A model generated the notes under the pieces. The model was not told the DNA's origin. It did not search any database and saw only the letters and a program-made list of their open reading frames with translations. From Planctomycetia bacterium (GTDB lineage Bacteria; Planctomycetota; Planctomycetia; Pirellulales; UBA7805), in NCBI GenBank assembly GCA_021413585.1, contig JAIOQB010000204.1, forward strand, positions 1-61,687: 61,687 nucleotides of DNA, written 5' to 3'. The translations under genes were made by a program, and so were the position numbers. How positions within the stretch are numbered: position 1 is the first letter of the stretch; each line of letters starts with the position of its first letter. Positions 1 through 61,687 of the stretch are shown here, piece after piece.

Positions 1-4
1 GAAC

Positions 5-28
5 GTGCGTGCTTGCACCTACGCTACG
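5..28 (-). repeat. GTAG-type REP half (degenerate), at window edge
   Basis: GTGCGTGCTTGCACCTACGCTACG resembles the family CGTGGGTGCAAGCACCCACGCTACG. Confidence 0.7.
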
Positions 29-45
29 GTGGCGAAGCGCCTAGG

Positions 46-1092
46 TCATGGTTGCGCTGATAGCATCAGCGTGCTATCGCGGCGTTCGGCCCGAATCGTT
101 CCAGGAAACATTGCCGCGCGTTCGCCTTCGGCCGCATTGGATTGGGCCAGGACGCGAAGTTGCTCCCACTGCTCAAACCCCATCGCCTGCTGCGGCCATT
201 GTTGTTGCGTCCAGAGGGAGACGAACAATTCGCGAACCAGATAAGGGTGAACGTCCGCGAGTTGGCGGCAATCGATCGCGAGATTTGTTGCCGTAGTTGT
301 CGCCGTAGCTTGGGTGCTTGCACCCACAGAATGCATTACGGCTAGGTCGCGAAGGCGATCGACAAGCTCAGTAATGATCTGCCGCTCCTCGCTCGCCAAA
401 GTGGCCAGCCGCAGCACTGCGTCGTCGACATGGGCGTTGTATTGCGTGCGGAGCAGCGGCAGCAGTTCGCGCCGCACGCGGTTGCGCGTGAATCGCACAT
501 CGGCATTCGACGCGTCCTCCCGATACGTTTGGCCAATCGCCGTCAGATAGTCGATCACGTCGGTGCGGCGACAAGTCAGCAGCGGGCGCAGTAGCGTGAC
601 CGCGTCGCCGAGCGAACGGGTGCGCGGGATGCCGGCCAGCCCCGCCACGCCGGTGCCGCGTAGCAATCGCCACAGCACGGTCTCCACCTGGTCGTCGGCC
701 GTGTGCGCGACGGCGACATAGCGAAGCCCCTGCCCTTCCGCCGTTCGTTTGAGGAATGCATAGCGCGCCTCGCGCCCAGTGGTCTCCAACGATTGGCCCG
801 ACCGCGCGGCTTCCGCCGCCACATCCGCGCGTCCGACGTGACATGGAACGGAAAGGCCGCGGCACAGTTCGACCACGAACTGCTCGTCGGCATCCGCCTC
901 CGCACCGCGCAGGCTGTGGTTGAGGTGAGCGACTTGGACCACCTGGCCGTCGGCCGGGCAAAGTGCGGCCATCGCCCGCAGCAGGGCCACACTGTCGGCC
1001 CCGCCGGAAACGCCGATCAATACACCCACCGGCTGCCAATCCGCTGGCGGCCAAACTTCGGCCAGTCGTGTTTCAAAGGGATGCAGAGTCAT
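46..1092 (-). CDS. tilS: tRNA(Ile)-lysidine synthetase
   Basis: PP-loop GVSGGADSVALL, AHLNHSLRG, AVAHTADDQVETVL and RNRVR motifs. Start set at ATG 1092 (MTLHPFE). Contains an in-frame REP at 304-328. Confidence 0.95.
   Translation of the reverse strand: MTLHPFETRLAEVWPPADWQPVGVLIGVSGGADSVALLRAMAALCPADGQVVQVAHLNHSLRGAEADADEQFVVELCRGLSVPCHVGRADVAAEAARSGQSLETTGREARYAFLKRTAEGQGLRYVAVAHTADDQVETVLWRLLRGTGVAGLAGIPRTRSLGDAVTLLRPLLTCRRTDVIDYLTAIGQTYREDASNADVRFTRNRVRRELLPLLRTQYNAHVDDAVLRLATLASEERQIITELVDRLRDLAVMHSVGASTQATATTTATNLAIDCRQLADVHPYLVRELFVSLWTQQQWPQQAMGFEQWEQLRVLAQSNAAEGERAAMFPGTIRAERRDSTLMLSAQP
304..328 (+). repeat. GTAG-type REP inside the tilS coding sequence
   Basis: CGTAGCTTGGGTGCTTGCACCCACA; reads VGASTQATA in the tilS frame. 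Confidence 0.85.
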
Positions 1093-1178
1093 GGTGCGAT
1101 AATATAGACGTTCCAATCCCCCAACATCACCACGAGCCGCACGGTTTGCCCATGCGCAAAAGCCTCCCACCGCGCCCC

Positions 1179-1224
1179 TTTCACACCTTTTTTCACACTG
1201 CATTTCACACCATTCTTTCACACC
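1179..1224. repeat. TTCACAC/GTGTGAA short tandem array
   Basis: Four TTCACAC units upstream of tilS. Confidence 0.75.
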
Positions 1225-1569
1225 TCCCTGCCCCTCCCGCCTATTTGCAGTTTGATAAAACTCTGATACGATGCCTGATGTGCGCAAGCGCCAAGCAGTA
1301 TTGATATGTCCCGCCCCGTGCCTGGCACACAGCAAGAAGTTAAATTAAGTCGAATTCGTAAGTTAAGTATTGTCCTCGGCAGGCGTAAGGACGCGGCCGG
1401 GTGGCGAATGGCGAGTTAATGTCGAGAATCGTGTTAGAAAGATTGAGTCAACAGCGGCGAAACGTATTCGGGCACAACGATATGAACCTGTTATTGTTCC
1501 TCTGGAATCTGGTGGTTGGTTGTCTGGGCCAGTTCCAGACCGCGGATCGTCAACAACATGCCACTAGTG

Positions 1570-1749
1570 GCGTGCGGGGGTTGCCCGGAAACTGCAAGCG
1601 GCGGACTTGGCCCATGGTCCTGTTCAGTCGCTTGTCGCCGATAGGTTGGTTGAACCGCATGAGCGATTTTGAACGAGCGATTTGTCTGCACGATTCGTGG
1701 GCCTTCGTCGGCAGTTGCCGGGAGGGCGAATCGCCGGGCCTCCGTGTGC
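1570..1749 (+). ncRNA. ssrS: probable 6S RNA
   Basis: About 180-nt rod folded by eye: GCGTGCGGGGG/CCTCCGTGTGC, CCCGG-AACTGC/GCAGTT-CCGGG, CGGCGGA/TTCGTCG, GCCCATGG/TCGTGGGC, GTTCA-GTCGCT/AGCGAT-TGAAC, with internal bubbles. Many G-U pairs favour the + strand. Lies upstream of rny-ymdB, a common 6S locus. Confidence 0.55.
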
Positions 1750-2025
1750 GCGCCTGGTGCGCGGCGCCGGCGGTCGCATGGCGGCCGGTGGGGCGCCTTG
1801 TTAGACCGGATATCACTCGTCGAAACAGGTCGGTTTAGTTTCAGTCGAACTCTTCCATTGATTTTCTGACGTTTCGTCAGCGGGCACTGTAGTCCCGTCG
1901 CCGCTCTAGGCTGATTTGTCCCGTTTTGAGACGGCCGGCTTTGCCCGACGCTCTCTAACGAGCCGTACGCTCGCCGGGGATTTCACTCCCATCAGCCGCC
2001 ATGGCGGCAAGGAGCGGTAATCCCC

Positions 2026-3603
2026 ATGCACCTGGTTCTGTTTGCCCTAGCGATTGACGCTATCTATGTGATCATCGCCGTTGCCGTGGCGGTGGTGGCC
2101 TCGGCCGGCACGATCAAATTCATCGATCACCTGCGCAAGAAGGACGTGGAGACCGAAGCCAAGAACATGCTCGATCGGGCCCGAGCGGAGATCGACAGCC
2201 AGCGGAAAGAGTCCGAGCTGGCCATCAAAGAGCAGACGATCCAGCAGAAGGCCGACTCCGAGGCCGAGTTGTCCAAGGCCCGCCAGGAGGTTCACGAGCG
2301 CGAACGCCACCTCGACAAACGTGAAGACAGCCAGGAGCAGCAGGCCGAACAATTGCGCAAGCAAGAACGAATGGTCGAAGCCTCGCAGCGCAAACTTGCG
2401 GAAAAAATCGAGGACGCCACCCGCCGCAATGACGAACTGACAAAGCTGCTCGATCTGGAACGGCAAACGCTGCATCAGCTTAGCGGACTCAGCCGGGACG
2501 AGGCTACACGTAAGTTGTTGGATATGCTCGACCAGGAACTGACCCGCCAAAGCGGCGCGATCATCCTCAAGCACGAGCGCCGCCTGGCGGAAATCACCGA
2601 GGCCAAGGCCCGCGAAGTGCTGCTGACCTCGATCCAGCGCTTCGCCGCGGCTCACACGGCCGAATCGACCACCAGTTCGGTCGATATTCCCAACGACGAA
2701 ATGAAGGGCCGGATCATTGGCCGCGAAGGGCGCAACATCCGAGCGTTTGAAAAGGCCACCGGCGTCGACGTGTTGATCGACGACACGCCGGGCATTGTGA
2801 TCGTTAGCGCCTTCGATCCGGTTCGCCGCGAGGTGGCTCGGCTGTCGCTCAACAAACTGATTGCCGACGGCCGCATTCATCCTGGGCGCATCGACGAGAT
2901 TGCCGTCGAAACCCAGCGCGAAATGGAAATCCACATCCAGAAGCAAGGGGCCGAAGCGGTTCAAGAAGCCCAGGTGCATGGCCTGCACGAGCGGCTGATT
3001 CATCTGCTGGGCCGGCTCAAGTTCCGCACCAGCTACAGCCAAAACGTCCTGCGGCATTCCATTGAGGTCGCCTTCCTCTCTGGGCAGATTGCAGAAGAAC
3101 TGGGCATGGACGGCACGCTGGCCCGCCGCTGCGGGTTGCTGCACGACATCGGCAAAGCGGCCGACCACGAGGCGGAGGGAGGCCACCCGAAGATCGGCGC
3201 CGAGTTGCTCAAGCGTTATGGCGAGCGGCCCGAGGTGGTTCACGCTGCCCTGGGACATCACGACGACATCCGGCCCGAGCACCCGTACACCGTGATCGTC
3301 GCTGCAGCCGACGCTTGCAGCGCCTCGCGCCCCGGCGCACGGCGCGAATCTCTGGAGCGCTACATCAAGCGGATGGAGGAATTGGAAAAGATCGCCTGCG
3401 GCTTCCCGGGCGTCCAGCAAGCCTTCGCCATCCAGGCGGGGCGCGAGGTGCGTGTGATCGCCAGTTCCCGCGATACGACCGACGAATCGGCCGCCAAGAT
3501 CTGCCGCGACATTGCCACGGCCTTTGAGCAGCAATTGACGTATCCCGGCGAAATCAAGGTCACCATGATTCGCGAAACGCGGATGACGGAAACGGCGAAA
3601 TGA
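2026..3603 (+). CDS. rny: ribonuclease Y
   Basis: N-terminal TM and coiled coil, KH motif [14 protein letters not shown] motif [16 protein letters not shown]. Confidence 0.97.
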
Positions 3604-3722
3604 CAATGTGTCGCAACTTACTCACTGAGCGCGGGCGGGTTACAATCGAAAGCGAATAGGACTTATTTGGACCGAGATTCCGGCCGGGAACTGTCGCGTT
3701 TACAAGTTGGGGAACTCACCGC

Positions 3723-4556
3723 GTGCGAATCTTGTTGATTGGCGATATTGTCGGCAAACCGGGAAGGCAGATTGTTGGGCACGCGCTCAAGGGGCTAATC
3801 GTTCGCGAGGGCTTGGACTTTGTCGTGGCCAACGCTGAGAACGCGGCGGCCGGTTCGGGGCTGACGCCGGCCAACTACGAAGAGCTGATCGCCGCCGGCG
3901 TGGATTGCATCACGCTGGGGGACCATATTTATCGCCGCAAGGAGATCGGCCGGATTCTGGAGACGCGCAACAACATTGTGCGGCCTGCTAATTTTCCGCC
4001 CGAGTCGACCGGCCGCGAGCTGGCGGTGGTCACCAGCCGCCGGGGCGTGCAGGTGGCGGTGCTGAGCCTGCTGGGGCGGGTGTTCATGCGGCCAGTCGAT
4101 TGCCCCTTCCACGCGGCCGATCGAGTGCTGACCAAGCTCGGCAGTGGGGCCCTTGGCAGTGGGGCCAAGGTGATTCTGGTCGATTTTCACGCCGAGGCGA
4201 CCAGCGACAAGCAGTTGATGGGCCGCTATCTAGACGGCCGGGTCTCGGCCGTGCTGGGGACGCACACGCACGTGCCGACTGCGGACGAGACGATTCTGCC
4301 CGGCGGCACGGCGTTTCAATGCGATGTGGGCATGACCGGCCCGTACGAAAGCATCCTAGGCCGGCGAATCGACCGGGTGCTGGAAACCACGCGGACGTTC
4401 AATCCCACCGACTTTGAAGTGGCCAGCGACGACGTGCGAATCAGCGGTTCGGTGGTGGACGTGGATGAAGCCACCGGTCGGGCCACCGCGATCCGCCGGC
4501 TGGTTGTGCGGCAGGATGAGGCGAAGCAATTGTCGAACAAGTCGGCCGTGCTGTAG
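3723..4556 (+). CDS. ymdB: YmdB/TIGR00282 metallophosphoesterase
   Basis: GDIVG, NAENAAAG, TLGDH, VDFHAEATS and GTHTH motifs; follows rny. Confidence 0.95.
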   Translation: MRILLIGDIVGKPGRQIVGHALKGLIVREGLDFVVANAENAAAGSGLTPANYEELIAAGVDCITLGDHIYRRKEIGRILETRNNIVRPANFPPESTGRELAVVTSRRGVQVAVLSLLGRVFMRPVDCPFHAADRVLTKLGSGALGSGAKVILVDFHAEATSDKQLMGRYLDGRVSAVLGTHTHVPTADETILPGGTAFQCDVGMTGPYESILGRRIDRVLETTRTFNPTDFEVASDDVRISGSVVDVDEATGRATAIRRLVVRQDEAKQLSNKSAVL

Positions 4557-4562
4557 GCACAG

Positions 4563-4620
4563 CGTAGCGTGGGTGCTTGCACCCACGTCTTCAGTTCTCG
4601 TGGGTGCAAGCACTCACGCG
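4563..4620. repeat. GTAG REP inverted pair (REPIN-like)
   Basis: CGTAGCGTGGGTGCTTGCACCCACG ... CGTGGGTGCAAGCACTCACGCG. Confidence 0.9.
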
Positions 4621-4778
4621 AAGGTCGAATCGGCCTTGCCGGGGATGGCAGGTTCGATTATCGTCCCGCACCTTATCTGCCCGTCAGGGAGTTTCGTGCC
4701 GGCTTTGTCGCGTTGGCGACCAGCGATCGCACGCACTCCGCTTCAATCCACTTCGCCCGTTCGAGCGAGAACAGAACG

Positions 4779-5429
4779 ATGACTTATCGCGCAAAATCGA
4801 TGCGGCCGCTGTCGTGGATGTTGCTGGCCGTGATGGTCTCGCCGCTATGCGGGGCGGGCTGCACACTGTTGGCCACGGGGTTGTATATCTTCAATCCCAA
4901 CGATTCACCGGCGGAGTATCCCGGGCTCAAGCAGCAGCGCGTGGCAGTCGTGTGCCGCGCGGCGACGTCGCTGGAGTTGGAAGCGGCCAGCACGACCGAC
5001 GAACTGGCCCGCCAGGTGGCGGCGATCCTGAAGAAGGAAGTTACCAAGATCCATCTCGTTCCGCAGAAGGAAGTGAACGATTGGATGGACAACAACGAAA
5101 TGAAGTCGTACGTCGAGCTGGGCAAGGCGCTAAAGGTGGACCGCGTGGTGGCGATCGATCTCGACCGGCTGTCGCTCTACGACGGCCGGACGCTGTTCCA
5201 AGGGAAGTGCCAGGCCCACCTGACGGTGTATGACGTGGAAACCGGCGAGGCGACCGAGCTGAAGCTGCTCAGCACCGCCTATCCGCCGCGCAACGGCGTG
5301 CCCACCGATATTCCCGAGCAGCAATTCCGCCAGAAGTTTGTGTCGATCGTGGCGGGCCAAATCGCCCGACGGTTCCACTCGTTCGATTCGCGAATGCTGG
5401 GCGACGATCAGTTCTATCGGGAAGAATAA
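4779..5429 (+). CDS. hypothetical lipoprotein
   Basis: Signal peptide with lipobox GAGC; start moved to ATG 4779 because the upstream part of the ORF is REP-derived. Confidence 0.75.
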   Translation: MTYRAKSMRPLSWMLLAVMVSPLCGAGCTLLATGLYIFNPNDSPAEYPGLKQQRVAVVCRAATSLELEAASTTDELARQVAAILKKEVTKIHLVPQKEVNDWMDNNEMKSYVELGKALKVDRVVAIDLDRLSLYDGRTLFQGKCQAHLTVYDVETGEATELKLLSTAYPPRNGVPTDIPEQQFRQKFVSIVAGQIARRFHSFDSRMLGDDQFYREE

Positions 5430-5430
5430 T

Positions 5431-5499
5431 CGTAGCGTGGGTGCTTGCACCCACGAGGAATCGTGGCCGAAGTTCCGTGGGTGCAAGCACCCACGCTAC
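5431..5499. repeat. GTAG REP inverted pair between convergent genes
   Basis: Two perfect inverted units with a spacer of about 20 nt. Confidence 0.92.
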
Positions 5500-5503
5500 C
5501 ACT

Positions 5504-7537
5504 CTATAGCTTTGGTGGCGGCCGAGTTACCTTCTGCGGGATCATGTTCCGTTGGTCGTCGCGCGGTTTTGGCGGGGGCTTGTTGTTATTGTTCGCCTGC
5601 GCCACTTGAGGCGGGTTCACGTTGGTGAACGATTCGCGCCACTCCCAACCCAGCGGGTCGGCCAATTCCTGCGAGGCCAGCAAGGCCCAGGGGGTGTTGG
5701 GGTGATCCTCGACGACGCGATTCAGATACGTTTCGGCCTGCTGCGCTTCCTTCTCAACCGCGCTGCCGGCGTGGACTTCGCGCGACGGCCGTAGATCCCA
5801 GGTGTCGCTCTTTGGGCTTTGGAACTTCATCCCCCGCTTCGCCTTGGCCAGCATCAGGTTGTAACCCTCGGTGCGGACCTTCAGCGCCAGGGCCTGGCCC
5901 ATCGCCAGATCGTAGCCCGCCTGCCAGCGGGGCTCGGTTAGCTTGTCGCGATCCATCTTGCCAGTGACCAGCGCAGAGTAAACGGCCTGCACTTTCGGCT
6001 CAAGCTTGGCCGCTTGTTGTTGAGCGGCGCTGAGCTGCCGCGAAAGGTCTGCCTCGTCGCGCCGCGGGAAGTGCAACTTGGGATCGCTGATCGGATTGAC
6101 CCAGGTCAGGCCGGCCGCAGTGCTCAAGGCCATTTTGGCACGATTGGATTTCAGTCTTCTTTTATACTCATCACCGGTGACATAGTCGGGCCGATACTTG
6201 CGCATCACGTCGGCATCGAAGAAGCGTTCCAGAAACGACGACAGGTTGGGGATCTCATCGCGCCGCACGGGCCGGCCGTCGGTGCGGCGGGCGGGGTGGA
6301 CGGTGAAATATAGGCCGCCGGTGGAGACCGCCAGCCGAGTCAGGCTGAACGGCCCGAAGCCCGAATCGAGCGGCTCTTCATGGTGGCGGCGCCCCGTGTA
6401 GCCAATTTTCAACCGCTCCGGCCAGAAAGACTCTGGCCCCTGGTTAAGCGTGGGCCACTGGGGTTCCTGATTGTAGCGAGGGTCGGGGTCCACCCACTTC
6501 ACTTCGACTTCCTTGCGGCCAAACGGGGCCGGCACGCCGACGATGAAATTGCGCACGCTGTACTTGCGGCAGGTGGCCACCGCCACGTCGAGCATTTTGT
6601 CGGCGTCGTCCCCGGACTCGTCCGTAAACGTGATGAAGATCACGTTGCGCGGGGAATCGCCCATCGTGTAGGACTTATACTCCTCGGCGGCACGGGTGAT
6701 GGTGGTGAAGGTGTACTCGTCGCCGCTGTTGTCGTCCTTGATCGAGGCGATGGCGGCCTTGATTTCGGAGAGTTGGTCCGTGGGGCGCGGCGTGAGGAAA
6801 TGATAATCCTTCGCGTAGGCGATGACCGACGTTAGCAGCGGCTTGTCGTGGTGCTTCGCAAAGGCCGGATGCTGGCTCGCTTCGACCACGCCCAATTCTT
6901 CGTAGATCCGATCGAGCCGCTTATAAATCGCCGCGCGCTGGGCGGAGAGGCTCAACGACTGATCGAACATCCAAACGACCAGCGTCTTGCGCTGCTCCAT
7001 GGAATCGAGCAGTTCGCGCGTGATTCGGTCGACCGCCCCGGCGGCGCCGGTCGTGCCGACGCCCGCCGCTCCCTGGCGCAGCAGGGTCTCGCTGAGTTCG
7101 GTGCCGGAGGAAGAGCCGATCAAACTCTGCACGGCGATGGTGCCATTGCCATTTTCCACGGTAGGCAATTCGACGGTCGGCGCGGCAGTGCCGGCTGACG
7201 CGCCGAGTTGCGAAATGTCCGTTTCGACGGCACCCAGCGAGTCGGCCGTAGTCAGGCCGCCGGCGCTGTTTGAGCCGACTTCCTTCGTGTTCAACTCGGA
7301 ATAGGAAAACTCCTGCGGGGCTTCAAAGTCTTCATGAACCGGGACGGTCGAGAATTCGACGCCGGACGACGTTTCGCGGACCGCGCTGGCCAGTGTGGCA
7401 GTCAGCAGAATCAGCAGACCCAAGTGAACCGTGAGGCTGATCAGCCAGGCCGGCGCGTCGCCGTCGAACGGCGTTTCTTCCTGGCCGGTCCGAGCCTGCC
7501 ACCACTTTCGCAGCCAGCTAACAGGGTTCACGATCAT
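5504..7537 (-). CDS. membrane-anchored vWA domain protein (planctomycete type)
   Basis: TM WLISLTVHLGLLILL; MIDAS-like FDQSLS...T...FTDE. Confidence 0.85.
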   Translation of the reverse strand: MIVNPVSWLRKWWQARTGQEETPFDGDAPAWLISLTVHLGLLILLTATLASAVRETSSGVEFSTVPVHEDFEAPQEFSYSELNTKEVGSNSAGGLTTADSLGAVETDISQLGASAGTAAPTVELPTVENGNGTIAVQSLIGSSSGTELSETLLRQGAAGVGTTGAAGAVDRITRELLDSMEQRKTLVVWMFDQSLSLSAQRAAIYKRLDRIYEELGVVEASQHPAFAKHHDKPLLTSVIAYAKDYHFLTPRPTDQLSEIKAAIASIKDDNSGDEYTFTTITRAAEEYKSYTMGDSPRNVIFITFTDESGDDADKMLDVAVATCRKYSVRNFIVGVPAPFGRKEVEVKWVDPDPRYNQEPQWPTLNQGPESFWPERLKIGYTGRRHHEEPLDSGFGPFSLTRLAVSTGGLYFTVHPARRTDGRPVRRDEIPNLSSFLERFFDADVMRKYRPDYVTGDEYKRRLKSNRAKMALSTAAGLTWVNPISDPKLHFPRRDEADLSRQLSAAQQQAAKLEPKVQAVYSALVTGKMDRDKLTEPRWQAGYDLAMGQALALKVRTEGYNLMLAKAKRGMKFQSPKSDTWDLRPSREVHAGSAVEKEAQQAETYLNRVVEDHPNTPWALLASQELADPLGWEWRESFTNVNPPQVAQANNNNKPPPKPRDDQRNMIPQKVTRPPPKL

Positions 7538-7861
7538 TTGCTCCTAAACCCGCACTCCTGAATCGACAGGCCAATCCCCTGCCTGTCGATTTTCCCCTAC
7601 GCCTTCAACACCACGCAGCGGCCAAGGTAACGTACCGCCGCCACTTGCCTCGCCGATTCCAACTCTCGCTGGTTAAAGCCATCGGAATCCGTATCGCTTC
7701 GGGCATCGCCGCATTGACGGCCCAAATCCGCCTATCTACCATGATTGTAGCAGGTTAAGGCCATTCTGCACCTGCAATGCTCACATTAAGTTTCGCGGCT
7801 GGCGCCGGCATCGACTGGCGCGGGCTGCCCCGGCGACGGCTCTTCCAGGGGTCCATCGAAT

Positions 7862-8866
7862 ATGACGATCAAAGAACACAAGTCGTTCCTGCCGGCCCAA
7901 CTAGTTTGGGTGCTGATCGCAGCGATTCTCGGCAGCCTGCTGGCCACCCACTGGTCGGCCAGCGCCGAGGCCGCCCCCGCGCCGACCCCGCCGAAAAAAG
8001 CGGCCAAAGCGGACCCGGAGGAAGAAGAGCCGCCGCCGGACCCCGCCGCGGTCAGCCTCGACACCAAGGACGGCATGGCACTCAAGGCTACGTTCTACGG
8101 CAGCAACAAGGGGAAGAAGGCGGTGCCGGTAATCATCCTGCACGAATGGAACGGATCGCGCGAGGCATATAAGGACCTCGCCTTGTACTTGCAGTCCAAA
8201 GGATGTGCCGTGCTGGTGCCCGATCTGCGGGGGCACGGCGAAAGCACCCAGTTTCATCCCGGCGGGCAGGAGAGGGCGGTCACGCTGGTGGCCAACAAGG
8301 TCAAAAAGGCTGAAATCCAGTCGATGGTCACCGAAGACTTGGAAGCCATCAAGCGGTTTCTGATGACCAAGAACAACGCGGGCGAATTGAATATCGAAAA
8401 ACTATGCGTCGTCGGCTCGGAAATGGGGGCCGTGGTGGCCGCCAATTGGGCCGTGCTCGATTGGAGCTGGCCAAAGTTACCCACCTACAAGCAAGGGCAA
8501 GACGTCAAAGCCTTGGTGCTGATCTCGCCCGAATGGGCAGTGCGCGGCATGGGGCTGAGCACGACGCTCGACAACTCGAAGTTGCAGCAGGAACTATCGA
8601 TGATGATCTTGGTCGGCGGCAAAGATCGCAAGGCGCAGCAAGGGGCGGAGCGGATCAACGGCGCCATCAAACGCTTCCATCCCGAGCCGAGCGCCAAAGA
8701 AGCTCGTGAGAAGAAGACGCTGTTCTTCCTCTCCCTGCCCACTTCGTTGCAAGGGGCCAAGCTGGTCAATCAGCCCGAGATGAAGGCCAATCAATTGATC
8801 GCCGGCTTTATCGAAGCCCGGCTGGCCAGCAAGCCGTTTGAATGGACGGAACGGAAAAGGCCGTAG
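7862..8866 (+). CDS. exported alpha/beta-hydrolase-fold protein, degenerate active site
   Basis: LHEWNG, PDLRGHGES; the nucleophile elbow reads GSEMG. Confidence 0.8.
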   Translation: MTIKEHKSFLPAQLVWVLIAAILGSLLATHWSASAEAAPAPTPPKKAAKADPEEEEPPPDPAAVSLDTKDGMALKATFYGSNKGKKAVPVIILHEWNGSREAYKDLALYLQSKGCAVLVPDLRGHGESTQFHPGGQERAVTLVANKVKKAEIQSMVTEDLEAIKRFLMTKNNAGELNIEKLCVVGSEMGAVVAANWAVLDWSWPKLPTYKQGQDVKALVLISPEWAVRGMGLSTTLDNSKLQQELSMMILVGGKDRKAQQGAERINGAIKRFHPEPSAKEAREKKTLFFLSLPTSLQGAKLVNQPEMKANQLIAGFIEARLASKPFEWTERKRP

Positions 8867-8924
8867 GGTGGGTACTTGCACCCACGGACTTCCCGAATGC
8901 CGTGGGTGCAAGCACCCACGCTAC
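8862..8924. repeat. GTAG REP inverted pair
   Basis: The TAG in the left GTAG is the stop codon of 7862-8866. Confidence 0.92.
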
Positions 8925-9791
8925 CTACCGTGTCGACTTGTCGCTCGCCGGCTGACTCTTGAGCACTCCGGGTGGAATCGGCATGAGGTCCGACGACCAG
9001 CCGACAGGCGTGGTCGGCCGGGAGGCACTGGCTGGCGTCGCGATCACGGGCGCTGCGACCTGGGCGCTGGCCGACCTGGAGTTCAGCGGCGGAATCCGCA
9101 GCGTCGTGCCGATCGGCAGCATGTCCGCGTTGCGCAGCGCGGTACGATTCGCTTCGTACACGTCGACGAACCGGCCGGAATCTCCCAGGTAATGGGCGGC
9201 CAGCGACGATAAGGTGTCGCCGTCCACCACGACGTGAGTCCGCCACTCGTTTGGATCTGGGGCCAGGAAGCCCGTGCCGGGACGCTCTTCGGCCGGATCG
9301 TCCTCGTCCGCCTCGGTTGCATCTTCTGCACGCACGGCTTTGGCAACTGCCTGGCTGCCTGAGAGCCGCTGCGGCGCAATATCGCCGCGGACTGCGGTGT
9401 CGCTTGGATTGACGGCGCGTGGCCATTCGCCCGTCGCGGCAGTTTTGTTTGCCGACGAGTTATTCGCGGGCATGAAAGAAAACACCGACGGCAACTCAGG
9501 AGCCGTGGGAGGGGATTTCTGCGCGGGAGGGCGCACGGGGATTCGACTAGGCGGTGGCGTGCTGTCTGCAACCGCCGGTGTCAAGGGAATGGGGAGCGGC
9601 ACGCCTTGCGGCGCTTGCGAATCGGCGCGGCCAATCGCTTGAACGCCCCCCGGAGCGCGCCGCGGCAGTGGGGCCGCGTTCGAGATGGCGGAATCCGTGC
9701 CGTCTTCGGCCGGTTTGCGAAACGCATAGGCGGAAAACCCGCCGGCAGCGACCACGCTGATTACGATTAGACTTTTCTTCAAGGGACTCAT
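8925..9791 (-). CDS. LysM domain protein
   Basis: HVVVDGDTLSSLAAHYLGD...YEAN...LPIGTTLRIP; N-terminal anchor; start at MSPLKK. Confidence 0.88.
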   Translation of the reverse strand: MSPLKKSLIVISVVAAGGFSAYAFRKPAEDGTDSAISNAAPLPRRAPGGVQAIGRADSQAPQGVPLPIPLTPAVADSTPPPSRIPVRPPAQKSPPTAPELPSVFSFMPANNSSANKTAATGEWPRAVNPSDTAVRGDIAPQRLSGSQAVAKAVRAEDATEADEDDPAEERPGTGFLAPDPNEWRTHVVVDGDTLSSLAAHYLGDSGRFVDVYEANRTALRNADMLPIGTTLRIPPLNSRSASAQVAAPVIATPASASRPTTPVGWSSDLMPIPPGVLKSQPASDKSTR

Positions 9792-10358
9792 CCGACAACT
9801 CTCCGGTTCGCAATGCGCCTCGTCAGCCCATTGGCTCCGCGAGCGCCGTGGCGCTGTGGAACCGTGTGGACCTGTCCTTCGTGAGGCAAGCAAAGCAGCT
9901 ACCGTGCTGCCGAAAACGTCCGCTGGTGATACTGATTCAAAGGCCGGGTTAACTCGTCTGACGCATGGTTGCGCCGCAGCGGCACTGTGGCCAGACACTC
10001 AAAATATACACCGCTGCGCCACAGAGGCGAGGGGGAACGCAATGCATTTGCCCATTGACGCACACTCGCCGCGCAAATGCGCGGATCAGGTTCACCTTGC
10101 GGCGCGGCGAGTTTGCCTGTTGGGCAAACTTTAGCGACAGGGAAAAGGCAGGCCTATTGGACGACCACCAGCCGCGGGATTTGGCCCCGTGAGACCTTGA
10201 TGTTCGTTTCATGGCGCCGTGCGATGGAACCAAAACCTGTCGGACCACGTCTGAAGCAGCGAAATCAATTCGAATCGGCCACTGACGACGGCCGCGCGAT
10301 GGACGGGGGGAAACCGCGCGCATTGGCTCAAGGGGCGAAATCAGAAAGGATCCACACC

Positions 10359-12266
10359 ATGAAGGCGGCATTCAAGCGGGCGTTGGTCGTGCGGGTGTTT
10401 GTCGTGTTGCTGCTGGTGTCGATGCTGGTTTGCCCATGGACGGCGCGTGCCATGGCGCAAGTAGGCGCCGCCGGCAAAGGCTCTGTCACCGCTGCATTGG
10501 ATCGCCGCGGCGATTTTCACTTTGAGCGCATGCACCTGCAAGACATCGTTCAATCGCTGCGCGAGCAATTTAAGATCGATATTCGTATTGATAAAAAGGC
10601 GCTCGACGACGTCGGGGTTGACTCCGATAAAGAACTGGCGATCAAGAGCTTCCAGGAGAGAAAGAAGGACTTCGCCAAGAAAATGGCTTCCCAGCTTAAC
10701 AGCATGGGGCTTCGCATCGCCGCCAATGACGATTTATTCAAGCAGATACGAGAATTGCAGTACCCAGGTTTGAGCTTTGAAATCTCAGATGTTTCACTTC
10801 GGTCGGCTTTGCATCACTTCTTGCACGAACTCGACGATAGTGTGACGATTGCCGTGCAGGACGACATTTTGTGGATTACCACCAAGGAAGGCGCAGAGCG
10901 GAATCTCCAGGTCCACGTTTATGTTGTTGACGATTTGGCACATGCCTCCCCATTGCATATTCCAGCGGAGTCGCCGTTTGAGTCGCTTCCCCAGGCGGGA
11001 ACACCATCAGAATACGATTTTGAACCGTTGCGTCAGATATTATTCGGTACCATCGCCCCCGACTCTTGGGACGAGGCCGGTGGTCCAGGTTCGATCCGCG
11101 ACGGAAACGGCTCGCTGACGGTCTCGCAAACCTCCGAAATGCATGAAGAAATCGAGGCCTTATTGGCGGCATTGCGCAACGTGCGTGCCAAGGCAAAGCA
11201 ACCCGAACTAGGCTACGAGCCAATTGCGGTATCGGTCTCGGCGCCTGCCGCTCAGCGCGAGGAAATGATCACGGCGGCGCTGGAGAAGCGAGCTGACTTT
11301 GAACTTCAGAATGCCACGCTGGCTCAGATGATTAAGTTTATAGAGAAGAATTACAAGATTCATGTGCAACTTGATCAGGCATCGCTGGAGAAAGTCGGAG
11401 TCTCTGACGACACGCCTATTTCGCTTCACCAGCGAAACTCGACGCTGCGGGGAGTGCTGGAATCGCTATCTCGCTTAATTACGCCGACGCTGACGTTCAC
11501 CATCGATCATGAAGTCCTGTTAATCACGACGCATGAAGGAGCGTGTGAGAGACCGAAGGTAGTGATCTACCCGGTGCGCGATCTGGTGATCGCCGCCATG
11601 ACGGCTCCCGACGCGGAGAATCGCCCCGACCTGTGGGACTTTCAGCCGCTGATGGACAATATCAAGGGGAGCATCAACTCCGAGGGTTGGGACGACGCGG
11701 GCGGTGTGGGTTCGATCTCCGTCGATTCGGTCGCCGGGGCCTTGGTGATCTCGCAAACCGATGCCGTGCATCACGAGATTGTCGGCCTGCTCGGCGAGTT
11801 GCGACGGGTTGCCCTGGCACGGCCGAAAGTCAAGCGGCCGCCGGCCGAGGTTCAGCGCGACGCCGACCCGTACGTCACCGTCGTGTTCCGCCTCTGGCAG
11901 CCGTACAAGGAACAGGCCGTGGTCAAAGAGGCGGACCTGGTCAAGGTGATTCAGGAAATGGTTGCGCCAAAGAGTTGGCATGGGGAAGAGGTGTTTGTGC
12001 GAGTCCTGCCCAGCCGGCTCATCATTCGTCAGCGCGCTTCCGTACAGCGGATGATCTATGCGGCGCTGCAACGCCTGTCTGTGCTCAAGCCGGACGACGA
12101 GTCCGACAAGACTGGCAAACCCGACCAGCCGGCAAAGCCCAATAAACCCGAAAAAGGGAACAAGGGTTTCGGCGGAGGCGCATTTGGCGGCGGCACGTTC
12201 GGTGGGGGACAAGGAGGTTTTGGCGGATTCCAAGGCGCCGGGCAATTGCCCGGCGTTGGGAATTAA
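10359..12266 (+). CDS. exported protein with repeated secretin N-terminal (STN/NolW-like) modules
   Basis: Signal peptide; repeated TIAPDSWDEAGGPGSI and SINSEGWDDAGGVGSI blocks; Gly-rich tail; AAAGGA RBS. Confidence 0.75.
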   Translation: MKAAFKRALVVRVFVVLLLVSMLVCPWTARAMAQVGAAGKGSVTAALDRRGDFHFERMHLQDIVQSLREQFKIDIRIDKKALDDVGVDSDKELAIKSFQERKKDFAKKMASQLNSMGLRIAANDDLFKQIRELQYPGLSFEISDVSLRSALHHFLHELDDSVTIAVQDDILWITTKEGAERNLQVHVYVVDDLAHASPLHIPAESPFESLPQAGTPSEYDFEPLRQILFGTIAPDSWDEAGGPGSIRDGNGSLTVSQTSEMHEEIEALLAALRNVRAKAKQPELGYEPIAVSVSAPAAQREEMITAALEKRADFELQNATLAQMIKFIEKNYKIHVQLDQASLEKVGVSDDTPISLHQRNSTLRGVLESLSRLITPTLTFTIDHEVLLITTHEGACERPKVVIYPVRDLVIAAMTAPDAENRPDLWDFQPLMDNIKGSINSEGWDDAGGVGSISVDSVAGALVISQTDAVHHEIVGLLGELRRVALARPKVKRPPAEVQRDADPYVTVVFRLWQPYKEQAVVKEADLVKVIQEMVAPKSWHGEEVFVRVLPSRLIIRQRASVQRMIYAALQRLSVLKPDDESDKTGKPDQPAKPNKPEKGNKGFGGGAFGGGTFGGGQGGFGGFQGAGQLPGVGN

Positions 12267-12331
12267 ATCCGGCCGCAGAGGAATGCCATCTGCGGTGACG
12301 GAGAGCATAGCGTCAGTTTCTTACGGGTTGG

Positions 12332-13678
12332 CTAATTTTCATCCTTGCCGCCCAGTTGCTCCTCCGCCCGATCCGCCTGCCACGCCACGGCGGTCAGCAC
12401 GCGCGTGATGGACAGCGCATCGGCCGTGTCGGCCAATTGGTTGGCGGTGAGCACCAGCACCTCCCCTGCCCCTTGGTTCGTCACGGCGAACGCGCCTTGG
12501 ACGAGTTGCGTGTTCATGCGCAACACGGCCATCGCGTTTTCCGGCGCGACGATGCCACAGGTGGAACTGTAGCGAATCATCGCATGCCCTTGGGCGTCGG
12601 GCTCGTTGAATGTGACTCGGACCATCTGCTTCCGCAGCGCTCCGACGGGCACGGTGATCTGCCAGGCGTCTCCCTGCTCGATGATCGGATACCCGGCCGA
12701 CTGCGCGGCAAGTCGGACCAGCGCCTTGGGGTCGGCCGAGATCTGCTTGACTTCGGCCGCAGTTGCAGCAGCAACTGCGGGAGCCGCGGCGGCCGGTGGT
12801 GCTGGTGCGGCGGACGCAGGCCCGGCGGCCATTGCTTGCTGGATCATGCCGGGCAGGGCGAAGCCAAAACCCGCTCCCATGCCCATTCCCATCGCGCCGG
12901 TTCCCATGCCTCCTCCCCCCCCGCCCTGTTCGGCCAGCTTGGCCATGCTGTTGGCGGCCTGGTATTTCATGTACGAGTTCAAGTCGCCCACCGCTCCCAT
13001 GGAACTGCGGGTATCGATCGCCTTTTGGACTTCTTCCGGCGGCGTGATGGCGTTGATGAAGAAGTCGACCAACTCCAGGCCGTACTTGGCAAACTCGGCG
13101 CTCACTTTTTCCTTGGTGCCCTTGGCGATGTCGTCATAATGGCCGGCCAGTTCCAGGACGCTGATCTTTTGCGCACCTAACACGTCGGTCATCCGGGCCA
13201 CGATCAGGTCGCGCAGATATTCCGTCACGTCGTCGGTGGTGTACTTGCCTTGGGTGCCGACCAGTTCGGAAAGTAAAATCTTCGAGTCGTGGATGCGATA
13301 CGAAAATTTGCCGAAGCTGCGAATCCGCACCATGCCAAAGTCAGCGTCGCGCATCGGGATCGGTTCGCGCGTGCCCCACTTCTGGTCGACGAACGTCTGC
13401 TTGCCGAAGAAGTACACCTGAGCCTGAAATGGCGACTTCTCCCAGGGAATGGTCAACAGCCGCGTGAGGATCGGCACGTTGGCCGTGGTGAGCGTGTAGC
13501 GCCCGGGGCCAAACGAGTCGAGCGCCTGGCCGCTGCGGAAAAAGACCGCTTCCTGGTTCTCCTGCACGATCAGTTGGGCGCCGAGCTTGATATCGGCCGA
13601 GCCCTCGGCCGGCACCCGCTGCACCAGCGAGCGGTTGGCCCGATCGAAAAAATCTATGACTTCCAGGCGAAGGCCCAT
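12332..13678 (-). CDS. SPFH (YdjI-like) protein with C-terminal YbjN/CesT-like domain
   Basis: [32 protein letters not shown] linker; C-terminal alpha/beta chaperone-like domain. Confidence 0.8.
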
Positions 13679-13750
13679 CGTGGCTGCCCTTTGATTAAGT
13701 GTTGAAGAGGATGGAGTGTCCCGTGGATTATTAGAGCCGAAACTGATACT

Positions 13751-13783
13751 CCCTCACCCTGGCCCTCTCCCGGAAGGAGAGGG
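13751..13783. repeat. CCCTCACCC...CCCTCTCC/GGAGAGGG REP-like palindrome
   Basis: 8-bp hairpin CCCTCTCC-CGGAA-GGAGAGGG preceded by CCCTCACCC, a widespread repeat type. Confidence 0.65.
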
Positions 13784-14141
13784 GGGAAGTGGATAGGTCC
13801 GGCCGATTGGCATCATGATAGCGTTCACCCTAACGGACAGAAACATGCTGGCGGCCTGTTTTTTGACGCTGGCAGAGGCTTTTCGGTTTGTGGGATGCGG
13901 ATTTCAGAAGGCCTGCTGGCACCAGTCGCGACAATCTCCATTCGGAAACGGCCGGCTCGTATTGGTATTTGGGGGGCTGGTTTGTTATAGTCCGCCGCCC
14001 TGGAAGCAGGCCACTGGCTGCGCCCGGCTCTTATCACAGCTATTCACGTCGCGGTTCTTCGCAGTAAATCGTTGTCCGCCGATCGTATCGCGGCTGAGTG
14101 GCCTTCTGGTCGGCCTCCTGATTGTATTGGCGGGCTGCAAG

Positions 14142-14807
14142 ATGCCGACGATGCCGAAGATGGATAGCCTGACCGACTGGTACATCTACGGCGGCTCCGA
14201 GCATAAATACGACAAGCTCTACGGTCCCTTGCCTGCCCAGCGGATTGAAACGATCCGCCATATGGCCGACCACATGGAGCGCCGCTCCCCCGACGAGCAG
14301 CAGCGCATCGCCGTGGATCTGGCCAGCCAGATTCGCACGGAAGGAGACCCGCTGGTCCGCACGGCGATTCTGGAAACGCTGGTGACGTGTCGCGTGCCGC
14401 TGGCGGGCCAGGTGTTGGAAGCCGGAATGCACGATCAAAGCAGCGATGTCCGCATCGCCTGTTGCAACGCCTGGAAAAAACGCGGCGGACCGGAGGCGGT
14501 GAAGTCTCTCGGCATCGCGCTGTCCAAGGACAAGAACATCGACGTTCGATTGGCCGCCGCCAGCGCACTCGGTGAATTGCACGAGCCGGGCGTGCCGCAA
14601 GCGTTGGCCGTGGCGCTGGAGGATCGCCAGGATCCGGCCCTGCAGTACCGCGCTGTTGCATCGTTGCGAACGGTGACGAAGCAAGATCTGGGTAATGACG
14701 TGGTGGCCTGGCGTCAGTACGTGCAGAACTCGGCCACTCAACCCGCCACCTCGCCGGCTGCTCACGGCCCCACGCTTGCGGAGCGTGTCTTTCCCTGGTG
14801 GCGTTGA
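14142..14807 (+). CDS. HEAT-repeat lipoprotein (start uncertain)
   Basis: HEAT repeats DVRIACCNAW, DVRLAAASALG, ALQYRAVASL. The lipobox LAGC lies just upstream of this ATG, so the true start is probably earlier. Confidence 0.75.
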   Translation: MPTMPKMDSLTDWYIYGGSEHKYDKLYGPLPAQRIETIRHMADHMERRSPDEQQRIAVDLASQIRTEGDPLVRTAILETLVTCRVPLAGQVLEAGMHDQSSDVRIACCNAWKKRGGPEAVKSLGIALSKDKNIDVRLAAASALGELHEPGVPQALAVALEDRQDPALQYRAVASLRTVTKQDLGNDVVAWRQYVQNSATQPATSPAAHGPTLAERVFPWWR

Positions 14808-15294
14808 AACCCGTGGCGTTGAAACTGGTGGCGAGTCATGCCCGCGTTTTCGTGGACATGATACCTCCCATTCCCTCCCGAAGAGGGACGGCCCAATGGC
14901 CCATTCTTCATTTGCTTTCACTACTCGCAGTGTCAGCCGCTTCCCATTGTTAATAATGACAGTGGGTTAAAAATGACAATGCGGGCAATGCCATGAATCG
15001 AGCGATTCTACCGCGCCAATCCTGGTAAGAAATCCGGGCTGTAGGGCGAATATCTGCGCCAATCCGATATCTTGGTCGGGTCGTGTCGCGGCGGCTGGAC
15101 CTGCTGAACTTGTTCGGTAGGAACGTCCGATACAACAGCTACGCGGTACCCGTGCCTGCAAGCAACGCTACCGCCCACGCCTCGCCCAGCAAGTTGCCGA
15201 TCACGGTTGATTGGTAGACTTCCCCCATATTGCCCGACCCGAATTCGCCGCCCAAATGTTGTTGGGCCGAATGTTGCTCCAAGGATGGACGCCG

Positions 15295-17370
15295 ATGAAA
15301 CTGCGGTCGGTCTTCGCGGTCTGCGCCGGCTTGGGGCTCGCCTTCACGGCGGGTCGTTATCTGACGGATCCTCCTGCCTCGTTGGACGCCTCGCGCGTTG
15401 ATGCTTCGCTCGACGATACGGCGGACGCATTGGCGTTGTTGAAGCCCACGCGGCCGGGCGGAAAGGTCCGATCGGCGAAGAATGACGCCGTGCAAGATGT
15501 ACCAGTGGCAGACTCGCATCCTGCCAACGCGCAAAGCACCACTGACGCAGTCGCCGACACTTCGACTACGGCCCAATCGCCGACCGACGGGGGAGCAGCG
15601 GCGTCCGCGCCGAGTTCCGCCGAACCGGTGGCCCAAAAGCCCGTGGAAGAAGTGCTGCCGATCGGCCCCCGCCTGGCTGACAACGCCCCCGCGTTGCCGG
15701 AGACGATAGCGGCGGACGCCAATAAGTCTGAGCCGGCCGTCGTCCTCCCCCCTGCTCCGAAATCCGGCGACAACGATCTGGCGGCCGTGCCGCCGGCCGG
15801 TCCGTCGGTGGAACCGGTTTCGCCACCGGTTGCCACGAATGCCGCCGCCGATGCAGGCCCGGTGTTCCGACTGTCGGATCCCCAGGATGCGGCGAAATCG
15901 CTCAACAGTGACCCTGTCCCAAACAGCGACCCTGTCGCAAACAGTGTGCCCACATCAGCGCAGCCCAAAGTCTCCGACATTCCCCCCGCGCCGGAGCCGA
16001 TTGAGGTAGCGCTCAACACTCCGAAGCCGGCCGTCGTAGTGCCTCCTTACGAGCAAATAAATCGGAACCTCAAGACCAACATTGAGTCGGACGGCGCGTC
16101 GCGCACCTACATTCTCCCCAATGCCGTGGCGGCCATGGCGACGGTGCGGGCCGCCCAAACTGTCACTCCGCCGGCAACTGCTGGAACGACTAGCGTCGCG
16201 AATCGAAGCGAACCGCCAGTTTCGGCGGCCGCTGATAACGGCGCGGGCTCAATCGCATCGGCCGACGCTCCGCTCACCCCCGAAATGCTGGCCCTGCGGA
16301 CAAAAATCCGCAAAGCGCTCGAAATGTATCGGGGGAAGATGCTCAACACCCGCGACCACGGCGCTTGGGAGACGATGCATTCGATCATCGGCTACGGCGT
16401 TGAGAAGCAACTCGAGGTCGGCGGCCCAGGCGGCCAACGGGTAAACGCCATTGGCTGGCTCTCGTTCAACGGCCCATCGGCTGGCGAGCGGCTGTTCGTG
16501 TTGGGATCTGAAGGGCCGGCGGGTCGTCAAGGACCAGGCCTGCAGGGACATCCGGGGCAGTTCATGGCGATTCTGGCCCAGTGCCGTGTCCCGCTGGACT
16601 ACCCCATGCAGGTTGGCGGCCGCAAACTGACGGTGACGGATCTGGTCCGCCAGGAGCAACTGACGTGTCGCTCGAACACGGAATTGACGTTCAAGCTGAT
16701 CGGTCTGATGCACTACCTGAAGTCCGACGCCACCTGGCAGGACGAAAAGGGGGAAACCTGGAGCATTCCGCGGTTGATTAAGGAAGAGTTGGCTCAACCG
16801 GTCGTCGGGGCGGCGTGTGGCGGGACGCATCGGTTGTTCGCGCTGACCTACTCCTTCAAGAAGCGAGTGCAGCGCGGCGAGCCGGTGACGGGACAGTATG
16901 CCCGGGCCCGGACCTACATCCGCGACTTCCAGGACTACACGTTCAGCATGCAGAACCCGGATGGCACCTTCAGCACGGCGTTCTTTGCCGGTCGCGGAGC
17001 CTCGCCCGATCCGCAGCTCCGCCTGGAGACCACGGGGCACATTGCGGAATGGCTGGTTTTCTCGCTCGACAACGCTCAGCTTCGCGACCCGCGCATGGTC
17101 AAGGCGATCAACTATGTGAAAAAAGGTGTGAAGGGTGTGAAGAGGAGGCGTCCCACTCTTCTCACCCTTCAAACCATTCACACTCTTCAAACCCTTCACA
17201 CCCGCCGCAGGCGCCTTGCCGCCACGGGGCAAACTCTTTACCATGCCGGGGCCGATTTGCTGCGCTTGGGTCGCGGCGGCGGCAGGGCGTTCTTTTCTCC
17301 CTCCTTAGACCGATCCTCTTTTGCGACGGAATATCAGCGCCGATGCCGATGGACAGGTTTCGATCGATGA
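15295..17370 (+). CDS. planctomycete-conserved exported protein (alpha-barrel-like C-domain), C-terminus apparently replaced by repeat sequence
   Basis: Signal peptide, Pro/Ala linker, conserved-looking domain (ACGGTHRL, QNPDGTFS, TTGHIAEWL), then an abrupt switch to KKGVKGVK at 17119. Confidence 0.75.
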   Translation: MKLRSVFAVCAGLGLAFTAGRYLTDPPASLDASRVDASLDDTADALALLKPTRPGGKVRSAKNDAVQDVPVADSHPANAQSTTDAVADTSTTAQSPTDGGAAASAPSSAEPVAQKPVEEVLPIGPRLADNAPALPETIAADANKSEPAVVLPPAPKSGDNDLAAVPPAGPSVEPVSPPVATNAAADAGPVFRLSDPQDAAKSLNSDPVPNSDPVANSVPTSAQPKVSDIPPAPEPIEVALNTPKPAVVVPPYEQINRNLKTNIESDGASRTYILPNAVAAMATVRAAQTVTPPATAGTTSVANRSEPPVSAAADNGAGSIASADAPLTPEMLALRTKIRKALEMYRGKMLNTRDHGAWETMHSIIGYGVEKQLEVGGPGGQRVNAIGWLSFNGPSAGERLFVLGSEGPAGRQGPGLQGHPGQFMAILAQCRVPLDYPMQVGGRKLTVTDLVRQEQLTCRSNTELTFKLIGLMHYLKSDATWQDEKGETWSIPRLIKEELAQPVVGAACGGTHRLFALTYSFKKRVQRGEPVTGQYARARTYIRDFQDYTFSMQNPDGTFSTAFFAGRGASPDPQLRLETTGHIAEWLVFSLDNAQLRDPRMVKAINYVKKGVKGVKRRRPTLLTLQTIHTLQTLHTRRRRLAATGQTLYHAGADLLRLGRGGGRAFFSPSLDRSSFATEYQRRCRWTGFDR
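17115..17203. repeat. inverted pair of GTGTGAA/TTCACAC arrays
   Basis: TGTGAAAAAAGGTGTGAAGGGTGTGAAG ... CTTCAAACC-ATTCACACT-CTTCAAACC-CTTCACACC. Confidence 0.8.
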
Positions 17371-18266
17371 TTACGCTGGCGGTCCGCATGGCGCGGTCCA
17401 GCAACGCCGATGCGCTGATGCTGCTGGTCGAGGGGCCGACGAACTTTGAGAGGCTGAAGGAGGCGGTCGGCGACGTTCCGCTGCTGTTGGCCTCGGAGTC
17501 GGCGTCGTATCTGGAAGGGGCGGCAGCGTTTAACCTCCGTTCGATCAAGCTGCCGCAGTCCGAAGGGCCGGTGCAGGAAAAGCTCACGCAGGCTCTGCTG
17601 GAAAGCGTGGCGGACGATCTCTTGGCACCAGGGGCCGACGTGGTCGCCGTCTACAGCGGCTTTGAAGCGGGCAAGCTCGATTCGGTCAGCTTGATTCATC
17701 TCGACGAACACCTCAAGCGGCTCACCTCCAGCGACCTGCGGCAATTGGAAACCCGTGTCCCGCTCGACACGCTCAAGTCGGTGGTGGACCTAGCGGTGGA
17801 AATTGGCCGCGAGGGGCGCGAGGGGAAGCCTGTTGGCACGATGTTCGTCGTCGGCAACACGAAGAAAGTGCTGACGATGTGTCACGCCATCGGCTTCGAT
17901 CCGGTGAAAGGTTACCACCGCGACGAACGGATGCTCAGCGATCCCCGCGTGCGCGAGGGAATCAAGGAAATCGCCCAGATGGACGGCGCGTTCATCGTCA
18001 CGCCCGATGGAGTGGTGCAGGCGGCGGCGCAATACGTTGACGCCTCGGCGGCGGGCATCACGCTCTCCAAAGGGCTGGGTGCCCGACACTGGGCCGCGGC
18101 GGCAGTCAGCCGCGCCAGCGACGCGCTGGCGGTGACCGTGAGTGAATCGAGCGGCACGGTGCGCATCTTTCAAAATGGCGAAGTGATGCTCCGCATCGAG
18201 CCATTGCAACGGCCGATGAAGTGGAAGGGGTTTGAGGATGAACCCGAGGCGGCGTCGGGGGCGTAG
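17343..18266 (+). CDS. diadenylate cyclase (DisA_N domain, DacZ-like N-terminal extension)
   Basis: EGREGKPVGT, QMDGAF (DGA) and GLGARHWAAA (RHx) motifs. Confidence 0.88.
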   Translation: MPMDRFRSMITLAVRMARSSNADALMLLVEGPTNFERLKEAVGDVPLLLASESASYLEGAAAFNLRSIKLPQSEGPVQEKLTQALLESVADDLLAPGADVVAVYSGFEAGKLDSVSLIHLDEHLKRLTSSDLRQLETRVPLDTLKSVVDLAVEIGREGREGKPVGTMFVVGNTKKVLTMCHAIGFDPVKGYHRDERMLSDPRVREGIKEIAQMDGAFIVTPDGVVQAAAQYVDASAAGITLSKGLGARHWAAAAVSRASDALAVTVSESSGTVRIFQNGEVMLRIEPLQRPMKWKGFEDEPEAASGA

Positions 18267-18302
18267 CGTGACCAGATCCGGGGGCCGCGTCATTTGTGCG
18301 CC

Positions 18303-18371
18303 GTTAGCCGCCCGTCCCCGACGGGCGCGAGCCAGTTCGCACCTCGCGCCGCTGGGGCAGCGGCGGCTAAC
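18303..18371. repeat. GTTAGCCGCC-family REP inverted pair
   Basis: GTTAGCCGCCCGTCCCCGACGGGCGCG ... CGCGCCGCTGGGGCAGCGGCGGCTAAC; also at 53147 and 57678. Confidence 0.85.
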
Positions 18372-18391
18372 CTGGCTGGAGGATGAAGGCC

Positions 18392-18424
18392 GTGGGTGCA
18401 AGCACATGCAATCACCCACACTAC
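18392..18424 (-). repeat. GTAG REP variant with enlarged loop
   Basis: CGTGGGTGCAAGCAC-ATGCAAT-CACCCACACTAC; supplies the nnrE TAG. Confidence 0.65.
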
Positions 18425-19113
18425 TGGCTCGCGAGCATCTCATCCACCAGCTTTCGGGGCGCCCCGATATCCAGCACATGAACCTGGCCGGTGTATCGCT
18501 CCGCGCCCGGCGTTAGGAATCCTGGCTTCTGTGCGACGAATGTGCAGGTGTGCATTGCGATGATAGTGGCCCCAGCGGCGTGCCCAGTGTCGCAGTCCAA
18601 CCCGCTGGGAAGGTCAATCGCCAATATGGGCGCCGGATGCGCGTTCAACTGCCGTATCACGGCGTCTAATGGCGGCCGCGGATCGCCGACGGCTCCGGTG
18701 CCCAGCAGGCCGTCGATAATCCAACCGGCGTCGGCCAGCAGGTTGGAAAGCCGAGTCGCGTCGTGGCCGTCGCAAAAAACCTCTGTGGGTATGCCGGACC
18801 GAGCGATGATTTGAAAGTTTGTCGCCGCGTCCCCTTTTAATTGGTCTGGCTCGCCCCACACGAGGACTCGGACTTGAAGTCCGCGCAGGTCGAGGTGCCG
18901 TGCGAGTACAAAACCGTCGCCGGCATTGTTGCCGCGGCCGCAGCAGATGACAATCGACCCTATCAAACACGATCGGTTATCCAGATCTAGCAGTGCGTCC
19001 GCCAATCCGCGCCCCGCGTTTTCCATTAGCACGATGCTTGGCACGCCAAATTCGTCGGTCGCCCGGCGGTCCAGTTCGCGCGATTGCTGGCGGTTGAGCG
19101 TGGGGATATGCAT
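18421..19113 (-). CDS. nnrE: NAD(P)H-hydrate epimerase
   Basis: LMENAG, CGRGNNAGDG, IDGLLGTG and AIDLPSG motifs. Confidence 0.93.
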   Translation of the reverse strand: MHIPTLNRQQSRELDRRATDEFGVPSIVLMENAGRGLADALLDLDNRSCLIGSIVICCGRGNNAGDGFVLARHLDLRGLQVRVLVWGEPDQLKGDAATNFQIIARSGIPTEVFCDGHDATRLSNLLADAGWIIDGLLGTGAVGDPRPPLDAVIRQLNAHPAPILAIDLPSGLDCDTGHAAGATIIAMHTCTFVAQKPGFLTPGAERYTGQVHVLDIGAPRKLVDEMLASQ

Positions 19114-19189
19114 CTTGGCCGCATTATAGCAATCGCGATATAATCAATGGCCGCCCCAATTCTCAAATTACCAATTGCGGATGATTTCC

Positions 19190-19420
19190 ATGCCCCTTTA
19201 CGAATACATCTGCCAGAGCTGCGGCCATCCGTTTGAAGTGCTGGTGCGCGACGGCGAGTCACCGGCGTGCGAAGCGTGCGGCGGAACTGAGCTTGAAAAG
19301 CAATGGAGCGTGCCCGCGACGCACATGGCTGGACGGGCTTCATCGCTGCCAATGAGCGAAACGCCCCGCGGCGGCCCGTGCGGCCGTGGCGGGTGTGGAA
19401 TGCCGGAGTGTGGACCTTAG
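19190..19420 (+). CDS. FmdB-family zinc-ribbon protein
   Basis: MPLYEYICQSCG...CEACG. Confidence 0.88.
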   Translation: MPLYEYICQSCGHPFEVLVRDGESPACEACGGTELEKQWSVPATHMAGRASSLPMSETPRGGPCGRGGCGMPECGP

Positions 19421-19505
19421 TGGATGAACCAGGATCCCAATTGACGCGGGCGAGCAGACGATTACCAATTGCCTCAAAGTCGGCTGTCCGAGTTACGAGT
19501 TCAGA

Positions 19506-19976
19506 ATGTTAAACTGGCTTCAAAAACTATTGGGCGCGAGACAGCAAAAATCTGTGGCTGATGCTGGGCCAGAGACCATTAGAGATTCGACACGGTCCGC
19601 GGTTGCAGTTGATTTCAGCTCGATTCCCGATGATGCACGCCGCATGATCGCGCTGATCGATGCTCACAAGGATCATCCGCTCGTCAAGGAACACTTTTAT
19701 CAGGTCGCAATTGTTACTTTGATCGTGCCAGGATCTGGCGAGGCGACTATGTATTTGCCGGAGTTCCGTGACGGACTAAATGCCGCGCTAATCTGGGATG
19801 ACGCAAAGGACCAGTGGGGATCAGGGGGCTGGATTCCAGTTGCTCACGCCGAGGCTGACATCACCTGTCCGCCGTCGGCCTTTGGAATGCAATACATGCA
19901 AGGGAACCCAGCCTTTCCCACAGTCGCGGCTTTGCTGAGTGAGCTTTACGGGACACGACCGTCGCAGCAACACTAA
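19506..19976 (+). CDS. hypothetical protein (A/T-richer)
   Basis: 156-aa ORF with a natural-looking composition; no family recognised. Confidence 0.65.
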   Translation: MLNWLQKLLGARQQKSVADAGPETIRDSTRSAVAVDFSSIPDDARRMIALIDAHKDHPLVKEHFYQVAIVTLIVPGSGEATMYLPEFRDGLNAALIWDDAKDQWGSGGWIPVAHAEADITCPPSAFGMQYMQGNPAFPTVAALLSELYGTRPSQQH

Positions 19977-20212
19977 AATGGCTGAATCTCCCGACCTGAA
20001 TCGCGCCCGATTCTCGATCCAACCCCTACGGAGTTGACGTGAATCCTGTGGAGGTCGAAACCCAGGATCGCGCGGGCGACCACCGCTGCGCCGCTTACGT
20101 TGGGCTTTGAGATCAAACCCCGTTCGGGTCTTGCCCAAGGCAAGGACAGACAAGGCATGGATCCACTGTAGTGGGCTGCCCATGTCACTCAAAGATATTG
20201 ACGTGAAACGAA

Positions 20213-20274
20213 ACTAGCCCGAAGCGCGAGTGAGGGATTTTCCATTCCCTCCCTCGCTTGCGCTTCGGGCTAGT
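20213..20274. repeat. ACTAGCCCGAAGCG-family inverted repeat
   Basis: ACTAGCCCGAAGCGCGAGTGAGGGA ... TCCCTCGCTTGCGCTTCGGGCTAGT; second copy at 28045. Confidence 0.88.
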
Positions 20275-20291
20275 GTTTTTAAATTGGTTCG

Positions 20292-20314
20292 CTGGGGCGT
20301 TGCCCCAGGCACCC
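20292..20314. repeat. CTGGGGCGTTGCCCCAGGCACCC REP
   Basis: Identical unit in the pair at 49035-49089. Confidence 0.85.
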
Positions 20315-20321
20315 TCTTAGC

Positions 20322-21500
20322 TTACGGCAGCAGATACACCAGTCCCGCCGCGGTGCCCGCTTCAAACAGCACGGCGCGGGCAGTGATCGGCAACGCCGGA
20401 ATCATGTAGGGAGCACAGTCGCCGGGGCGGTAGTAGCCCAGGTCGTAGATGCATTCGTTCGGCGTTTCCAGGCCCATGTTGTATGGGAGCATCAGGATGC
20501 TGCCGAAGAAGTGAGCCCCGGAGACGAACGGTTGCGAAAGCGGCCCGGTCGAGTGGCCATAACGCTCGGCTTGAACTTCTTCAAAGTACAGCGGCTTGTG
20601 GCAGAGGCCGGAGGCGGTCCAGACAAAATCGGTCTGCTCCCAATTGCGCCCCACGAAACCCTCCGTGGCCAGCCGGCAGTCCCGCGGCACCGGCATCCCC
20701 TTGGTGGAGCGGATGGTGATGTCCAGGTCGATGCTGGCCAGTGTCTTGCGCTTCAGCTCCGCGGCTGCCTTGCCACAGTCATAGACTTCCGCTTCATTCA
20801 TTTTGCGCGCCCCTTCGCCTGCAGACGGCAGCGGCATCGGCGGCACTTGAGTTCCTGGAGGGCCCACCGGATTGAGCGGCGCGAGCGGGCGTTCGCCTCC
20901 CGGCAGCGTCGGCTCCGCTGGGTTCAGCGCCGGAGCCGGAATCGTGGCCGGTCCCGTGGGGGGAGTGGTTGGCGGAGCGACTGCGGGGCCTGGAGCCGGG
21001 GCAGGAGCCGCCGCCGGGCCAGGAGCTGGCGCGGTAAACAGGTTATTCGGATCGTTGGGCGCCCCACCGGCGTTTTGTCGTACCGCCGGGCTGGCCGCGG
21101 CTTCCGCCGGGTCGCTCAGTTCGGGCAAGTCGGCACGGCGCGATGCTCTGCGCGGAGAAGTGAGCACGCTCTCTTGCGGAGCGTCGTCCGAGGCGGCCAC
21201 GGGGCGGACTTCGGAGTCAACTTTGTCGCCCGGCATTTTTACCGTTCGCCACTGGAGCTTGCCCAGGCGGGCCGGTTCTGTGGCGGTACGCGGCGCCGTC
21301 ATGGCCCGCAGAGGATTGTCTGAATCGTTGTTGGCGTCGGCTGCGTGGCTCGCGGCAGAAGTCGCCAGCAGTCCTCCGCAGACGATGGACGCGGCCCCGA
21401 GCGCCACGCCGCGGCGAGCGTGCCGCGCGAGCGCGTCACAGATCGCCCCCCATGTGCTCCGTGCTGTAATTTGACGCTTCCTGCGTAATGGCGATGTCAT
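20322..21500 (-). CDS. planctomycete-specific exported protein (start uncertain)
   Basis: Signal-like region, Pro-rich linker, C-terminal [18 protein letters not shown]...LPYNMG block. Confidence 0.8.
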
Positions 21501-22914
21501 GAGGATGGCTCTCCCTGACGCTGGCTGCCGAGACCTGGATAAACCGCACGTCTCGCCGCAGTTCGCTGATTGTCCGTGTGCCGCAGTATCCCATTCCCGC
21601 TCGGAGGCCCCCCACCAACTGGTAGACGAACGGTCCGAGAAATCCTTTGTATGGTACGCGCCCTTCGACCCCTTCGGGCACCAGCTTGTCTGGCCCCCTG
21701 TCAGCGCCCCGTTGGCGGTAGCGTTCGCTCGAGCCCTTGACCATGGCCCCGAGCGATCCCATGCCGCGATAAACTTTGAATGTTCTTCCTTGATACAGGA
21801 TCTGCTTGCCGGGGCTCTCTTCGAGCCCGGCGAACAGCCCGCCGATCATCACCACGTTCGCTCCAGCCGCCAGGGCTTTTGTGATGTCGCCCGAGTAGCG
21901 GATGCCGCCGTCGGCAATGATCGGTGTGTTGCTTTCCGCCGCCGCCGCCGCCGCTTCCTGAATGGCCGTGATTTGCGGCACGCCGACGCCGGAGATAATC
22001 CGCGTCGTGCAAATCGATCCCGGGCCGATGCCGATCTTCACGGCATCCGCACCGGCGGCTATCAAGTCAGTACATCCCTGCCGGGTGGCGACGTTGCCGG
22101 CCACCACGTCGATGTCCCAGCGACGCTTAATCTCCTTGACCGTTTCTATGACGTTGGCCGAATGGCCGTGGGCACTGTCGACCACCAGCACGTCGACCCC
22201 TTTTGCCAGCAGGCTTGCTGCCCGCTCGAAGTCGTGAACGCCCAAGGCGGCCCCGACCCGCAGCCTCCCTTGCCCATCTTTGCAGGCGCGGGGATACCGC
22301 TTGAGCATGTCGATGTCTTTGATGGTGATCAGCCCGGTCAGTGTGTAATCTTCGTCAACCAGCAAAAGTTTCTCGACCTTTTTTGCCATCAAAATCTTCT
22401 CAGCTTCCTCAAGCGTTACAGTCCCCGTGGCAGTGACCAGGTGCTCGCGGGTCATCACTTCGGCGATTTTGCGGTCGCTAGCTTCGAGAAACCTCAGATC
22501 GCGGCGGGTGAGGATGCCGCACAGCCGGCCGCTAGCATCGGTGATCGGCACGCCGGAAACATTCTGCTGGTCCATCACCTCGCGGGCGCGAGCAATGGTA
22601 GCATCGGGCCGCAGCGTGACTGGGTCGCTGATGATGCCGTTGGCGCTGCGCTTCACCTTGTCGACCTCGTCGGTCTGCTGCTCGATCGACATGTTCTTGT
22701 GAATGACGCCCAGTCCCCCTTCCTGGGCCAGGGCAATCGCCATGGCGCTTTCGGTGACCGTGTCCATGGGTGAACTGAGAAACGGCACGTTGAGCGTGAT
22801 GCGGCGCGTCAGGCGAGTGGTGACGTCAACTTCTGCCGGCACCACGTCGCTGTACCGCGGCTCGATCAGCACGTCGTCAAAGGTGATTCCTGCATAGAAT
22901 TTGTCGCCAGCCAT
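21436..22914 (-). CDS. guaB: IMP dehydrogenase
   Basis: [17 protein letters not shown] pair, [17 protein letters not shown] and VPEGVEG motifs. Confidence 0.98.
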
Positions 22915-23091
22915 CGTTCGTCCTCCCATACGCCGCCGTGTAGTTAGACACAGTGCTCATAGGTACTGTGTCGCCAAAAGTTGAACCCGTCATTATTGCG
23001 GCCGAAGAGGCGGCTGGCAATGACGCCACTTTTGCGGGCGATTACACGATTGCCGGCAATTACACGAGGCCGAGGGCAATGCCAAAGAATG

Positions 23092-23150
23092 CGTGGATGC
23101 AACTACGCGCAATCGCCCACGCTACGGCTGATAGCTGACAGCCGACAGCT
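23092..23150. repeat. degenerate GTAG REP followed by GCTGATA/GCTGACA/GCCGACA heptamers
   Basis: CGTGGATGC...CCCACGCTAC, then GCTGATAGCTGACAGCCGACAGC. Confidence 0.65.
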
Positions 23151-23168
23151 TAATACTGCCAGCCTCGC

Positions 23169-24044
23169 TCAGTTATTTCCTCGCCGGCTACTGCGACGGG
23201 CGCGGCGCCCTTGTTTTTCCCGAGGGTCCAGATCGCTTTGCAGTCCCCAGTCCACTAACTCCAAAGTGCTGCGACGCACCAGACGGCCTTGGGCATCGAG
23301 TTCCTTGGTCGACGCCGCGACGATTCCGCCAGGAACATCATTCGACAATGCCGAAACGGTGGTGGACGATGTCGTGTCGGTGCTCTGCACCGTTCGGGTC
23401 ACGGCAACGGGAACCATCTGCTTGAGTATCTGTTGCGGCATGTTGACGGCCAGCACGTCGTACTGCGAGTGCAGCCGGCGTTTGCGGCCGTCGAGGCTGG
23501 TGGCCACGCATTCGCGATGCAGCACATACGGAGCGACGTCGGCAGAATAGTAGACGCGAACTTTTTTCTTTTGATCGCCGTCGACGATTTCGTACTCGCG
23601 AACCTGGCAGGCGATCGACTTTCCTTCCAGTGTGGTGTTGGCCGCGCCGAGTTCGCGAACGGTGGTGCGGTCTCCTTGGGCCTCGCCGTGGCAGCCTTGG
23701 TCGATCCGCTGAACGAGCGATTCAAAGCGCTTGCCCGCCATTTCGGTGACGACTTCCGTCTCCAGTCGCACTGAACTGGGGCGGATCGCCAACAGCGTGG
23801 TAACCTTGTTCGTAGTGGTAGTGCTGGTCACGACTCCCCTGGGATCGAGCGACTCGGTGACGACGCGGACCTCTTGCCAGGCGCCGGGTTGGAAAGTTCC
23901 CCAGCCGTCACGACGCAGCAGCACGTCCCCTGTCTCGACGGTTGCCGCCGAGAGCGCCGCCGACGTCGCCACCGACCACGTGATTGCCACGCAGCATGCC
24001 AGCACGGCGCAACAGACTTGAAATAAGGATGGACGTCGAGTCAT
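23169..24044 (-). CDS. exported hypothetical protein
   Basis: Signal peptide MTRRPSLFQVCC...; beta-rich body. Confidence 0.75.
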   Translation of the reverse strand: MTRRPSLFQVCCAVLACCVAITWSVATSAALSAATVETGDVLLRRDGWGTFQPGAWQEVRVVTESLDPRGVVTSTTTTNKVTTLLAIRPSSVRLETEVVTEMAGKRFESLVQRIDQGCHGEAQGDRTTVRELGAANTTLEGKSIACQVREYEIVDGDQKKKVRVYYSADVAPYVLHRECVATSLDGRKRRLHSQYDVLAVNMPQQILKQMVPVAVTRTVQSTDTTSSTTVSALSNDVPGGIVAASTKELDAQGRLVRRSTLELVDWGLQSDLDPREKQGRRARRSSRRGNN

Positions 24045-24334
24045 TCGTGAGGTTCGAGCAAAATCCATGCGCGATACGGGGCCATTTCCACGGCTCGTCG
24101 CACAATGTGCGGGCTTGGGAAGCCGTGCCGCAATCATACCCGATTCTGGGCCGATTGTCAGCCAGCCGGCGGTGCCGAGAAGGGCCGAATAGAGGCATAG
24201 AGGGCGAAAAAAGAAGCGCCGTTGGGAAGGGGCCAGGCGAGAGAACCGCTTGCCAAGCCGCAAAGTTGCCCCAGGTCGCACGATGTGACGCGCGGGAAAT
24301 ACGGCCGACCCTGCCGAGGTCGCTCCGCACGTTG

Positions 24335-24598
24335 TCAGTTCGCGGAAGCGTCAGCAGCCGAGGGTGGCTTCGCGGCGGGATCGACCACGGAAGCGGAGGG
24401 CTTGAAGGGGGCTTTGGCCGCGTCGCGCTGAATCTTCTCGTCGCGTGCCGCGCGAGCGTGGAAGACGCCGTCGGACTTGCCGCTGGTGTCCGTCGAGAAC
24501 ATGTGGCAACCAGTCCCTGCGCTCAAGATGGCCGCGGCCAGCACGACAACATAGCGAAACGAGCCGCGATGGTTTCTTCGTTCGTGATGCATGATCAT
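24335..24598 (-). CDS. small lipoprotein
   Basis: VVVLAAAILSAGTGC lipobox. Confidence 0.6.
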   Translation of the reverse strand: MIMHHERRNHRGSFRYVVVLAAAILSAGTGCHMFSTDTSGKSDGVFHARAARDEKIQRDAAKAPFKPSASVVDPAAKPPSAADASAN

Positions 24599-24624
24599 TT
24601 GATCCGCGCGAATATAAAAGGAGG

Positions 24625-24659
24625 CGTGGGTGCCTGCACAGCGCTCGCACCCACGCTAC
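24625..24659 (-). repeat. GTAG REP variant with enlarged loop
   Basis: CGTGGGTGC-CTGCACAGCGCTC-GCACCCACGCTAC. Confidence 0.75.
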
Positions 24660-24683
24660 AGGAAGCACCGCACTGCGAATGCT

Positions 24684-25067
24684 CTACGGCATCACCGGCT
24701 TCTGCTTGAGCCACTCGCCAACCGTCTTCGGATCCTGTGGAGAACTCATTTTCTTCTGCGGCGTGCTGCTGCTGGAGAACAAATGCTTCGGCGACAGGAA
24801 GTCGGTGGTTTTGTTCCAGGCGGTCTTGGTCCCCCCGGCGACGGAATCATAGGTCTTGCCGACCATCGATTTCTGCGCCGGTTTCTTGGTGGCGGTCTTC
24901 TTCGGGTTGCTGAACCCCGGGAAGGTCTTGGTTGACTTGGCTGGCTCCGTCTTGCTGGCAAACGGATTGAGCTTGCCCAACCACGAGTCCTCGGCAGAGC
25001 CACGGCACGGCCAGGCGACGACGGAGAGCAGAATGGCCGCGATCACGACACGACGATGAGATGACAT
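24684..25067 (-). CDS. small exported Lys-rich protein
   Basis: AAGGAG RBS, signal peptide, PKTVGEWLKQ C-terminus. Confidence 0.75.
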   Translation of the reverse strand: MSSHRRVVIAAILLSVVAWPCRGSAEDSWLGKLNPFASKTEPAKSTKTFPGFSNPKKTATKKPAQKSMVGKTYDSVAGGTKTAWNKTTDFLSPKHLFSSSSTPQKKMSSPQDPKTVGEWLKQKPVMP

Positions 25068-25422
25068 GATAGTACTCCTTGCGCAATGCGACGGATTCAA
25101 TAGGTTCGCGAAAAACCAATTGCCGAGGCCCCAACCGACGGGCCGAACAACCGACGTGGACCAGGGCGGATGATTTCCGCGAGACCACGGCGGACAAGAT
25201 AAGGTCGCGGAGTGTGCCAAAAACCACGTCGCGGGTCCAGGCGAATTCGCGCGTTTTTCGGCGTGTCTGACAGCAGGCACGCGAGCCGCGCTGCCTCGGT
25301 TGTCCCGTGCCGGGGTTTGGCGTAGCATAGTGCGGGCGGAGGACGCTGCAAAAAGCGAAATGCCCAGTCGATTAGTCGATTAAGTGGCGCAAATTGAGTG
25401 GCTTTGAACCTGGGCGAAAGCA

Positions 25423-26238
25423 ATGCTGGCTGAAAAAATCGGATTCCTGGGAGCCGGACAGATGGCCCGCGCTTTGGCGGCGGGCATCGTGCGCGCGGGG
25501 CTGGTACCCGGCGGCAACGTGCTGGCCAGCGATCCGGAACCTGCGGCGCTGGCCGAGTTTTCTCGCCAGGTCGAAGGAGCCGTCACGCTTCGTGATAACG
25601 CCCAGGTGGCCGCCGGCGCCGACGTGCTATTCCTGGCCGTCAAGCCGCAGCAGATGAAGCAATTGCTGGCCGAGTTGAAGCCGCACGTGTCGGCGGCGAA
25701 GCTGGTGGTGTCGGTGGCGGCCGGCGTGCGGCTGTCTCAGTTGGCGGCGGGGCTGATGCCAGGGACGCGGCTGGTTCGCGTCATGCCCAACACGCCTTGT
25801 TTGATTGGTTGCGGGGTGAGCGCTTATTGCCTCGGCCCGGGCGTCGGCGAGAAGGAAGGCCGGTTGGTGTCGCAACTGCTTTCCGCTGTGGGACAAGCGT
25901 ATCTGTTGGAAGAGAAATTGCTCGACGCGGTGACGGGGCTATCTGGCTCGGGCCCCGCGTTTGCTTGCGTGGTGATCGAGGCGCTCAGCGACGGCGGCGT
26001 CCGCATGGGTTTGCCCCGGGCCGTGGCCTACGCCTTGGCGCTGGAAACCGTGCGCGGGACGGCCCAGATGTTGCAGGTACAAGGCGAGCATCCCGCGGCG
26101 CTCAAGGACAAAGTTGCCAGCCCAGGCGGCACGACGATCGCCGGTTTGGCGGCGCTGGAAGAGCATGGGATTCGAGCGGCGCTGATGGCGGCAGTGGAAG
26201 CCGCCACGCTGCGGTCGATTGAATTAGGGGCGGAGTAA
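25423..26238 (+). CDS. proC: pyrroline-5-carboxylate reductase
   Basis: GFLGAGQMA, RVMPNTP, SGSGPA and ASPGGTT motifs. Confidence 0.97.
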   Translation: MLAEKIGFLGAGQMARALAAGIVRAGLVPGGNVLASDPEPAALAEFSRQVEGAVTLRDNAQVAAGADVLFLAVKPQQMKQLLAELKPHVSAAKLVVSVAAGVRLSQLAAGLMPGTRLVRVMPNTPCLIGCGVSAYCLGPGVGEKEGRLVSQLLSAVGQAYLLEEKLLDAVTGLSGSGPAFACVVIEALSDGGVRMGLPRAVAYALALETVRGTAQMLQVQGEHPAALKDKVASPGGTTIAGLAALEEHGIRAALMAAVEAATLRSIELGAE

Positions 26239-26239
26239 A

Positions 26240-26266
26240 GGTGTGAAGAGTGTGAAGGGTGTGAAA
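26240..26266. repeat. GTGTGAA nonamer array
   Basis: GGTGTGAAG-AGTGTGAAG-GGTGTGAAA immediately after the proC stop. Confidence 0.75.
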
Positions 26267-26299
26267 ACACGGTGACAGTACGAAGCTGGAGAGTGAGGC

Positions 26300-26542
26300 A
26301 TGTCTATTTTTTGCATTATCGACGACAAGCATGTACCCTTGTATCGCGTGCTGTGGATTTCCGCGCTGCCGCACTTTTGCGGCGAGGAGGATTGCGTGCG
26401 GGAGGGGCAGTATGAGATTCGGCTCGAGCAAGGGGAATCTTTGTGGGCCACCACCGCGCAGCGCGATGAGATTCTCGCCGCGCTGGAAAAGTGGCAAGGG
26501 GGCATGAGCAGCCCTGACGACGGTTGGGCAGAAGAGGAATAG
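26300..26542 (+). CDS. small conserved hypothetical protein
   Basis: Good RBS; HVPLYRVLWISALPHFCG. Confidence 0.8.
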   Translation: MSIFCIIDDKHVPLYRVLWISALPHFCGEEDCVREGQYEIRLEQGESLWATTAQRDEILAALEKWQGGMSSPDDGWAEEE

Positions 26543-26635
26543 AACTCGCAATATCTCTGCGGCCGCTTGAGCCGCAGCCGCACACAATCCATCGCGGCTT
26601 GCTCCGGCGGCCGCTGAGACGACACCAGGAATTCT

Positions 26636-27133
26636 ATGTCTACGTTTGATGACGGCGGCTATCGCTGGCGGGAGACGTATTTTGTCTTCTTTCGCTCGGC
26701 CGCTCGGCCCACGCTGGAGCAGTTTGAAAAAACTTTCGGTCGCCTGCGCAAGCAGTTTGAACTGGCGGAACTCAAGGCCAACGAAGAAGGGTTGTTCGAT
26801 TCGGCACGGATTATCGCCGCCGAGGCGAACGCCGCCATCGACGTCAGCTTTGTCGACGGGGAGGAAGTGACCGAGCAACTCAAGGCGCTGCGCAGCGAAA
26901 TCCGGCCGGTGGCCGAAGACGACGACGAGCGCAAGAAGCTCAAGCTGCTGCGCGAATGCGATGCGCGGCTGGACGTGCTGCACTTCGAACGCGTGACCGA
27001 TTTCGGCTTTGCGGACGACGAGGACGAGCCGGATGAAATGCTCGACCCGGGGGCCCTGCTGATCGTGATGGAACGGCTGGTCAAATTGTGCGACGGAGTG
27101 GGAGTGGACCCGGCATCGAGTGCAGTAATCTGA
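26636..27133 (+). CDS. acidic hypothetical protein
   Basis: AGGA RBS; coding-like codon pattern. Confidence 0.8.
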   Translation: MSTFDDGGYRWRETYFVFFRSAARPTLEQFEKTFGRLRKQFELAELKANEEGLFDSARIIAAEANAAIDVSFVDGEEVTEQLKALRSEIRPVAEDDDERKKLKLLRECDARLDVLHFERVTDFGFADDEDEPDEMLDPGALLIVMERLVKLCDGVGVDPASSAVI

Positions 27134-27140
27134 CCCCCAC

Positions 27141-27163
27141 CCTTCACACCCCGTTTTCACACC
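27141..27163. repeat. TTCACAC array
   Basis: Two units in the spacer before efpL. Confidence 0.6.
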
Positions 27164-27179
27164 TCGCTTCTCGTCTCCC

Positions 27180-27743
27180 ATGCTCGCCAAAGACATCAAG
27201 CCCGGCGCCGTGGTCACGTACGACGCGGCCCCTTGTCTGATCGAATCGGTCACCGTGCAGTCTCCTTCCGCCCGCGGAGGGAGCACGTTCTACAAGTTTC
27301 GTGGGCGTAATTTGCTCACGCGTCAGAAGGCCGACATCACGCTTCGCGGCGGCGAGTCGCTGGACGAAGCCGATTTCACCCGCCGGCCGGTCAAGCTGAT
27401 GTACTGCGACACCGCCACCTGCCACTTCCTCGATCAAGAGGACTTCAACCAGTACGAGCTGTCGAAGGACGACATGGCCCGCGAGGCAGAGTTTCTCACC
27501 GAGCGGCTCGAAGGGTTGCAGGCGATGATTTACAACGAGCGCTGCATCGGCCTGCAGCTTCCCACGTCGGTGGAACTTGTGGTTACCCAGTGCGATCCAG
27601 GCGTCCGCGGCAACTCGGCCACGTCGCGCACGAAACCGGCCACGCTGGAGACGGGGCTGGTCGTTCAAGTGCCGGAGTACCTCTCGGCCGGCGAGACCGT
27701 GAAGGTCGACACGCGCACCGGCGAATATCTGTCGCGGGCGTAG
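27180..27743 (+). CDS. efpL: elongation factor P-like protein (EfpL/YeiP type)
   Basis: Loop SPSARG (Arg tip); KPATLETG...VPEYL...KVDTRTGEYLSRA. Confidence 0.85.
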   Translation: MLAKDIKPGAVVTYDAAPCLIESVTVQSPSARGGSTFYKFRGRNLLTRQKADITLRGGESLDEADFTRRPVKLMYCDTATCHFLDQEDFNQYELSKDDMAREAEFLTERLEGLQAMIYNERCIGLQLPTSVELVVTQCDPGVRGNSATSRTKPATLETGLVVQVPEYLSAGETVKVDTRTGEYLSRA

Positions 27744-27754
27744 AGTGATCGCCG

Positions 27755-27928
27755 TTAACGGCGTTTGCCCGCGGCGGCCTTCTTCGTGGCTGCTGGGCGC
27801 TTTTTCGGCGAAGTCTTCTTCACCTTTGCCTTGCCTGCCTTGCTCTTCGCGGCGCTCTTCTTGCTGCTAAAGGCAGTTTCCCAGTTTTCTGCATACTTAG
27901 TGCTGGAGCCCGTGGTTAACATCGTCAT
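27755..27928 (-). CDS. 57-aa Lys/Ala-rich basic protein (absent from the ORF track)
   Basis: Hand translation MTMLTTGSSTKYAENWETAFSSKKSAAKSKAGKAKVKKTSPKKRPAATKKAAAGKRR*. Confidence 0.75.
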   Translation of the reverse strand: MTMLTTGSSTKYAENWETAFSSKKSAAKSKAGKAKVKKTSPKKRPAATKKAAAGKRR

Positions 27929-28044
27929 CGCGTTGTTTCCGTGAACCTGTTACTCGTGGATAAGGAAAATAAAAGAGTCTCGCCCCGCCCATTCTTCGTA
28001 GTCAAATTGGAGGGAAGGGTCAAGTACCGCGGCAACTTTAAGGT

Positions 28045-28109
28045 CACTAGCCCGAAGTGCAAGCGAGGGGGCATCGCTCTCCGTCCCTCGCTTGCGCGTC
28101 GAGCTAGTG
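28045..28109. repeat. ACTAGCCCGAAG-family inverted repeat
   Basis: CACTAGCCCGAAGTGCAAGCGAGGG ... CCCTCGCTTGCGCGTCGAGCTAGTG. Confidence 0.85.
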
Positions 28110-28125
28110 AAAGAAGAAAACCGAA

Positions 28126-29799
28126 TCAATGCCGCAACTTCTTATACCTGAACCGATGCGGCTCATCCGGCGCAATCCCAAGCCGTTCGCGCCGCTGCTG
28201 CTCGTAGGTTTGGTAATTCCCCTCGCACCAATGGACGTAGCCGTCCCCTTCAAACGCCAGAATGTGCGTTGCCAGCCGATCCAAAAACCAGCGATCGTGG
28301 CTGACCACCACCGCACAACCGGCAAAGTTTGCCACCGCCTCTTCCATCGCTCGCAGCGTGTCAACGTCCAGGTCGTTGGTGGGTTCGTCCAGCAGCAGCA
28401 CGTTGCACCCGCGCCGTAGTAGCTTGGCCAAGTGGACGCGGTTGCGTTCGCCGCCGCTGAGATCGCCGACTTTCTTCTGTTGATCCGTGCCGGTGAAATT
28501 GAACCGGGCCACGTAGGCGCGGGCATTGATCTTCCGCCCTCCCAGGTCGATCGTGTCGTGGCCGCCGGAAATTTCCTCGAACACGGTGGCATCGGGGCGG
28601 AGCGCGTCGCGATTTTGATCGACGTAGCCCAACTCGACCGTGTTGCCGATCCGAAGTGAACCGGAGTCGGGCTGTTCCTGGCCCATGAACATGCGGAACA
28701 GCGTCGTCTTGCCCGCGCCGTTCGGGCCAATGATGCCGACGATCCCACCGGCTGGCAGGCGAAATTCGAGGTTTTCCATCAACACGTTCTCGCCGTAAGC
28801 CTTGGAGAGGCCCTGGCCTTCGATCACTAGTTCTCCCAGCCGCTTGCCAGGCGGGATCTGCATTTCGAACTCGTCGGGCCGCTCTTGGAAGGCGGCTTCG
28901 GCCATCTGCTCGTACGCGCGGATGCGGGCTTTGCTCTTGGCCTGTCGTGCCCGCGGGGCCATGCGAATCCATTCCAATTCGCGGGCCAGCGTCTTTTGCC
29001 GGACGTCGTCCGCCTTTTCTTCCTCGACCAGCCGTTTGTGCTTTTGCTCCAGCCACGAGGAGTAATTCCCCTGCCAGGGGATGCCGCGCCCCCGGTCGAG
29101 TTCCAGAATCCAACCCGCCACGTTGTCGAGGAAATAGCGATCGTGCGTGACCGCCACCACCGTGCCGGTGTATTCCGCCAGATGCCGCTCCAGCCAGGCG
29201 ACGCTGTCGGCGTCGAGATGGTTGGTGGGTTCGTCGAGCAGCAGCAGATCGGGATGTTCTAGCAATATCTTGCACATCGCCACGCGCCGCCGTTCGCCAC
29301 CGGAAAGCTTCGTCACGTCGGCGTCGCCGGGCGGGAGGTTCATGGCGTCCATGGCGATCTCGATTTGCCGATCGAGTTCCCAGGCGTTTTTCAAATCGAT
29401 CTGGTCCTGCACGCGGGCTTGCTCGGCCAGCAGCTTGTCCATCTCGTCCGGTTCCATCGGCTCGCCGAGCCGCTCGTTGATCGCGTTGAAGCGGTCGAGG
29501 ATCGCCCGCGTGGCGGCCACGGATTCTTCGACATTTCCTTTGACGTCCTTGTCGGGGTTCAATCGTGGCTCTTGCGGCAGATAACCGACCGTGAAACCGT
29601 CAGTCAACCGGGCTTCCCCTTCGTATTCACTATCCATGCCGGCCATGATGCGCAGCAGCGTGCTCTTGCCCGAGCCGTTGCGCCCCAGCACGCCGATTTT
29701 CGCGCCGGGGTAAAAGGCGATCCAAACGTCCTTGAGCACTTCGCGCTTGCCGAACTTCTTGGTCAGGCCCGACATTTGGTAGATATATTGCTGTCCCAT
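28126..29799 (-). CDS. ettA: energy-dependent translational throttle (ABC-F)
   Basis: [19 protein letters not shown]; two ABC cassettes; [11 protein letters not shown]-like linker. Confidence 0.96.
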
Positions 29800-30043
29800 G
29801 CACGCTCATTTTTTCGGTTGGTGTGGTTGATCGCGGATTGGAGCCTCGCTCCAACGCGAACCCCCGACGACTTGCCGGGGGCTAAGATAGCGAGTCTATA
29901 TTATCGCGATTCGTGGTCGCTTATCACAACCGGGGGCGCGGCGCTGAAGCTGCTGCCACTTGCCGCGAAACGCACCGCATCGGACAATGCCGGCATATCG
30001 TTCTGGAATCCTTTTCCGCCAAACCATTTCCGGGGAGACGCAC

Positions 30044-30319
30044 ATGCCCAAATACATCATCGAACGCGACATTCCAGGCGCCGGCTCGCTCCCCAGCGAA
30101 GAGCTGACCGCCATCTCCCGCCACTCCTGCCAGATCCTCAAGGAACTCGGCCCGCAGATCCAATGGGTGGAGAGCTACGTCACGCCCGACAAGGTGTACT
30201 GCGTCTACATCGCACCCAGTGAAGAGCTGATCCGTCTGCACGCCTCGAAAGGGGGATTTCCGGCCAACCGCATCTCGGAAGTCAAAACGATGATCGATCC
30301 GACCACGGGCGGGGCGTGA
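30044..30319 (+). CDS. DUF4242 family protein
   Basis: MPKYIIERDIPGAG...WVESYVT.DKVYCVY.AP. Confidence 0.88.
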   Translation: MPKYIIERDIPGAGSLPSEELTAISRHSCQILKELGPQIQWVESYVTPDKVYCVYIAPSEELIRLHASKGGFPANRISEVKTMIDPTTGGA

Positions 30320-30462
30320 GGGCTTAAATAGTCGCCTGAAACGCAGCAGATCCAGCCCTCAAATATTGTTTGACAACTCCCCCCTCAGGTAGTATTCTCA
30401 TACCCAATCGCGTCCGCCGGGGGCGCTGGCGATTTTTCGCTTCATTCATGCAGGGTAGGGAC

Positions 30463-30558
30463 ATGAACGGCGTACCGAGAATTCTAATTTGGGTTGGCGT
30501 TTTGGTGGTGTTAAACGTGCTCAGCTACGTCTTCCATTGGGGCTGGATTTTGTATTGA
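30463..30558 (+). CDS. 31-aa single-TM small protein
   Basis: GGGTAGGG RBS; MNGVPRILIWVGVLVVLNVLSYVFHWGWILY; its stop overlaps the next TTG. Confidence 0.55.
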   Translation: MNGVPRILIWVGVLVVLNVLSYVFHWGWILY

Positions 30559-31199
30559 AGCCCCCAGGCGTGGAAACCTGCGCGAAGCCTTCCGATCGAC
30601 TGGCTCGCTTGGTTGACCTGGCGGCCGGGCTGAGCCTGATCAGTTGGGCCGTGCTGGGGCTGGCCATGGCCGATGCGCCGGTTCGGTGGACGGTGGTTCG
30701 GGTCTGCATCTCGGCGCTGAATCTGACAGCCGGATTGCTGCTGTTGTTGCGGCGGACGCCGGCCCAGTTCGTTCGCACCAGCGATCTTGTCGCGGCGCTG
30801 CCCTCGTTCGTGCTCGGCGGCCTGATTGTCAGGCTCTCAACCGAGCCTCCCCAAGCTCCCACGCAGGCGGGCAAAATTCTGTTTGCCATGGGCGCGATTG
30901 TGGCGCTGAGTTCACTGATGTTCCTGGGGCGATCGTTCGCCATTTTTCCGGTGGCCATGAGGCTCATCGAGCGCGGGCCCTATCGCCTGCTGCGCCATCC
31001 AGCCTACGCGGGCGAGTTGTTGATGATCGCCGGCTTGCTGATCGGGCAACCGTGGTGGCTGTTCGTGCTTGCTGGCTTGACCGCGCCCGCGGTGATGCTG
31101 CGGATCGTGGTGGAAGAGCGGCTGCTGCGAGACGGCTCGGACGGGTATGAACAATATGCGGAACGCGTGCGGTGGCGATTGTTGCCAGGAATCTGGTAG
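30555..31199 (+). CDS. isoprenylcysteine carboxyl methyltransferase/PEMT family membrane protein
   Basis: LIERGPYRLLRHPAYAG, EERLL, Y..YAERVRWRLLPGIW. Confidence 0.85.
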   Translation: MKPPGVETCAKPSDRLARLVDLAAGLSLISWAVLGLAMADAPVRWTVVRVCISALNLTAGLLLLLRRTPAQFVRTSDLVAALPSFVLGGLIVRLSTEPPQAPTQAGKILFAMGAIVALSSLMFLGRSFAIFPVAMRLIERGPYRLLRHPAYAGELLMIAGLLIGQPWWLFVLAGLTAPAVMLRIVVEERLLRDGSDGYEQYAERVRWRLLPGIW

Positions 31200-31268
31200 A
31201 CCGTCCGCCGGGAGCTTTTGAACTGCGGGGGTGCCGCACGCACCCCTGACTATTCGGCTATTCCTCGC

Positions 31269-32861
31269 CTATTCCCATTCGATCGTCGCTGGCGGCTTGC
31301 TGCTGATGTCGTAGGCCACGCGGTTGACCCCTTTCACTTCGTTGATGATCCGGGTGGAAATGCGGGCCAGCAAGTCGGCCGGCAGCCGCGACCAGTCGGC
31401 GGTCATGAAGTCATCCGTGTCCACGCACCGCACCGCCACGACGTCCTCATACGTGCGGCCATCGCCCATCACGCCCACGCTTTGCACCGGCAGCAGCACG
31501 GCAAACGCCTGGGCGGTCTGTCGATACAGGCCGGCGGCCTTAATCTCGTGGACCACGATCGCGTCCGCTTCGCGAAGCGTGCGGAGTCTTTCTTTCGTGA
31601 TTTCGCCCAGGCAGCGAACCGCCAGCCCGGGACCGGGGAACGGATGCCGCCAGACGATTTCCTCGGGCAGCCCGAGTTGTTCCCCCAGCCGGCGGACCTC
31701 GTCCTTGAACAGGTCGCGCAGCGGTTCGATCAGCTCGAATCCCAATTCGTCGGGCAAGCCGCCGACGTTGTGATGCAGTTTGATCGTGGCCGCCGGGCCG
31801 TCCGCCGCTGCGCCGCTTTCAATTACGTCGGGGTAAAGCGTCCCCTGGGCCAGAAAATGGGCGTCCTTGATTTTCTTCGCCTCGTCGGCAAAGCAATCGA
31901 TGAAGGCGTGCCCAATAATTTGCCGCTTCTTCTGCGGTTCGGTCACTCCCTTCAAGTCGGCCAGGAACTTATCCTCGGCCCGGACCACATGTAGATCGGT
32001 CTTGAAATGCCGAGTGAACTCGCGAATCACCGCCTCGGCTTCGTCCTTGCGCAGCAGTCCGTTGTCGACGAGGATGCAGGAGAGCCGGTCGCCGATCGCC
32101 TGGTAAATCAAGGCCGCCACGACCGACGAATCGACGCCGCCGCTGAGCCCGCAGATCACGCGGCGGTCTCCCACCTGCTGCCGGATTCGCTCGACGCTCT
32201 GCCGGGCAAAATCGCCCATCTTCCAGCGCCCCTGGCAGCCGCACACCTCGCGGACAAAGTTGGCCAGAATACGGCCTCCCTCGGGCGTGTGCGTCACTTC
32301 CGGATGAAATTGCAAACCAAAGATCGGCAGCGTGCGATGCCGCACCGCCGCGATCGGACAGGTCGACGTGGACGCCAGAGGCACGAACTCATCGGAGACG
32401 CGCGCCACCTGGTCGCCGTGACTCATCCAAACTTCGATTTCGCCGGGCAGACCTTGCAGCAGCCCCTGCGGATCGGTCACTCGGCAAAATGCCCGGCCGT
32501 ACTCGCGGGCCGGAGCGCTGGCCACCTGGCCCCCCAACGCTTCGCACGCCAGTTGCATTCCGTAGCAGATGCCGAGAACCGGAATACCGAGGCGGAAAAT
32601 TTCCGGATCGCATTTGGGCGCCGCCTGCTCGTACACGCTGGCCGGGCCGCCGGAGAGAATGATCCCCTGGGGATTCAACTCGCGCACCCGCGCGGCGGTG
32701 AGATTGTGCCGCACGATCTCGCAATAGACGTTTTGCTCGCGCACGCGCCGCGCGATCAACTGGGCGTATTGCGACCCGAAGTCGAACACCAGGACCTTTT
32801 CGTCCGTGATCGCCGAATCGTGTGTTGCGGTTGCAGCCGTGGTCATCGTTGTGGCAGCCAT
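31269..32861 (-). CDS. guaA: GMP synthase
   Basis: [34 protein letters not shown] and KPPATIEWE motifs. Confidence 0.98.
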
Positions 32862-33215
32862 CCTTGTTACTCAGCTACGTTGGTTACTCGGCTAGGTTGC
32901 TCGGCTCGCGATGGATCAACAAAACGGCCCGTCGCGTAGGACGGGCGGAATCAATCATTGTAGGACTCGCCCGGACTGCATAACAGGGGCAAGCGGCCGA
33001 TGATTCACAGGACATGATTCGCCACGACCCCGTGTCGCAAGCCACTGCCCAGCGTGGCTTTGCGGTGCAAGGCGGTTGTGTGCCGGTTGTGTGCCGGTTG
33101 GGTCGGCTCTATTATTAAAGTTGGTTGGGCGGGATCGCCACATAAGCTGTGCCGATTCCGCGGTGGCCAACCAGCGGCTTGCCTATTCGACTCGTCAAAC
33201 TAGAGAAGGACTCCC

Positions 33216-33986
33216 GTGCAGATCTTGCTGACCAACGACGACGGCATTTATGCTCCCGGAATCGCCGCCCTGGCCCGTGAACTAAGCCTGATTGGCGAGG
33301 TGTGCATGGTCGCCCCGGCCACCGAGCAAAGCGGCGTGGGGCATTCGATCACGTTCCTCAGCCCGCTGGTCTGCAAAGAAGTGTTCGAGGGTCGGCAGCG
33401 GCGCGGTTGGGCGGTTGAGGGAAGCCCCGCGGACTGCGTGAAGATTGCCCTGTTTGAGTTCTGCCCCAAACGGCCCGACCTTGTGGTCAGTGGCATCAAC
33501 GGCGGACTGAACGCCGGGATCAACGTGCTGTACTCGGGCACCGTGGCGGCGGCGATCGAGGGAGCGTTCTTCGGCATCGATAGCTTCGCCGTGTCGCTGG
33601 AATACGACGAACACGCCGAGTTCGACAAAGCGGCCCGCATGGCCCGCGGCGTGATCGAGCAGATCCTCCGCCACAAAGGGCCGGAGCCCCATCTGTATAA
33701 TTTGAACATGCCGACCGCCGCGATGCGCGGGCCGAGCCAACTGCGGATCGTGCCGATGGGCGTGGCCCGCTACGGCGAAGTGTACGAACGGCGCGTCGAC
33801 CCCCGCGGCCGGCGGTATTACTGGGCCACCAACGAGCCGCCCCCACCCCCGGGCGACGAAGAGACGGATCTGACCGCTCTACGCAAGGGGCACGTTACAC
33901 TGACCGCGTTGAGTTTCGACATGACGCACCGGCCGGTGCTGAATGAGATGCGCGGGTGGAATTTGAGTCTGCCGGAATCGGAATAG
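33216..33986 (+). CDS. surE: 5'/3'-nucleotidase SurE
   Basis: LLTNDDG, GSPADCV, SGINGG and YSGTVAAA motifs. Confidence 0.96.
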   Translation: MQILLTNDDGIYAPGIAALARELSLIGEVCMVAPATEQSGVGHSITFLSPLVCKEVFEGRQRRGWAVEGSPADCVKIALFEFCPKRPDLVVSGINGGLNAGINVLYSGTVAAAIEGAFFGIDSFAVSLEYDEHAEFDKAARMARGVIEQILRHKGPEPHLYNLNMPTAAMRGPSQLRIVPMGVARYGEVYERRVDPRGRRYYWATNEPPPPPGDEETDLTALRKGHVTLTALSFDMTHRPVLNEMRGWNLSLPESE

Positions 33987-34030
33987 TTTCAGATGCAACT
34001 CTCGATAGAATAAGCGAAAAGGGAGCTAAG

Positions 34031-34792
34031 ATGAAACGATCGCCAAGTAACGCCCGCGGGGTTCGTGTCGTGGTGTGCGGTTTTGCAATCGCCGCTCTGG
34101 CAGGCTGCCAGCGCCCCCCCGCCCCGGCGGCCACCGGCGAGGCGGGGCCCCCCTCGGTTGTGCATATCGATCCCAAGTCGGCGGAAGGAAAAGAATTGGC
34201 GGTGGCCCGTTCGCAGCCGCACGAGAATTTTGTCGTCGCGCCGGCAGAGGCGGCGCCGGCTTCGCCTCAGCCCGTTGTGCAGCCAGGAGCGGCGCCGGTG
34301 ACGCCATCTGTCTCGCCCCCGGCTGCCCCGCCCGGGCCAGTTGCACCGATGACACCGGCACCTGGCGCCATGGCGCCGGGTGGCTCTCCAGTCCCTGCAC
34401 CGGCCGCGCCTGCAGTATCCACTCCGCCACCCGCGCCTGCTGGGTATGGTCCCGATCCCGCTCAGCCGGAAAAAGTGCCTCCCAAGCTTGGGACGACCGG
34501 AGCCGAGGCGAGCCGCAAGGCAGGTCAGTTCGGCCAAGGGCTGATCGCCACGCCGCTCGGCGCGATGATGTATGCCAAAGACAAAGTGAAGACTTTCGAG
34601 GCCGACAGTGCGCTGCAGCTGTACGTGGCCGAACATGGGAAACCGCGCAACACCGCGGAGTATATGGAGAAGGTAATCAAGCCCAATCACCTTACCTTGC
34701 CGGCGCTGCCTGAGGGGCAGCAGTATTACTTCAATCCTCTGGAAGGGCCCAACGGCACGCTGATGATTGCCATGCCGGAAGTAAAAAAATGA
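34031..34792 (+). CDS. Pro-rich lipoprotein
   Basis: Lipobox ALAGC; C-terminal IKPNHLTLPALPEGQQY. Confidence 0.8.
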   Translation: MKRSPSNARGVRVVVCGFAIAALAGCQRPPAPAATGEAGPPSVVHIDPKSAEGKELAVARSQPHENFVVAPAEAAPASPQPVVQPGAAPVTPSVSPPAAPPGPVAPMTPAPGAMAPGGSPVPAPAAPAVSTPPPAPAGYGPDPAQPEKVPPKLGTTGAEASRKAGQFGQGLIATPLGAMMYAKDKVKTFEADSALQLYVAEHGKPRNTAEYMEKVIKPNHLTLPALPEGQQYYFNPLEGPNGTLMIAMPEVKK

Positions 34793-34859
34793 CCGGTCTC
34801 CTTGCGTCTTCCACTCTCCTCATCAAGATTCAATGTAGAACCTAACTGGAATTATTTCG

Positions 34860-36326
34860 ATGTGGCGCTGGTTCGGTTTTTTCTCTGTTTGGATACTTAT
34901 TATCATGTGCGGGCGCTCAGGGCATGCGCAGATTCAAATTTCGTTTGAAGAAAAGTATTCCTTTTCGCCCATTTTTGATAGACCCACGGACGCTGCTCTG
35001 GTGCTGGTTGATGAACGTGCGCGCCAAACCGTTGTTCGCTTTGCTCAGTTGCATGAACAGGACCGAATCGCCGTCGGACAATCTATCGCTGAAATGCGAT
35101 CCGGACGGTCGAAGCCCTCCGAGTCCATTTGCCGTCAGTACGACCAACAATTTCTCCCCGGCGTTCCAGACTGGAGCAACCAGTCAGTTCCCCTTACCGA
35201 CTACAAATCGACTCATATCGCGCTGAAGACCGATCTCCCACCGCAAGAGGCCAAATACTATCTCAACACGCTCGAGGCGATGTTTGAAAAGGCCGCGGCA
35301 TTCTGGCGGCGAAAGCCCTCAGGACGGCTCGCTTGTTATGTTTGTCGCGACTTGGATCGTTGGAAGAGCGTCAACCTTCCGCCGGTCGCCATCGCAAAAA
35401 TCAAAGCCCACGAGGGGGTCACAATGGGCGCAACGACAGCGGCCCCATCGGGCGCGCCAAAGAAAAAGCCCAGTCAGTCGAGAGCTTCCATAGCATACTG
35501 CAGCGATCGCATAGGCGTTGCACAACATGAGATCGTCCACGCTTACTGTGATCTTGCTTTTGGAAAATGCGGGCCATTTTGGTACGCCGAAGGAATGGCC
35601 GAGCTTGGGTCCTACATGCGGGAAGGCGACCCCAGCGTTTGCGTCCCGTATGCGACCTTGTGGTACTTGCACACGTCGCCGCCGCTGAGCGTAGCCAAGG
35701 TGATCGAGCGCAATCCATCCATGGAAAATGCCACCTGGGAGGACTACGCGCGCTGTTGGGCGCTCTGCCATTTACTCAATTCTAATCCGAGCTATACCAA
35801 GCGATTCAGAGCGTTGGGATTAGGGATTCTTGGTGGGCAAGGTGTAAAATACAGCGACGTGTTTGCCGCCCAGCAGGCAAATATCGAGTTTGAATATCAG
35901 TTCTTCGTCAAGAACGTTGAACCAGGATACCGGGCGGATCTTTGCTGTTGGGAATGGTCGGACTTCAGAACGTTGGGCGATGCTGAAATCAGCCCAACAG
36001 TCGATGCTCGACGAGGGTGGCAAGCGAGCGGAGGAGCACTCGAAGCGAATCATCAATACTCGTTCCAGGCAGAGGGTCAGTGGCGTCTTAAAAAGGATGG
36101 ACCGCAACTTTCGGCAGCCGGTCAACCCAGAGGCCGCGGCAAGCTGCTGGGAGTGCTCATGGACAATCGAGTGCTCGGGCGGCCCTTTGAATTGGGGGTG
36201 GAGGGAAGATTCGTTGCCCCAAGTAACGGCAACCTATATTTGCGCTGCGGCGACAATTGGTCGGCGATTGCTGACCACGAGGGGAGCGTCAACTTCAAGA
36301 TTCGTGCCGCTAAGGAATCAAAATGA
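34860..36326 (+). CDS. exported zinc-metallopeptidase-like protein with a possible lectin-like C-domain (A/T-richer)
   Basis: QHEIVH (HExxH) plus WYAEGMAE; beta-sandwich-like tail. Confidence 0.7.
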   Translation: MWRWFGFFSVWILIIMCGRSGHAQIQISFEEKYSFSPIFDRPTDAALVLVDERARQTVVRFAQLHEQDRIAVGQSIAEMRSGRSKPSESICRQYDQQFLPGVPDWSNQSVPLTDYKSTHIALKTDLPPQEAKYYLNTLEAMFEKAAAFWRRKPSGRLACYVCRDLDRWKSVNLPPVAIAKIKAHEGVTMGATTAAPSGAPKKKPSQSRASIAYCSDRIGVAQHEIVHAYCDLAFGKCGPFWYAEGMAELGSYMREGDPSVCVPYATLWYLHTSPPLSVAKVIERNPSMENATWEDYARCWALCHLLNSNPSYTKRFRALGLGILGGQGVKYSDVFAAQQANIEFEYQFFVKNVEPGYRADLCCWEWSDFRTLGDAEISPTVDARRGWQASGGALEANHQYSFQAEGQWRLKKDGPQLSAAGQPRGRGKLLGVLMDNRVLGRPFELGVEGRFVAPSNGNLYLRCGDNWSAIADHEGSVNFKIRAAKESK

Positions 36327-36330
36327 AATC

Positions 36331-36354
36331 CGTTGGTGCAAGCACCCACGCTAC
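36331..36354 (-). repeat. GTAG REP single copy
   Basis: CGTTGGTGCAAGCACCCACGCTAC between convergent genes. Confidence 0.85.
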
Positions 36355-37112
36355 TATCGCATCACTTGCCGCAGGAACTGCCGGGTGCGTTCGTGCTTGG
36401 GATTATCCAACACTTCTTCCGGTAGCCCGCTTTCAATCACTTTGCCATCGGCAAGCACGACAATCCGGTCGGCGGCCCGGCGGGCAAAGCCGATTTCATG
36501 CGTGACCACCAGCAGCGTCATGCGGTCACGCTTCAGGTCTTCCAGGACGGCCAGCACTTCGCCCTTTAGCTCAGGGTCGAGCGCGCTGGTAATCTCGTCG
36601 CACAATAGGCCGCGCGGCTGCATGGCCAATGCCCTGGCGACCGCCACGCGCTGCTTCTGCCCGCCGGATAACTCGCCTGGATAGGCATCGGTTCTGTCTC
36701 CCAGCCCGACGCGCGTCAGCAGTTCCACGCCTCGCTGGCGGGCGGCATTGTGCGACAGACGCAGCACTTGCCGCGGCGCCTCGGTGATATTTTCCAAGGC
36801 CGTCAGGTGCGGAAACAATTGAAAATCCTGGAACACCATGCCAAAGTCGCGGCGGACCTGGCGGACTGCCTTGGCGGACGTATTGCCGTTGGATTGGATC
36901 AGTTCGTCGCCGATGCGAATCTCCCCCGCTTCAAAATGCGTCAGTCCGTTGAGGCACCGCAGCAGCGTCGACTTGCCGGCACCGCTGGGGCCGATCAGAG
37001 CCACCGTCTCCCCTACGTCAATCGACAGATCGAGCCCATCGAGCACCAGCCGGTTGCCAAACCGCTTTTTCAAGCCGCGGAATTCGACGTGGGTGGTGGG
37101 GGGGAGGGGCAT
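36354..37112 (-). CDS. polar amino acid ABC transporter ATP-binding protein (GlnQ family)
   Basis: GPSGAGKST, LSGGQKQR, DEITSALD and VTHE motifs. Confidence 0.94.
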   Translation of the reverse strand: MPLPPTTHVEFRGLKKRFGNRLVLDGLDLSIDVGETVALIGPSGAGKSTLLRCLNGLTHFEAGEIRIGDELIQSNGNTSAKAVRQVRRDFGMVFQDFQLFPHLTALENITEAPRQVLRLSHNAARQRGVELLTRVGLGDRTDAYPGELSGGQKQRVAVARALAMQPRGLLCDEITSALDPELKGEVLAVLEDLKRDRMTLLVVTHEIGFARRAADRIVVLADGKVIESGLPEEVLDNPKHERTRQFLRQVMR

Positions 37113-37120
37113 GGATTTGA

Positions 37121-37176
37121 TTTCAGATTTCAGATTTCAGATTTCAGATTTCAGATTTCAGATTTCAGATTTCAGA
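37121..37176. repeat. (TTTCAGA)8 perfect heptamer array, followed by GATTGAG and CCGCTTT heptamers
   Basis: Eight perfect copies counted; imperfect units continue to about 37228. Confidence 0.95.
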
Positions 37177-37230
37177 TTGATGATTGAGGATTGAGGATTG
37201 GCGTTTCCCGCTTTCGGCTTTCCGCTTTAA

Positions 37231-38679
37231 TCACCGCACTCCCTTGCTCCACTTTCGTTCTAAATACTGCGACAGGTAGCTCAGCGGAATCGACATCGCC
37301 AGGTAATAGATTGCGGTCAGGACGCCGACTTGCAGGTACATCTGGCTCGACTTCGACAGGATGAGGTATTGCTTGGTCAATTCCACCACGGCGATGACGC
37401 TCACCACGCTGGTGTCCTTAAACAGGGATACAAAATCGTTGGTCATCGGGGGCAGAATGGTGCGGATCGCTTGCGGCAGAATGATGCGGCGGAACGTGAT
37501 CGTCGGCGCCATCCCCAGCGACGCGGCCGCTTCCCATTGGCCGTGTGGAACGGCGGAGATGCCGGCTCGATAGATTTCCGCTTCGTACGCGGCGTAGTTG
37601 AGTCCGAAGCCCAGGATCGCCGCCGTCATCCGCCCCATCTCCAGCGACACGGGCCAGCCAAACTGGGCGGAGATGCCGGGCAGGCCGTAGTACAGAAAAA
37701 CGAGAAACAACAGCACCGGAATACCGCGGAAAAATTCGATATAGCCCACCGCCAGCCACCTCAGTGGCGCGGGGCCGTAGAGCCGCATCGTCGCCAGCAC
37801 CAACCCAAGCGCCACGGCAACGAGCATGCTGGCCAGGGAAATTTCAATCGTCGTGACCGCCGCCTCACCCAGCAGTTTCGCGCATGCTCCCAGCGTCCAT
37901 TGCACCGGAATATCGCTGGGGATCCGCCATTTTTCAAAAATCCGCGCCAATTCACCCTGCGCGGCCAGGCGGTCGATTGCCGCGTCGACCTGCTGGGCCA
38001 GCGCTTCCTGGTCTTTGCGAAACGCGATGGCGTAATGCCCTTCGGCAAACGGCTCGCCCACGAACTTCAGCTTGGGATTCGGTTGGGCATAATAAACGGC
38101 GATTGGCAGGTCGAGCAGCACGGCGTCGATCCGGCCCAAGGCCAGGTCGGCGTACGGCTCCACCTGGCCGTCGTAGATGCGATTCTTGATCCCCTGCTTA
38201 TCGAGCAGACGTTGCGCTGCGGTGTCGCCGAGCGTGCCGACCACGGCCCGTTTCGCCTTGCAATCGTCGAGCGAGGCAAACCGCGAGTCGTCCTTTCGAG
38301 TCACCAGTTGCAGCTTGTAGGTGTAATACGGCCGGCTGAGGCGATACCTTTGTGTACGGTCGGGAGTCACTTCCAGCCCGTTCATCGCGAAGTCAAAATC
38401 GCGCCGCTCCAGGCCCGGCAGGAGGCTCACGTAATCGTACTGCGTAAACGTGATCTCGCGCTTCAGCTCGCGAGCCAGCGCCGCGGCCAGATCGACCTCA
38501 AACCCAATGTTGTGGGCCGGGTCTTTGGGATCTTTGAAGACATACGGCGCGCCCCCCTCGGCATCGGCGCCCCACTTTAGCGGCGGAAGTGGCGGAGGAT
38601 CCGATCCCTTCGCCGTATGGGGCAAGTGCAGTGAGAGCCCGACGATGAACAGGCCGCCGATCAGTGCGAGAGGCTTCAT
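37231..38679 (-). CDS. fused amino acid ABC substrate-binding protein and permease
   Basis: SBP family 3 (GFEVDLA), then permease (EFFRGIP, EIYRAGI, KDTS). Confidence 0.92.
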   Translation of the reverse strand: MKPLALIGGLFIVGLSLHLPHTAKGSDPPPLPPLKWGADAEGGAPYVFKDPKDPAHNIGFEVDLAAALARELKREITFTQYDYVSLLPGLERRDFDFAMNGLEVTPDRTQRYRLSRPYYTYKLQLVTRKDDSRFASLDDCKAKRAVVGTLGDTAAQRLLDKQGIKNRIYDGQVEPYADLALGRIDAVLLDLPIAVYYAQPNPKLKFVGEPFAEGHYAIAFRKDQEALAQQVDAAIDRLAAQGELARIFEKWRIPSDIPVQWTLGACAKLLGEAAVTTIEISLASMLVAVALGLVLATMRLYGPAPLRWLAVGYIEFFRGIPVLLFLVFLYYGLPGISAQFGWPVSLEMGRMTAAILGFGLNYAAYEAEIYRAGISAVPHGQWEAAASLGMAPTITFRRIILPQAIRTILPPMTNDFVSLFKDTSVVSVIAVVELTKQYLILSKSSQMYLQVGVLTAIYYLAMSIPLSYLSQYLERKWSKGVR

Positions 38680-39230
38680 GTCGCCGGCGTCTCCCCACCC
38701 AGGATCGACACGCCTTCCGCCTCATACACCAGCCAGCGGTCCCCTTCCCATCGCAGCCTCACGACGATGCGGCGCGGAATCTTGGAGTAGATCGTTTCGC
38801 CCACGCGGAGCTTGCCTTGAGCCACCACGATCATTTCAGCGACCGCGGTCGGAGGGCTGGTCAACCGGTTGATCTTGATTTCCGGGCCGCTGGTGATTTT
38901 TACTTGCTGCACATCCACCAGATGCAGAATCTCCGTCGCTTGAACGCGCAACATGGCCGGCGCCGTGGCTGAAAGGCAGCGCTCCACGCGACCGATGTCG
39001 TTGGCCTCGAACGCTTTGGCTCCGTCGTGGATCGTGGCGATCACTTGTTCGCGCTCCGTCACCACAAGGAAATCGATCAGCACCGAAGAGCCCATCACAA
39101 GCACCACCGGAATCATGAAGGCCAGCATGACGCCTCGCCCGGTGACGTAGGTTGCGCCCGCCAGGATCAGCAGCACCAGCCCGCCAATGCAGAGGATGGG
39201 CGTCGGATTTTCGGTGAACCAACTGATCAT
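38676..39230 (-). CDS. membrane protein with NTF2-like C-domain
   Basis: Two N-terminal TMs; overlaps the ABC start (ATGA). Confidence 0.7.
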   Translation of the reverse strand: MISWFTENPTPILCIGGLVLLILAGATYVTGRGVMLAFMIPVVLVMGSSVLIDFLVVTEREQVIATIHDGAKAFEANDIGRVERCLSATAPAMLRVQATEILHLVDVQQVKITSGPEIKINRLTSPPTAVAEMIVVAQGKLRVGETIYSKIPRRIVVRLRWEGDRWLVYEAEGVSILGGETPAT

Positions 39231-39290
39231 GGCACGGCTTTGATCGCGGTCAGGTTGTTTGGTGCGAATTCAATTGTGGGGACACAGACC

Positions 39291-39674
39291 TCACCCCCCA
39301 TCCGCCATCTTGCCACGTCCCGCCGCCGCTTGCCACCGTTTTCGCTTGATTCCAATCCAGGCCACGACCATGACCAGTGCCAGCGCGATCATCAACGGCC
39401 GCAGCGACACGATCAGCGGACCGGGGGCGGGGGGCGGTTCGTCTGGCTTCGGCGGCGTCGCGGGCGATCCTTCCCCCTTGTCGCCGCCGCTTCCCGGCGG
39501 ATGGCGCTGCATTTCGCTGATGCCGCGATACTGCTGCTCGAACTGAGGCTGCCGCCGCTCGTACTTGCTCGAAACCAGCACCAGGGCCACCAGGGCGAAC
39601 GCCGAGAAGATCAGCAGATAGTGCCAGCCGGAGAGTTCAAACCGATTTGAGCTGGACCCCGATGGTTGCGACAT
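39291..39674 (-). CDS. two-TM hypothetical protein
   Basis: Two hydrophobic segments around a Pro-rich loop. Confidence 0.65.
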   Translation of the reverse strand: MSQPSGSSSNRFELSGWHYLLIFSAFALVALVLVSSKYERRQPQFEQQYRGISEMQRHPPGSGGDKGEGSPATPPKPDEPPPAPGPLIVSLRPLMIALALVMVVAWIGIKRKRWQAAAGRGKMADGG

Positions 39675-39713
39675 AAACTTGGCCTTCGGCCAGCGAGCCG
39701 CGTAGCGTGGTTA

Positions 39714-39734
39714 CCGCGGGGATAAGCCCCGCGG
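39714..39734. repeat. CCGCGGGG-ATAAG-CCCCGCGG palindrome
   Basis: Perfect 8-bp stem just after the eno stop; GTAGCGTGG fragment adjacent. Confidence 0.55.
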
Positions 39735-39752
39735 CTCGGGGTGTGGTTACAC

Positions 39753-41144
<1,392 letters not shown>

Positions 41145-41156
41145 CTAGGCACGCCC

Positions 41157-41235
41157 CCTTCACACTCCCCTTCATACTCTTCACACCCCTTTTTCACACC
41201 CTTCACATCTCGTTTTCACACCCTCCTACCACACC
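41157..41235. repeat. TTCACAC array
   Basis: About 6 imperfect units in the eno/psd divergent spacer. Confidence 0.75.
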
Positions 41236-41301
41236 TTCTTCCACCCCCCCTCCCCCTGGGCTAGGATAGCGAGATTCACACAGCCGCCTCATCGAGCATT
41301 C

Positions 41302-42300
41302 ATGAGCACACCAATTTCAAGCGTCGACGGGTCTTCGGGCGTCGACGGGCCAAGCGTCGACCGGGCCACGCCGGTGCCGCTGCCGGAGAACATCAAGAGC
41401 GTCCAGCCGGGGGGCGGCGTCTGCTACCAGATCGAGTTGGCCTGGGGCTGCTGGCGGCGCTGGTACCTCAAGACCTTCCGGCGCGGCTACGTCCGCCGGA
41501 TGGCCGAGCGGATGCAAGGTTCCAAAGACGGGGCACCCCACGACGTGCTCGATCCCCGCGATCTGAAGTATTGCGCCAACCTCTGCACGGCCCATTGGCG
41601 GCCGGCCGATGACCCGTTTCAGTGGCGCGAGCGAATCCCGCTGGCGCGGTGGGGCCTGGCCGAAGCCCAATTGATGGGTTGGCCTTTGGTGGCACTGACT
41701 ATTCTGCCCGCAATCCTGTGGCCGGCATTTTGGTACATCGGAGTCGTGCCACTGGTGGTGCTGTTGTGGCTGATTTATTTCTTTCGCGACCCGCACCGGC
41801 CGCTGCCGACCGGGCCCGGATTGCTGGTGGCGCCGGCCGACGGCAAAGTGGTTGAGATCGTGAAGTTGGCCCACGACGAGTTCATCGGCGGTCCGGCGGT
41901 GCGGATCGGCATTTTCCTGTCGATCTTCAACGTACACATCAACCGCGCGCCGTGTGCCAGCCGCGTGTTGGAGTTGCGGTACTCCAAAGGGGCGTTTCTC
42001 AACGCGCTCAATCCCGAAAGCGCCCTGCGGAACGAGAACATGTGGATCGGCCTGGAAGACGCCGCCGTCCCGCAGCGGCGGATGGTGGTTCGGCAGATTG
42101 CGGGGGCTATTGCCCGGCGGATTGTCTGCCGCCTGCGGCCGGGCGAGTTGCTGACGGCGGGGGAGAAATTCGGTATGATCAAGCTCGGTTCGCGGACGGA
42201 GCTGATCCTGCCGGCCGAGCCGGGGCTATATATAGACGTTGAACTGGGGCAGAAGATTAAGGCCGGGTCGACAATTATTGCTCGTTTCACTCGCGTGTGA
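41302..42300 (+). CDS. psd: phosphatidylserine decarboxylase proenzyme
   Basis: FFRDP, APADG, FLSIFNVHINRAP and FGMIKLGSRTEL (GS cleavage site). Confidence 0.93.
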   Translation: MSTPISSVDGSSGVDGPSVDRATPVPLPENIKSVQPGGGVCYQIELAWGCWRRWYLKTFRRGYVRRMAERMQGSKDGAPHDVLDPRDLKYCANLCTAHWRPADDPFQWRERIPLARWGLAEAQLMGWPLVALTILPAILWPAFWYIGVVPLVVLLWLIYFFRDPHRPLPTGPGLLVAPADGKVVEIVKLAHDEFIGGPAVRIGIFLSIFNVHINRAPCASRVLELRYSKGAFLNALNPESALRNENMWIGLEDAAVPQRRMVVRQIAGAIARRIVCRLRPGELLTAGEKFGMIKLGSRTELILPAEPGLYIDVELGQKIKAGSTIIARFTRV

Positions 42301-42341
42301 AAAAAGGGTGTGAAGTGTGTGAAAAAGGGGTTTGAAGGGTG
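42295..42341. repeat. GTGTGAA array spanning the psd-pssA spacer
   Basis: Supplies the psd TGA and ends at the pssA GTG/ATG. Confidence 0.8.
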
Positions 42342-43205
42342 ATGAAACGCATTCGCACCGTGGCGGTTATCCCCACGTTGTTCACATTGGCCAACCTGCT
42401 GTGCGGGTTCTATGCGATCGCGATCGCCTCGCGGGTGCAGGCGCCGCACGCCGAATCGGATGCGGTGCCCTCGCCGTCGGCCGAAATTCAGTTCTTTCGC
42501 AAGTTTGATCCGGCCAATCCCGTGCATAACATGTTCTTGTGCGCGGTGCTGATCTTCCTAGCAATGGTGTTCGACGCGCTCGATGGCCATGTGGCCCGGC
42601 TGGCTAACAGCACTTCGGACTTTGGGGCCCAGTTGGACAGCTTGTCGGATCTGGTGACGTTTGGCGTAGCGCCGGCGTTTCTGATGGTCAAAATGTGTCC
42701 GTACGTCAGCCTGAGCTATCGGCAGGCGATTTGGGTCATCGCGGCCACGTTTGCGGCTTGCGCTGCGCTGCGGCTGGCGCGATTCAACGTGGAGACGGGC
42801 GAGGACGACGATCACATGCACTTCAGCGGCTTGCCCACGCCGGCGGCCGCGGCGGCAATTGCCGGCTTCGCGCTGCTGTTCTACACGCTGCGGATGGACT
42901 CAAATGATAATGTTCACAAGACCGACATCGACGTCTGGGTGCAGCGCGGCCTGCCGCTGTTTGCCTTGCTGGTGGCCATGTTGATGGTGTCGCGGATTCC
43001 GTACCCTCACTTGGTGAATCAGTTTTTGCGAGGTCACCGCAGCTTTGCCCACATGGTGGGGCTGGTGTTTGTGATCGTGGCGGTACTGGCGATCGGGGGG
43101 TATGCCTTACCAATGTTGGCGGTGGCTTACGTCGTTTTGCCGCCGCTAAAGTATTCCTGGCAGCGCCTGTTTGCTCGCCGCACGGAGAGCGAGCCGCTGT
43201 TTTAG
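42342..43205 (+). CDS. pssA: CDP-diacylglycerol--serine O-phosphatidyltransferase
   Basis: DALDGHVAR...FGAQLDSLSDLVTFG motif; follows psd. Confidence 0.93.
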   Translation: MKRIRTVAVIPTLFTLANLLCGFYAIAIASRVQAPHAESDAVPSPSAEIQFFRKFDPANPVHNMFLCAVLIFLAMVFDALDGHVARLANSTSDFGAQLDSLSDLVTFGVAPAFLMVKMCPYVSLSYRQAIWVIAATFAACAALRLARFNVETGEDDDHMHFSGLPTPAAAAAIAGFALLFYTLRMDSNDNVHKTDIDVWVQRGLPLFALLVAMLMVSRIPYPHLVNQFLRGHRSFAHMVGLVFVIVAVLAIGGYALPMLAVAYVVLPPLKYSWQRLFARRTESEPLF

Positions 43206-43224
43206 CCAGCCAGCGCGCCTGCCC

Positions 43225-43824
43225 ATGTTCACCGGAATTGTCGAAGCCCTGGGGAGTGTTGTCGAAGTCCTTGCGCGACCGCCCGGGCGGCGGCTGGTCC
43301 TGAGTTGGCCCGACGCGGCCGCCGAATGCCGGATCGGCGAGAGCCTCGCGATCAACGGCTGCTGCCTGACCGTGGTTGCGGTGTGTGGCGAGCTTCTTGA
43401 ATTCGACGCCGGGCCGGAAACTCTCAGCCGCACCAACCTGGGTGAGCTTGCGTCTGGCGGCGTGGTGAATGTGGAGCGGGCGGTCCGCGTAGGAGATCGG
43501 CTGGGAGGTCATTTTGTCAGCGGCCATGTGGACGCCGTCGGGACGCTCGATGCCAGACAAGACGAGCACGACTGGTCGACGTTCTGGTTTCGAATGCCCG
43601 CGAGTCTGGGTTCGCAAATGGCGTCCAAGGGTTCGATCGCCATCGACGGCGTGAGCCTGACGCTGGTCGATGTGGAGCCGGAGCGATTTAGCGTGCAGTT
43701 AATTCCGCACACGTTGGCGGTGACCACGCTGGGGCGGCTGGCCGTCGGCGGGCGCGTGAATTTGGAGACGGATTTGCTGGCGAAATATGTTGAGGCGGCG
43801 ATACGACCGACGCGGAATAGTTAA
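43225..43824 (+). CDS. ribE: riboflavin synthase (alpha type)
   Basis: MFTGIV, GCCLTV, GGHFVSGHVD and GVSLT motifs. Confidence 0.96.
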   Translation: MFTGIVEALGSVVEVLARPPGRRLVLSWPDAAAECRIGESLAINGCCLTVVAVCGELLEFDAGPETLSRTNLGELASGGVVNVERAVRVGDRLGGHFVSGHVDAVGTLDARQDEHDWSTFWFRMPASLGSQMASKGSIAIDGVSLTLVDVEPERFSVQLIPHTLAVTTLGRLAVGGRVNLETDLLAKYVEAAIRPTRNS

Positions 43825-43836
43825 CGGCCCAATGCC

Positions 43837-44319
43837 ATGCACGACTCGCAAACCTGCCCGATATGTCGCGGAAATCCCGTCGGTGGCTCCATGTCCGACG
43901 CGGAATTCTTCGCGCTGCTGACCGCATGTCGCGAGGAACTCGCTGGCAAGCAGGCGAATTTCCAACAGCGCATTGACGGAGCCGAGAAATGGTCCTACGA
44001 ATTGGCCGACTGCTTGCTAACGATAGGGGGCACGCGGTTTCCCATAACTCCGATCGGTACCTTCAGCGCCGAGCATAAGTCGTGGCTATGGGCGTGGGCG
44101 AATGAGGACTTTCCATCAATCGCGAGAGAGGCCTCAAAGCAAATACAAGCATTACACTCTCAAACCGGGTTTCGCGTCTTTCTAGATCCGGGTATTCAGG
44201 CGTCAGCGGCTGATGCCCAAGACTTCGTCGCGTTGGCCGTCCATCAACTGGGAGCAATTGGTTTTTTCCGTTCGCCGTCTGAGGGGCCAACGCTCTATCT
44301 GGCGGTATTCGACCTGTAA
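43837..44319 (+). CDS. DUF6882-like protein
   Basis: IGTFS...SWLWAWAN motif; start may be ATG 43891. Confidence 0.7.
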   Translation: MHDSQTCPICRGNPVGGSMSDAEFFALLTACREELAGKQANFQQRIDGAEKWSYELADCLLTIGGTRFPITPIGTFSAEHKSWLWAWANEDFPSIAREASKQIQALHSQTGFRVFLDPGIQASAADAQDFVALAVHQLGAIGFFRSPSEGPTLYLAVFDL

Positions 44320-44378
44320 ATCCCCGCGACTTTTTCGGCACGCGATAATCTTCGGAAAGACGCTGTTGTCTCCCTTTG

Positions 44379-45130
44379 ATGGACGAGAAAGAAATCTGCA
44401 AACAGATCGAGCGCGACGGTTTCGCCATTGTGCCGAACGTCCTAACCGAATCTGAAATCGCATCCCTGGCCCTGGAGTGCGAAAAGCTCCCGCTTGCCAG
44501 CCGCGGCGGATTGCGGGATTTGCTTCATCGGGCCCCTGCGTTTCAGTCCCTGCCGCAACACCCGGCGATCCGGGCGATTGTTGAAGCAGTGATGGGCCCC
44601 GGCGCGTTCGCCGTGCGGGGAATTTTGTTCGACAAGAGCGGCCAGTCCAACTGGAAGGTGGCGTGGCACCAGGATCTGACAATTGCTGTTTCGGAGCGAG
44701 TTGATCTCCCGGGCTACGGTCCCTGGAGCGTCAAGGAAGGGGTCGCGCATGTCCAGCCGCCGGCCGACGTGCTGGCCCAGATGGTCGCCGTGCGGGTCCA
44801 CATCGATCCGTGTGGGCACGACAACGGCCCGCTGCGCGTGCTGGCCGGTTCGCACCGCCCGGGGCGCCTGGACCGGGGCAAAATCGAGGCCTGGCAGGCG
44901 CGGCAGCCGGCCGTGGAATGTCCCGTCGGGGCGGGGGTGCGCTCGTCATGCGGTCGCTGCATTTGCACGCCTCTTCGGCCGCCCTGCGCTCCCATCGCCG
45001 CCGCGTCATCCACCTCGAATTCGCCGCCGCGGCGCTGCCAAAACCATTAGAATGGTACGAACAATGGCCGACGGACCTCAGCGGGGCCGCTGCGGCCCAG
45101 GTGGAACACACCCGGCACATTTTGGGTTAG
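44379..45130 (+). pseudogene. phytanoyl-CoA dioxygenase (PhyH) family, frameshifted
   Basis: WHQD and VRVHID.CG..NGPL motifs; the C-terminal LHLHAS...RRVIHLEF is in another frame after the G5 run at 44933-44937. Confidence 0.85.
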
Positions 45131-45149
45131 AGCAAACAGGACGGTAACT

Positions 45150-46043
45150 TTGGCAGGCCAACAAACCATCTCGTATCTGACGCGCCGCTTTCGCGAAGTG
45201 GGCTTTGAGCCCGTGTCGCGGCATGGGCAGAACTTTCTTATCGACATGAACCTCCAGCGGTTGCTGGTGGACGCGGCGCAGTTGGACTACGACGACGTCG
45301 TGCTGGAAGTCGGCACGGGCACGGGGGCCCTGACGGCGCTGGTGGCGCCCCAGGTGGCGGCCGTAGTGACCGTGGAGATCGACGAACGCTTGTTCCAGAT
45401 GGCGTCCGACGAATTGGTGGACAATGCCAACGTCACGCTGCTGAAGTTTGACGTGCTGAAGAACAAGAACCATTTTGACCCTCGCTTGATGGAAGTGCTC
45501 GGCGAGCGGCTGGCCGCCGGATCGGGCCGGCAGCTTAAGCTGGTGGCCAACCTGCCGTACAGCGTTGCGACGCCGATCATCTCGAACCTGCTTTCCTCCC
45601 CGCACGTGCCAGTGATGATGGTCGCTACCGTGCAAAAGGAAATGGCCGAACGGCTCATCGCGCAGCCAGGGACGAAAGACTACGGCGCCCTGAGCATCTG
45701 GATCCAGTCCCAATGTCGCGTGGAAATCGTGCGGCTGATGGCGCCGAGCGTGTTTTGGCCGCGGCCCAAGGTCGAGTCGGCCATCGTGCGGATCGATCTG
45801 GAGCCTGAGCGCCGCAGCCTGGTGCCCGATTTGGAATTCTTTCATTCCTTTGTGCGCGGCCTGTTCCTGCACCGCCGCAAGCTGCTACGCGGCGTGCTGC
45901 ACGCAGGCTATAAGAACCAGCTCACCAAGCCGCAGATTGACAACTTAATCGAGAAGCAGGGGCTGCAGGCCGACGCACGGGCGGAGCAACTCGGCATCGA
46001 AGCGATGCTGGCACTTTGCGAGGCGGTGCGGGCTGAACTATGA
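45150..46043 (+). CDS. rsmA: 16S rRNA dimethyladenosine transferase
   Basis: GQNFLID, LEVGTGTG, VANLPY and FWPRPKVES motifs. Confidence 0.96.
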   Translation: MAGQQTISYLTRRFREVGFEPVSRHGQNFLIDMNLQRLLVDAAQLDYDDVVLEVGTGTGALTALVAPQVAAVVTVEIDERLFQMASDELVDNANVTLLKFDVLKNKNHFDPRLMEVLGERLAAGSGRQLKLVANLPYSVATPIISNLLSSPHVPVMMVATVQKEMAERLIAQPGTKDYGALSIWIQSQCRVEIVRLMAPSVFWPRPKVESAIVRIDLEPERRSLVPDLEFFHSFVRGLFLHRRKLLRGVLHAGYKNQLTKPQIDNLIEKQGLQADARAEQLGIEAMLALCEAVRAEL

Positions 46044-46108
46044 TGCGGGCTTGGACGTAGCCGTCCCATCGCAAGTGCATTTGAAGCTCGTACCTCAAGG
46101 ACGCCGTT

Positions 46109-46336
46109 ATGAAGTTCATCGAATTGTCCGGCATCACGCTCTGCCGCATCGTTCACCCCAGCGAAATCCAGCAGCACGAGTTGGAGGCGGCCGGCGTCCA
46201 CGCCGAGAGCGTCGTGCGGGTGAACGAGCAGGGGGATATCGAGCTGCGCCGCCGTCACGGCTGGGATGTGATCGGCGGCCTGTTGGGAGATTATGAGCAC
46301 CGGATCAAGACGGCCACCGGGTTCGATTGGGTGTGA
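46109..46336 (+). CDS. small conserved hypothetical protein
   Basis: AAGGA RBS; GDIELRR..GWDVIGGLLGDY. Confidence 0.8.
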   Translation: MKFIELSGITLCRIVHPSEIQQHELEAAGVHAESVVRVNEQGDIELRRRHGWDVIGGLLGDYEHRIKTATGFDWV

Positions 46337-46345
46337 CGGTCTTTT

Positions 46346-46411
46346 CGTAGCGTGGGTGCTTGTACCCACGTTTCATGGGTCATTAGCCGGGGGTGCAAGC
46401 ACCCACGCTAC
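46346..46411. repeat. GTAG REP inverted pair
   Basis: The right-hand GTAG supplies the TAG of 46408-48342. Confidence 0.9.
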
Positions 46412-48342
46412 GGCAACGACGGCAATTCAATCAGCGCCGGCTCCGGCTGGTGCGGCGGCGGGGCGTTGGTGCTGTAAATCCGAAACCGGCCCAGGTTTTG
46501 TCCCGCTTGTTGGAACCGATGCACCAGCGTGAGGGTGACTTGCTGGCCGGCTAGCTTTTGATCCGGAGCCAGCGTGAACACGGCCGACGCCGATTGCCCC
46601 GGCAGGGCGCCGTTCCAGCCGATGTTGCCGTCGGACTCTTCGCGCACGATCTCCTTCAGGTCGATCCCCGGCGCAGTCCCCTCCGCCAGCACGTCGGTGA
46701 AACGGACCGGCTGCTGCTCCGTGACGAAGGGCCCGTACGCCACGTTCGGCACCGGGGCAATGGGATTGTCGTGGACCCAGGTGGTATGGTTCTGGGAGTC
46801 GGTGACGATCACGCGGTGATGGGCCAACTCGCTGCTCGCCGATTCGCGATTCCAGATCACAATTTTCTCGATGGGAAACTCCTGCCCCAGATCGACCATC
46901 CACCAGGCCCCGACCTGGTTGCCCGTGTGTGAGACCGAACCTCGCTTGAAATTGGCGTTCTTGTTGCCGTCCACCGCTCGGCCGGCGACCGCTCCCCACA
47001 GGGTTGAGCACTGGGTTGCTTTCTTTTTTCTCGCCACATTCTCGCCGCCGGAAAACACTTCGACTTCGGCCAGGGTCAACGCCCTGGGCCGACCGGTCAA
47101 CTCGATGCGGACATAACGGGCCGGCACTTTTTCTTGTTGCTTGATTGATGCCGTCAGAACCGCCGATACGCGCGAGATAGCAAAGCTCCCGCCGCTGGCT
47201 CGCCCCGGTCCATGATCGGGGAGCGAGGCGTCGGGGAGCGCCTCGATTCGCAAAGCGGTCGCTCCAGTCGGTGGAATGCCGATGGTGACGTGATACGTAT
47301 CGCCGTCCGGGTTCGGCCCGCTGGCTACTATCGAGCCATCGGGCTGCGCGGTGATCGTCGTACCGTTGTCGGATCGAAGTTGGCTAGGTGACAGCGGCGT
47401 CCAGGCGACTCGAGTGGACTGCGCCGAGAGTTCGAGCGACTTGATCTGAATGGCCGACTGCTCGCTCGCCGGCAGATAGCGAAGCTGCAATTTGACTGTG
47501 CGCCCCAGGCAGCGTTCGAGCGAGACTACTAGCGGAGTGCCAAGGTGCGAAGAATCAAGCGTTACGCGGGCAATGGGGTGCGAGTCGGCCAGTAATGCCA
47601 TCGTGCCCGTCGGCGGGGCCGTCTCGTCGGGGATGAGAACCATCCGCAGCCAGCGATGCCCCGGCTCTATCAGTTTGTCGGCCGTCAGCGTGGCTGGCAG
47701 ACGGCCGATTTGAATCACCGTGGCAGGCGTGGGCCTGAGCGGATCGCTCGTTACGTCCCATACGGTTTTCTGCGAGAGCGTGCCGCCCGGCTCGCCGCTC
47801 ATTTTCCAGCCGTGCCATAGTTTGGGATCGTCGTCGGAAGGGGCATCGGCGGCGGAATCGTCATCATTCTTGTCGCTTGCTGACGGTTGTGCATGGCGAT
47901 GATTTGTGGCAGCCGAGGCTGACTGGGCGGCAGGTTTACCTGTTGTTTGGACATCGGCTGCCTGATTATTTACATTGGCTTTTTGCTTCGACGCAACCCA
48001 CAAGTACGCCAGAAATCCCAAGACAACCACGCCGGCCCCGGCCAGTATCCAAGTCACTAGCAATCCGAAGCGGGGCGACGGTGCCAGCGGAACGGCAGGT
48101 GTGCCGTCTTCCAAGGGGATGGCATTTGGGGCCTCCGTGGCTCGGGCTTTCGTTGGCGGCTGATATTCCGCGCCTCCAGGCGCGGCGGCCAAATACTTTT
48201 CAACCGCATCGCGACCACCAAGCATACCGACGCACGCAGGATTGCGTTCGATCAACTCGCGCAACCCGGCAGATTCGTCCGCGGTCAATTCTTGCGGACG
48301 CTTGTCGCGCAGGAGTTCAATCGCTTTGAGGATGGGAAGCAT
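46408..48342 (-). CDS. single-TM protein with an F5/8 type C/fucolectin-like domain
   Basis: TM WILAGAGVVVLGFLAYLWV; AVDGN...SHT...WWMVDLG. Confidence 0.75.
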   Translation of the reverse strand: MLPILKAIELLRDKRPQELTADESAGLRELIERNPACVGMLGGRDAVEKYLAAAPGGAEYQPPTKARATEAPNAIPLEDGTPAVPLAPSPRFGLLVTWILAGAGVVVLGFLAYLWVASKQKANVNNQAADVQTTGKPAAQSASAATNHRHAQPSASDKNDDDSAADAPSDDDPKLWHGWKMSGEPGGTLSQKTVWDVTSDPLRPTPATVIQIGRLPATLTADKLIEPGHRWLRMVLIPDETAPPTGTMALLADSHPIARVTLDSSHLGTPLVVSLERCLGRTVKLQLRYLPASEQSAIQIKSLELSAQSTRVAWTPLSPSQLRSDNGTTITAQPDGSIVASGPNPDGDTYHVTIGIPPTGATALRIEALPDASLPDHGPGRASGGSFAISRVSAVLTASIKQQEKVPARYVRIELTGRPRALTLAEVEVFSGGENVARKKKATQCSTLWGAVAGRAVDGNKNANFKRGSVSHTGNQVGAWWMVDLGQEFPIEKIVIWNRESASSELAHHRVIVTDSQNHTTWVHDNPIAPVPNVAYGPFVTEQQPVRFTDVLAEGTAPGIDLKEIVREESDGNIGWNGALPGQSASAVFTLAPDQKLAGQQVTLTLVHRFQQAGQNLGRFRIYSTNAPPPHQPEPALIELPSLP

Positions 48343-48371
48343 CGATGGGTCTCAACGGTGATGGAGCCGTC

Positions 48372-48983
<612 letters not shown>

Positions 48984-48984
48984 G

Positions 48985-49011
48985 GCAAAGCGGAAAGCCG
49001 AGAGCGGAAAG
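48985..49011. repeat. AAAGCGG heptamer array
   Basis: AAAGCGG-AAAGCCG-AGAGCGG-AAAGCGG; same family as 37208-37228. Confidence 0.65.
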
Positions 49012-49034
49012 CGGATGTTCGACAGTCGAACGCT

Positions 49035-49089
49035 GGGTGCCTGGGGCAACGCCCCAGGTTCCATCACTGGGGCGTTGCCCCAGGCACCC
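49035..49089. repeat. GGGTGCCTGGGGCAACGCCCCAG REP inverted pair
   Basis: Perfect inverted pair; contains the pabB stop. Confidence 0.9.
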
Positions 49090-50737
49090 TTTCTCCTTGC
49101 TGAATGCTGACAGCCGATAGCTGACAGCCGATAGCCAAATTTCCCAACGCCTGAATCAACGCCCGCGCCTTATCCAGCGTCTCCTGATACTCAGATTTCG
49201 GATCGGAATCCGCCACCACGGCGCCGCCCACATTGTAATAGCAGCGGCCGTTGCGAATCACGAACGTGCGGATGACGATGTTCAGGTCCATCGGGCCGGC
49301 AAAGTCCAGGTAGCCGATCGACCCGGAATAGATGCCCCGTTTGACGGGCTCCAGCGAGTCGATGATCTTCATCGCCTCGATCTTCGGCGCTCCGGTCATG
49401 GAGCCGCCGGGGAACGTGGCCTTTACCAGGTCCAGCGCATGAACGCCGTCCGCCAGCTCGCCGCGGATTGTCGAGACCATTTGATACACGGTGGCGTATT
49501 TTTCGATTGCCATCAATTCGGGCACGTGGATCGTGTGAAACTTGCAGACGCGGCCAAAGTCGCTGCGCACCAGGTCGACCACCATCACGTTCTCGGCCCG
49601 ATCCTTAACGGAGCTGAATAACTCCTGCCACAGGGCCGCGTCCTGCTCTGGCGTTTGGCCCCGAGGCCGCGTCCCCTTGATCGGGCGGCTTTCGGCCACG
49701 CGCTCCGGGCTGAGTGAAACGTACCGCTCGGGGGACGAGCAGACCACCTGCGCTTCGGGAAAATTGAGATAGCTGGCAAACGGCGCCGGATTGATGCGCC
49801 GCAGTTCTTGATACAACTCCCACGGCGTGCCGCCGCACAGCGGCGAATCGAAGCGGTGGGTCAGGCAGCCCTCAAAAATATCACCGGCCAGCACATGTTC
49901 TTTCACCTGTTCGACAGCGCGGCAGTAGGCCGACTGGTCGAACATCGCGTGGATTTCAACATCCTTTGGACCAGTGGCGGGTGGCTGCGGCAACGCCCCA
50001 GATTCTCCCGCATCGGTTGGAGAGTTTTCGTTTGTTGCCAAGTCGGTCCGTGCTTCATACGCCCGGACTCGGTCGAACATCTCATCACGCATTGCCGCCG
50101 CGTTTTGTTGGGCAACAACATCATTCTCGCCCCGCCCCACAATCGACAGATACGACTTGCCCGTCCGGTGGCAATGCCCCAGCACCGCGTCGACGAACAT
50201 GAAATAAATATCCGGCAATCCCAGATCGTCTACCCCGCGGTCAGGCAGTTCCTCGATGAAGTAGCCCGCTTCGTATCCAAAGTATCCAACGGCCCCAGAC
50301 AGCAGCGGCAACGGGTGATCGGCATAGGCCCGGTAATCGATCGCCCACTCGGCCAGCACGCCCTTGAGGTCTTCAAACGGGTCGGCGATGCGGGACTCTG
50401 TGACAGGCATATCGAGCAATCGCCCGTCGGCCCCCCGCAATCGGATCACTTCGATCCGCGCTCCACCCTGCGGCGGCTGGCCCGGCTGCCGCTTCGCGCG
50501 GTAGACCAACCACGGCTCGCCTCCGATGAAAGAAAATTGTCCCAGCCGCTCAGCATCCTTCGCACTGTCCAGCAGAAACGAATACTTCGACGCCGCGTAG
50601 ATCTCGTGATACCGCCAAAACGGCAGCTTCAATTCCAGCTCTTCCAGCAAGTGGTGCGAAGCGCCGCGCAATGCCTTGGCCCCAGCAGGCTCGGCCTGTC
50701 CGCAGGACGCATCGGGATTGAACGGAGAATAGGGCAT
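49064..50737 (-). CDS. pabB: aminodeoxychorismate synthase component I
   Basis: PIKGT (Lys, ADC-synthase type), KDRAEN, PGGSMTGAPK and YSGSIGY motifs. Confidence 0.85.
   Translation of the reverse strand: MPYSPFNPDASCGQAEPAGAKALRGASHHLLEELELKLPFWRYHEIYAASKYSFLLDSAKDAERLGQFSFIGGEPWLVYRAKRQPGQPPQGGARIEVIRLRGADGRLLDMPVTESRIADPFEDLKGVLAEWAIDYRAYADHPLPLLSGAVGYFGYEAGYFIEELPDRGVDDLGLPDIYFMFVDAVLGHCHRTGKSYLSIVGRGENDVVAQQNAAAMRDEMFDRVRAYEARTDLATNENSPTDAGESGALPQPPATGPKDVEIHAMFDQSAYCRAVEQVKEHVLAGDIFEGCLTHRFDSPLCGGTPWELYQELRRINPAPFASYLNFPEAQVVCSSPERYVSLSPERVAESRPIKGTRPRGQTPEQDAALWQELFSSVKDRAENVMVVDLVRSDFGRVCKFHTIHVPELMAIEKYATVYQMVSTIRGELADGVHALDLVKATFPGGSMTGAPKIEAMKIIDSLEPVKRGIYSGSIGYLDFAGPMDLNIVIRTFVIRNGRCYYNVGGAVVADSDPKSEYQETLDKARALIQALGNLAIGCQLSAVSIQQGERVPGATPQ
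49099..49136. repeat. GCTGACA/GCCGATA heptamer array inside the pabB 3' end
   Basis: GCTGAAT-GCTGACA-GCCGATA-GCTGACA-GCCGATA-GCC. Confidence 0.8.
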
Positions 50738-52167
50738 CAAACAAGCTTCTCCCGCAAATCAAACAGCCGCTGCGCCTTGAACTGAGTCCGCGGCAGCGTG
50801 CCATACGGGACGACCTCTACTTCAACATGAATTCCCAGCGAGCCCTTTAGTGCCCTGCCTACCCGTTCTGCGTGCGGTTCATAGCGGCTCTTGGGGATTG
50901 GCGAGGCGGGTTCGATCGTCACCTTGACGTGATCCATGCTGTCGCGGCGGGTGATCTCCACCTTGAACTCATCTCCGACGTCGGCCAATTGGCGGATGCT
51001 GTCTTCGATCACGGCCGGGAAGAACATCAGGCCGCGGATCTTCAGCAGGTTGTCGTTGCGCCCCTGCAGGCCGCCAACGGCCCGAGCGTGAGTCCGGCCG
51101 CACGAGCAGGGCTCGGTGGTCACGGTGATCCAGTCCCCCATGACGTACCGAAGGATCGGCTGGGCTTCGCTGTAGAGGTTGCTGACCACTAGGATGCCCG
51201 GCTGACCCTCCGGCACCGGCTGCATCGTGACTGGGTCGAGCACTTCAGGGATCGCCACATCTTCCATTAGATGCGTATCGACGGGAGCGTCGGTGCGGCG
51301 GACCTGGTTGGTGCAGGTGTAGCCCAACGGGGCCGGGGCGACCTCGGTGCAGCCGAAGTCATCGTGGGCTTTGGCATGCCACAGCGTTTCCAGCCGGTGC
51401 TTGGTGGCGGGGACGCAGGCCCCCGGCTCGCCGGCGCAGACGATGGTGCGGATCGAGCTTTCCTGCGGATTATGCCCCGCCTCGCGCATCGCCCGCCCCA
51501 GGTACAGGGCGTATGAAGGGGTGCAGAGCAGCACCGTCGGTCGGTAGGTATTTATGAACAGGATTCGCCGCTCAGTATTCGATCCGCCGCCGGAGATAAC
51601 AGGGACGCCCATCAGACTCAGGGCATAGTGCAGCCCCCAAAAGGCCACCGACGTGCCGTAGCCGAAGCAATTGATGGCGATGTCGCCATTGCGAACCCCC
51701 ATCGAATAGAGGCAGCGGGCGCCAATCCACGCCCACTGGTCGCGGTCGAACGTGGTGTGCCGAAAGACCCGAGGCTGGGCGGCAGTGGTGCCGGAGGTGG
51801 TGTAGAGCATCCACCCCCGCTTGAGCCAATCTTCCTGCCGCAGCGGCGAAAACGTGCCCCAAGGTGGATGCTCCTCCTGGTCGGTCAGCCACTCCTCGCG
51901 GTGCGTCACAGGGATTTTGGGCAGGTCGTCTACGCCATGGACGCTCTCCGCCGTGAGACCCGCCGCCTCGAACTTGCGGCGATAGAACGCGCTGCACTCC
52001 CACAGATAACGATAGGCAAGGGCCAGCTTCTCGCTCTGCATGGCGCGGAGTTGCTCGCGGGGGGCCGTTTCGAGCCCTGGAGACCAGTAGCGCTCGTCCC
52101 CCGGCCGATCGAAACATTGGGCGTGCCGGCGGACGAGGTCGCGCCACTTCTGGCGGATGTCTGTCAT
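50737..52167 (-). CDS. phenylacetate-CoA ligase (PaaK)-like adenylating enzyme
   Basis: YTTSGTT P-loop, AGEPG, FGCTE, RY.MGD and GR.DNLLKIRG motifs; its TGA overlaps the pabB ATG. Confidence 0.88.
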   Translation of the reverse strand: MTDIRQKWRDLVRRHAQCFDRPGDERYWSPGLETAPREQLRAMQSEKLALAYRYLWECSAFYRRKFEAAGLTAESVHGVDDLPKIPVTHREEWLTDQEEHPPWGTFSPLRQEDWLKRGWMLYTTSGTTAAQPRVFRHTTFDRDQWAWIGARCLYSMGVRNGDIAINCFGYGTSVAFWGLHYALSLMGVPVISGGGSNTERRILFINTYRPTVLLCTPSYALYLGRAMREAGHNPQESSIRTIVCAGEPGACVPATKHRLETLWHAKAHDDFGCTEVAPAPLGYTCTNQVRRTDAPVDTHLMEDVAIPEVLDPVTMQPVPEGQPGILVVSNLYSEAQPILRYVMGDWITVTTEPCSCGRTHARAVGGLQGRNDNLLKIRGLMFFPAVIEDSIRQLADVGDEFKVEITRRDSMDHVKVTIEPASPIPKSRYEPHAERVGRALKGSLGIHVEVEVVPYGTLPRTQFKAQRLFDLREKLV

Positions 52168-52350
52168 CACGTTGAATCCGCAAGAGGAGGCGAAATGGGC
52201 ATGAAACGCGTCACTTGCAAGATACTCGGAGCGGTCGGAAGTGTCAAAGTCCCAAGGGGTTAGAACGGGACGCAATGCTCAACGGCTTGTCTTGTCGAAC
52301 TACCTAAAACTCCGTTCGTTAGCGGCTCTGTCAGTGCAGGTTCAACTCCG

Positions 52351-52484
52351 CACTGGCAAAGCCAGTGGCACACGGACAAAGGCGCAAGGCAGGGGAAGCC
52401 GTGGTGAGTAGTTCTACCGCGTTGCCCCAACCGAACGCTCAATCCCTGCCTTGCTCCTTTCGTGTGCCACTGGCTTTGCCAGTG
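52351..52484. repeat. CACTGGCAAAGCCAGTGGCACACG REP inverted pair
   Basis: Units at 52351-52374 and 52461-52484 are exact reverse complements. Confidence 0.88.
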
Positions 52485-52760
52485 TTGGTCCAACTCGGAA
52501 CTTCCAACGACAATTCGCCGGCGGAAGAATTCATCAAAGAGCAACGCCCAACTTTGCGACATTTCGGCAACGACTGGACCGACTCTAAAAAGGACCAGCG
52601 CGTCGCACATCGGCACGCCCCTTTTTTTATTTTTCTCTGGCGGCCGCGGGCTATTCGTTGATATAGTGAGAAAGAGATTGAGCCCGTGGTGAGTGCGCCC
52701 GTGGTGGGTACGGCGGTGGCCGTTGGAAGGATTCACGTTACCAGGGTAAGGAGCGGGGCT

Positions 52761-53117
52761 ATGAATTACGACGCTGAAGCAAAGCGGATTGCGAACTATG
52801 TTCGCGGCCAGCGCGTCGAGCAGCATCGAGGGGTGATTCCCCTGGAGAAGCCGGGCGTGTCGGTGGTCTTCGGCAACGACGACTATGCCAAAGACATGCG
52901 CACCCGCGAGCAGGTGCGGCTGTTGTTTCAAGACGCCTACGAAACGCGAGTGGACATTTTGGGCTTCGCCGTGGACGACGAAGACGGCGCCGCCTGGTCG
53001 GTCGTGGTGCGGTGCGACGATCTCGACTGGCTCAAGGCCCGGCTGCACGACGCATTCTTTCAATCGCATGGGCTGTATAGCTCCAATGCGACGGTTCAGG
53101 ATGCGGTGGTGGAATAG
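52761..53117 (+). CDS. hypothetical protein
   Basis: AAGGAG RBS; coding-like composition. Confidence 0.78.
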   Translation: MNYDAEAKRIANYVRGQRVEQHRGVIPLEKPGVSVVFGNDDYAKDMRTREQVRLLFQDAYETRVDILGFAVDDEDGAAWSVVVRCDDLDWLKARLHDAFFQSHGLYSSNATVQDAVVE

Positions 53118-53146
53118 ATTTCTATTCGACGCCGCTATTAAACCGT

Positions 53147-53243
53147 GTTAGCCGCCGCTGCCCCAGCGGCGCGTTGCCAGTGTACCGGCTGAGCGTGCGT
53201 ATTTCCGTCCCGGTTCCGCGCCCGTCGGGGACCGGCGGCTAAC
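53147..53243. repeat. GTTAGCCGCC-family REP inverted pair
   Basis: Same two units as 18303-18371, swapped in order. Confidence 0.85.
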
Positions 53244-53620
53244 TTGGAAGTCGACTTTTCTGGGAATCCTTCCCCGTCCTAAAATTCTCTCCCGAATTTC
53301 TTTGCAGTCTCCCTGCCGCCGCGGTAGATTGGTTTTGTCCAAGGTGGTTCTCGCCTGTTAGTTCGGACGAGATTCGCTTCAGGACGCTTCCTTGCGAAGT
53401 GCAAGGAAGGTTGGCATGAGATGCGCATAAAATCCCGTGGAATGCGGGGCGCATTAGGGTAACCGTCGCAGGGCTGCGTGGTGCTTGCCCGTGGCTCTCT
53501 CGGCTCCGCTGGCTCTGCCAGATCATGGCACGAGTGCGGCGAACCCCCATGCGTTCGCCCCGCGCTCCACAGGGAGCAAACGGCCAATCTGCATACTTTT
53601 TTCTCGCGAGGAGCGCCCTG

Positions 53621-55642
53621 ATGAGCCAGGCTCCCGTTGATGTTGCTGTTGGTATCTCTTCCACTCGGCGCGATTTTGGCGAACGAGTCCCGCAGCCGGC
53701 CGACGAGCCACAAGAGCCGAAGTACGACTACCCCGGCATCCCAACGACGTGCGACGGCGCGGAAGCCGTGGTCCACGTCGAGACGAACATCTCGCAAGGG
53801 ACCGGCGCGTACCCCATCACCAGCTCGACGACGATGGGCGGGGGCTTCAATGCCGCCGCGCAAAACGGCCGGCCCAATCTGTGGGGCGACCAACTCGTGT
53901 TCATGGAGCCGGAGAGCGAGCATTCGGCCGCTTCGTTCTGCGAGGGCTTTGCTCTTGCCGGCGGGCGCGTGACGAACTTCACGTCCGGCCAGGGCTTGGT
54001 GCTAATGAAAGAGGTGCTGTACACGATCTCCGGCAAGCGGCTCCCGGTGGTGTTCAACATCGGGGCCAGGGCGCTGACCAGCCATTCGCTCAACGTCCAC
54101 GCGGGGCACGACGACCTGATGTCGGTCGCGGACTGCGGCTGGGGGATGCTGTTTGGCCGCAATGCCCAGGAGGCGGCCGATCTGTGCCTGATCTGCCGCC
54201 GCGCGGCCGAGGCGTCGCAGACGCCGTTCTTCAACGTGCAGGATGGATTTCTGACCACGCACACTGTCGAGACGGCCCGGCTGCCGGAACTGGAGTTCAT
54301 GCGCGAGTACATCGGCCCGCCGCAGGAAAAGCTGGTCAACCTGATGGATCCGGAAAGCCCGATGATGTCGGGCGTGGTGCAGAATCAAGATTCGTACATG
54401 AAGGGCAAAATCGCCCAGCGGTGGTACTACGACCGCGTCGGGCCGGCCCTTTCCGAAGCTTTTGCCGAGTTCGGCCGCCGCACGGGACGCAAATACGACT
54501 TCCTGAAAAAGTACCGCACCGACGACGCCGACTTCATCCTGATCGGCATGGGCAGCTACATGGAAACGGCCCAGGTCACGGTCGATTACCTGCGCGACAA
54601 ACTCGGCATCAAAGCGGGCTGCGTGACAATTTATTGCTTCCGGCCATTTCCAGGGCGGCAAATTGTCGAGGCGCTCAAGCACTGTCGGGCGTTCTCGGTG
54701 ATCGAACGGATGGACGATCCGCTTTCCACCACCGGCAACCATCTGACGCGTGAGATCAAAGCCGCGTTTTGCGACGCCGCTACCGGACAGATGGGACAAG
54801 AGCCGCTGGACCGGATTCCGCACATCTACCACGGCGCCGCCGGACTGGGGAGCCGCGACGTCCGGCCGGCGGACATCATCGCGATCTTTGAAAACATGAT
54901 TGACGACGGCCAGGATTACTTCTGCGTGGGGATCGATCATCCGCTGGCGCTGAAGCGAACCGACGATCCGGACCTGCGGCCGCCGGGAGGCTTTTCGATG
55001 CGCGGGCATTCGGTCGGCGGGTTCGGCTCCGTGACCACGAACAAAGTGATCGCCACGATCGGCGGCCAGGTGTTTGGCAAGGATGTGCAGGCGTATCCCA
55101 AGTACGGCTCGGAGAAAAAGGGACTGCCGACGACGTATTACTTGACGATCGCCGACGAGCACATTTTGACGCACAGCGAACTGGAGTTCGTCGATCTGGT
55201 GGTGCTCAACGACGGCAACGCGATCTTCAGCGGCGACCCGCTCGATGGGGTCGTTAAAGGAGGCGCGGTCTACATGCAGTCACATTACGAAGACCCGGCC
55301 GACGTCTGGGCCCGGATTCCGCCGGAGAAAAAGGCCGCCATCCGCGAGCGCCGCATCCGCGTGTACTACTGCGACATGGTGCAGATTGCTCGCGAGGTGG
55401 CGTCCGAGGCGGATCTGGAGATGCGCATGCAGGGGATCGTGCTACTCGGTGCCTTCCTGCGACTGACCCCCTACGCCCGCGACAGCGGCATGACCGATGA
55501 TCAGGTCTTTGCCGGCGTCGAGAAGGCGCTGCGTAAATATTTTGGCAAGCGAGGCGACCGTGTGGTGCAGGATAACCTGACGTGCGTAAAACGCGGGTAT
55601 AGCGAGATGAAGGAAATTCCGCAGGAGATGATTCAGCGTTGA
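53621..55642 (+). CDS. pyruvate:ferredoxin oxidoreductase, N-terminal part (alpha+gamma domains)
   Basis: GAYPITSST, ESEHSA, FTSGQGL, GHSVGGFGSV and YGSEKKG motifs. Confidence 0.93.
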   Translation: MSQAPVDVAVGISSTRRDFGERVPQPADEPQEPKYDYPGIPTTCDGAEAVVHVETNISQGTGAYPITSSTTMGGGFNAAAQNGRPNLWGDQLVFMEPESEHSAASFCEGFALAGGRVTNFTSGQGLVLMKEVLYTISGKRLPVVFNIGARALTSHSLNVHAGHDDLMSVADCGWGMLFGRNAQEAADLCLICRRAAEASQTPFFNVQDGFLTTHTVETARLPELEFMREYIGPPQEKLVNLMDPESPMMSGVVQNQDSYMKGKIAQRWYYDRVGPALSEAFAEFGRRTGRKYDFLKKYRTDDADFILIGMGSYMETAQVTVDYLRDKLGIKAGCVTIYCFRPFPGRQIVEALKHCRAFSVIERMDDPLSTTGNHLTREIKAAFCDAATGQMGQEPLDRIPHIYHGAAGLGSRDVRPADIIAIFENMIDDGQDYFCVGIDHPLALKRTDDPDLRPPGGFSMRGHSVGGFGSVTTNKVIATIGGQVFGKDVQAYPKYGSEKKGLPTTYYLTIADEHILTHSELEFVDLVVLNDGNAIFSGDPLDGVVKGGAVYMQSHYEDPADVWARIPPEKKAAIRERRIRVYYCDMVQIAREVASEADLEMRMQGIVLLGAFLRLTPYARDSGMTDDQVFAGVEKALRKYFGKRGDRVVQDNLTCVKRGYSEMKEIPQEMIQR

Positions 55643-55708
55643 GGCTATCGGCTATCAGCCGGAAAAGTTTCAGCGTGTCATGTTGCCGACAGCCGATAGC
55701 TGACAGCC
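55643..55708. repeat. inverted pair of GGCTATC / GCCGATA heptamer arrays
   Basis: GGCTATCGGCTATCAGCC ... GCCGACAGCCGATAGCTGACAGCC between the two PFOR genes. Confidence 0.75.
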
Positions 55709-55728
55709 CTTTTTCAGCAGGACAACAC

Positions 55729-57663
55729 ATGGCCACCGATACTCGCGGCTCGATGAATGCGGCCAGCCCCCGCGACCCGTTCAACAACAACAGCTACGGC
55801 ACGCTGGTCGATCGCGACTACAAATCGATCCGACTGCCGATTCTGGACGTGAACGATTTCAACGATCGGATCATTCGCGGCTATGAGGAAGGCTCGGCCG
55901 AGAAAAGTTTGCCGGCCGATCTGACGGTGGCCCGGTCGCTGGTGCCGGCCGGCACCGCCACGCTCCGCGATTTCAGTTACATCGCTCCGGAAATCCCGGA
56001 ATATATTCCCGAGAACTGCACCGGCTGCATGGACTGCGTCACACTCTGCCCCGACACCGCCATCCTGGGCAAGGTGCTGGCGGAGTCGGAGTTGGAAACC
56101 CGGCTCTCGACGATCCCCGATCCGGCTGAGCGCGAAATGTTCCGCCGCCAATGGTCCGAGCCGCGCAAGTATTTTGAAGGCCCGAAGAAGAAAGGCCAGG
56201 AAGGAGGCAAGTTCGCCATCATCATCGACCCCAGCAAGTGCAAGGGGTGCGCCGAATGCGTGACCGTGTGCGATGACGCGGCACTGAAGATGGTGGCCAA
56301 GAGCGACGACCTGATCACCAGCGTGCGCAAAAGCCATCGGTTCTTCAAGAACTTTGGTCCGTCGAACGAAAAATACATCAACGACAATCTGCTGATCGAC
56401 ATGATGCTCAAGGAGTCGGCCCATGTGTATGTCGGCGGGGCCGGCAGTTGCGCCGGCTGCGGCGAAGGCACTGCCCTGCGCATGTTGTGCGCCGCCACCG
56501 GAGCCAAACACGGCGACGACTGGGGCATCTTGGCGGCCACCGGCTGCAACACCGTCTATACATCGACCTATCCTTACAACCCGTACCTCGTGCCGTGGTC
56601 CAACTCGCTCTTTGAAAACGCGCCGGCGTTTGCGATGGGGGTGCGCACGCGCTGGGACCAGTTGGGCTGGAAGCAAAAACCGCTGTGGTGTCTCGGCGGC
56701 GACGGGGCGATGTTCGACATCGGGTTTCAATCGCTCAGTCGGCTGTTGGCATCTGGGATGAACGTCAAGGTGTTCGTGCTCGACACGCAGGTGTACAGCA
56801 ACACGGGCGGCCAGGCGTCGACCAGCACGTTCATGGGCCAGAACACAAAGATGAGCGTGCATGGCAAGCTGCACGATGGCAAGCAGGAACGCCGCAAGGA
56901 GATCGCCCAGATTGCGATGATGCACCCTCGCACGTACGTGGCCCAAACGACCTGTGCCCATGTGAATCACTTCTATCGGTGCGTTCTCGACGCGCTCGAG
57001 TTCGACGGCCCGGCGATCGTCTGCTGCTACACCACCTGCCAGCCCGAACACGGCGTGGCCGACAACATGGCCACGGATCAGGCTCGGTTAGCGGTTGATT
57101 CGCGGGCATTCCCGCTGCTGATCTTCGATCCGCGCAAAGGGGCCACGATCCATGAGCGGCTCTCGCTGCAAGGCAACCCGGCCGTCAACGACGACTGGTG
57201 GGTGAACCCCAAGAGCGGCCAACAGGTCGACTTCATCGACTTTGCCCGCAGCGAGGGGCGGTTTTCAAAACACTTTGACGCCGACGGCAACCCCAGCCAC
57301 ACACTGCAAATGGCCAAGCAGGACCGGCTGGAAAACTGGCACGTGCTGCAAGAACTGGCCGGCGTGCTGAAATCGACCGTCGCAAAAATAGCCCCCGGCT
57401 CCGCCGGGGGGCCGCCGGCGAAAGCGGCCAAGAACCCGCCCGCGGCAAAAACCCAGACCGCCGGCAACGGTCACCGCGCGCCGCTTCCCGATGGATTCAG
57501 CATTGGCACGCGAATCAAATACCGCGACGGCGACCACTGGGTCTCCGGACTCGTCGAAGCCCTCAGTCCTGTGCTGCTCTCGTTCGACGACGAAACCGAA
57601 ATCCGCGTCCCGGATGAAGTCCTCGGCGACGCGATCCGCGAGGGACTGGTCGCACGCGGCTGA
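55729..57663 (+). CDS. pyruvate:ferredoxin oxidoreductase, ferredoxin + TPP-binding part
   Basis: CTGCMDCVTLCP, CKGCAECVTVC, SCAGCGE, GGDGAMFDIG and YSNTGGQ motifs. Confidence 0.93.
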   Translation: MATDTRGSMNAASPRDPFNNNSYGTLVDRDYKSIRLPILDVNDFNDRIIRGYEEGSAEKSLPADLTVARSLVPAGTATLRDFSYIAPEIPEYIPENCTGCMDCVTLCPDTAILGKVLAESELETRLSTIPDPAEREMFRRQWSEPRKYFEGPKKKGQEGGKFAIIIDPSKCKGCAECVTVCDDAALKMVAKSDDLITSVRKSHRFFKNFGPSNEKYINDNLLIDMMLKESAHVYVGGAGSCAGCGEGTALRMLCAATGAKHGDDWGILAATGCNTVYTSTYPYNPYLVPWSNSLFENAPAFAMGVRTRWDQLGWKQKPLWCLGGDGAMFDIGFQSLSRLLASGMNVKVFVLDTQVYSNTGGQASTSTFMGQNTKMSVHGKLHDGKQERRKEIAQIAMMHPRTYVAQTTCAHVNHFYRCVLDALEFDGPAIVCCYTTCQPEHGVADNMATDQARLAVDSRAFPLLIFDPRKGATIHERLSLQGNPAVNDDWWVNPKSGQQVDFIDFARSEGRFSKHFDADGNPSHTLQMAKQDRLENWHVLQELAGVLKSTVAKIAPGSAGGPPAKAAKNPPAAKTQTAGNGHRAPLPDGFSIGTRIKYRDGDHWVSGLVEALSPVLLSFDDETEIRVPDEVLGDAIREGLVARG

Positions 57664-57677
57664 ACATCATGTTGCCC

Positions 57678-57704
57678 GTTAGCCGCCGCTCCCCGAGCGG
57701 CGCG
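57678..57704. repeat. GTTAGCCGCC-family REP single copy
   Basis: GTTAGCCGCCGCTCCCCGAGCGGCGCG. Confidence 0.8.
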
Positions 57705-57708
57705 AGCC

Positions 57709-58041
57709 ATGTCGATTTCCAACTCTTCGGTGCCGCGAGCCACGCACGATTTCCAGTCCGGGGACGTTACCGCCGCAATCGACTTCCTCAAGCGAACTCG
57801 CAACGAGCTGCGCACCATCCGCAAAGTCCGCGTCTACGTGGACCGCGTCGAAGTCATCGACGTAAACAACGACTTCTTTGAAATCCGGGGCCTCGGCTAT
57901 CCGGATGCCGACGTGCTGCCAATCCTGCAGAACGTCAATGCGGCGTTCAATCCCGAGACGATCCAAGCTCCGACGGCCGACCAGTATAAGGAATTCGGCG
58001 CCGGCCGGCGGTATACTTGGGCCCAGGATCGGGTGATGTAA
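57709..58041 (+). CDS. hypothetical protein following PFOR
   Basis: Core-like codon usage; same strand as the PFOR genes. Confidence 0.8.
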   Translation: MSISNSSVPRATHDFQSGDVTAAIDFLKRTRNELRTIRKVRVYVDRVEVIDVNNDFFEIRGLGYPDADVLPILQNVNAAFNPETIQAPTADQYKEFGAGRRYTWAQDRVM

Positions 58042-58072
58042 GCGGGCCGTCCAGCGACGAGAATCGACAACG

Positions 58073-58339
58073 ATGACAGACAACCCTTATGAATCGTCGC
58101 AAGTCGCTGAAAACCCAGCAACAGTCGAGCCAAACGTCCCGGCCAAGGTTGCACGACCGAGTGGCCGAGCAATGGAATTATTTCCGGCAATCGGTTTGGC
58201 CCTGACCATGGGGGCCCTCATGCTGCTGACGTGTATGTGCGGTTATCTTCCGGCATTTGCGCTGCCTGTCACGGGGTTGGGAGCCATATTGTCGCGGGTA
58301 GCTTTTATTGCCCGTCGCAGTCCGCCCCTGCCGTGGTGA
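58073..58339 (+). CDS. small membrane protein (N-terminal NPY motif)
   Basis: MTDNPYES plus two hydrophobic segments. Confidence 0.65.
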   Translation: MTDNPYESSQVAENPATVEPNVPAKVARPSGRAMELFPAIGLALTMGALMLLTCMCGYLPAFALPVTGLGAILSRVAFIARRSPPLPW

Positions 58340-58562
58340 GTGTTATGCGCGGTATGTGTCGTTGTCACGACGCTTGTGCTCCTCAAGAACATTCACAATG
58401 TTCTTTGGTCGGGGCACGATCCACTATTGTAATCGATTGCGAAACAATACGAAAACGACCAGATCCTCCGAAATCTTGACGACGGACGCCGCCCGCTCGC
58501 AAGACAACTCGTGGTTGGTAGTGTCTTAATCCTGTGTGCAGCCGCCTCTTTGCGTAGAGATT

Positions 58563-58838
58563 CTAACCTCGACGCAAAGCTACAAGCGAGATAACCGCGA
58601 GCAACACCATGACTAGAAAGCCGCCGCACGTTTGCCCAAATAAATGCTTAGCCAATAGCTTGTCGCCGTCATAAGGGGCGATTTTCCCCACGGTACGCAG
58701 ATTGCGGAGATCGCGCCACGAAATGAACCAAGAGACGGGAAATCCGTTTGAGCGTAGCAAAGCCTTTGCCCGATGCCAGTTGGCGAATACTATCACGACC
58801 GTCCAGAACAGACAAAATGAAAAGATGGCGACAATCAT
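58563..58838 (-). CDS. small two-TM hypothetical protein
   Basis: Two hydrophobic segments; A/T-richer. Confidence 0.55.
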   Translation of the reverse strand: MIVAIFSFCLFWTVVIVFANWHRAKALLRSNGFPVSWFISWRDLRNLRTVGKIAPYDGDKLLAKHLFGQTCGGFLVMVLLAVISLVALRRG

Positions 58839-58878
58839 ATAAGCATCCCCCGGATCGTGAATTGGAAGCGGGGCGGGG

Positions 58879-59139
58879 TCATGGGGGTGGTGGATTTGGT
58901 TCTTTGGTCCGGCTTCGATGGCGTCGCTTTGAAGCCGAAACAGTGGCCCAAATCATTGCCCAAGCAAGCAATAAAAGATATGGCAGGACGATGAAGATAG
59001 GAAGCATATCTGGCTTAGCGCCGCCCGTCACTGGCCGGGGACGGAAAGCCGCGTCCAAGCAATTCAATCCGACAAATGTCGCGACCGCCAAAACGATCTT
59101 CAGGCCAGACAGAAACCGGCTTTTTGGTTTTTCTTCCAT
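58879..59139 (-). CDS. small two-TM hypothetical protein
   Basis: Two hydrophobic segments; basic and Pro-rich tail. Confidence 0.55.
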   Translation of the reverse strand: MEEKPKSRFLSGLKIVLAVATFVGLNCLDAAFRPRPVTGGAKPDMLPIFIVLPYLLLLAWAMIWATVSASKRRHRSRTKEPNPPPP

Positions 59140-59383
59140 GGCCCTGATTCTAGCAGGGGGCGGGGGGGCAGATTCTGAACCTTGAATTTGGGCCGAAGGT
59201 CGATATGCTCACGGGACGAGGTGGTGGCTTGGCTGTCCCGCTGGCATCGCCTGCATCGGGCCACCGCAAGCCGCGAACCGCCGTGTGTACGCTTGTGTCC
59301 GAAGATGTTACGCTTGTTGACGTTGTGTACACGCTTTGTCTACAAGTTGTCGGCGCAACTTCTTTGGTGGCCTAACTTTCCGT

Positions 59384-59412
59384 TTGACAAGGCCTCAGTT
59401 TTCAAGTATGTT
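59384..59412 (+). promoter_or_regulatory. sigma70-type promoter
   Basis: TTGACA-N17-TATGTT. Confidence 0.65.
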
Positions 59413-59468
59413 TGGACGATGTTACGGATGTTGCAGCCGAATGGCGTCAGCCGTCCCGAATGGAATTT

Positions 59469-59501
59469 GGGCTGCTCCCTGGAGGGCGGCCCTGTTTTTT
59501 T
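59469..59501 (+). terminator. intrinsic terminator-like hairpin before the DUF3467-like gene
   Basis: GGGCTGCTC/GGGCGGCCC 9-bp stem followed by TGTTTTTTT. Confidence 0.6.
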
Positions 59502-59510
59502 GCGCAGATA

Positions 59511-59807
59511 ATGATGGAAAGCCAGCAACAAAAATATCAGATTCAATTTCCCGTCGATGGTGGACCCGTAACGCTTGTAAATAACGTCATCGGGCAAGCA
59601 GATCCGGTCGAGGGCTTGGTGTATCTATTATTTACACAGTCACCGCCGCCTATTCATTTGGAAGAAGTGTCAGACGTTCATACTATCAAATCCATCCCCG
59701 TGGCGCGGGTCGCATTAACACTTAACAAGGCGAAAAGCGTATTGGCTTTACTCCAAAAGCAGATAGCTGCTATTGAATCGTATGAGGAGGGGGACAGCAA
59801 TGACTAA
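59511..59807 (+). CDS. DUF3467-like small protein
   Basis: VNNVIG...LLFTQ.PPP...VARVALTL.KAKSVL.LL pattern. Confidence 0.65.
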   Translation: MMESQQQKYQIQFPVDGGPVTLVNNVIGQADPVEGLVYLLFTQSPPPIHLEEVSDVHTIKSIPVARVALTLNKAKSVLALLQKQIAAIESYEEGDSND

Positions 59808-60006
59808 AGCCATGCTAGACAGTTCCAGGAGGAGAACGGTAGTTACAAACGTCCTGGGATCGGCAGTCTGCTTTACAGATAGCCAGAACGACGAATATTG
59901 GGGCACGGACAAAGACTGGGAAGAGGTCAATCGGTCAATGCCGCTAGGGCCCCAGATCGCCGCCGTCGCCGATTATATGGAAAGAACAGGACAAGCATCG
60001 GCGTAG
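59800..60006 (+). CDS. 68-aa hypothetical protein (possible antitoxin)
   Basis: GAGGAGG RBS; overlaps the upstream stop; directly precedes the PemK-like gene. Confidence 0.6.
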   Translation: MTKAMLDSSRRRTVVTNVLGSAVCFTDSQNDEYWGTDKDWEEVNRSMPLGPQIAAVADYMERTGQASA

Positions 60007-60012
60007 CGGCTC

Positions 60013-60405
60013 GTGCCAGATATAACACTCCAAATTGGCGCTATAGCGTGGGCTCGGGTTCGCGAGCCCACGATTGAGCGACGGCTGCTTGAAGAACATC
60101 CGACCGTCGTTTTGAGTACGAACGAGGAAATTGCCAACGGCGATAACCTCTGGGTGGCTGTTGTTACGACGACATACAGCATCCCTCTTCCATTCGGGCA
60201 ATTCTATTTGCCCACCATGCCACAGCCGGGCGGTCATCCACAGACTGGGCTTACGCAAGCGTGCGTCGTAAAGGGAACTTGGCTGGACGAAATTGCACAA
60301 GACAGTGTGCAAAGAATCACTGGCCGCGCCCCTATAGCAGTCGTTAAAAAGTTGCGCGATTGGATTCTTAGCAAAAAGCGCGAACAATCCGAAGGCCCAG
60401 AGTGA
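60013..60405 (+). CDS. PemK/MazF-like toxin family protein
   Basis: G.IAW, HPTVVLS, VAVVTTT, GHPQTGL..CVVK..WL..I, G.AP layout. Confidence 0.75.
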   Translation: MPDITLQIGAIAWARVREPTIERRLLEEHPTVVLSTNEEIANGDNLWVAVVTTTYSIPLPFGQFYLPTMPQPGGHPQTGLTQACVVKGTWLDEIAQDSVQRITGRAPIAVVKKLRDWILSKKREQSEGPE

Positions 60406-60441
60406 CATTAACCTGTGGCCGTTCTCCCACGCTAACTGTAT

Positions 60442-60534
60442 GGAGAGCGGCCCGCGCCTTGGACGGCGCAGCGGCCTTATAAACCGCCCCAGGGGACGGC
60501 ATGCGCCGGCTGGGTTCGATTCCCCCTCTCTCCG
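60442..60534 (+). tRNA. non-canonical tRNA-like RNA: 9-bp acceptor / 3-bp T-stem (allo-tRNA type), anticodon UAU, long variable arm, G discriminator, no encoded CCA
   Basis: GGAGAGCGG/CCTCTCTCC; D arm GCGCC-TTGGAC-GGCGC; anticodon arm GCGGC-CTTATAA-ACCGC; variable arm CGGC-ATGC-GCCG; T arm GGG-TTCGATT-CCC. Confidence 0.78.
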
Positions 60535-60535
60535 C

Positions 60536-60712
60536 TTAGCGCTTCTGTGCGCGCCCAGCGGCCCTCAGAAGCGTCTCACGCGCCCAGGTAGCCATTTTCC
60601 CGCTGGCAGCTTTATCCAGCGACTTGGCCTCTTCCGGCGTGAAACGTATTTCCAGACGCTCTGTGTGGCGTTCCGCGGCTTTCTTCGGGGGTCGGCCCCT
60701 CTTGGATTCCAT
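60536..60712 (-). CDS. 58-aa ribbon-helix-helix DNA-binding protein (absent from the ORF track)
   Basis: Hand translation MESKRGRPPKKAAERHTERLEIRFTPEEAKSLDKAASGKMATWARETLLRAAGRAQKR*. Confidence 0.8.
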   Translation of the reverse strand: MESKRGRPPKKAAERHTERLEIRFTPEEAKSLDKAASGKMATWARETLLRAAGRAQKR

Positions 60713-60718
60713 AGCCTA

Positions 60719-60780
60719 AATATACCGGTAAAAAATAAATGGTCAAGCCTATTGACGGCCGATATATTTACCGGTAAAAT
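60719..60780. promoter_or_regulatory. divergent sigma70 promoters with two TACCGGTA operators
   Basis: + strand TTGACG(60752)-N17-TAAAAT; - strand TTGACC-N16-TATATT; boxes at 60723-60730 and TTTACCGGTAAA at 60767-60778. Confidence 0.75.
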
Positions 60781-60908
60781 AATCGCATGACAAAGAAAAA
60801 CCCCGCCGACTGTTGAAGCAGCCGCCGGGGCAAGACAACCAGGCCGAAACCTAGAAGCCTCTCGCAAAAGCATTCTAGCATCGGTCGCAGACTCCGAAAG
60901 CCCGACCG

Positions 60909-61687
60909 ATGATTGCTTGTGCCCACGCTGAATACCGAACCAACGGCAAAGACCGCCACGGCAACACCCGCTATCGCTGCCGGTTCTGTGGCAAGACTTG
61001 GGTGGAAGTCCAGCCCGTCAAGCCGCTGGGGGATATGACGGTCCCCGTGGCCGATGCCAAGCTGGTGTTGCGGCTGCTGACTGAGGGATCGTCAATTCGC
61101 AGCGCCGAGCGGATTACGGGCGTCAACCGCAACACGATTTGCAAGCTGCTGGTTTACTTCGGGGAAGCCTGCCAGACGTTCCTGGACAAGCGGATGCAGG
61201 GCCTCACGCTGACTCACCTGCAATTCGACGAGCAGTGGACTTGGGTAGGCAAGAAAAATAGCCGCGTCCACATTGAAGAGCGCCGCGAGCGGGCCGACGT
61301 GGGGGATATTTATGTTTGGACCTGCATCGACCAAAAGACCAAGCTCATGCCCGCGTTCCTGCTGGGGAAGCGTACCGCCGACAATGCCCGCCGGTTTATG
61401 ATGGATGTAGCCAGCCGGCTGGTAATGCCCAAGCCGCACGCCAGCGACGCGCACCGCTACCAAGCTGGCGGATACACCACGATTACCCAGATCAGCACAG
61501 ACGGCTTTGCGGCCTATCCTGAGGCGGTCGATTTGGCCTTTGGCCCCTACGTGAAATACGGCGTGCTGGTGAAGGATTACAAAAACGCGAACATGATCTA
61601 CACCCCCAGCGAAATGGTGGGCAGCAAGCGCAAGGGGATAGTCGGAATAGAGGGGAATCAGAAGTGGTCGATTTGCACTTCGCACGT
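60909..61687 (+). mobile_element. IS1-family DDE transposase (single ORF), truncated by the window end
   Basis: Hand translation: zinc ribbon C..NGKDRHGNTRYRCRFCGKTW, HTH GSSIRSAERITGVNRNTI, QFDEQW, ISTDGFAAY, ICTSH(V..); no stop before the window edge. Confidence 0.92.

What the first reader, a model, noticed from the sequence alone, without database searches (positions are those of the whole stretch)
59384..61687. Candidate new system: transposon-linked allo-tRNA plus PemK-like toxin module
The toxin operon, tRNA-like gene (36 nt after the toxin stop, same strand), RHH regulator and IS1 transposase are packed with almost no spare DNA. Inferred hypotheses: (a) the RNA is a decoy, antitoxin or substrate for a tRNA-targeting toxin; (b) it is itself a mistranslation toxin; (c) toxin and RNA act together in addiction or abortive infection by targeting AUA decoding, a codon rare in the host core genes here but present in these cargo genes.
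Basis: inference. Interest (0 to 1): 0.85.

Follow-up and report, generated by a model that had tools for sequence, protein, structure and literature searches.

The report
IS1 cargo transposon with built-in tRNA
The toxin genes, the odd tRNA-like gene, the small regulator and the transposase all lie inside one 3.4-kb jumping gene of the IS1 family, in which the tRNA-like gene is a fixed part of the transposon's backbone and the MazF toxin cassette is one of many swappable passenger modules, not the tRNA's dedicated partner.

Summary

- **Toxin.** ORF 60013-60405 is a divergent MazF/PemK toxin, shown by a homologue profile and a fold match. It ends a three-gene cassette.
- **tRNA-like gene.** It starts 36 nt after the toxin stop (60442-60534). 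It is a 9/3 allo-tRNA-like cloverleaf with anticodon UAU, and 22 of 27 pairs show compensatory changes across 59 distinct copies.
- **Regulator and transposase.** An RHH gene converges on the tRNA-like gene, and an IS1-family transposase follows.

These parts are not a stand-alone toxin plus RNA system. They lie inside one 3,436-bp IS1-family transposon with perfect 23-nt inverted repeats and a 6-bp target duplication.

The fixed backbone is tRNA-like, RHH, then transposase. Among metagenome loci found through the RNA alone, 29 of 36 have the transposase and 35 of 43 have the RHH. Only 1 of 50 has this MazF clade. The slot upstream of the tRNA-like gene holds very diverse cargo, often toxin-antitoxin modules.

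This MazF clade does recur in that slot: 6 of its 8 nearest homologues sit there, on different backbones.

Mukai et al. 2017 already described allo-tRNA(UAU) and its link to toxin-antitoxin systems and transposons. The fixed IS1 architecture and the conserved AUA codons in the transposase go beyond that paper. The function of the tRNA-like gene is still unproven.

The parts
58511..58516 (.). Target-site duplication GTGGTT, left copy. The right copy follows the right inverted repeat on contig C327, at 407-412.
   Evidence: The same 6 bases flank both ends. The C340 copy has its own 8-bp duplication, GACAGGCG.
58517..58539 (+). Left terminal inverted repeat (IRL), GGTAGTGTCTTAATCCTGTGTGC
   Evidence: It is a perfect 23-nt reverse complement of the point where three copies of the transposase end stop being alike (C327 start, C424 end, C340). 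It occurs once in the window.
58563..58838 (-). Passenger ORF, 91 aa, putative small membrane protein
   Evidence: No family hit. It lies inside the inverted repeats. Whether it is a real gene is inferred only.
58879..59139 (-). Passenger ORF, 86 aa (MEEKPK...), putative small membrane protein. Its conserved roughly 40-nt upstream element (59113-59166) recurs on at least 14 contigs.
   Evidence: A related ORF sits at the same place in the C340 element.
59384..59500 (+). Promoter-like site (TTGACA, 17 nt, TATGTT) and a terminator-like hairpin with a T run, in front of the cassette
   Evidence: These are consensus scans only, and function was not tested.
59514..59807 (+). Cassette gene 1, 97 aa, distantly DUF3467-like
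   Evidence: No direct Pfam hit. It aligns with gene 1 of the L246 and L248 cassettes. The L248 protein scores 30.3 bits against DUF3467, whose cut-off is 25.
59800..60006 (+). Cassette gene 2, 68 aa, acidic. Putative MazF antitoxin with a conserved C-terminal ..A(D/E)Y..(R/K/E)TGQAS
   Evidence: It is conserved directly upstream of MazF in four cassettes. The antitoxin role is inferred from its position.
60013..60405 (+). MazF/PemK-fold toxin, 130 aa. It has His29 where classical MazF has the catalytic Arg, and Thr52 is kept.
   Evidence: In 66 family members the Arg column splits R 35 to H 31.
60442..60534 (+). 9/3 allo-tRNA-like gene: anticodon loop CUUAUAA (UAU), long variable arm, G discriminator, no encoded CCA, and a C7:U66 mismatch
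   Evidence: The mismatch at pair 7 is shared by 31 of 59 family members.
60536..60712 (-). Ribbon-helix-helix protein, 58 aa, convergent with the tRNA-like gene. Its stop codon begins 2 nt after the discriminator base (one base lies between them).
   Evidence: An RHH gene abuts the tRNA-like gene in 35 of 43 metagenome loci.
60719..60780 (.). Divergent promoter region with two TACCGGTA boxes (60723-60730 and 60769-60776) that overlap the -10 hexamers of the RHH and transposase promoters
   Evidence: The box occurs twice in the window, against 0.12 expected. The C340 copy has a different RHH and different repeated boxes (CTGTAGGAA) at the same places. Operator function is inferred.
60909..61687 (+). 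IS1-family transposase (zinc finger, HTH, DDE). It is cut by the window end and continues on contig C327 to 344 aa, ending 9 nt before the end of the right inverted repeat.
   Evidence: Its only two AUA codons are codons 244 and 247.

Best explanation
**What it is.** The finding covers the right-hand two thirds of a 3,436-bp IS1-family cargo transposon. The element runs from window 58517, past the window end, to C327:406.

**Backbone.** The backbone has three parts, in this order:
- the allo-tRNA(UAU)-like gene;
- a convergent RHH gene;
- the transposase gene.

The RHH protein probably binds the two TACCGGTA boxes in the divergent promoter region. That would repress both its own gene and the transposase gene.

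**Cargo slot.** The segment between the left inverted repeat and the tRNA-like gene is a variable cargo slot. In this copy it holds two small membrane-protein ORFs and a three-gene MazF toxin-antitoxin cassette (a DUF3467-like gene, a putative antitoxin and MazF).

**Why the toxin sits next to the tRNA-like gene.** The cargo slot abuts the backbone tRNA, so whatever fills the slot ends up beside it. The two are not a dedicated pair. The cassette most likely acts as an ordinary type II addiction or defence module that stabilises the element.

**What the tRNA-like gene most likely does (my odds about 0.4).** It serves the transposition module as a private decoder of AUA codons, which are held at fixed positions in this transposase family. 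The main alternative is a processed structural RNA that marks the boundary between cargo and transposition genes.

**Shown versus inferred.**
- Shown: the element's ends and target duplication, the architecture and its conservation, the RNA fold, the MazF fold, and the statistics of association.
- Inferred: RHH operator binding, the antitoxin role of ORF2, and any function of the tRNA-like RNA.
For: **Ends of the element**
- Three copies of the transposase 3' end stop being alike 9 nt after the stop codon.
- The reverse complement of that end occurs as a perfect 23-mer at window 58517.
- Both ends are flanked by GTGGTT.
- The C340 copy is 3,126 bp long, has the same inverted repeats, an 8-bp duplication and different cargo.

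**Same layout elsewhere**
- The same order, with inverted-repeat pairs lying 1.4-2.3 kb upstream of the tRNA-like gene, is found in C43, G175, L044, L046, L047 and L048, and in the acidobacterial locus L099.
- All four transposase loci in this genome carry the tRNA-like gene plus an RHH gene, although the transposases are only 29-41% identical.
- In the RNA-first metagenome sample, the transposase is present in 29 of 36 loci, the RHH in 35 of 43, and this MazF clade in 1 of 50.
- In the transposase-first sample, the 11 closest planctomycete loci all have a UAU tRNA-like gene. Acidobacterial loci L096, L099 and L100 carry 8/4 allo-tRNA(UAU) genes.

**Cargo**
- Cargo is highly diverse and includes HicAB-, RelE/ParE-, PIN- and SocA-like genes. 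No family recurs in more than 3 of 55 loci.

**MazF identity**
-.

**AUA signal in the transposase**
- At two alignment columns, AUA makes up 24 of 28 and 20 of 29 Ile codons, against a background share of about 12%.
- AUA at those columns goes together with a UAU tRNA-like gene upstream (14/2 against 13/51, odds ratio 27, p=1e-6).
- AUA positions align with Ile or Val in homologues, not with Ser.
Against: **Against 'mere cargo' for MazF.** Six of the 8 nearest MazF homologues lie 36-44 nt upstream of such a tRNA-like gene. They do so on transposase backbones as different as 36% identity. A functional tie between this MazF clade and the tRNA-like gene is therefore not excluded.

**Against the AUA-decoder role.**
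- Mukai et al. found six allo-tRNA(UAU) species, converted to amber suppressors, to be inactive in E. coli (PMC5389517).
- Many copies carry a stem mismatch.
- Thirteen transposase loci keep AUA at these columns without a detectable tRNA-like gene.
- This window's own transposase has AUG-GUG at the two hot columns. Its two AUA codons lie 8 and 11 codons downstream.
- The association statistics are not corrected for phylogeny.

**Gaps in the evidence.**
- No expression data exist. The only RNA run from the sample is tiny and shows nothing.
Confidence: 0.8

Rival explanations
1. This is the first reader's hypothesis: MazF and the tRNA-like RNA form a dedicated functional pair. The RNA would be the toxin's decoy, antitoxin or substrate. 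Alternatively, the two would together manipulate AUA decoding for addiction or abortive infection.
For: - The two genes are on the same strand, 36-44 nt apart, in the window, L245, L246/L152 and L248. Gene layouts without DNA suggest the same for P0002 and P0007.
- These MazF proteins are only 39-49% identical, and they sit on different transposase and RHH backbones.
- C43 in the same genome has another PemK toxin 56 nt upstream of its tRNA-like gene.
- A profile of the window toxin and 65 of its homologues matches MazF9 in the PDB.
- MazF-mt9 is known to cut tRNA (my own knowledge).
Against: - The tRNA-like gene occurs with unrelated cargo in 49 of 50 RNA-first loci and in all 80 transposase-first loci.
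- tRNA-like sequences do not cluster by cargo. The window's copy is closest to C38's, which has no MazF.
- The spacer between MazF and the tRNA-like gene is not conserved.
- A protein antitoxin candidate is conserved next to MazF.
- Two of the 8 nearest MazF homologues (L244, L247) lack the tRNA-like gene.
Confidence: 0.12
2. The tRNA-like RNA is a non-decoding structural element of the backbone.
- RNase P and RNase Z would process it, which separates cargo transcripts from the transposition genes.
- Its convergent overlap with the RHH 3' end would give antisense cross-talk between cargo/tRNA transcription and the repressor.
For: - Its position is fixed between convergent cargo and RHH transcription units.
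- The RHH stop codon starts within a few nt of the discriminator base in most loci.
- Where the RHH gene is absent, the tRNA-like gene lies 130-210 nt upstream of the transposase on the same strand, like a leader.
- Amber-converted allo-tRNA(UAU) species were inactive in translation in E. coli (PMC5389517).
- A mismatch at acceptor pair 7 is common.
Against: A simple processing signal would not need several features that are conserved here:
- a near-invariant CUUAUAA anticodon loop;
- the D-loop GG;
- a T loop that changes from UUCGAUU to AUCGUAA in a way that keeps the 54-58 tertiary pair;
- a conserved tRNA-Ser-type acceptor end.

It also does not explain the concentration of AUA codons in the transposase.
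Confidence: 0.25
3. The tRNA-like sequence is a decaying tRNA pseudogene or a chance tRNA-like fold that hitch-hikes next to the IS.
For: - ARAGORN misses it.
- Rfam scores it below the gathering threshold.
- Its single-sequence folding energy is no better than shuffled sequence (z=+1.3).
- It has one acceptor-stem mismatch.
Against: - Covariation is strong: 22 of 27 pairs show compensatory changes, and 0 of 500 shuffles reach the observed values.
- It is conserved at one position across two phyla, next to transposases that are only 29-45% identical.
Confidence: 0.02

Closest known systems
allo-tRNA(UAU) group (Mukai et al., Nucleic Acids Res 2017, PMC5389517; reviewed in PMC7609411)
   Same: - It has a 12-bp acceptor/T branch in a non-7/5 split (9/3 here, 8/4 in the acidobacterial relatives L096 and L099).
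- It has a long variable arm, a UAU anticodon and stem-destabilising mismatches.
- It is found next to toxin-antitoxin genes and a transposon-related ORF, as that paper reports.
   Different: - The paper lists UAU mainly among 8/4 species from Acidobacteria and soil metagenomes. Here it is a 9/3 form in a freshwater planctomycete.
- In the parts of the paper I read, it does not describe the RNA as a position-fixed internal gene of an IS1-family transposon. It does not describe the abutting RHH gene or the conserved AUA codons in the transposase.
IS1-family insertion sequences with a single transposase ORF and passenger genes (ISfinder's ISMhu11-like subgroup; from my own knowledge, no paper found)
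   Same: - The transposase has a zinc finger, an HTH and a DDE domain (NF033558, NF050000).
- The terminal inverted repeats begin GGTAGTG, much like IS1's GGTGATG.
- Target duplications are short (6-8 bp).
- Passenger genes lie inside the inverted repeats.
   Different: - The match to the NCBIfam IS1 model is below its cut-off (66.8 against 100 bits).
- There is no InsA/InsB frameshift arrangement.
- The element carries a conserved RNA gene and an RHH regulator as backbone.
MazEF/PemIK type II toxin-antitoxin systems (closest solved structures: M. tuberculosis MazF-mt1, -mt3, -mt6 and -mt9)
   Same: - The toxin has the MazF fold (TM-scores 0.72-0.85).
- The profile matches MazF.
- A small acidic gene sits directly upstream, with a 6-nt gap.
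   Different: - The cassette has three genes, with an extra and variable first gene (DUF3467-like, DUF6941 or other).
- His replaces the catalytic Arg, as in about half of this clade.
- The putative antitoxin has no recognisable MazE/AbrB or RHH domain.
tRNA genes carried by phages and plasmids to supply codons that are rare in the host
   Same: A mobile element carries a tRNA-type gene whose anticodon matches a codon that is rarer in the host (about 2 per 1000) than in the element's own genes (9-11 per 1000).
   Different: - The body is not that of a tRNA-Ile.
- Charging is unknown.
- The excess of AUA in the cargo genes is what their G+C content predicts.
- The codon signal is confined to fixed positions in the transposase.

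Membership tests
allo-tRNA (Mukai 2017) | A 12-bp acceptor plus T branch split 8/4 or 9/3 instead of 7/5 | tested here: met
   A 9-bp acceptor (pair 7 is C:U) and a 3-bp T stem. Both helices are supported by covariation.
allo-tRNA (Mukai 2017) | Long variable arm and tRNA-Ser-like identity marks (G73, G1-C72, G2-C71, A3-U70) | tested here: met
   A 5-bp variable-arm helix in which all 5 pairs covary. GGA.../...UCC-G is near-invariant. That these are SerRS identity elements rests on my own knowledge.
allo-tRNA (Mukai 2017) | Function as a tRNA (maturation, aminoacylation, decoding) | not testable with these tools
   No usable RNA data. Published amber-converted UAU species were inactive in E. 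coli (PMC5389517).
IS1 family transposon | DDE transposase of the IS1 type with an N-terminal zinc finger | tested here: inconclusive
   NF033558 at 2.4e-18 but 66.8 bits against a cut-off of 100. The IS1/IS1595 zinc-finger domain scores exactly at its cut-off (28 bits). Pfam DDE_Tnp_IS1 is only weak. IS1 is the best-matching family, but this is a distant member.
IS1 family transposon | Terminal inverted repeats and a target-site duplication flanking the whole unit | tested here: met
   A perfect 23-nt inverted-repeat pair and a 6-bp duplication here, and an 8-bp duplication at C340. Inverted-repeat pairs are also found in six other elements.
MazF/PemK toxin (PF02452) | Sequence membership in PF02452 | tested here: inconclusive
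   The window protein itself gives no hit, but 54 of its 66 aligned homologues do. The profile hits MazF structures at 1.6e-9.
MazF/PemK toxin (PF02452) | SH3-like MazF/CcdB barrel fold | tested here: met
   AlphaFold2 pLDDT 95.6. The top 50 Foldseek hits are all MazF/PemK/YdcE.
MazF/PemK toxin (PF02452) | Catalytic Arg (the RP motif) and Ser/Thr | tested here: not met
   The Arg column holds His29 (EEHPTVVLS), and Thr52 is kept. His occurs in 31 of 66 members of this clade. Whether His supports catalysis is unknown.
Type II toxin-antitoxin module | A cognate protein antitoxin that neutralises the toxin | not testable with these tools
   ORF2 is conserved directly upstream of MazF in four cassettes. 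Its antitoxin role is inferred from position.
Ribbon-helix-helix (CopG/NikA-like) regulator | RHH domain | tested here: inconclusive
   The window protein scores NikA-like at E=0.022, below the cut-off. Its paralogue on C455 passes the cut-off (29.2 against 27 bits), and others give weak NikA/TacA/DUF6290 hits.

The most novel reading that the evidence does not exclude
A widespread lineage of IS1-family transposons in Planctomycetota and Acidobacteriota carries its own tRNA. That tRNA would be charged through its UAU anticodon and would read rare AUA codons kept at fixed positions in the element's own transposase. Transposase synthesis would then be licensed by the element rather than by the host's scarce AUA decoder.

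In the sub-lineage seen here, the recurrent MazF cassette could tie into the same circuit. For example, it could cut the host AUA decoder or the element's own tRNA under stress.
Probability: 0.25. Interest if true: 0.85.

Novelty: new variant of a known kind. Interest (0 to 1): 0.55.

Why it matters
**An open question from the literature.** Allo-tRNA(UAU) is the most abundant class of allo-tRNA in soil and sediment data, yet its function has stayed open since 2017. The only clue was a loose link to toxin-antitoxin systems and transposons.

**What this work adds.**
- The RNA is a position-fixed backbone gene of a cargo-carrying IS1-family transposon.
- The toxin-antitoxin link comes from a variable cargo slot next to it.
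- The transposase keeps the matching rare codon at fixed sites.

**Why that helps.** Together these turn a vague association into a testable model of a transposon with a private tRNA.

**Practical points.**
- Annotators should expect tRNA finders to miss this gene.
- They should expect this kind of element to be split across contigs.
- The element is a compact natural vehicle that moves toxin-antitoxin and defence-type cassettes.

Tried and rejected
- **Direct family searches on the cassette proteins.** Pfam, NCBIfam and PADLOC gave nothing. The word-seeded homologue search for MazF also found nothing. Only the exhaustive search worked.
- **Structure prediction.** Single-sequence AlphaFold2 failed (pLDDT 36). 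The run with an alignment succeeded.
- **The tRNA-like gene as the transposon's terminus or insertion target.** I rejected this because the left inverted repeat lies 1.4-2.3 kb upstream, so the RNA gene is internal.
- **AUA read as Ser (recoding).** I rejected this for the transposase, because AUA positions align with Ile or Val.
- **AUA enrichment in the cargo as a special signal.** I rejected this because it matches host ORFs of similar G+C.
- **RHH operator boxes upstream of the tRNA-like gene.** There are none. TACCGGTA occurs only in the RHH-transposase intergenic region.
- **Expression evidence.** The one RNA run from the sample has no reads on the region.
- **tRNA-like genes in the 9 transposase loci with AUA-AUA but no R2 hit.** Rfam found none.
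- **Literature.** Searches for IS1-family passenger tRNAs and for 'ISMhu11' found nothing relevant.


Full report
**1. What is at the coordinates**

The window is contig C180 of a 5.85-Mb, 523-contig assembly from a freshwater metagenome. From 59384 to the window end the sequence holds the following features.

- A promoter-like site and a terminator-like hairpin.
- Three tightly spaced ORFs on the + strand, at 59514-59807, 59800-60006 and 60013-60405.
- A tRNA-like sequence at 60442-60534.
- A 58-aa ORF on the - strand at 60536-60712.
- A divergent promoter region.
- A transposase gene from 60909 that runs off the window.

**2. The toxin**

The 130-aa product of 60013-60405 gave no hit in Pfam, NCBIfam or PADLOC. 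The word-seeded homologue search also found nothing.

The exhaustive search found 126 homologues of similar length. Of the 66 I aligned, 54 match PF02452 PemK_toxin. A profile built from them hits M. tuberculosis MazF6 and MazF9 at 1.6e-9 and 4.3e-7.

With that alignment AlphaFold2 gives pLDDT 95.6. The 50 best Foldseek matches listed for the PDB are all MazF/PemK/YdcE proteins, with TM-scores up to 0.87. The protein is therefore a MazF-fold toxin.

The classical catalytic Arg is His here. His and Arg alternate 31 to 35 in this clade, and the Ser/Thr is kept.

The 68-aa ORF directly upstream is conserved in front of related MazF genes and has an invariant C-terminal TGQAS. By position it is the likely antitoxin.

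The first ORF has no Pfam hit of its own. It aligns with the first gene of two related cassettes, and one of those passes the DUF3467 cut-off. In other cassettes the first gene is DUF6941 or something else.

**3. The tRNA-like gene**

ARAGORN does not call it. Rfam's tRNA-Sec model aligns it end to end at 30.4 bits, which is below threshold. Read as a cloverleaf it has these features:

- a 9-bp acceptor stem with a C:U at pair 7;
- a 5-bp D stem with a GG loop;
- a 5-bp anticodon stem with loop CUUAUAA;
- a 5-bp variable-arm helix;
- a 3-bp T stem with loop UUCGAUU;
- discriminator G, and no encoded CCA.

A covariance model built from three copies in this genome, then from six copies, found relatives in the following places:

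- other planctomycete genomes;
- 14 of 80 loci fetched through the transposase;
- 55 of 80 metagenome loci fetched with a loose pattern of anticodon loop plus T arm.

On 59 distinct metagenome copies, 92.6% of cells pair, against 44-62% when partners are slid. Twenty-two of 27 pairs show compensatory changes, and no shuffle out of 500 reaches any observed measure. That alignment was fitted to the model, which favours the structure, but the margin is large.

Pair 7 is unpaired in 31 of 59 copies, so the window's C:U mismatch is a family trait and not decay.

The T loop exists as UUCGAUU or AUCGUAA. That change keeps a 54-58 pair. This is my reading of the sequences.

This matches the allo-tRNA class of Mukai et al. 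2017 (PMC5389517).

**4. It is all one transposon**

BLAST of the region against the assembly showed that the transposase part recurs on C340 at 92% identity. The last 141 bases of the window overlap the ends of C327 and C424.

The three transposase 3' ends stay alike until 9 nt past the stop codon and then diverge. The reverse complement of that end, GGTAGTGTCTTAATCCTGTGTGC, occurs once in the window, as a perfect match at 58517-58539.

GTGGTT flanks the left repeat in the window and the right repeat on C327. The element is therefore 3,436 bp, from window 58517 to C327:406. It encloses two small membrane-protein ORFs, the MazF cassette, the tRNA-like gene, the RHH gene and the transposase gene.

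The C340 copy is 3,126 bp. It has the same repeats, its own 8-bp duplication (GACAGGCG), different cargo (a winged-helix-like protein), a more divergent UAU tRNA-like gene, a different RHH, and a frameshifted transposase.

**5. What is backbone and what is cargo**

*In this genome.* Every IS1-like transposase locus (the window, C340, C38 and C43) has a UAU tRNA-like gene and a convergent RHH gene just upstream. The transposases are only 29-41% identical. A fifth locus, C455, has an 8/4 tRNA-like gene plus an RHH gene but no transposase.

*Inverted repeats elsewhere.* Inverted-repeat pairs that enclose cargo, tRNA-like gene, RHH where present, and transposase were found in C43, G175, L044, L046, L047 and L048, and in the acidobacterial L099. 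The left repeat always lies 1.4-2.3 kb upstream of the tRNA-like gene.

*Metagenome loci chosen through the RNA alone.*

| Flank required | Loci with that flank | Feature looked for | Loci with the feature |
|---|---|---|---|
| at least 700 nt downstream | 36 | IS1-like transposase, same strand | 29 |
| at least 350 nt downstream | 43 | RHH ORF whose stop codon starts within a few nt of the discriminator | 35 |
| at least 500 nt upstream | 50 | this MazF clade | 1 |

The RHH count is an underestimate, because my profile missed a second RHH class seen in L152.

*Loci fetched through the transposase.* None of the 80 carries this MazF.

*Cargo diversity.* Upstream cargo is extremely diverse, and no family recurs in more than 3 of 55 loci. 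It includes HicAB-, RelE/ParE-, PIN- and SocA-like genes. [quoted passage not shown]

**6.

I looked up seven of the nearest MazF homologues (39-46% identical to the window's) in their contigs; with the window's own locus that makes eight.

- L245, L246 (the same locus as L152) and L248 have a tRNA-like gene 40-42 nt after MazF.
- P0002 and P0007 have the same gene layout: a gap of 80-133 nt followed by a small minus-strand gene. In P0007 that gene is NikA-like and an IS1 transposase follows. No DNA was available for these two.
- L244 and L247 do not have a tRNA-like gene.

The backbones differ. L248's transposase is 36% identical to the window's but about 80% identical to those of L046 and L048, which carry other cargo. 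So this cassette has moved among backbones, or was captured repeatedly, and is found mostly in this slot.

Against co-adaptation: the tRNA-like sequences do not group by cargo, and the spacers are unrelated. I read this MazF cassette as a member of a cassette pool that circulates in this transposon family. I give a direct MazF-RNA interaction about 0.12.

**7. What the tRNA-like gene might do**

The AUA excess in the element's genes is about 9 per 1000 codons, against about 2 in long host ORFs. Host ORFs of similar G+C show much the same value (7.7 per 1000 at 50-54% G+C). It is therefore not a special signal.

Earlier notes of this scan suggested conserved AUA codons in the transposase. I tested this on 84 aligned transposases.

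- AUA codons pile up in three columns. At the two adjacent columns of the YSP..II motif, AUA makes up 24 of 28 and 20 of 29 Ile codons, against a background share of about 12%.
- AUA there goes together with a detectable UAU tRNA-like gene upstream (14 and 2 against 13 and 51; odds ratio 27, p=1e-6).
- AUA positions align with Ile or Val in homologues, not with Ser.
- A locus whose tRNA-like gene has a CUA anticodon uses AUC at these columns.

Caveats:

- The counts are not corrected for phylogeny.
- Thirteen loci keep AUA without a detectable tRNA-like gene. Rfam finds none in the nine of these I scanned.
- This window's own transposase has AUG-GUG at the two hot columns. Its only two AUA codons lie at codons 244 and 247, just downstream.
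- Six amber-converted allo-tRNA(UAU) species were inactive in E. coli (PMC5389517). That assay removed the anticodon and required Ser insertion, so it does not exclude anticodon-dependent charging. This point is my inference.

I put a private AUA-decoder role at about 0.4, a processed structural or antisense role at about 0.25, and leave the rest open.

**8. Regulation**

The RHH and transposase genes are divergent. Two TACCGGTA boxes, the only two in the window (0.12 expected), overlap the -10 hexamers of two good promoter-like sites. The C340 copy has a different RHH and different repeated boxes at the same positions. That is what an operator-repressor pair would show. Binding itself is inferred.

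**9. Comparison with what is known, and verdict**

The RNA belongs to the published allo-tRNA(UAU) class. The transposase is a distant IS1-family member. The toxin is a MazF-fold protein in a three-gene cassette.

In the papers I could search, I did not find the following:

- the fixed architecture of cargo slot, allo-tRNA, RHH and IS1 transposase;
- its spread over at least two phyla;
- the codon-level AUA signal in the transposase.

Other agents of this scan have seen the same kind of element in other genomes. Those notes are not independent evidence, but I reproduced the main points here.

The finding as worded, a new toxin-plus-tRNA system, is not supported as such. The underlying object is real, is a variant of known kinds, and leaves an interesting open question.

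Noticed in passing
G000 contig C231, about 16.6-23.0 kb (outside the window): An array of 33 tRNA genes in about 6.5 kb. It includes a canonical tRNA-Ile(UAU), two short tRNA-Met(CAU) genes and several duplicates (ARAGORN). It looks like a phage-type or mobile tRNA array.
   Followed up: no
window 59113-59166: A repeat of about 40 nt recurs on at least 14 contigs of the assembly. On the minus strand it reads ...CTGCTAGAATCAGGGCC followed by the ATG of the small 'MEEKPK' membrane ORF. It may be a shared promoter and leaderless start for a family of small membrane proteins.
   Followed up: partly
G000 contig C455, 8577-8669 (locus L041, 5578-5670): An 8/4 tRNA-like gene with loop CCUUUACAU (possibly a UUA, ochre-type anticodon). 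A convergent NikA-like RHH gene follows it. There is no transposase, and a RhuM-like gene lies downstream.
   Followed up: partly
G000 contig C448, 4700-4774: Another irregular tRNA-like sequence, with a 7-bp D hairpin and a loop CUUACAC. A large ORF follows it that looks like an integrase. ARAGORN does not call it.
   Followed up: no
L048 3454-3650; L071, L102 and L069 upstream of the transposase: - L048 carries two tRNA-like genes in tandem, one with loop CUUUAAA and then a UAU type.
- Related transposons carry other long-arm tRNA-like genes 140-250 nt upstream of the transposase. L071 (Acidobacteriota) has a GUA loop and L102 (Acidobacteriota) has a CUA (amber) loop.
- L069 (a Planctomycetia genome) has a CUGUCAA loop, about 650-740 nt upstream.
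   Followed up: partly
G000 contig C340, about 11,020 (transposase codon 243): The C340 copy of the transposase, 97.5% identical at the protein level, has a 1-nt deletion just before the two AUA codons. This creates a stop codon, so that copy is probably inactive.
   Followed up: partly
window end 61547-61687, with contigs C327 and C424: The last 141 bases overlap two other contig ends exactly. Read depth over the transposase is about twice that of the cargo. There is therefore a further near-identical transposase copy whose left part was not located. The C180-C327 join rests on the matching target duplication.
   Followed up: partly
G326:C37:4487-4582 (locus L027): A genuine selenocysteine tRNA (UCA) in another genome of the phylum. 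The allo-tRNA model picked it up at low score.
   Followed up: no

Follow-up and report, generated by a model that had tools for sequence, protein, structure and literature searches.

Why should a bacterium that already reads the codon AUA carry a further, unusual tRNA gene with the anticodon UAU? This question is raised by a gene close to the end of the window, by which we mean the whole stretch of 61,687 nucleotides of Planctomycetia DNA that was analysed. From the letters alone, the gene had been described as a 9/3 cloverleaf with one C:U mismatch in the acceptor, a 3-bp T-stem, a long variable arm and a G discriminator, and this description is borne out both by direct reading and by the relatives of the gene. 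Its parts are:

60442-60534, forward strand: allo-tRNA-type gene with 9/3 acceptor/T geometry, UAU anticodon, long variable arm and discriminator G
60442-60450 paired with 60525-60533, forward strand: acceptor of 9 bp, GGAGAGCGG with CCTCTCTCC, with one mismatch, C7.U
60451-60453, forward strand: linker CCC, the 5' strand of an extra 3-bp helix whose partner is GGG at 60492-60494
Within the gene, forward strand: D arm with the 5-bp stem GCGCC/GGCGC and the loop UUGGAC, which contains GG
Within the gene, forward strand: anticodon arm with the stem GCGGC/ACCGC, a C.A mismatch at 31:39 and the loop CUUAUAA
60478-60480, forward strand: anticodon TAT (UAU), inside the loop CTTATAA (60476-60482)
Within the gene, forward strand: variable region of 24 nt with the 4-bp stem CGGC/GCCG
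60492-60494, forward strand: GGG in the variable region, the 3' strand of the extra helix
Within the gene, forward strand: T arm with the 3-bp stem GGG/CCC and the loop UUCGAUU
60534, forward strand: discriminator G, with no encoded CCA

The host's ordinary tRNA genes likewise lack an encoded CCA, and reading 60442-60534 in the 8/4 or 7/5 register results in mismatches. It had been anticipated that standard scanners may miss the gene, and this is what happened: ARAGORN called no tRNA anywhere in the window, an Rfam scan of the window gave no family at gathering score for 60442-60534, and the tRNA-Sec model (RF01852) scored 30.4 bits on it against a cut-off of 47, the anticodon being UAU and not UCA. 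As single-sequence folding of the tRNA was no better than that of shuffles (z = -0.31), the case for a structured RNA rests on its relatives.

These relatives, 84 distinct sequences from Planctomycetota, were aligned to a covariance model, and 91.3% of their cells pair, compared with 43-62% in slid controls, the alignment being fitted to the model. The original prediction had staked itself on covariation among homologues, and compensatory changes are found at 24 of the 29 pairs, a number that none of 500 shuffles reached. An earlier set of 46 relatives had given 86.4% paired cells versus 49-61% in slid controls, with changes on both sides at 19 of 26 pairs. The covariation backs all five stems as well as the extra 3-bp helix. 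Among the 84 sequences, the 9-bp acceptor is paired in 89.7% of cells, with compensatory change at six of its nine pairs, the 3-bp T stem in 99.2%, and the extra helix between linker and variable region in 95.1%; two of the three pairs of this helix change on both sides (C:G to U:A in 8 sequences; C:G to G:C in 2 and to U:A in 1). Across the family the variable region measures 15-29 nt, most commonly 24, and contains a covarying 4-bp stem, the D stem has 5 bp and a loop of 5-6 nt, UUGGN(N), and the anticodon stem has 5 bp, of which 31:39 is often unpaired. G18G19 is kept, as is the T-loop, and in 12 sequences the T-loop reads AUCGUAA, whereby U54.A58 becomes A54.U58 and the tertiary pair is retained. 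The anticodon is UAU in at least 79 of the 84 distinct members (TAT at positions 34-36), the anticodon loop is YTTATAA or YTTATAC in 67, the acceptor begins with GGAGAG in 57, and G73 is present in all 84. The window copy scores 99.3 bits against the covariance model R1, the third best among 90 matches. Thus, 60442-60534 is a real, conserved tRNA-shaped RNA gene.

Two features could at first sight suggest a decaying pseudo-tRNA or a conformational switch, as had also been proposed. The window copy contains a pairing of CCCAG with CTGGG, which is the one used in the minimum free energy fold of the single sequence, and it has two stem mismatches. However, the CCCAG/CTGGG pairing is formed in 62.0% of cases across the 84 relatives against a shuffle mean of 61.2%, which is the level of chance, and the copy is among the best-scoring ones. 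The mismatches are shared by the family (C7.U in 43 of 84 members, 31:39 unpaired in 39 of 84) and are therefore traits of the family and not a decay of the window copy, although in the many members that have them they could impair decoding. We consider decay or switching to be highly improbable.

The gene does not stand alone. It is accompanied by a small regulator-like gene and a transposase gene, and all three lie inside a transposon:

60536-60712, reverse strand: small ribbon-helix-helix (RHH) gene of 58 aa, N-terminal RGRPPK, convergent with the tRNA gene
60909-61687, forward strand: IS1-family DDE transposase gene, truncated by the contig end and continuing in contig C327, where the open reading frame ends
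61638-61649, forward strand: two AUA codons (codons 244 and 247; G-I-V-G-I-E), an AUA hot spot common to the transposase family
58511-58516, no strand: direct repeat GTGGTT, left copy, a probable target-site duplication of 6-7 bp
58517-58539, forward strand: left terminal inverted repeat GGTAGTGTCTTAATCCTGTGTGC, 23 nt, the perfect reverse complement of the right end
58540-60381, no strand: passenger (cargo) region with candidate ORFs at 58563-58838 (reverse), 59412-59807 (forward), 59773-60006 (forward) and 60013-60405 (forward)

At about 40 of 51 loci an IS1-family transposase gene starts 450-540 nt downstream of the tRNA on the same strand, and at these loci a small convergent RHH ORF abuts the tRNA. 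Conversely, a strong match to the covariance model is found 400-520 nt upstream at 42 of 80 further transposase loci, and by a hand count among 101 related genomes about 27 of the 30 that bear the tRNA also have the transposase. The tRNA gene is therefore a fixed part of a conserved core, consisting of the tRNA, the convergent RHH gene and the IS1-family transposase, and this element family is common in Planctomycetota. In the window 2 nt separate the RHH stop codon from the tRNA 3' end, at most loci the convergent ORF stops 1-7 nt from it, and there is no terminator between the two genes. Pfam searches with 15 RHH members gave NikA-like matches for nine of them, RHH_1 for three and AT_hook for two, mostly below the cut-off, and the RHH profile returned only noise when searched against PDB sequences. 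DDE_Tnp_IS1 (PF03400) matches a paralogue on contig C38 with 46.2 bits (cut-off 24.1), the partial transposase of the window has a weak match to DDE_Tnp_IS240 (22.5 bits, cut-off 27), and both transposases align in one family.

The window core is located in a cargo-carrying transposon of about 3.4 kb, which extends from 58517 to beyond the window end. Its left boundary reads ...CTCGTGGTT followed by GGTAGTG, and the right end, ...GACACTACC, is immediately followed by GTGGTT in contig C327 of the same genome. This right end was placed 9-12 nt past the transposase stop codon, where the copies on C327, C424 and C340 diverge, and the right inverted repeat ends at position 406 of C327, outside the window, in a separate contig of the same assembly. 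The carrier thus has IS1-family features: DDE_Tnp_IS1 on a paralogue, 23-nt inverted repeats and GTGGTT at both ends. Homology between loci begins at the 5' end of the tRNA, and this sharp boundary is caused by the cargo, which varies and is not conserved between loci. The tRNA 5' end was also considered as the transposon terminus and rejected, as the tRNA end has no inverted copy on its right; the actual left inverted repeat, located after the right end had been defined, is 1.9 kb upstream of the tRNA. The cargo ORFs of the window have no Pfam match, even at E<=1. A PemK/MazF toxin was likewise discarded as a conserved partner, a PemK_toxin gene being present at 1 of about 51 loci (the copy on C43), and the upstream ORF of the window gave in this comparison only a pairwise similarity of E = 0.077, with no Pfam match at E<=1.

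What connects the tRNA to its neighbor is the codon that it should read. In the tRNA-linked transposase clades ATA occurs 8.7 times per 1000 codons, versus 2.8 in a tRNA-less sister clade drawn from the same set of genomes (Fisher p = 5.5e-5 in a test that ignores phylogeny), and the genome of the window has 2.7. By our own arithmetic the ATT share of ATT+ATC is about 0.34-0.36 in both clades, so base composition does not account for the difference. The codons are also fixed in position. In subfamily 1, the Ile that precedes the catalytic (C/T)TS..ER motif is encoded by ATA in 61 of 66 genes, while the synonymous sites adjoining it vary, and in subfamily 2 a tandem ATA-ATA is kept after YSPxx. 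In the RHH genes ATA, at 6.0 per 1000 codons, is modestly enriched and does not recur at any fixed position. AUA at fixed transposase positions points to a task that is private to the element and not to general missense. At the most conserved site, the window copy itself uses ATT instead of ATA. The sole subfamily-1 copy that has a nearby left end and lacks an adjacent tRNA (L063, identical to L172) contains no ATA at all. About 17 of 65 subfamily-1 transposases, for which 1.2 kb upstream were examined, have ATA and no adjacent tRNA that could be detected, and for these a supply of the tRNA in trans from another copy is possible. Homologues that lack the tRNA or the ATA codons have Ile, Met, Val or Cys at the ATA positions, and a Ser is not obviously functional there.

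Two further tRNA-like scaffolds with the same UAU loop adjoin the same transposase family. One is a Ser-type class-II tRNA in canonical 7/5 form, about 102 nt long, with the loop CTTATAA and G73, whose copies (L060, L061, L077, L079 and one on C340 of the same genome) score 45-59 bits against Rfam tRNA; the other is short and has G3:U70, A73 and the loop YTTATAA. It is the anticodon, rather than the scaffold, that the element conserves, and the tRNA is probably a decoder that the element brings along to serve its own gene.

With respect to the host, a UAU tRNA had been noted as rare in bacteria with tilS. Here, tilS is found at 457-1023 of the window, and the host also has a tRNA-Ile2(CAU). 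As AUA is thus already read, the gene is an additional AUA decoder. What had been predicted therefore stands for the 9/3 allo-tRNA type, the UAU anticodon and the extra AUA decoder, and falls for the switch or pseudo-tRNA formed through CCCAG/CTGGG. The host's own decoding of AUA counts against the need for a decoder that is borne by an element. Three sequencing runs contain the stretch; the sole RNA run of the sample (polyA), which with its 10 million letters is too small to be informative, shows nothing.

As to the amino acid, the first six acceptor pairs, GGAGAG, and G73 are identical to those of the host tRNA-Ser(GCU), and because of this identity and the long arm serine is the most likely one, so that it can reasonably be inferred that tRNA(UAU) is probably charged with serine. 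A private decoder could also be charged with isoleucine, in which case it would add scarce AUA capacity and give a transposase of normal sequence, without any recoding. The loop CUUAUAA would agree with this, since it equals the loops of the host tRNA-Ile genes (CUGAUAA and CUCAUAA for GAU and CAU) except at position 34, and so would the Ile, Val or Met that homologues have at the ATA sites. Yet these host genes are 7/5 tRNAs with A73, and bacterial IleRS prefers A73 according to the E. coli identity rules, whereas G73 is invariant in the present family. The window gene, being 9/3 with a long arm and G73, differs throughout from a canonical tRNA-Ile(UAU) or tRNA-Ile2 of the 7/5 class-I type with A73; its body is Ser-like in both long arm and GGAGAG acceptor, and the short scaffold bears the Ala determinant G3:U70. 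We regard isoleucine charging as distinctly unlikely.

Putative control signals are found upstream of the tRNA gene and between the RHH and transposase genes:

60380-60406, forward strand: ECF-sigma-like promoter motif upstream of the tRNA gene, GCGAAC (60380-60385), 16 nt, GTGAC (60402-60406)
60719-60780, no strand: two sigma-70-like promoters arranged back to back, between the RHH gene and the transposase gene
60746-60719, reverse strand: sigma-70-like promoter, TTGACC-16-TATATT
60752-60780, forward strand: sigma-70-like promoter, TTGACG-17-TAAAAT

The motif upstream of the tRNA, which we take to be of the ECF type from its likeness to ECF promoters (AAC ... CGT/GTC), occurs as GAAC-N17/18-GTC within 150 nt upstream of the tRNA at 52 of 85 loci; for comparison, it was found at 2 of the 85 loci in the adjoining interval further upstream, at 6 on the other strand and at 3 in the interior of the element. 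Its boxes emerged from an alignment anchored on the motif, and an alignment of the upstream sequences at fixed distance revealed no motif. The window's GTGAC departs from the family's -10-like GTGTC and fits only a relaxed pattern. A sigma-70 promoter was looked for upstream of the tRNA, and none was found. Between the RHH and transposase genes, the search for sigma-70-like sites gave 3 sites where 0.3 are expected. A box TACCGGTAAAA is repeated at 60723-60733 and 60769-60779, within the two promoters, and these boxes may be operators of the RHH protein.

From the arrangement of genes, codons and motifs, we think on balance that the gene is a private AUA decoder, probably charged with serine, which gates or recodes transposase synthesis. 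The tRNA(UAU) would be transcribed from its own ECF-sigma-like promoter, processed and CCA-tailed like host tRNAs, and aminoacylated, most likely with serine; the charged RNA would then read AUA on the ribosome. Its target would be the element's own transposase mRNA, in which the rare AUA is fixed just before the catalytic Glu motif, and the tRNA would set the rate at which the transposase is made and the residue that it receives (Ser in place of the host's Ile, or a mixture of both), so that transposition would be gated privately at the level of translation. The divergent promoters may be repressed by the RHH protein, and convergent transcription of the RHH gene into the tRNA gene could couple both controls. 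A bolder version, to which we give a minor but appreciable chance, is a programmed mistranslation that controls the transposon, with a stress-induced Ser form (Ala in the case of the short scaffold) versus an Ile form of the transposase. The Ile form would arise via the host tRNA-Ile2 and the Ser or Ala form via the element's tRNA, and the two would differ in activity, one being the active enzyme and the other an inhibitor; the ECF-sigma stress promoter would thereby cause AUA recoding beside the catalytic Glu, which would switch transposition.

Experiments on related RNAs have to be considered here. Of six allo-tRNA(UAU) that were converted to CUA, none suppressed amber in E. coli, whereas toxicity was seen with two (PMC5389517). 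This amber test is not decisive for the present case, as its reporter needs Ser, the host is foreign and the anticodon was changed. A loss of activity on conversion to CUA is also what anticodon-dependent charging with isoleucine predicts. The six converted relatives were inactive in E. coli, and the authors of that study suggested a non-translational role (PMC5389517); the RNA could accordingly be a tRNA-shaped regulatory or cis-acting RNA of the transposon, for example a processing or stability signal for RNase P/Z, an antisense RNA to the RHH mRNA, or a cofactor of the transposase or RHH protein. The conserved stem mismatches at C7.U and 31:39 would suit such a role, as would the strict, convergent abutment of tRNA end and RHH stop with no terminator in between. 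It is, however, difficult to reconcile with an Ile-type loop (C32 U33 UAU A37 A38) that is kept on three unrelated scaffolds, with the invariant G73 and covarying elbow contacts, and with a matching codon that is enriched and position-fixed in the adjacent gene, and we consider it unlikely, though plausible enough to be kept in view.

The toxicity of the two converted relatives, which killed E. coli, and the frequent location of allo-tRNAs near toxin-antitoxin genes (PMC5389517) could alternatively indicate a general mistranslating or toxic tRNA directed against the host, the AUA codons of the transposase being incidental. It might cause a stress-induced, proteome-wide AUA-to-Ser missense, for which about 2.7 AUA per 1000 host codons are open to misreading and with which the ECF-like motif, suggestive of stress control, would agree, or it might form an addiction or defence module with neighboring cargo genes such as the PemK_toxin gene upstream of the C43 copy. 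But this cargo is not conserved, the conserved partners being the RHH gene and the transposase, and ATA at a fixed transposase site in 61 of 66 genes is not expected of incidental codons. This explanation appears very unlikely to us in comparison with a private decoder.

The tRNA class has been known since 2017, and its link to AUA codons appears to be unpublished. The published allo-tRNA(UAU) class is still functionally unexplained, and its function can be tested directly on the present locus and its relatives, which provide a defined partner, the IS1-family transposase, defined target AUA codons near the catalytic Glu, a likely stress-type promoter, and a phylum in which some members can be cultivated and are genetically tractable. 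If the link is true, it would be a natural example of one gene being controlled through its codons, possibly by a missense that is deliberate. Practical interest attaches to the scaffolds as well, because 9/3 allo-tRNAs are already a chassis for genetic-code expansion.

Among known systems, the closest is the allo-tRNA(UAU) group described by Mukai et al. (Nucleic Acids Res 2017, PMC5389517; reviewed in PMC7609411). The original prediction had pointed to the allo-tRNAs of that paper, and the 9/3 acceptor branch, long arm, G73 and UAU anticodon that it described were all found here. The likeness extends to the 12-bp acceptor branch with longer acceptor and shorter T stem, the Ser-like features that accompany G73, the destabilising stem mismatches, transposon and toxin-antitoxin genes as neighbors, and the tendency to be missed by standard scanners and picked up by tRNA-Sec models. 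The window gene is a member of this published class, as matched by description and not by sequence. In the paper UAU is among the predominant 8/4 anticodons and other anticodons are given for 9/3, and the hosts are Acidobacteria, Clostridia and Proteobacteria (PMC5389517), whereas the present family is 9/3 and its hosts are Planctomycetota. The tRNA-Sec-like D arm (long stem, tetraloop) and the lengthened anticodon stem of allo-tRNAs are absent here, the D stem and the anticodon stem having 5 bp each, the former with a loop of 5-6 nt and the latter unlike the tRNA-Sec-like 6 bp. As the UAU group itself departs from the standard allo-tRNA-Ser cloverleaf (PMC5389517), the missing arms do not exclude membership. 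The fixed order of tRNA, RHH gene and IS1 transposase and the AUA codons are found in the present family and were not reported by Mukai et al. The extra 3-bp helix, which the linker forms with the variable region, also sets the family apart.

In Streptomyces, the bldA tRNA-Leu(UAA) reads the rare TTA codon that is kept in particular regulatory genes, whose translation is gated by the supply of this tRNA. There, as here, a dedicated tRNA serves a codon that a GC-rich genome uses very rarely. However, bldA, which controls development, is a host tRNA of canonical form and correct charging, whereas the present tRNA is non-canonical, probably mischarged with respect to the code, and borne by the mobile element that holds the codon. 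Phages and other mobile elements also carry tRNA genes that match their own codon usage, and the present element similarly brings a tRNA fitting codons over-represented in its own genes, but phage-type tRNAs are normal 7/5 tRNAs of cognate identity that serve many target genes. To our knowledge, no insertion sequence with a private tRNA has been described, and a literature search found none; if the link holds, the present one would be the first.

In the IS1 family, translation is controlled by a programmed -1 frameshift between insA and insB'. The present element resembles IS1 in its DDE transposase, in ends that begin with GGTAGTG, recalling GGTGATG of IS1, and in that transposase output would be limited at translation. 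It differs in having a single ORF without frameshift, in carrying passenger genes, an RHH regulator and a tRNA, and in a flanking repeat of 6-7 bp versus 8-9 bp. Finally, CUG is decoded ambiguously by tRNA-Ser(CAG) in Candida and Ascoidea, where a tRNA of serine identity with the anticodon of a hydrophobic residue competes with the cognate decoder, as would be the case here. That system is genome-wide, chromosomal and eukaryotic, whereas the present tRNA is an accessory transposon gene with likely a single target.

In the tRNA gene of this copy, the following elements could be located:

60442-60534, + strand: tRNA-like cloverleaf, by direct reading of the sequence
60478-60480, + strand: anticodon TAT, in the loop CUUAUAA
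60451-60453 with 60492-60494, + strand: extra 3-bp helix between the linker CCC and GGG of the variable region, from covariation

The acceptor comprises nine pairs, read from the sequence as GGAGAGCGG with CCTCTCTCC, including a single C7.U mismatch, and its 5' strand is followed by the linker CCC (60451-60453). A 5-bp stem with the loop UUGGAC forms the D arm, and the anticodon arm consists of a five-position stem that ends in C.A (31:39) and carries the loop CUUAUAA. The variable region of 24 nt contains a 4-bp stem, the T arm is a 3-bp stem GGG/CCC enclosing UUCGAUU, and the discriminator is G. The original prediction of a 9/3 tRNA-like cloverleaf with UAU, a long arm and a G discriminator is thereby borne out, both by this reading and by covariation in 84 relatives. 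It had also foreseen that standard scanners may miss the gene. ARAGORN found no tRNA in the window, and no Rfam family reached its gathering score there; the tRNA-Sec model at relaxed thresholds covers the exact span 60442-60533 with 30.4 bits against a cut-off of 47, while a custom covariance model scores 99.3 bits. The sequence alone offers little proof, as the single-sequence fold of this GC-rich gene is not better than that of shuffles (z = -0.31) and the minimum free energy structure contains the alternative pairing CCCAG/CTGGG (60488-60492/60510-60514), which had been put forward as a possible switch or as a sign of a pseudo-tRNA.

The relatives are more informative. Across 46 aligned copies, 86.4% of the cells of the 9/3 cloverleaf are paired, against 49-61% when the partners are slid, and both-side changes occur at 19 of 26 pairs; RNAalifold independently recovered the acceptor, D, anticodon and T stems. 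A covariance model (R1) was built, and in the model-fitted alignment of 84 distinct sequences to it, 91.3% of the cells are paired, as opposed to 43-62% with slid partners; compensatory change is seen at 24 of the 29 pairs, and none of 500 shuffles reached the observed pairing values. Covariation among homologues, on which the cloverleaf proposal had been staked, is therefore present, whereas the alternative helix is paired in 62.0% of cells against a shuffle mean of 61.2% and lacks covariation. Nor does the pseudo-tRNA reading hold, as this copy ranks third best of 90 covariance-model matches and is thus not a decayed member.

G73 is kept in all 84 family members, UAU in at least 79, and the loop YUUAUAA or YUUAUAC in 67; the D loop is UUGGN. 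The C7.U mismatch recurs in 43 of the 84, and 31:39 is unpaired in 39. Twelve sequences possess the T loop AUCGUAA, in which U54.A58 is replaced by A54.U58, a swap that preserves the tertiary pair found in the elbow of true tRNAs. The extra helix is paired in 95.1% of cells; one of its pairs is U:A in eight sequences, and another is G:C or U:A in three. In four truncated copies (L014, L036, L017 and L026, tRNA-like at about 1501-1592 or 2501-2592), homology ends just past the T loop or T stem and unrelated sequence replaces the 3' acceptor strand; L014 and L036 share the continuation ...CCCCT(T)AGGC, and the point of truncation may mark a site of recombination or insertion. Weak covariance-model matches of 26-38 bits, none of them called by ARAGORN, lie elsewhere in the same genome on contigs C455 (8577-8669, +), C448 (4701-4774, +) and C65 (6000-6091, -), and the first looks like another allo-type tRNA (GGAAGGCG...CGCCTTCCG, loop CCTTTACAT).

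Copies of the tRNA were found in 33 of 101 related genomes, one to six in each, and the window's genome, which derives from a freshwater metagenome, holds two additional ones with 86% and 80% identity. Exact-pattern matches and transposase loci are assigned, almost without exception, to Pirellulales, Pirellulaceae, Planctomycetaceae and Thermoguttaceae MAGs. The gene order is constant across loci: the tRNA is followed by a small opposite-strand ORF, whose stop lies 1-7 nt from the tRNA 3' end, and then by a transposase gene on the tRNA's strand, which starts 450-540 nt from the tRNA start. In the window, the neighbouring features are:

60536-60712, strand opposite to the tRNA: ribbon-helix-helix (RHH) gene, 58 aa, N-terminus MESKRGRPPK
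60909 to the contig end, + strand: transposase gene, IS1 family
58517-58539: left inverted repeat, GGTAGTGTCTTAATCCTGTGTGC, perfect reverse complement of the right end

Among ribbon-helix-helix families, 9 of 15 small proteins matched NikA-like, three RHH_1 and two AT_hook, mostly below cut-off. The assignment of the transposase to the IS1 family is based on sequence, DDE_Tnp_IS1 matching a paralogue on contig C38 with 46.2 bits. Sigma-70-like promoters stand back to back between the RHH and transposase genes, together with a repeated TACCGGTAAAA box, from which we infer a repressor switch.

Homology between loci starts no more than 2 nt from the tRNA 5' end, and this point was considered as the end of the mobile element; it was rejected because the perfect left repeat lies upstream. 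As GTGGTT also flanks the transposon on both sides, the tRNA is internal to it. Three copies in this genome diverge 9-12 nt past the transposase stop, at the right end. The transposon measures about 3.4 kb: it starts at 58517, runs off the window and extends for a further 265 nt into contig C327, which holds its right end. At other loci the distance from a left end of this type to the downstream tRNA ranges from 250 to more than 700 nt. The passenger ORFs between left repeat and tRNA vary, and those of the window have no Pfam match. Word depth in the source metagenome rises from about 8 in the unique cargo to about 16-17 in the transposase (window 60440-60560, 60800-61687), and the last 141 nt of the window are common to contigs C327 and C424. 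The right half must therefore exist in two or more nearly identical copies, which explains why the contig ends inside the transposase gene. A short dispersed repeat of about 40-50 nt lies in the cargo (59112-59166); at least 14 other contigs in the genome carry it with 83-95% identity. At another locus (L152, 747-899, -), a group II intron D1-D4 match of 71.8 bits, above gathering score, lies upstream of a transposase copy without tRNA. That a conserved tRNA-shaped gene holds a fixed place in an IS1-family transposon is observed directly, and we are nearly certain that it is a real tRNA gene and part of the element.

No sigma-70-like site was found upstream of the tRNA. Motif discovery in upstream sequences anchored on a recurrent GCGAAC yielded a motif of two boxes, (c)GCGAACC and (c)GTGTC, separated by a spacer. 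In 52 of 85 loci, GAAC-N17/18-GTC is present in the 150 nt that precede the tRNA; the corresponding counts are 2 for the adjoining stretch further upstream, 6 for the opposite strand and 3 for the interior of the element. The window holds an imperfect instance (GCGAAC 60380-60385, GTGAC 60402-60406). The AAC and GTC boxes may represent an ECF-sigma promoter, an assignment made by resemblance.

In the transposase, the rare codon matching this anticodon is over-represented and kept at conserved positions. In the first 27 full tRNA-adjacent transposase genes, 74 of 381 isoleucine codons are ATA, with at least one in each gene; in long ORFs of the window's genome (62% G+C), ATA makes up 6.7% of isoleucine codons, or 2.7 per 1000 codons. 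The tRNA-linked clades reach 8.7 ATA per 1000 codons, compared with 2.8 in a sister clade of this transposase family that comes from the same genome set and lacks an upstream tRNA-like gene (Fisher p = 5.5e-5, uncorrected for shared ancestry), and as the ATT/ATC ratio is alike in both, composition is not the cause of the excess. The codons occupy fixed positions in the stretch that separates the second Asp of the DDE triad from its Glu:

GT#IKEY: ATA site
pair after Y(T/S)Pxx: ATA site, tandem ATA-ATA in most of subfamily 2
G#xG#: ATA site
Ile before (C/T)TSH(V/I)ER: ATA site
61638-61640 and 61647-61649, + strand: ATA codons of the window's transposase

The isoleucine before (C/T)TSH(V/I)ER is ATA in 61 of 66 genes from an independent set of 80 subfamily-1 loci, including 43 of the 44 that adjoin a tRNA, and neighbouring synonymous sites vary. 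Of the subfamily-1 copies, a single one combines a nearby left end with absence of the tRNA, and it contains no ATA codon. The window's transposase has ATT at the most conserved site. Elsewhere in the element, ATA accounts for 2 of 8 and 3 of 10 isoleucine codons in the cargo ORFs (59412-60405) and for the only one in the RHH gene; 48 RHH genes average 6.0 ATA per 1000 codons, at no fixed position.

Two more kinds of tRNA-like gene adjoin other members of this transposase family:

L094 1760-1859, - strand (contig C340 of the same genome, about 12195-12294): second-scaffold UAU gene, about 100 nt
L078 356-423, + strand: third-scaffold gene
L068 1812-1878, - strand: third-scaffold gene
L143 727-794: third-scaffold gene
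L149 743-810: third-scaffold gene

The second scaffold, present at five loci including C340, is a canonical 7/5 class-II body about 102 nt long; it has a D arm of Ser type, a long arm, G73 and a CTTATAA loop, and scores 45-59 bits against Rfam tRNA. On C340 the transposase is 92% identical to the window's and the RHH gene is different, which means that the core's left and right halves have been reassorted. The third scaffold of about 70 nt has a reduced D arm, a YTTATAA loop, and G3:U70 with A73, the alanine determinant; it weakly matches the Rfam tmRNA and mascRNA models. At L068 and L078 an irregular tRNA (long-arm GUC or short-arm GCU) precedes it. Unrelated scaffolds have retained the same anticodon, and because three bodies carry one anticodon loop, we argue that the anticodon is probably the selected feature. 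The genome also contains an array of 33 tRNA genes, many irregular in length, within about 6.5 kb (C231:16590-23048). Among them are a canonical-looking 7/5 tRNA-Ile(UAU) and two odd CAU tRNAs of 70 nt, and the array resembles a tRNA island of mobile or phage type.

The host itself decodes AUA by the usual route:

457-1023, - strand: tilS (lysidine synthetase), 187.5 bits against a cut-off of 93.6

With tilS in the window and a typical tRNA-Ile2(CAU) on contig C189, the element's tRNA would be an additional AUA decoder, as had been supposed. Also as originally predicted, its identity elements appear serine-like, the acceptor start GGAGAG and G73 being the same as in the host tRNA-Ser(GCU); A73 is found in the host's Ile, Leu and Tyr tRNAs. 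On these elements serine is suggested, tentatively, as the likeliest charge. Homologues carry Ile, Met, Val or Cys at the transposase ATA sites, so serine there would be a real recoding. Alternatively, the tRNA could be charged with isoleucine through its anticodon loop, which would also account for the failure of CUA-converted relatives in E. coli (PMC5389517). As to function, we lean slightly towards action through AUA decoding for the transposase: the tRNA would be expressed, matured and charged, would read AUA in the transposase mRNA, and the element would thereby set the rate of transposase synthesis and possibly also the inserted residue.

Mukai et al. (PMC5389517) described allo-tRNAs with 8/4 or 9/3 branches, neighboured by transposon and toxin-antitoxin genes, among which the UAU group was the most abundant and showed odd cloverleaves and destabilising mutations. 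In E. coli, six UAU members proved inactive after conversion and two were toxic, and the function of the group was left open, as also stated in a review (PMC7609411). A non-exhaustive literature search found neither a link between allo-tRNA and transposase nor an insertion sequence with its own AUA tRNA, and the link to the transposase AUA codons is therefore taken to be unpublished. This locus fits the UAU group of Mukai et al. (PMC5389517), from which its family differs in its 9/3 geometry, its planctomycete hosts, its D and anticodon stems of 5 bp each, and the extra helix between linker and variable region.
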